The position numbers were made by a program, and so were the translations under genes. Of a DNA stretch of 19,500 bases, positions 1 through 19,500 are shown piece after piece; position 1 is the stretch's first letter, and each line of letters begins with the position of its first letter. Location: the NCBI GenBank assembly GCA_038217285.1, contig JBBQPO010000095.1:1-19500 (forward strand). The letters are read 5' to 3'. The notes beneath the pieces were generated by a model, which had not been told where the DNA came from, made no database searches, and saw nothing but the letters and a program-made list of their open reading frames with translations. The stretch comes from Chthonomonadales bacterium. Lineage in GTDB: Bacteria; Armatimonadota; Chthonomonadetes; Chthonomonadales; Chthonomonadaceae.

Positions 1-84
1 GTTGGAGAGGTCTTGCTCAAAGAGAGCGGCGGCTTCGTAACGCTTCTGTTGGATCTGTTTTCGGGTAAGAATTAAGGTGTTCAT
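1..84 (-). CDS. 5' fragment of a probable IS630-family transposase (HTH region); runs off the window edge
   Basis: Manual translation of the minus strand from ATG at 84 gives MNTLILTRKQIQQKRYEAAALFEQDLSN. This resembles the 'R..AA.LF.QG.S..E(I/V)AR.LGVS' N-terminus of IS630/winged-HTH transposases. It is too short to appear in the ORF track. Confidence 0.6.
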   Translation of the reverse strand, partial: MNTLILTRKQIQQKRYEAAALFEQDLSN

Positions 85-139
85 ACTCACAATACGCAAA
101 CCTGGGCGGTTCGTTGCTAGATCACCTGAAGGTCAATAG
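1..139 (-). mobile_element. Probable left end of an IS630-family insertion sequence
   Basis: The transposase-like start is at 84. The minus strand from 139 reads CTATTGACCTTCAGG, a TA-containing terminus like IS630 ends I recall. Homology with the 1388-1518 leader stops just beside this point. An alternative boundary is the CTAG at 117-120. Confidence 0.45.
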
Positions 140-147
140 GCGGAAGG

Positions 148-278
148 CCCGTATCCGTCTTTCTGAAACGGATACCGAACATTGCGGCACACGCCGGATA
201 ATTTTGGCGATGTACTTCACGAACCTGTCTTGTATCACAGTGTTCTAATCGAAATGGAAGAGTGAAAGCCTCCCATGC
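148..278 (-). ncRNA. Candidate structured cis-regulatory leader, copy A
   Basis: 131 nt, alignable by eye with 1388-1518. Four hairpins are conserved, with compensatory and G-U changes that favour the minus strand. Confidence 0.55.
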
Positions 279-421
279 CGGAGCGCTGACCGATGTTCCG
301 TAAGACACACGACCAGGCGGATCGCGCCAAACAATCAGTCCGCTAATAGACGAAATATGTGCGTGCCAGGTTCCCAAACGTCAGGGGCCTGGTCAAGGCC
401 ATCTCTACAATAAGTGAACAA

Positions 422-437
422 TGCAAGAAACGTGCCA
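422..437 (-). promoter_or_regulatory. Sigma-54 (-24/-12) promoter
   Basis: The minus strand reads TGGCACGTTTCTTGCA, an exact match to the TGGCACG-N4-TTGCW consensus, in intergenic DNA. Confidence 0.75.
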
Positions 438-653
438 CATCGGTCGAAACAACCGACGTAGACGCAAAATCGATCAAATTTGCCAAAAAAACTCTCTCTC
501 ATTTATCCTTGCTCGCCATCTAAGCATCCGACGATGCCCCAGGGATAGGATGGCGGCACGCTTTCAAATAGAGCAAGGCTGTTCACTCACAGAGAAGACA
601 TTTGATCGGCGGCATTCGGATTTATCGGAATACTCCGCCCGTTCGAACGCCAT

Positions 654-696
654 AAATGCAGATGTCCCGGCACACCGTGCCGGGACATCTGCATTT
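654..696 (-). terminator. Perfect 20-bp inverted repeat; probable intrinsic terminator of PEP-CTERM gene 1
   Basis: AAATGCAGATGTCCCGGCAC-acc-GTGCCGGGACATCTGCATTT, 17 nt downstream of the stop codon at 714. Confidence 0.8.
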
Positions 697-713
697 TGCA
701 TCAGGACGACTGC

Positions 714-1358
714 CTATTTGCGGCGGGTGCGGCGGCGAGCGAACGCAGCCCCGGAGACGCCCATACCGAAGAGCATGGCCCAGGTGCCGGGTTCCGGAGT
801 GCTCGGCCCAGCAGGTCGGTTGTTCGGCCCGGTCACGAAGGACTGGTTGCCTGCCGGGGAGCTGTTGCTGTTCTTGGTCGAGTTGGCGGCGAAGGCGGTG
901 AAGTCTCCAGCGCCGTTGACCGGGTTGAGCGAGTGGATCAGCACGGTTCCGATGAACTGTGAACCGGCGCCCGAGTTTACGAATGTCGTCCCGTTGTACG
1001 TGAGGGAGACGTTCGGCTGCAAGGCATCGTCACCGGCCAACTGGGCCGATCCGGGCGGGTTAAGCCCCAGGTTCTGTACCGTAACATTGTACGACGTTCC
1101 GCCACCACCGGTGGTGAACGTGGGACTGTTCCCGCCACCCGTTATCAGGCCGTTGAAGTCATAGAAGGTGAAAATATCCCCGGCGGAGGTGCGAGTGTCC
1201 GCCCCAAGGAAGAGTTGATAGTTGTAAACGATGTTCCCGGCCGGGCCTGTGGCGGAGATGAAGACAGGCGTAATCGACTGGGCGATGGCGGCGCCAGCAC
1301 CTACGACCGTCAGGGCCGCCAAGGCGACCGTGCGGGATAAGAGACAAGAAATCTTCAT
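714..1358 (-). CDS. PEP-CTERM sorting domain-containing secreted protein 1 (214 aa)
   Basis: Signal peptide MKISCLLSRTVALAALTVVGAGAAIA, a Gly/Ser/Thr/Asn-rich body, and the C-terminal TPEPGTWAMLFGMGVSGAAFARRRTRRK. The AAGGGA RBS supports the start at 1358 rather than 1394. Confidence 0.93.
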   Translation of the reverse strand: MKISCLLSRTVALAALTVVGAGAAIAQSITPVFISATGPAGNIVYNYQLFLGADTRTSAGDIFTFYDFNGLITGGGNSPTFTTGGGGTSYNVTVQNLGLNPPGSAQLAGDDALQPNVSLTYNGTTFVNSGAGSQFIGTVLIHSLNPVNGAGDFTAFAANSTKNSNSSPAGNQSFVTGPNNRPAGPSTPEPGTWAMLFGMGVSGAAFARRRTRRK

Positions 1359-1387
1359 GGATAATTTTCCCTTTACTATTCGATGAT

Positions 1388-1518
1388 CCCACACCCGTCT
1401 TTCCTACAACGGAGCGGGACGCTGCTACACGCGCCAGAATAATTTTTGGCTGTATTCGTCCTGAACGTGTCTGTGTAACAGAGTTCTTATTGTGCGGGAG
1501 AGTTGCCCACTCCCGTGC
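1388..1518 (-). ncRNA. Candidate structured cis-regulatory leader, copy B, in the 5' region of PEP-CTERM gene 1
   Basis: Homologous to 148-278. It ends about 30 nt before the ATG at 1358. Confidence 0.55.
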
Positions 1519-1598
1519 AACAATGGTGCTATTGCGTTGACCTGATACAGAGTGTCGATACCTGAAAAAAAGACCAGGACAAGAACCTGCACTGTTTC

Positions 1599-1675
1599 GT
1601 GCCTCGGATGGAGAGGCACAAAGCCTGACATGCGATGCTCAAGGACCATCCTTCGTAGAATCCGATGGATTCTAC
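1599..1675 (-). terminator. Two hairpins at the 3' end of PEP-CTERM gene 2 (possible terminator or RNA-stabilising stems)
   Basis: GTAGAATCC-gat-GGATTCTAC (1655-1675, overlapping the stop codon) and GTGCCTC-N7-GAGGCAC (1599-1619). Neither has an immediate U tract. Confidence 0.45.
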
Positions 1676-2352
1676 TTGCGGCGGTTGCGGCGGCGAGCGA
1701 AGGCCACACCGGAGACACCCATGCCGAAGAGCATAGCCCAGGTGCCGGGTTCCGGAGTACCGACGACGCGAGCGCCAGCGCCTCCTGCTTGCGGAGTCGG
1801 GGAGCCGCCATTATTGAACAGGCCCGGCAACGCGCGCAGTTGGAAGTTGATCGTCGGCACACCGGCGGCGGTGAAGACATAGTTGAAGACTTCGGCCTGT
1901 CCGTCCGGCGTACTTACCAGATTGTCGTAGGTATTCGCCAGCGTGTTGGTCGTCTGCGTCAAATGCCCACTCAGCGTACCGGTCACGAACTGGGTGATCG
2001 CGCTGTATCCAGCCAGTGGCGCTCCGGCGGCATTGGAGGGGGTCAGCGTGACCGCAACCTTGTAGGGGAAGTTGAAAACTCCCACAGTGAGATCGGTCGA
2101 GTTGGAGGTACTGTTCGTCGCAAACTGATACAGACTTATCTGCGTACCGCTCGGCGGCGCATAATTGCCCGTGGAGATGATATCGTTGATACCAAGCGCT
2201 GCGGTCGTATCGACCGAGAACGCATTGACGACATGTCCGCCCGCAGGAGTTTCGAAATCCGTGGTGTAGTTGAAATATTGAGCGTTGGCGTGCTGCGTGG
2301 CACCCATTAGAACCGCTCCAGCGGCCAGCAGTGTTAAACTAAGTTTACGCAT
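1672..2352 (-). CDS. PEP-CTERM sorting domain-containing secreted protein 2 (226 aa)
   Basis: Signal peptide MRKLSLTLLAAGAVLMGATQHANA, C-terminal TPEPGTWAMLFGMGVSGVAFARRRNRRK, AAGGAG RBS. Confidence 0.95.
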   Translation of the reverse strand: MRKLSLTLLAAGAVLMGATQHANAQYFNYTTDFETPAGGHVVNAFSVDTTAALGINDIISTGNYAPPSGTQISLYQFATNSTSNSTDLTVGVFNFPYKVAVTLTPSNAAGAPLAGYSAITQFVTGTLSGHLTQTTNTLANTYDNLVSTPDGQAEVFNYVFTAAGVPTINFQLRALPGLFNNGGSPTPQAGGAGARVVGTPEPGTWAMLFGMGVSGVAFARRRNRRK

Positions 2353-2649
2353 AGGTCACTTCTCCTTGAGTATTTCCATATTCTGTGCGAAAGGTAGCGG
2401 ACAAGCACGCTATCGGCGCGAATTGTTACGCAGTCATGAAGGATCAGGGCAGGCACTTATAATACCCCATAATAAGGAATCGCTTCCCTGCCTGCGGAGC
2501 CCCACCTGTAGCTCTTGAGAGCGATGAACAGCAAACACACTCCTAGTCTACCCAATATACACGGGCAAACTGGCATAGAGTTCACTTCATCACAAAAAAT
2601 CCCGTGTTCCTACCGAAAAATCGGCATTCGCACCTCTCAACCATGTACT

Positions 2650-2665
2650 TGCACAAACTGTGCCA
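2650..2665 (-). promoter_or_regulatory. Probable sigma-54 promoter for PEP-CTERM gene 2
   Basis: The minus strand reads TGGCACAGTTTGTGCA, with correct GG-N10-GC spacing, about 300 nt upstream of the ATG at 2352. Confidence 0.6.
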
Positions 2666-2920
2666 GATTCGCCAAAACGGCTGTTCTGGACCGATAATTT
2701 TCAAAACTATCGTCAGAGGGCCGCAAATGGCGTCCCTACCTCCTCCCTTTCGAAGCGCCTCAGACACTCAGAAGCGGCAATGGCGCAGGGCTCCGGCGCG
2801 TCCCGCCCTCGCAATGAACTTTCTTTCCGCCTCGCGCGTCCATTTGAGTATGAAATCCCTGGATCGCTCCCGTCACTGAACTCTATGAGCGGGCGTCCAC
2901 GAACACGCCGTAACATGGAC

Positions 2921-2950
2921 TTGACATCCTGTGTCAAAGTGGGTTAGGAT
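2921..2950 (+). promoter_or_regulatory. Sigma-70-type promoter of the DUF1549 operon with an overlapping palindrome
   Basis: TTGACA (2921-2926), 18-nt spacer, TAGGAT (2945-2950). The -35 is half of the palindrome TTGACA-N5-TGTCAA. GGGAGG RBS at 2972-2977. Confidence 0.6.
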
Positions 2951-2985
2951 TACAAGCGTATTATACGTATAGGGAGGTTGATCGT

Positions 2986-5241
2986 ATGCAACTGTGGAAA
3001 GCCGTTCTTCCACTGGCGCTCGTCGGGTTTACACTGCCGGTGGGCGCACAGAAGCATGGGCAGACAAGGCATCGACCGGTCGTCGCCAAAGCGCCTGTGG
3101 TCATGGTTCTGCCCGATCCTTCTGTGCCAGCCCGCGTCGAGTTCCTGCGAGATGTCGCTCCGATCCTGGATCGCGGCGGCTGCTCCGGCTCCCAGTGCCA
3201 TGGCAAGTTCGGCGGACGCGGCGGTTTTCAGATTTCGCTGCTGACGCTCAGCCCGGAAGACGACTTCGAACCGATCGTCTATGGCGCCAGAGGCCGCCGC
3301 ATCAACTTCACTGCTCCCGAAAAGAGTCTCCTGTTGCTGAAAGCCGTTGGAGCCGCGCCGCATGTCGGCGGGAAGCGCTTCGCCATCGGCTCGTACCAGT
3401 ATAACACCCTGCTGCGCTGGATCAAACAGGGCGCGCCGTTCGAGGATAAAGATCCGCGCCTGACCACCCTGCGCGTGGTACCCGACAAACTGCAGCTTGC
3501 AAAGGCCAGGATGCCGCGCCAGTTGAAGGTGATGGCGACCTATACCGACGGCAGCACCCGCGATGTGACCCGGCAGACAGCGTTCCAGTCCACCAACGGC
3601 GCGGTGTTGGATGTCTCGCAGAACGGCGTCGTGAACGGTCTGCGCTGGGGCGGCGGCGCGGTCGTCGTGCGCTATCTCGGCACCGTCGCGGCCTGCTTCG
3701 TGACCCTGCCGCAGGTTCGCAAGGGCGCCTACCCCGAAACTCCCAACAACAACATCGTCGATAAGTATGTTTTCGACAACCTCAAGCAGTTGAACGTCGT
3801 GCCGTCCAGCCTGAGCGACGACACCGAGTTTCTGCGCCGCGTCACGCTCGATACCCTCGGACGTCTGCCCTCCCCGGACGAAGTGGTCGCCTTCCAGGCC
3901 GATGGTAGCCCCACCAAACGCGCCAAGATGATCGACAGCCTGCTGGAAAGACCGGAGTATGTCGATTTCCGAACGCTGCGCCTGGCCGACCTGCTTCGTG
4001 TCAACCCGCGTAAGTTCGGCAACGGCAACGGCGCACTGGCCGACCGCAGCGCAGTCCTGTTCTACGACTGGATCTGGAACAGTGTCGCACAGAACCAGCC
4101 CTGGGACCAGTTCGTGCACGATCTGATCGAGGCGCGCGGCAGTACCTATCAGAACGGCCCCGCAAACTTCTACCGCGTCGAGCGCGGCGCGAACGACCGC
4201 ATGGAGAACATCGGGCAGGCCTTTCTCGGTGTGCGTATGTCTTGCGCCCGCTGCCATAAACATCCGTTCGATCGCTGGACCACCGACAACTACTGGAACT
4301 TCGCTTCCTTCATGGGGAAGGTGAACGCCCGCGGCGGCAAACTGAACAACGAGGAGATCATCGGCTACGACGGCGGCGCACGCGTCGTCAACCAGTCGGT
4401 AAACGGCAAGAACCGGGGCCGTATCGCGCCCTGCACCTATCTGGGTGAGACGGAACCCGCGAAAGAGACGCCGGACATGATCGCCTCTCTCGCGGACTGG
4501 ATGATCGACACGAAAAACCCGTTCTTCGCCCGCGCCACCGTGAATCGGCTCTGGTCCTACTACTTCGTGCGCGGCGTCATCCATCCGGTGGACGACATGC
4601 GCGCGACCACCCCGGAGAGCGTTCCCGGCCTGCTCGACGCGCTGGCGAAAGAGATGGTAGACCACAAATACGATATGAAATATGTCACACGCCTGATTCT
4701 TAACTCACGCACCTACCAACTTTCTGCCGTTCCCAATGCGTCCAATGAGAAGGACGACCGTTTCTTCTCACACTACTTCCCGAAGGCGATGCCCGCCGAA
4801 GCGCTGATAGATGCGGTGAACCAGGCGACAGGAGCGCCGGAGAAGTTCGGCTCGTTCCCGGAGCGGTCGCGCGCTGTGCAGGCCGAGGTACCGAACGGCT
4901 CGCAGTTCCTGAGCGCCTTCGGGCAGTCGCATCGGGAGTTTCTGGCGGACATCGACCCCAAGCTGGAGCCGAACCTCGTTCAGACGCTGATGATGATCAA
5001 CTCGCCGTACATCGAAAACAAGATTCGGCAGGGCACCACGGTCAACAACGAGGTCGCCCGCTCCGACACAGACGAGGCGCTGGTGCGCGGGCTCTATATG
5101 CGCACGTTCTGCCGCCCGCCGAACCCGACCGAGCTCTCCAAATCGGTCGCCATTCTCAAACTGACGCCGGATCGCCACGAAGGCGCGCAAGATCTGCTCT
5201 GGGCGCTGCTCTCGGCCCGCGAATTCTTTTTCAATCACTGA
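2986..5241 (+). CDS. DUF1549/DUF1553 (Planctomycete PSCyt2/PSD1-type) exported protein with an Ig-like domain
   Basis: Signal peptide; 'F.RDV.PIL...GCSGSQCHG...GRGGFQISL'; Ig-like 'QLKVMATYTDGSTRDVT'; DUF1549 motifs 'DDTEFLRRVTLDTLGRLP' and 'FLGVRMSCARCHKHPFDRWT'; DUF1553 motif 'NPFFARATVNRLWSYYF.RG.I.PVDD'; terminal 'DLLWALL...EFFFNH'. Confidence 0.93.
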   Translation: MQLWKAVLPLALVGFTLPVGAQKHGQTRHRPVVAKAPVVMVLPDPSVPARVEFLRDVAPILDRGGCSGSQCHGKFGGRGGFQISLLTLSPEDDFEPIVYGARGRRINFTAPEKSLLLLKAVGAAPHVGGKRFAIGSYQYNTLLRWIKQGAPFEDKDPRLTTLRVVPDKLQLAKARMPRQLKVMATYTDGSTRDVTRQTAFQSTNGAVLDVSQNGVVNGLRWGGGAVVVRYLGTVAACFVTLPQVRKGAYPETPNNNIVDKYVFDNLKQLNVVPSSLSDDTEFLRRVTLDTLGRLPSPDEVVAFQADGSPTKRAKMIDSLLERPEYVDFRTLRLADLLRVNPRKFGNGNGALADRSAVLFYDWIWNSVAQNQPWDQFVHDLIEARGSTYQNGPANFYRVERGANDRMENIGQAFLGVRMSCARCHKHPFDRWTTDNYWNFASFMGKVNARGGKLNNEEIIGYDGGARVVNQSVNGKNRGRIAPCTYLGETEPAKETPDMIASLADWMIDTKNPFFARATVNRLWSYYFVRGVIHPVDDMRATTPESVPGLLDALAKEMVDHKYDMKYVTRLILNSRTYQLSAVPNASNEKDDRFFSHYFPKAMPAEALIDAVNQATGAPEKFGSFPERSRAVQAEVPNGSQFLSAFGQSHREFLADIDPKLEPNLVQTLMMINSPYIENKIRQGTTVNNEVARSDTDEALVRGLYMRTFCRPPNPTELSKSVAILKLTPDRHEGAQDLLWALLSAREFFFNH

Positions 5242-5290
5242 AATCCTGATATCACAATCACTGAAATGCTGAACTGGGGAGGTTGGTTCT

Positions 5291-6616
5291 ATGGAGTACA
5301 ACTGGCTGAGCGACTGCGAGAAGTTTCATCGGCGGGACGTGCTGCGGGTAGGCGTATTGAGCCTGCTCGGGCTCTCACTTTCGAAATACTATGCCCTGGC
5401 GGACAGCGCGAAAAAAGCGCAGCCGGCGGGAGGCCATACGACAGGCACGGCCGACTCCGTGGTCTTGATCTGGCTGGCCGGTGGGCCGAGCCATATCGAC
5501 ACCTTCGACCCCAAGCCGGACTCGCCTTTGGAGATTCGGGGTAAGTTCAACGCGATCCCGACCTCCGCTCCCGGCATTCAGTTGTCCGAACATCTGCCCA
5601 AACTCGCCGGTCAGATGGACAAAGTCTGCGCCGTCCGCAGCGTGACCAGCCCGACCGGCGCGCATGAGATCGGCACGCACTATATGCTGACCGGCTTCCT
5701 GCCGCTGCCCGGCTTCGCAGTTCCCTCGTACGGGGCGGTCGCTTCCAGCCTCCTCGGCCCCCGCAGCGCCCTGCCCCCCTACATCTCGATTCAGCAGCCC
5801 GGCAGCGAGATGGGAGCGGGTTTCCTCGGCGCTTCTCTGAACCCGTTCTATCCCGGCGGCGATCCGGCCAATCCGAACTTCCGCGTCCGCGACCTCGACA
5901 GGCCCGCCAACATGACGGAGCAGAAACAGGCGCGCCGCAAAGAGCTGCGCGAAACCGTCGATGCGGCGTTCCGACAGCATGAGAAGGGTTCCGATACAGC
6001 CCGCGCCGTAGACTCGTTCTACAACCGCGCCTACACGCTGCTCTCCTCCACCGAGGCCCGCGCCGCGTTCGACCTCTCGAAAGAGAAGCCGGAACTGCGC
6101 GACTCCTATGGCCGCAACAACTTCGGGCAGAGCCTGCTGCTGGCCCGGCGCTTGACGGAGGCAGGTGTGCGCTTCTCGACCGTCACGCTCGGCGGCTGGG
6201 ACAACCACTCCAACATCTTCAATTCGCTGGGCAACGGGCATCTCAATATGTTCGACCAGAGTTTCTCCACCTTTATCGCCGATCTGGCGCAGCGCGGACT
6301 GCTGCAGCGCACGCTAGTGGTCGTCATGGGCGAGTTTGGACGCACCCCGATCATCAACCGCGACGCGGGACGCGACCACTACCCGCGCGTCTTCTCGATG
6401 CTCATGGCAGGCGGAGGCGTCAAGGGCGGAACGGTCGTCGGCTCGTCCGATGCCAAGGGCATGGAGCCTGCGTCCGACCCGGTGCGCCCGGAAGACATCG
6501 CCGCGACGATCTACCACTGTCTCGGCATCGACTATACCCAGAGCATCGCTTCACCCGAGGGCGTCCGTATCACCCTTGCCCGCGGCGGCTCGCATATCCA
6601 CAAGGCGCTGGTATGA
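5291..6616 (+). CDS. DUF1501 family protein with a twin-arginine-type leader
   Basis: RRDVLRVG leader; motifs GGPSHIDTFDPKP, YGRNNFGQSLLLARRL.EAGVRF, GWDNH, GEFGRTP, GRDHY; GGGAGG RBS. Confidence 0.95.
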   Translation: MEYNWLSDCEKFHRRDVLRVGVLSLLGLSLSKYYALADSAKKAQPAGGHTTGTADSVVLIWLAGGPSHIDTFDPKPDSPLEIRGKFNAIPTSAPGIQLSEHLPKLAGQMDKVCAVRSVTSPTGAHEIGTHYMLTGFLPLPGFAVPSYGAVASSLLGPRSALPPYISIQQPGSEMGAGFLGASLNPFYPGGDPANPNFRVRDLDRPANMTEQKQARRKELRETVDAAFRQHEKGSDTARAVDSFYNRAYTLLSSTEARAAFDLSKEKPELRDSYGRNNFGQSLLLARRLTEAGVRFSTVTLGGWDNHSNIFNSLGNGHLNMFDQSFSTFIADLAQRGLLQRTLVVVMGEFGRTPIINRDAGRDHYPRVFSMLMAGGGVKGGTVVGSSDAKGMEPASDPVRPEDIAATIYHCLGIDYTQSIASPEGVRITLARGGSHIHKALV

Positions 6617-7905
6617 TGCAGACGTTCTTCAGGACGAGCAAAATGCGATGCCCTAGGATATCGGCAAGCCTCGCCGCCGTGCTCGGACTGAGTCTGGCGG
6701 CAGGAGGGCAGACCAAAACGCCCCCTGCCGCCGGACAGCCACAGTCCGGCAAGGCTCCCGCAATGAGAGGGGCGACGCAGGCGAAACCTCCGGTGACCGC
6801 ACCGGGTAAGGCTGTTGCTCCTGCTCCAGGCCCGACCAAACCGGGGGACCCTGCCAAACCGACTGGAGACAAGCCGCTCGACGCCTCCGCCTCCGTCATC
6901 GTGAAGCCGAATCGGCCGCTCGGGGAGATCACAGCGCTGGCCTATAGCCCGGACGGCAAACGTCTGGCAGTCGGAACCTCCGGACAGGTCGTGCTGTACG
7001 ACGCAGCCACCTGGCAGGTCGTCGGCACCTTCCGACAGGTGCAAGACGGTGTGCGATCCCTGGCGTTTCATCCGAACGGACAGCTCCTCGCTATCGGCAG
7101 CGGACAGCCGGGCCTGACGGGCGCTACCGTTGTTTGGGACACCACCAATGCCGTCAAGCCGAACGTTCTGCCGAACCAGTACGATACCATCGAAGCGGTC
7201 GCCTTCGCCCCGGACGGCAACGAACTGCTCATCGGCTCCAACGACAAAAAAGTGCGCTGTTTCACCTCCCTGACCACCGACGACGGCCCGATCCTCGATG
7301 CCCACAACGACCGCGTCCAGGCCGTCGCCTTCTCCCCCAAGAGCGGATTCATCTTCCTGACGGCAGGCCTGGACCGCATCGTCAAGGTGTGGGACCAGCA
7401 GAAGGTGGTCAACGTCATCAACTTCGACCAGAGCGAAGGGGGAATCACCGGTCTGGCTTTCCTTTCCAACGGCAGCCAGTTCATCGGCTCCAGCCTAGAC
7501 GGCAAACTCTACTGGTGGGGCGTCAACCACGACGACCGTAAAAACGCGTGGAGCGGCTATCACTACCGAACCACGATGGCGCATCCCGGTGGAGTCTACA
7601 CGCTCGGCCGCTCCGCAAACGGCCAGCGTATCATCACCGGCGGCGCGGACAAGATGGTCAACGTCTGGAACGCCGACAACGGCGGCAAGGTTCGGGCGTT
7701 CAAAGACTCTCCTCAGCCGGTCTACGCTGCCGCCCTCACTCCGGATGGCAAGACCGCCGTCGCCGGAGGCCGCGAAGGCATCGTCTATGTCTGGGATGTC
7801 GAGGCGAACAAACTGCTGTCCGGATTCGCTCCCCCCGCCCTGCCCGCTCCCCCGGCCCCAGCCATCAAGACGGCACGCAAAACGACGCGCAAGAAACGAA
7901 CCTAA
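6613..7905 (+). CDS. Exported WD40-repeat (beta-propeller) protein with a Pro/Ala/Lys-rich N-terminal linker
   Basis: Repeated 'LA(Y/F)SPDG..LA.G...V..WD' units. ATGA overlap with the DUF1501 stop; an alternative start is at 6643. A hydrophobic signal segment is present. Confidence 0.92.
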   Translation: MMQTFFRTSKMRCPRISASLAAVLGLSLAAGGQTKTPPAAGQPQSGKAPAMRGATQAKPPVTAPGKAVAPAPGPTKPGDPAKPTGDKPLDASASVIVKPNRPLGEITALAYSPDGKRLAVGTSGQVVLYDAATWQVVGTFRQVQDGVRSLAFHPNGQLLAIGSGQPGLTGATVVWDTTNAVKPNVLPNQYDTIEAVAFAPDGNELLIGSNDKKVRCFTSLTTDDGPILDAHNDRVQAVAFSPKSGFIFLTAGLDRIVKVWDQQKVVNVINFDQSEGGITGLAFLSNGSQFIGSSLDGKLYWWGVNHDDRKNAWSGYHYRTTMAHPGGVYTLGRSANGQRIITGGADKMVNVWNADNGGKVRAFKDSPQPVYAAALTPDGKTAVAGGREGIVYVWDVEANKLLSGFAPPALPAPPAPAIKTARKTTRKKRT

Positions 7906-7938
7906 CCCCCCGGCCCCCTTCCCGACACGGGAAGGGGG
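7901..7938. repeat. REP-like GC-rich palindrome (11-bp stem)
   Basis: CCTAACCCCCCGG followed by CCCCCTTCCCG-aca-CGGGAAGGGGG (7914-7938). There is no U tract, and it sits between co-oriented genes. Confidence 0.6.
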
Positions 7939-8010
7939 TGCCCTAACAAGGCCCGACATCGTTGCATCGAAGTGGGTTTTTGAGTCTGCAGAACGACCCT
8001 AAAGTAAACA

Positions 8011-10158
8011 ATGAACATAAAAACACTTTTTCGACAACTGCCGATTACTGCCCTACTCTGCACCTTTTTTTCTGCCGCAGCGCAGGCACAGATTCCGCGT
8101 ATCAACACCTTCTACCCGGTTGGCGGCAAGGCCGGGACTACGGTCACGGTCGAGGTGCGCGGATCGAGTCTCGATGGGGGCGGGGTCGTGATGGTAAATG
8201 CGCCGGGAATGACCGGTACGCTGGTGCCGGGCGGCAGCAAAGGCGACGACACCTTTCGACCGGTCTGGGAAGCGAAATGCGGCACCTGCCATGAGCTTCG
8301 CTCGCCCGGCAACCGCAGCCTGACGCCCGCCCAGTGGACGGCGACCGTAGACCGCATGGTCAAAGTGCGGCAGGCGCCTATCGCTCCCGCCGATCAGCAA
8401 AAAATTGTAAAATTCCTGGCTGCCGCAGCGGCCTCCGGACAGATGGCGGCGCAGTTGAAGATCGCGCCGGATACCCTGCCTGGCCTCTATGAGGTGCGCC
8501 TCGTCACCACGCGGGGTGTTTCGACGGCGGGACTGTTCGAGGTCGGCAGTCTGCCGGAGGTGCAGGGCGTCAACGGTCGGCGTGAAACCGCGCAGGTCGT
8601 GACGCTTCCCGTCGTCGCCAACGGTACCATGGCAGCCCGCTCCGAACGCCACTACTATCGGTTCGAGGCCAAGCAAGGGCAGCGCCTGGTCTTCGATCTC
8701 AAAGGCTATCGTTACAACGACCTGACCCAGTTGTTTTTCAATCCGCAGTTGCGTCTCTTCGACGGCACGGGCAAAGAGATTGTCGAGAATCACGGCTACT
8801 ACGATCTCGATCCATTGATCGACTGGAAGTGTCCCGCCGACGGCCCCTACACGCTAGAAGTCCGGGATCTGCTGGGCAGCGGCAACCCCTCTTCGGTCTA
8901 CCGCCTCCGCATGGGCCAACTGCCTTACGACACAGTCCTCTACCCGCCCGCCGCACAGATGGCCTCGACAGCCTCCCTTCAGGTACTCGGCAAGAACACC
9001 GAGACCCTACAGACAGGCTTCACCCTGGCGACGCCCGGTCACACAGGCGTACAGGAGGTCAGCAGCCCCTTTGGGCCCCAGGCGTTCTATGTCTCGCCGT
9101 ATGCCGTTGTCCGTGCCGATGCCAACCCCTCCGCGCCGGTCGCCCTGCCGGCCGCCTTTGCGGGCCATTTCGCCGGCCCCGGCTCGTCGGACACGTTCCG
9201 TGTTCAGGGCGAGGGTCCCGTCGAGTTCGAGGCGTACGCGGCGCGGCTCGGTTCTCCGGCCCTGGTGCATCTCTCAGTGCAAAATGCGAAAGGCCAGAAC
9301 ATCGCCAATCTGAACGGCGATAACCGCATCCGTATCAATCTCGAAGCGAATCAGACCTATACGCTGAAAGTGGACGAGCCTTCCGCGAAGCTCGGCCCCA
9401 ACTTCGTCTACTGCATCGAGGCGCGTCCGGCCCATCCGGAGGTGGAACTGGTGGTACATCCTTCCAACGTCACCCTGCGCCCTGGGACGTCCGCCGCAGT
9501 ACACGTCGTGCTGACGCGACGCGATGGCGTGAACGGGGAGATCCTGCTGACCGCGAACGACCTGCCGCCGGGAGTCCATGCCAACCCTAAAGCTATTCCC
9601 GGTGACCGCAACGACGTCCTGTTTATCCTGACGGCGGACGCTTCGGCGGTGCCTACCGAAAAGCCGTTTCAGATCACGGCGACGGTGGTGGCGAAGGGAG
9701 CCGAATACTCAACGCAGGCCGTGGCCCAGGATGTCTACCAGATGAACAACCAGCCACACTACGTCGTCCGAAGCAGTTGTGTGGTCGGAGTGCGCGGCAA
9801 ATCGGACTATACCGTTGCCTTCGAGGATGCGCCGATCAGGGTACATCCGCGCAAAGGCTTCCCGTTCAAAGTGAAGCTGACGCGCCTGGGGACGTTCAAA
9901 GGCCCAGTACAGGTCAAGGTGGAGGGACTGCCATCGGGTTGGGTCGCGAATGCGGAGACCATTCAGCCCGACAAGAACGAGGTGACTCTGCTGGTGCGGC
10001 CCGACGGCAACAACACCCAGCCGTTCCTGACCCGCGATCCGAAAATGACCCCGATGCGGGCCGTCGTTATCGCCAATGCCGATGAGTTCGAATTTGTGTC
10101 CGGGACGGTGGCGGTTCTGAAGGACGACCGCCCGGACACGAAAGACGACAAGAACTGA
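8011..10158 (+). CDS. PPC (pre-peptidase C-terminal-like) domain protein of DUF1549/DUF1501 cassettes, with an inserted c-type cytochrome domain
   Basis: Signal peptide ending AAQA; 'YPVGGKAGTTVTVEVRG'; PPC-like 'HYYRFEAKQGQRLVF...PQLRLFD..GKEI...DP.I.W.CPADGPYTLEVRDLLGSG...VYRLRMG'; CGTCH at 8278-8292. Confidence 0.85.
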   Translation: MNIKTLFRQLPITALLCTFFSAAAQAQIPRINTFYPVGGKAGTTVTVEVRGSSLDGGGVVMVNAPGMTGTLVPGGSKGDDTFRPVWEAKCGTCHELRSPGNRSLTPAQWTATVDRMVKVRQAPIAPADQQKIVKFLAAAAASGQMAAQLKIAPDTLPGLYEVRLVTTRGVSTAGLFEVGSLPEVQGVNGRRETAQVVTLPVVANGTMAARSERHYYRFEAKQGQRLVFDLKGYRYNDLTQLFFNPQLRLFDGTGKEIVENHGYYDLDPLIDWKCPADGPYTLEVRDLLGSGNPSSVYRLRMGQLPYDTVLYPPAAQMASTASLQVLGKNTETLQTGFTLATPGHTGVQEVSSPFGPQAFYVSPYAVVRADANPSAPVALPAAFAGHFAGPGSSDTFRVQGEGPVEFEAYAARLGSPALVHLSVQNAKGQNIANLNGDNRIRINLEANQTYTLKVDEPSAKLGPNFVYCIEARPAHPEVELVVHPSNVTLRPGTSAAVHVVLTRRDGVNGEILLTANDLPPGVHANPKAIPGDRNDVLFILTADASAVPTEKPFQITATVVAKGAEYSTQAVAQDVYQMNNQPHYVVRSSCVVGVRGKSDYTVAFEDAPIRVHPRKGFPFKVKLTRLGTFKGPVQVKVEGLPSGWVANAETIQPDKNEVTLLVRPDGNNTQPFLTRDPKMTPMRAVVIANADEFEFVSGTVAVLKDDRPDTKDDKN

Positions 10159-10180
10159 CAACCGCAGGGAATTCCCGCCG

Positions 10181-11179
10181 TTAATCGCCGCTGGAGTGGG
10201 ACGATCCACCGGTGAGGGCACGGAGAATGCCGGGAGCGATCCCCGAATCGGACGCGTCTGCGCTGCGGGTTGACTGCGGCAGGAATCGGGCGGCGAGGCC
10301 GGTGACGTCCGCGAAAAGACTTGGGAAGAGGCCGTGCACCAGCGCCCCGGCTTGCGCCTGAAGCGACAGGATCACCTCGGCGTCGCCGAACTTGAGCGCT
10401 TCGACGATCTGTCGGGCCGCAGTATGGGCGTCGATGGATGTCAGCGGGGACGTCGCGCCGAAGGTGAAGAGCGCCTGATCGGCCGAATTTTCGCTTTTGA
10501 ACTCCGCATGCTGTTCGCCGCCGGTTCGCATCAGGCCAGGGCAGACCGTCGTCACAAAGATGTTGTCTTTTTGCAGTTCGGCCCGCAGACCTTCCGAAAG
10601 GCCGACCAGGGCGAACTTACTGCCGCAGTAGGGCAGCATGTGCGGCACACTGATTTTGCCGCCGATAGAGGCGATGTTGACGATGCGCCCGCCGTGTCTG
10701 CGGCGCATCCCCGGCAAAACCGCCAGCGTCATATAGAGCGGTCCATAGTAGTGGACCTGCATGGCCTTCTCGAAATCTTCGACCTGCATATCTTCCAGTG
10801 GCCCCACCCCGATAATGCCCGCGTTATTGATCAGAATGTCGACCGCGCCGAACCGCTCCGTGACGGAGTGAACGATACTCTCGACGGCCTCCCGGTCGCT
10901 GACATCCACCGGAAGAATGAAGACGTCACCGCCCCGGCTCTTGATCTCGGCTTCCGCGTGTTTCAGCTCTTCCAGATCGCGGGCACAGAGCGCGACGCGC
11001 GCCCCGGCGTCCGCCAGTCGTTTGGCGATCTCCAGGCCGAGGCCGCGTGAGCCGCCCGTGATCAGTACCGTCTTGCCATGAAAAGTAATGGCGCGGCGTT
11101 TGCGGATCGCCTGCCGTGCCAACGCGACCGCTCCCACTCCAGCCGCCAGCCACAAAAGAGTCGTATTCCTAGTTCGCAT
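10181..11179 (-). CDS. Short-chain dehydrogenase/reductase (SDR) with an N-terminal membrane anchor
   Basis: TGGSRGLG, NNAG and YCGSK motifs. The GGAGG RBS supports the start at 11179. Confidence 0.95.
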   Translation of the reverse strand: MRTRNTTLLWLAAGVGAVALARQAIRKRRAITFHGKTVLITGGSRGLGLEIAKRLADAGARVALCARDLEELKHAEAEIKSRGGDVFILPVDVSDREAVESIVHSVTERFGAVDILINNAGIIGVGPLEDMQVEDFEKAMQVHYYGPLYMTLAVLPGMRRRHGGRIVNIASIGGKISVPHMLPYCGSKFALVGLSEGLRAELQKDNIFVTTVCPGLMRTGGEQHAEFKSENSADQALFTFGATSPLTSIDAHTAARQIVEALKFGDAEVILSLQAQAGALVHGLFPSLFADVTGLAARFLPQSTRSADASDSGIAPGILRALTGGSSHSSGD

Positions 11180-11236
11180 TTGATGGTTCCTCCGCATTCT
11201 GCGTTGCATCGGGCTTTGCGGCCCTGATGCACAGAA

Positions 11237-11262
11237 GACGAAAGCGGCCTGCCGTCTGTTCC
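11237..11262 (-). promoter_or_regulatory. Possible ECF-sigma promoter for the SDR gene
   Basis: The minus strand reads GGAAC-N17-CGTC, about 60 nt upstream of the ATG. Confidence 0.3.
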
Positions 11263-11429
11263 AGGAGCCTCATCGTCCCAACGCATCCAGTGCATCACCG
11301 AACGGGAACTTCTGCGGCGGTTTGAAACTTATATCTAACAAGATGCGGCGCGAACGCCGCAGAGTACGAAATGCGCGGGATACCAGCCCTGCCCATCCGA
11401 ATGTGTGCAGGCAGCGAGGAAAAAATCGA

Positions 11430-11888
11430 ATGAAGAGATTATGGGCCCGGTGGGGCACGATTATGGTGTTGGGTCTGACCGGGACGATAGGCATTCTGCC
11501 CACCACGCCCGCAGTGGCCAAAGAGAACGATCTCAAGAAGCATGGGCCCATTGCGTGGCAGGGTTCGCTGCAGGCCGCCATGAAAATCGCGGCGCGTGAG
11601 AAGAAACCGATCTTCATCGATTTCTGGGCGGAGTGGTGCGGCCCCTGCAAAGCGATGCTGGCCACCACCTATAAAGACAAGGCGGTTGTCGCCCGCTCAA
11701 AGCAGTTCGTGCCTGTTCTCTTCAATGCCGACGAGCAGCCCAAGCTCCTGGAGAAGTTCGGTATCAGTGGCATTCCCACCGTCGTGTTTCTGGACGCGAA
11801 AGGCAAAGTGCTGCTTCAAACGACCGGCTATGAGAGCGGACCGGAGTTCCTGAAGACCATGAGCCATGCGGCGAAAAAATTCAAGTAG
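11430..11888 (+). CDS. Exported thioredoxin-family protein
   Basis: DFWAEWCGPC active site, GIPT cis-Pro loop and a signal peptide. The GAGGA RBS supports the start at 11430. Confidence 0.92.
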   Translation: MKRLWARWGTIMVLGLTGTIGILPTTPAVAKENDLKKHGPIAWQGSLQAAMKIAAREKKPIFIDFWAEWCGPCKAMLATTYKDKAVVARSKQFVPVLFNADEQPKLLEKFGISGIPTVVFLDAKGKVLLQTTGYESGPEFLKTMSHAAKKFK

Positions 11889-12002
11889 GGTCGTCCGTAC
11901 GTCTGGCACCGGATCGAAAAATCGCTTTCCAGTGTCTCTTCGGAGGCGGCGGAAGGCGATTTGCGCGTTTGGCAAAAATATGGGGCTGCGACGTGAAACT
12001 TT

Positions 12003-12039
12003 TAGTCTACAGCAGTCGTCATAGTCTACAGCAATAGAC
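12003..12039 (+). promoter_or_regulatory. Tandem BlaI-type operator
   Basis: Direct repeat TAGTCTACAGCA at 12003-12014 and 12022-12033. Each copy is part of an imperfect GTCTAC-N4-GTAGAC palindrome, like the TAC..GTA operators of BlaI/MecI/CopY repressors, directly upstream of the RBS. Confidence 0.75.
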
Positions 12040-12061
12040 AGAAGGAGTAGGACGCAGCGAC

Positions 12062-12463
12062 ATGGAGCAGGAAAAGCCACCCCTCGGGGAGCATGAACTG
12101 GAGGTCTTACGCTACATCGATACGCACGGCCCCATCACTGCTCGGGACGTCGTAGAAGCGGTGGGCCAGGAGCGGAATTTGGCGCGCACTACGGTTCTTA
12201 CCGTGGTCGAGCGACTGCGCAAAAAAGGCTACTTAAAGCGCAGGCGCAACCGGGAAGGCGTCTTCGTCTATACCTCCTCCGAGCCCCAGGCCGAGCTGAT
12301 GCAGGACCTTGTCCGGCAGTTCGTCGAGAAGATGCTGGGTGGGGCGGTGTCGCCGGTGGTCGCCTATCTCGCCTCGGTGAAACGTCTGCCGGAGGAGGAT
12401 CTGGCCGAGATGCAGAAACTGGTCGATGAGCTCAAAGCCGGGCAGGACGAGGAGAAGCCATGA
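12062..12463 (+). CDS. BlaI/MecI/CopY family transcriptional repressor
   Basis: 'LGEHELEVL...GPITARDV...LARTTVLTVVERLRKKGYLKR' winged helix plus a C-terminal dimerisation region. ATGA overlap with the M56 gene. Confidence 0.95.
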   Translation: MEQEKPPLGEHELEVLRYIDTHGPITARDVVEAVGQERNLARTTVLTVVERLRKKGYLKRRRNREGVFVYTSSEPQAELMQDLVRQFVEKMLGGAVSPVVAYLASVKRLPEEDLAEMQKLVDELKAGQDEEKP

Positions 12464-15054
12464 ATTTGCCGGCCTGGATAGCGGGGTGGGAGAGAGCCTC
12501 GGTCGCCTGGGCCGGGGGCCTCGCGCATGCCTGCTGGCAGGGCGGAATAGCGCTGCTGGTCGTCTGGCTGTTATGTCAGGGATTCCCTGCCATGTCCCCC
12601 ACGCTGCGCGCCTGGCTATGGCGATTGGCCTATTTGAAGCTTGTCCTCACTCTCTTACTGCCAACTGTGTCGGTGCCAATTCTTCCTGCCGCTGCCGTCT
12701 CTTCTGCCATCGTGGCCTCGCCCCTGGCGGATCTGCCGTCCACGCAGGTCGTCCCGGTCCCTGGGGACGCTCCTGAGTCCCCTTCTGTGCTGTCGGCGGT
12801 CCCCCGCCCTACCGTCGCTTCTTCGCCTGCACCACTCCCTCGACCGGGTTGGACGTTCTGGCTGTTACTCGCCTGGGGGATGGGGGTCGTCTGGTGCCTG
12901 GTCCGGGTGGCGGGCGAGTGGATCGCCGCCGGCTGGCTGCGCGGTCTGTCGGAACCGCTTCAGGACGACGCTCTCACTTCCTGTTGCCTCGAACTCTCGG
13001 AGCGTCTCGGACTGCGCGATCCGCCGCGTCTGCTGGTTTCCGATGGGGCCGGCAGTCCGGTTCTCCTGGGCGGCGCGAATCCGGTCATCATCTTGCCGCT
13101 GGCGCTCTTGAGCGAATGCTCCCGTCCGGAGTTGGAGATCGTTATCGCGCATGAGTTGGCACATCGCAGCCGTTGCGACCTGCTCTGGGGCTGGATCCCC
13201 GCAATCGGTCATGCCCTCTTCTTCTTTTTTCCGCTGGAGTGGCTGGCGGCGCATGAGTATCGCCTGGCGCAGGAGATGGCCTGCGACGAGCTGGCAATCC
13301 GTACCTCCCGCGCGCGCGTCGGCGACTACGGCGACGCACTGCTCAAAGTGGCGGCAAGGCACCGCCCCAACCTTCAGTCTCGACTCGTCACCATCGGCAT
13401 CGTCGAATCGTCGCAGATTCTGAAAAGGAGACTACTTGCCATGAAAGAGATGGGTTCGTTCCCGGCACGGCCGGGCGCCGTCGTCACCGTCATCGTCGCA
13501 ATAGGATTGGTCGGCTGCCTACCCTGGCAGCTCACACCGAGGGCGTTCGCCAATGTCACGTCGTCGGCCAGCAACGGCGCGGCGCACAGGGCCGCTGCGG
13601 GGGAGCCCGATTCCGCCTACCGTGACCCGCTCGACCTGGCGTTGACACCGGAGAACGGCAGCGGCCTGCGCTACCGCCCGAAAGCCGGAGAGACCTATCT
13701 CTATGCGGTCAAGATCGAGACGACGGAAGGCGACACGACCGAAACCATGAGCGGCAACGCGACCTACCACTGCCGCGCCGCCGACGAAAACGGGTTTGTC
13801 CTGACCTGCGGCGGGAGTCTGATACCGGTACGCCGGACCGTCTCCGGAGGGGGCGTGCCCGGATTCCCGTTCCCAAGCCTGCGCGCCTTTGGCTTCGGCG
13901 GAATGGGCTTTCCGCACCTCTTCGCGGGGCCGAACGAGATCAAGATCGACGGACAGGGACATCTCCTGAGCACCAGGGGCGAGACACCTCTACCGCGCGC
14001 CCTCGGAGATCTGTCACAGCTTATCGTGGAGACTCTGCCGTCGGACGGCGCCTCCTGGGAGGTTCAGAACGGCTGCGTGATCGTTCTGCAGGAGGAGCAT
14101 TCTTTGTCCCCCTTCTCGCATTTCGCCCGCGTCGAGAAGCGCAGCCTTCCGGCTTCGGAGACCCTCTCCTACACGCTCGGTTCGATCACAGGCAATCTGG
14201 TGCAGATCAACAAGCACTACGAGATGCGGACCAACGAGCGCTCCTTCGGTGGACCCACATTGCAGATGACGGGCGACGGCAAAGTGGCCTTTGATCGCAA
14301 ACTGGGGATGCCGCGCACGATGGAGTTCAAGGTGACGTTGGTGGAGCAACCTGACCGCACGACGACGACCCGGATACCGGTCACCGTGACGTACCGCCTG
14401 CTGGAAGGAGACGAGCGGGAGAAAGCGCTGCATCCGCCGGCTCCGGTACCGCCGGAGCGGAAGGCCTTTGCCGAAACGGAGTTGACGTCGGCTCTGTCCG
14501 ATCTGCAGTCGCCAAACGCCTTTAAAGTCATGGGCGCGGCCGATAAACTGGCTGGCGCGCTGCCGACCGGGGATCCACGCCCGGTAGAGCGCGCCTTGAT
14601 CGGCGCCCTGGACCATAAAGACGCTTTCGCCCGCCAGAGCGTTGTCAAGGCCCTGGGAACCTGGGGAGGCAAGGCCAGCGTGCCGCCGCTCATCAAACGG
14701 CTGGACGACGAGTCGTTCGCGGTACGATGGGCGGTGTTCGACGTGCTGGGCGCTGCCAAAGATGCGCGTGCCGCAGAGCCCCTCGCGAAGTGGCTGGAGA
14801 AAGACCGGGGATTCGCCTCGAACGCCCTGCGCAAACTGGGCTCCGTCGCCGCGCCTGCGGTCGCAAAACAGCTTGGGGCGAAGGACTGGGGGATGCGTAT
14901 CGATGTCTGCCATCTGCTGAAAGAGATCGGTACAGCGCGCGAAATACCGGCGCTCCAGGCCCTGACGCGCGACGAGAACCGTCTCGTCGCGGATGCCGCT
15001 TCCGAGGCCGTCAAAACGATACAGCAGCGAGTCGACGCGAAGGTCAACCGTTAG
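12460..15054 (+). CDS. BlaR1/MecR1-type M56 metallopeptidase with a C-terminal beta-rich domain and HEAT repeats
   Basis: N-terminal TM helices, HELAH (13150-13164), 'QEMACDELA', 'LKRRL', a further TM segment, then HEAT-like repeats (RQSVVKALG, VRWAVFDVLG, MRIDVCHLLKEIG). Confidence 0.92.
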   Translation: MNLPAWIAGWERASVAWAGGLAHACWQGGIALLVVWLLCQGFPAMSPTLRAWLWRLAYLKLVLTLLLPTVSVPILPAAAVSSAIVASPLADLPSTQVVPVPGDAPESPSVLSAVPRPTVASSPAPLPRPGWTFWLLLAWGMGVVWCLVRVAGEWIAAGWLRGLSEPLQDDALTSCCLELSERLGLRDPPRLLVSDGAGSPVLLGGANPVIILPLALLSECSRPELEIVIAHELAHRSRCDLLWGWIPAIGHALFFFFPLEWLAAHEYRLAQEMACDELAIRTSRARVGDYGDALLKVAARHRPNLQSRLVTIGIVESSQILKRRLLAMKEMGSFPARPGAVVTVIVAIGLVGCLPWQLTPRAFANVTSSASNGAAHRAAAGEPDSAYRDPLDLALTPENGSGLRYRPKAGETYLYAVKIETTEGDTTETMSGNATYHCRAADENGFVLTCGGSLIPVRRTVSGGGVPGFPFPSLRAFGFGGMGFPHLFAGPNEIKIDGQGHLLSTRGETPLPRALGDLSQLIVETLPSDGASWEVQNGCVIVLQEEHSLSPFSHFARVEKRSLPASETLSYTLGSITGNLVQINKHYEMRTNERSFGGPTLQMTGDGKVAFDRKLGMPRTMEFKVTLVEQPDRTTTTRIPVTVTYRLLEGDEREKALHPPAPVPPERKAFAETELTSALSDLQSPNAFKVMGAADKLAGALPTGDPRPVERALIGALDHKDAFARQSVVKALGTWGGKASVPPLIKRLDDESFAVRWAVFDVLGAAKDARAAEPLAKWLEKDRGFASNALRKLGSVAAPAVAKQLGAKDWGMRIDVCHLLKEIGTAREIPALQALTRDENRLVADAASEAVKTIQQRVDAKVNR

Positions 15055-15123
15055 GATCGCGTGTGCCGCTCTCTTCCCTGGCCTTTGCGACGGGCATAGA
15101 GCGGCCTCCTGTATCGGCATTCG

Positions 15124-15657
15124 CTATTTCTCGTTGAGAAGCCTGATGATCGTCTCTTCGAGTTCCAGATGCGGATCCACACTATTGATATGATCGCGGA
15201 TTTTGCCGTTCTTATCGATCACATAGAGCTGAGACTTCGTCTTGAACTTGTACTTGGAGCGCAGATCGAAGATATCATCGCCAAAACAGGTGGGATAGGT
15301 GATGCCGAGATCGCGCAGAAACTTCGGGACTTGACCGCGTGTGTCGGCATGGTCGAGTGAGACGCCGACAACGACCAGTCCCTTCTCGTTGTACTTCTCG
15401 TAAAACCCTTCCAGTTGCTGCATATTCTGGCGGCAGGGCAAATACCAGGTGGCCCAGAAGTCGAGTAGCACGACGCGTCCCCGCAGAGAACTCAACTGCA
15501 CAGGCGGCTTCCCCGCGTGAATCGGCAAGGCCAGATCGTTGGCCTGCCCGTAGCCCGCTTCAGCCGTTGTAAAAAAGGTGGACCAGATGACGGCGGCTGC
15601 CGCAACCAACACGAGTAGCCCAAAAAAGATCTTCAGCGGTCTGCTCATTCCACGCAT
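15124..15657 (-). CDS. TlpA/ResA-like membrane-anchored redoxin with a degenerate active site (WYLPC)
   Basis: N-terminal TM helix; motifs 'LSSLRGRVVLLDFWATWYLPC', 'GLVVVGVSLD', 'YVIDKNGKIR'. The AAGGA RBS supports the start at 15657, and a TATAAT lies on the minus strand at 15721-15726. Confidence 0.88.
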   Translation of the reverse strand: MRGMSRPLKIFFGLLVLVAAAAVIWSTFFTTAEAGYGQANDLALPIHAGKPPVQLSSLRGRVVLLDFWATWYLPCRQNMQQLEGFYEKYNEKGLVVVGVSLDHADTRGQVPKFLRDLGITYPTCFGDDIFDLRSKYKFKTKSQLYVIDKNGKIRDHINSVDPHLELEETIIRLLNEK

Positions 15658-15851
15658 AGTTGTCCTTGTGTTCTCCGGTTTCGACGCTGCCGAGAACCGA
15701 TCTCTTGCAAATCTATAAGGATTATACTGGAAAATCGGGGATTCCATGACCTTCCGGTCAGTGAAGGCATCGGGCCGCCTCTATCGGGTACATTATAGCG
15801 GCAGGCACGAAACAGAGGCGGTTTCGGTCACGGAGACCACGGGAGACAGAG

Positions 15852-16970
15852 ATGCGTATCGCGGTTTTGTTGGCGCTCTGCATGGTGGGCAGCATAGGGA
15901 GCGTGAAAGGGTACGGAAGCGCTATGGAGACGCGGCACGAGGGGCATCGGGGGAAGGCTTTCGTGGCGATCACCGACTTCTCGAAGTTTGAACACGAGGA
16001 GACCGCCGACGTGGGAGAGACGGCGCTGACATCGCCGGAACTGCCGCTGGGCCTGGCCGCGAATGAGATCATCGTTTCGTGGAATGCGGACGCGCCCGAA
16101 GGAACCGGCGTCAAGGTCGAAGCAAAAGCGCTGTATGCGGACCACGCGTCAAAATGGTATATGCTGGCCCTCTGGTCGAAGGATGGCAAGGCGTTTCCGC
16201 GCGAGAGCGTCGTCGGACAGAAAGATGCAGATGGCGATGTCCACACCGATACGCTGGAGTTGACGAAGCCATCCAACCGCCTGCAACTGCGCATCACGTT
16301 GAATCGTTCGGCAGAGGGCAAGAACCCCGCGCTGAAATTTCTCGGCATCTCGGCGACGGATACACACACCGTGCCTGCGCCGCTGGAGACGAACCGCGCC
16401 GTCTGGGGCAAAGAGATCGTGGTTCCCGGACGCACCCAGTTGGGCTGGCCCAACGCCGCCGGCTGGTGCAGTCCGACCAGTACCGACATGGTGCTGGCGT
16501 TCTGGGCCGAGAAGAAACACCGGCCAGAACTGGATATTCCGGTGCCCGACGCAGCCCAGGCGATCTACGACAGGGTCTACGACGGCACGGGCAACTGGCC
16601 TTTCAATACGGCTTATGCAGGCTCCTTCCCCGGCGTCCGCGCCTATGTCAGCCGCTTCTCGGATATTCGGGAACTGGAGGAGTGGATAGCCGTGGGCCTG
16701 CCGCCGGTCGTCTCCGTCTCCTACGACCTGCTCAAAGGCAAAGAGAAGGACAACGATCCGGGCCACCTCATGGTCTGCGACGGCTTCACGGCGACGGGCG
16801 ACATCGTCCTGAACGATCCGGCGCACCATCCCGAACGCGGAGAGGCCTGTCGGCGGGTCTTTCCCCGCGCCAACTTCCTCAAAGCCTGGGCTCGAAGCCG
16901 CAACACCGTCTACCTCATCTATCCCGAAGGCACGAAACGCCCCGCCAATCGCTACGGCCACTGGGAATGA
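15852..16970 (+). CDS. Exported C39-like cysteine peptidase family protein
   Basis: WCSPTST.MVL, YDGTGNWPFNTAYA and GHLMV..GF...GD...NDP motifs (Cys-His-Asp); signal peptide; GGAG RBS. Confidence 0.9.
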   Translation: MRIAVLLALCMVGSIGSVKGYGSAMETRHEGHRGKAFVAITDFSKFEHEETADVGETALTSPELPLGLAANEIIVSWNADAPEGTGVKVEAKALYADHASKWYMLALWSKDGKAFPRESVVGQKDADGDVHTDTLELTKPSNRLQLRITLNRSAEGKNPALKFLGISATDTHTVPAPLETNRAVWGKEIVVPGRTQLGWPNAAGWCSPTSTDMVLAFWAEKKHRPELDIPVPDAAQAIYDRVYDGTGNWPFNTAYAGSFPGVRAYVSRFSDIRELEEWIAVGLPPVVSVSYDLLKGKEKDNDPGHLMVCDGFTATGDIVLNDPAHHPERGEACRRVFPRANFLKAWARSRNTVYLIYPEGTKRPANRYGHWE

Positions 16971-16977
16971 CGCACGT

Positions 16978-18330
16978 TCAGGGAATATGAGTTAGAATGA
17001 GCGAGCCGACGCGCTGGCTGGCCTCTTCTGACGGAATGATCTGGAAGGCGTTGCGCAGAGTTTCCGTGAAGGTTTCGGTTTTGGAGGCGTCTGCGGTGCG
17101 GAGGTGGAGGGTGGCGATAGGGTCGCCCTTCTGTATCGTGGCTCCTGTCTTACAGGCCAGGACGATGCCGACCGAGGGGTCGATGCTGTCCTGTCGGGCG
17201 GCACGACCCGCGCCTAACTGCATGGCGAGCCGGCCTACCTGTTCGGCGTCTATCGAATCGACCCTGCCGCTCTCGGCGGCTGTCACGACATACTGCACGG
17301 GCGCGACGGGAAGCGCGGCGTCTATCTCGTCCAGCGTTTTGGGCCCACCCTGTGCCGCAACGATCTCGGCGAACTTCGCGCCTGCCGCGCCGGAAGAGAG
17401 GAGTTTGACCGCCTCTTTCTTGGCCTCGACGTTAGTGCGCGCCTTGCCTGCCGCCATCAACCCGACCGCCGCCAGCTCCAGGCAGAGATCCACGAACGGA
17501 ATCTCGTCCGGCAACAGGCTATCCCGTTTGCCCGGACGGCCGAACTGAAGGAACGACACGACCTCCCGTACTTCCAGCGCATTGCCCACCGCCAGACCGA
17601 GCGGTTCATCCATCCGCGAAAGGATCGCCACTGTCGGAACCCCGGCTCCGATCCCGACGCCGACCAGGATCTTCGCCAACAGCTCCGCCTGCTCCCGCGT
17701 TTTCATGAAGGCGCCCCGCCCTACTTTCACGTCCAGCACGATGCGCTCCGCGCCTGCCGCGAGTTTTTTGCTCATGATGCTGCTCGCGATCAGCGGTATC
17801 GACTCTATCGTCGCGGTCACGTCGCGCAGGCTGTAGAGCACCTTGTCTGCGGGGGCCAGGTTGCCCGTCTGCGCCAGCAGGGCCGCTCCGACCTGCCGTA
17901 CCTGTGTCTTCGCCTGCTCGATCGTCAGATCGACGCGAAGGCCGGGGATCGACTCCAGCTTATCGACGGTGCCGCCGGAGAATCCCAGGCCCCGTCCGCT
18001 CATCTTCAGGACTGGAATCCCCGCCGCCGCGAGGATCGGCACGACCAGCAGGGTCGTCTTGTCTCCCACCCCGCCTGTGCTGTGTTTGTCCACGGTAGGA
18101 CGCCCCGGCAGATCGGAGAGATCGATCTGTTCCCCCGAGTCGCGCATCGCCAGCGTCAGGTCGAGCATTTCGCGCCCGCTCATGCCGCGCAGGTAGACCG
18201 CCATCAGCCACGCACTGGCCTGATAGTCCGGAATCGTACCGTCGGTGACCCCCTGGATGAAGAAGCGGATCTCGTCCCCGCTCAATTCGCCGCCGTCTCG
18301 TTTCCTGGCAATGATATCGTAAACGTTCAT
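16978..18330 (-). CDS. pdp: Pyrimidine-nucleoside (thymidine) phosphorylase
   Basis: DKHSTGGVGDK, KMSGRGLG..GGTVDKLESIPG, LIASSIMSKKLAAG and LDVKVG.GAFMK motifs. The start MNVYDII matches the family N-terminus. Confidence 0.96.
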   Translation of the reverse strand: MNVYDIIARKRDGGELSGDEIRFFIQGVTDGTIPDYQASAWLMAVYLRGMSGREMLDLTLAMRDSGEQIDLSDLPGRPTVDKHSTGGVGDKTTLLVVPILAAAGIPVLKMSGRGLGFSGGTVDKLESIPGLRVDLTIEQAKTQVRQVGAALLAQTGNLAPADKVLYSLRDVTATIESIPLIASSIMSKKLAAGAERIVLDVKVGRGAFMKTREQAELLAKILVGVGIGAGVPTVAILSRMDEPLGLAVGNALEVREVVSFLQFGRPGKRDSLLPDEIPFVDLCLELAAVGLMAAGKARTNVEAKKEAVKLLSSGAAGAKFAEIVAAQGGPKTLDEIDAALPVAPVQYVVTAAESGRVDSIDAEQVGRLAMQLGAGRAARQDSIDPSVGIVLACKTGATIQKGDPIATLHLRTADASKTETFTETLRNAFQIIPSEEASQRVGSLILTHIP

Positions 18331-18419
18331 GGTTCCACTCAGTTCCGGGCAAGAAGCGGTCGAGGTTTCCTCCCGACCGCCCGCAAACACGTTGTCTCTT
18401 GCCTCTGTTATAGTGACGC

Positions 18420-19355
18420 TTACAGGCGGGACTGGAAGTAGCTGATAGTCTTTTGAAGCCCCTCTTCAAGACCGATTTTTGGCTCCCAGCCGAGCAGCGT
18501 CTTCGCCTTGGTGATGTCGGGCTTCCGCTGCTTCGGGTCGTCCGGGGTGAGGAGCGGCAGGAAGACGATCTCGCTCGGGCTGTTGATCAGGGCCTTGATC
18601 TGCTGCGCGAACTCCAGCATGGTGCGCTCGGTCGGGTTGCCGATATTGATCGGCCCCGTCTGGTCGGAAGTCACGAAGCGATAGAAGCCGTCGATCAGGT
18701 CGGTGCAGTAGCAGAAGGAGCGGGTCTGGCTGCCGTCGCCATAGACGGTGATCGGCTCGCCGCGCAGCGCCTGCCCGATGAAGTTGGGCACGACACGCCC
18801 GTCGCTAAGGCGCATGCGGGGCCCGTAGGTGTTGAAGATCCGCACGATCTTGATGTCCAGGCCGTGACTGCGGTGATAGGCCATGGTGATACTCTCGGCG
18901 AAGCGCTTGGCCTCGTCGTAGACGCCGCGCACCCCGATGGGGTTGACATTGCCCAGATACTCTTCGGGCTGCGGGTGCACCAGGGGGTCGCCGTAGACTT
19001 CCGACGTCGAGGCCAGAAAAAACCGGGCGCCTTTCGCCCGTGCAAGGCCGAGGGCTTTATGAGTGCCGATCGCATTGACTTTGGAGATCTGGATCGCTTT
19101 TGTGGTGAAGTCCGCCGGGCTGGCAGGCGACGCCAGATGAAAGACCATATCCACCGGGCCATCGAGATAGAGATACTCCGTTACATCATAATGGATGAAT
19201 CGGAATTTGGGATTGTCGATAAGATGGGCGATGTTGTCGGTGCTGCCGGTGATGAGGTTGTCGAATACGACCACCTCGAACCCTTCGGCGAGCAGACGAT
19301 CGCACAGATGCGACCCCAGAAATCCGGCCCCACCCGTTACGAGAGCGCGTGGCAT
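18420..19355 (-). CDS. UDP-glucuronic acid decarboxylase (UDP-xylose synthase) family extended SDR
   Basis: [45 protein letters not shown] and [10 protein letters not shown] motifs. The GAGGAG RBS supports the start at 19355. Confidence 0.95.
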
Positions 19356-19500
19356 AAATAGAGTTCTCCTCTTTGTACGAGATCGCAGCAGTTGAATGTG
19401 TGTTGGAGGGCTTCGCATCCGAAAGGACGAAATCCTCTGCGCGGAAGAAATTCTTCGCGCGGAAGCGAAGAATTTGGGGTGCCTGAAGGGCTTCCTTGTC

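Follow-up and report, generated by a model that had tools for sequence, protein, structure and literature searches.

Two copies, A and B, of a structured non-coding domain represent a real candidate for a cis-regulatory leader RNA, which is restricted to one genus of Chthonomonadaceae. The explanation that we favour, with a probability of about 0.55, is a 3' domain of approximately 145 nt within a sigma-54 leader of approximately 300 nt, which would act in cis on a PEP-CTERM mRNA, most likely by toggling between two folds. Transcription as a leader, interconversion of the folds and an effect on expression are inferred from the sequence and its predicted structures.

Homology and setting of the two copies

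The window, i.e., the whole analysed stretch of 19,500 nt, is part of a 6.2 Mb genome (G000) that carries only these two copies, both at one locus and in one orientation. The source is a soil or sediment Armatimonadota bacterium. An earlier note on this DNA had described a duplicated segment of roughly two-thirds identity (A at 148-278, B at 1388-1518) whose flanks do not align. The duplication is borne out: the Smith-Waterman score of A versus B is 49, while shuffles reach 16.6±2.2 (maximum 27 in 1000; z 14.8). Identity amounts to 60-62% in a four-sequence MAFFT alignment, and mean column identity in the pairwise alignment to 80%. Covariance model matches extend the copies to 139-285 (-) and 1379-1525 (-). 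The upstream flanks of both copies indeed score at shuffle level, and the 3' flank of A turned out to be an insertion sequence. A MITE or other mobile repeat was rejected, as there are two copies only and the copies in relatives are syntenic. The features referred to below are as follows.

423-437 (-): predicted sigma-54 (-24/-12) promoter TGGCACGTTTCTTGC, exact TGGCAC-N5-TTGC match; copy A follows after about 140 nt
286..411 (-): 5' part of the A leader, from the predicted sigma-54 start (deduced from the promoter) to copy A
139..285 (-): copy A, structured leader domain; covariance model matches of 163.1 bits (search R1) and 144.7 bits (search R2)
281-276/189-184, 274-270/260-256, 245-237/228-221, 208-205/196-193, 180-166/160-146 (-): helices P0, P1, P2, P3 and P4 of copy A, from alignments and pair counts
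1..138 (-): insertion sequence end, terminal ...GGTCAATA, just 3' of copy A; 7 other contigs end in the same 136-146 nt (98.6-100% identity)
2651..2665 (-): TGGCACAGTTTGTGC, a sigma-54-like site ahead of gene 2 whose single mismatch falls in the -12 element
1672..2352 (-): PEP-CTERM gene 2 (226 aa), the cistron ahead of copy B; PF07589 at 24.2 bits, TIGR02595
1526..1671 (-): first (5') half of the leader of copy B, structured too; begins right behind the gene 2 stop codon and is alignable with the G003 and G001 leaders over their predicted transcribed portion
1517..1531 (-): sigma-54-like string TAGCACCATTGTTGC, one mismatch, at GG (GG to AG); overlaps P0 of copy B
1379..1525 (-): copy B, structured leader domain, from covariance model matches, folds and pair counts
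1521-1516/1429-1424, 1514-1510/1500-1496, 1486-1478/1470-1463, 1450-1447/1436-1433, 1420-1406/1400-1386 (-): helices P0, P1, P2, P3 and P4 of copy B
1481-1473/1430-1422 (-): alternative helix Palt of copy B, from pair counts and folds
1373-1368 (-): Shine-Dalgarno (SD) sequence of gene 1, AAGGGA
714..1358 (-): PEP-CTERM gene 1 (214 aa), the cistron behind copy B; PF07589 at 24.4 bits (cut-off 20.7), TIGR02595
645..718 (-): terminator behind gene 1, a 14-bp GC-rich hairpin and then a U tract (AUUU)

Copy B sits between the cistrons of gene 2 and gene 1. The distance of about 30 nt to the start of gene 1, as given earlier, corresponds to 29 nt for the original extent of B, and the alignment of B ends 20 nt before the ATG at 1358. 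The earlier description of both copies as lying upstream of PEP-CTERM loci holds for B and fails for A, which has no PEP-CTERM gene behind it in the contig. Instead, it is followed by the insertion sequence, whose transposase ORF starts at 84 and runs off the contig. This end recurs at at least eight contig ends, with a 64-nt remnant in contig C58, and word depth in sequencing run X1 is approximately 88-120 over the insertion sequence versus approximately 6.5 over the flank. The insertion site is a TA that matches the UA 20 nt ahead of the start codon in B. Copy A is severed from its gene by this insertion sequence. No partner inverted repeat was found at the other contig ends, nor was an RBS-like flank for the lost gene; the assembled genome holds no close paralogue of gene 1 (the protein on C439 is only 30% identical), and the interior of the insertion sequence is absent from this genome and from the relatives.

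The perfect sigma-54 promoter claimed upstream of A is confirmed by the exact match at 423-437 (-). Orthologous leaders in two other genomes of the genus, G003 and G001, have the sigma-54 site TGGCACARTTAATGCA, and in A, G003 and G001 alike the promoters are located approximately 140-170 nt upstream of the element. A gene 1 homologue in G013 carries TGGCACTCTTTATGCA within 330 nt upstream of its start. Taken from these motifs, the element would form the 3' half of a sigma-54 leader of approximately 300 nt; start sites are deduced from promoter motifs only, and promoter use is predicted. No alignment above shuffles was obtained between the 5' part of the A leader (286..411) and the 5' half of the B leader. 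In G000, the terminator-promoter segment of copy B itself is gone, and the B leader is kept exactly from the predicted +1 onward; the site at 2651..2665 may drive a common transcript of gene 2, B and gene 1. Both copies in this genome are in altered settings, A being cut by the insertion sequence and B being without its own terminator-promoter segment.

The genome encodes RpoN, an NtrC-type activator (369.7 bits, below the PrsR cut-off of 502.6) and an exosortase (138.4 bits, cut-off 105.55). This set, in which the activator is an enhancer-binding response regulator, together with a small PEP-CTERM gene behind a TGGCAC -24/-12 promoter, resembles the case of pepA of Aquincola tertiaricarbonis, a documented RpoN-dependent PEP-CTERM gene (PMC9850573). 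In contrast, the words "untranslated", "UTR" and "leader" do not occur in the text of that paper, and the long, conserved, structured leader is new here.

The string at 1517..1531 admits a reading at the DNA level: the 5' end of B, which it overlaps, would hold operator sites and/or a degenerate sigma-54 promoter inside the element (TAGCAC-N5-TTGCA). A similar string occurs in G003. We regard this reading as highly improbable. The mismatch hits the near-invariant GG, further mismatches are present in G001, copy A has no such string, and A, G003 and G001 have true sigma-54 promoters further upstream. The TTGCA of the string is the 5' strand of P0 and covaries in copy A with its partner 90 nt downstream, and G-U pairs give a better fold in sense than in antisense. 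The string is probably not a promoter.

Consensus fold and alternative pairing

All four hairpins of the earlier description are found in both copies. P1 (AUGGGAG/CUUCCAU in A, CGGGAG/CUCCCG in B) and P3 (CGCC/GGCG in A, GCCA/UGGC in B, around a 10-nt loop) are present as written, as is P4; P2 (GAAC..CUGU/ACAG..GUUC) is present as well, with one C-C pair in B. Absent from that description is P0, a long-range stem that closes P1-P3.

With the covariance model alignment of four sequences, the consensus folding energy is -28.4 versus -8.7±2.8 for column shuffles (z -7.1; SCI 0.62), and none of 300 shuffles is as low. A structure-blind MAFFT alignment yields z -6.9 and -7.2 with an SCI of 0.64. 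The antisense strand folds more weakly (z -3.2, SCI 0.42), and six coding-region windows of the same genes, used as control, range from z -0.65 to +0.79. The 5' half of the B leader reaches an alifold z of -6.6 and an SCI of 0.64 (3 sequences). Of the claimed functional 5'-UTR RNA, three points are supported: the segment is non-coding, it has the same sense strand as the genes, and its fold is strand-specific and beyond chance (z about -7 versus -3.2 in antisense). A regulatory function is putative.

The structure built from A and B alone holds in G003 and G001. In the four-sequence alignment, 95.3% of 107 cells are paired; with slid partners, the proportion is 32-53%. Five of the 27 pairs are changed on both sides among the four sequences. 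The covariation is drawn from four full sequences of three closely related genomes plus one strain variant, and most double changes trace to a single split (A versus the B group) and thus may represent one or two events. The strain variant, from run X2, was mapped onto the element by hand. It differs from the element at no fewer than 10 places within positions 4-140, and among the differences listed none breaks a consensus pair. Three of those listed fall into pairs and keep or create pairing: C59 to G repairs the C-C of P2, one G-U becomes A-U and another becomes G-C.

Between species, nucleotide identity is 67-76% in the element, as compared with 50-58% in the gene that follows and 52-61% across the 5' half of the leader. 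Stems are kept, while loops and most junctions are variable, such that there is no obvious ligand pocket. Two unpaired stretches are among the best conserved ones, namely the P2-P3 junction J2/3 (GAAGAAC-like) and the linker between P0 and P4 (CAGCGUCC).

The 3' strand of P0 can pair alternatively with the 5' half of P2, which gives the helix Palt. Both P0 and Palt are kept in all four copies, each being about 91% paired (Palt 91.7%). Two double changes in A back P0 (U-A to G-C, and U-A/U-G to C-G) and one backs Palt; column 102 can pair with column 7 or column 50 and changes in step with each of them. In all four copies the P0/P2 fold and the Palt fold are 0.5-4.2 kcal/mol apart and thus nearly isoenergetic. 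The joint conservation of P0 and Palt could merely reflect their look-alike 5' strands (UUGCAC and UUACAC).

Distribution of the element

Orthologues of copy B occupy the syntenic site, between the homologues of gene 2 and gene 1, in two of the four other genomes of the genus (the sister species G003 and G001; loci L003:1501-1640(-) and L004:763-901(+)). Covariance model searches were run as R1 on 101 relatives and as R2 on all 42 genomes of the family, on G004 and G002 singly, and on a sample of 151 genomes of the phylum; they revealed no convincing further copy outside G000, G003 and G001. The earlier note had named many hits with significant covariation as support; the searches yielded four sequences and one strain variant, all from one genus.

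Several candidates were screened and discarded. The weak matches L005-L011 and L050 fall within long ORFs, in sense or antisense orientation (among these ORFs a primase-like, an EF-Tu-like and a 620-aa one), or have no PEP-CTERM gene downstream. One match in G143, at 22.5 bits, is known from its alignment alone. An IUPAC pattern scan of genome contigs returned five loci, two of them in the known Chthonomonadaceae genomes and three in unrelated phyla; the same scan of metagenome contigs returned five loci whose best R2 scores are 11.0 and 10.7 bits and which were discarded as chance matches. When the upstream regions of 14 loci with gene 1 homologues were scanned with filters off, the sole match was G004:C92, which has 11.6 bits and is in the right place. 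This locus also holds the closest gene 1 homologue (52%). It is a weak partial look-alike, whose fold keeps P3- and P4-like hairpins only, and was left out of the family.

In G002, which is 98% complete, a gene 1 homologue is present and the covariance model search detected no element. Together with the partial case of G004:C92, this indicates that the element is dispensable for the gene 1 family. A co-regulation of surface-protein genes in general, as proposed earlier, is not supported by these data: the element precedes gene 1 orthologues only, the other PEP-CTERM genes of the genome are without it, and the gene of copy A is lost to the insertion sequence.

Such a narrow distribution, the dispensability in G002 and G004, and the junction of copy A with an insertion sequence rather than a gene agree with the view that the RNA has no function of its own. 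A and B would then be relics of an old duplication of promoter, leader and gene, and the likeness between species would reflect shared ancestry. The strain variant fits this as far as density is concerned, since the X2 differences listed are similarly dense in the element (15 in 147 nt) and in its flanks (about 8%). However, the listed substitutions spare the pairs, double changes preserve them, and the element is better conserved than the coding sequence behind it. Its consensus fold is far beyond shuffles and coding controls and favours the sense strand. All in all, we consider mere relics improbable.

Candidate modes of action

A cmscan with Rfam 15 of window positions 1-3000 left both 139-285 and 1379-1525 without a match at E<=10, and L003 and L004 had none at E<=1. 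The statement that the domain is neither c-di-GMP-I nor c-di-GMP-II nor another known riboswitch class is thereby supported, with RF01051 and RF01786 included in the search. The terminator hairpin at 645..718 surfaced as a partial, sub-threshold match to the 3' end of sX6 (26.6 bits, gathering score 40).

Likewise, the search for an expression platform was negative. The sequence behind P4 (GGGCCUUCC in A, AUCAUCGAA in B) contains no U tract, so P4 does not resemble an intrinsic terminator or attenuator; inside A, a terminator scan calls only the P1 hairpin (273-256), a weak 5-bp stem. Sequestration of the SD is not consistent either, as its predicted partner differs among B, G003 and G001, and neither a terminator nor the SD could be linked to the alternative P0/P2 and Palt pairings.

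The domain shares with riboswitches and bistable leaders a multi-helix junction in the 5' leader, two exclusive helices that use a common strand, and a structure maintained across species. It differs from riboswitches in that it has no Rfam match, neither a terminator nor a consistent SD-sequestering platform, variable loops and mostly variable junctions, and a range of one genus. We consider it doubtful that a new, narrowly distributed riboswitch-like class is represented here, with the domain as a four-way-junction sensor that would flip between P0/P2 and Palt upon binding a metabolite or second messenger linked to the formation of matrix or aggregates.

The leader of ompA and intercistronic hairpins are mRNA stabilisers. 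A passive structural leader of this kind, whose hairpins would shield an abundant surface-protein mRNA from ribonucleases or mark a processing site, and which in G000 would uncouple gene 1 from gene 2 on a common transcript, is unlikely but has several observations in its favour. The whole leader of approximately 300 nt is structured, including its 5' half (z -6.6), and precedes the gene of a secreted structural protein, as in ompA; stems are kept while loops vary freely; no expression platform was found; and the B leader of G000 survives from the predicted +1 onward although promoter and terminator are gone. For such a role, however, stable stems would suffice, yet the unpaired J2/3 and P0-P4 linker are well conserved and two exclusive helices are both retained. 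Moreover, the shared domain is the promoter-distal half, whereas stabilisers usually reside at the 5' end. Conserved unpaired stretches, alternative pairing and a domain off the 5' end thus set this leader apart from the ompA type.

CsrA blocks ribosome entry via GGA motifs in known biofilm and flagellin leaders. The genome has a CsrA gene (89.3 bits, cut-off 27), and a CsrA-like repressor might bind the GGA motifs that the P4 loop, J2/3 and the SD present. GGA is found in the P4 apical loop of three of the four copies (B, G003 and G001), in the SD in three of three cases and in J2/3 of B and G001, and the P4 loop lies approximately 35-40 nt upstream of the SD. With GGA in an upstream hairpin loop and in the SD, an encoded CsrA and surface- or matrix-linked targets, the arrangement resembles CsrA/RsmA leaders. 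Copy A, in contrast, has AGA in the P4 loop and no GGA in J2/3, and the four to five GGA in about 170 nt represent a mild excess over the approximately 2.4 that we estimate from composition. A multi-helix junction is foreign to CsrA/RsmA leaders, and P0, P1, P2 and P3 would be left without explanation. We see a slim chance for this reading, in which binding is putative.

We therefore return to the toggling cis-acting domain as the preferred reading. In one Chthonomonadaceae genus, the leader would serve a single family of small surface proteins of the PEP-CTERM type. In its 3' domain, P0 would close around P1, P2 and P3, followed by the long hairpin P4, which would end approximately 25 nt before the SD. 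The 3' strand GUGYMRCAR would have two alternative partners. Paired with the 5' strand of P0, it would close a four-way junction in which P2 is intact; paired with the 5' half of P2, it would form Palt and leave P0 and P2 open. Some factor would shift the balance between the two folds, and the domain would thereby act on its own mRNA via translation initiation and/or mRNA lifetime.

The reach of the finding is limited to one genus, with the element being dispensable in close relatives and both copies rearranged here. The exclusive and conserved pair of helices provides a concrete hypothesis that is open to mutagenesis. To our knowledge, few regulatory RNAs have been described in Armatimonadota. 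Work on the PEP-CTERM/exosortase system has centred on transcription, i.e., on RpoN and PrsK/PrsR, and the titles and abstract openings of the literature on PEP-CTERM together with riboswitches present no such motif. Were the domain a riboswitch-like sensor, PEP-CTERM surface-protein genes driven by sigma-54 in Armatimonadota would be subject to an additional checkpoint after transcription. More generally, a conserved structured leader would represent, within the full-text literature searched, an unreported post-transcriptional layer in the control of PEP-CTERM matrix and surface proteins.

Two copies of a leader element and their loci

The window is the complete contig C95 (19.5 kb) of a MAG that comprises 6.2 Mb in 459 contigs. 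Two copies, A and B, of a structured leader element are located on its minus strand, in the following arrangement.

Features around copies A and B of the leader element
2651-2665, minus: sigma-54-like site upstream of gene 2
2352-1672, minus: PEP-CTERM gene 2
313 nt, minus: spacer from gene 2 to gene 1, containing copy B
1525-1379, minus: copy B
1358-714, minus: PEP-CTERM gene 1
718-645, minus: terminator of gene 1
437-423, minus: sigma-54 promoter, perfect motif
about 125 nt, minus: leader between the sigma-54 promoter and copy A
285-139, minus: copy A
138-1, minus: end of an insertion sequence (IS)

The likeness of A and B, noticed by eye in the earlier note, reflects homology: their local alignment scores 49, compared to 16.6±2.2 in 1000 shuffles (maximum 27), and within a four-sequence alignment they are 60-62% identical. 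All four hairpins (P1 to P4) that had been drawn for both copies are present as described, and the perfect sigma-54 motif reported upstream of A is found at 437-423. The flanks had been described as not aligning; this holds for the upstream flanks, which align at shuffle level, while the mismatch on the 3' side is due to an IS insertion beside A. According to nhmmer and covariance models, the genome (G000) contains exactly two copies. The earlier note did not recognise A and B as any familiar riboswitch class, and Rfam 15 models yield no match to either copy at E<=10; the orthologous loci in two congeneric genomes, L003 (in G003) and L004 (in G001), are likewise without a match at E<=1.

The terminator of gene 1 (645-718, minus) partially matches the 3' end of Rfam sX6 below threshold (26.6 bits vs 40), which is a generic terminator resemblance and no sRNA. 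On the plus strand, 2986-7905 carries a row of DUF1549/DUF1553 (PSCyt2/PSD1), DUF1501 and WD40 proteins, here in an Armatimonadota MAG; this gene set is typical of Planctomycetota-like genomes. Further along (12062-15054, plus), the start of an M56 peptidase of BlaR1 type with C-terminal HEAT repeats is overlapped by a BlaI-type repressor (Penicillinase_R).

An insertion beside copy A and a deletion before copy B

Positions 1-138 recur with 98.6-100% identity over 136-146 nt at the ends of seven other contigs (C301, C166, C416, C248, C236, C226 and C366), and a 64-nt remnant lies at C58:22302-22364. The word depth of this stretch in sequencing run X1 is roughly 14-18 times that of its flank, and it contains the beginning of a transposase-like ORF (start at 84). 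Together, these observations identify it as a multicopy IS. Its terminus reads ...GGTCAATA; immediately beyond the TA, the flanks of the copies differ. This final TA aligns with a UA that precedes the start codon by 20 nt in copy B, G003 and G001, and thus the IS severed copy A from its Shine-Dalgarno (SD) sequence and gene. The interior of the IS is absent from the MAG, and a search there found neither the second IS junction nor the gene once behind copy A. The layout of copy A is normal, with the sigma-54 promoter approximately 140 nt upstream. As the transposase ORF is oriented in the same direction as leader A, the promoter at 423-437 may read into it. In another genus of the family, 139 nt at a contig end (G018:C671:3492-3630, L044) are 100% identical to the IS end, which could mean that the IS was transferred recently or that two bins have a contig in common.

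G003 and G001 each carry one orthologue of copy B, placed between the gene-2 and gene-1 homologues. An alignment of the three spacers shows two features downstream of gene 2 in both genomes: first an inverted repeat that resembles a terminator and has compensatory changes (TTTTGCGCCTG.../TTTTGCACCTG...), and then a sigma-54 promoter, GTGGCACARTTAATGCAATA, which is strongly conserved and precedes the gene-1 ATG by about 320 nt. The leader is thus about 300 nt long, with the element as its promoter-distal half. The G000 spacer lacks about 260 nt, the part with the inverted repeat and the promoter, and picks up again almost exactly at the predicted +1 (1526-1671 vs L003 and L004). Judging from these spacers, the deletion in G000 is predicted to have made one transcription unit of two, and transcription from gene 2 probably continues through copy B. 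Gene 2 has a sigma-54-like site of its own, about 300 nt upstream in G000 (2651-2665, minus); its G003 homologue has TGGCACGTTTTGTGC about 130 nt upstream. Good alignment of these upstream regions is confined to roughly 100 nt directly before the ATG, and hence the leader length is not conserved.

Conservation and distribution of the fold

The structure was derived from A and B alone and is retained in G003 and G001: 95.3% of 107 cells are paired, compared to 32-53% when partners are slid by 1-3 columns. Both sides have changed in 5 of 27 pairs among these four sequences of one genus, and since most of the double changes fall between A and the B group (B, G003 and G001), they may represent very few events. 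The consensus folding energy is -28.4 kcal/mol vs -8.7±2.8 for column shuffles (z -7.1, SCI 0.62), and 0 of 300 shuffles are as low. On a structure-blind alignment by MAFFT, z is -6.9 and -7.2 (SCI 0.64), and six 150-column windows of the gene-1 coding alignment, serving as control, give z -0.65 to +0.79 (SCI 0.13-0.35). The 5' half of the leader is structured too (z -6.6, three sequences). For the reverse complement of the element, z is -3.2 and SCI 0.42; an element acting at the DNA level fits the data poorly and is very improbable.

Between species, the element retains 67-76% nucleotide identity, compared to 50-58% in the coding sequence behind it and 52-61% in the 5' half of the leader; the gene-1 proteins are 43-47% identical. 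A contig from run X2 provides a variant of B, diverged by about 8%. Its listed, hand-mapped differences (at least 10, element positions 4-140) leave every consensus pair intact; three fall in pairs, each keeping or creating pairing, and one of these, C to G at 1467, mends the one C-C mismatch of P2. That the element is a relic without function, a reading that agrees poorly with the data, is improbable.

Besides G000, two of the four other genomes of the genus contain the element, in one copy each. Searches of G002 (98% complete) and G004 (73% complete), both of which encode gene-1 homologues, found none. Nor did a credible match turn up in the family's other 37 genomes, in a phylum sample of 150 genomes, in a pattern scan that covered each GTDB species with one genome, or in JGI metagenome contigs. 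A candidate before the closest gene-1 homologue (52%), on G004:C92, scores 11.6 bits at the right position and was rejected, as its fold retains P3- and P4-like hairpins only. On G004:C290 (L036), within the 55 nt that precede a 54%-identical gene-1 paralogue, the first bases of the contig, GGUGGGACC..., resemble by eye the 3' strand of P4 together with its tail, and may be a further copy cut by the contig end; the model finds no match in this upstream region.

Alternative helices and a proposed two-layer control

With RNAalifold, a long-range stem P0 appears in addition; it consists of GUUGCA/UGUAAC in the B group and of CGGCAU/GUGCCG in A, and encloses P1, P2 and P3 in a four-way junction. 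A conserved linker, CAGCGUCC, separates P0 from the downstream P4, which stops some 25 nt upstream of the SD. When the consensus is computed from the MAFFT alignment, CUGUUACAC, the 5' half of P2, pairs instead with the 3' strand of P0 (GUGUAGCAG) to form a helix Palt, exclusive with P0 and P2. Counted separately, pairing reaches 91.1% of 56 cells for P0 plus P2, with two double changes, and 91.7% of 36 cells for Palt, with one. Copy A has an A-to-C change at column 102, accompanied by U-to-G changes at both of its alternative partners, columns 7 and 50. The energy gap between the two enforced folds amounts to 0.5 kcal/mol for copy A, 4.2 for copy B, 2.0 for G001 and 1.9 for G003. In these models the pattern looks like a conformational switch; it could also arise from mere likeness of the two 5' strands. 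Neither a terminator within the element nor a consistent pairing partner for the SD was found.

We consider the element a functional cis-acting structured domain with a probability of roughly 0.55. The toggling switch itself, suggested by the modelled folds, is our best guess at about half that probability. Its main functional rivals are a purely protective or processing role, which appears unlikely, and binding of a CsrA-type protein, which appears more unlikely still; the genome encodes CsrA, and three of the four copies carry GGA in the P4 loop. The element belongs to the known kind of structured cis-regulatory leaders, yet lies outside every Rfam family. A full-text literature search, judged mainly by titles and abstracts, turned up no RNA motif described in connection with PEP-CTERM genes.

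Sigma-54 dependence of the PEP-CTERM genes is assigned by motif. G000 encodes RpoN, an NtrC-type activator and an exosortase, and for an Aquincola PEP-CTERM gene RpoN dependence is documented (PMC9850573). A perfect sigma-54 motif, TGGCACGATCCTTGCA, at G000:C17:24946 precedes the exosortase gene (C17:27334-28032) by about 2.4 kb on the same strand, which hints that the sorting machinery may be within the same sigma-54 regulon. Sigma-54 transcription would form a first layer of control of the PEP-CTERM genes. As a second layer, the leader probably imposes post-transcriptional control in cis; our best guess is that it would switch between the Palt fold and the P0/P2 fold as swayed by some factor.
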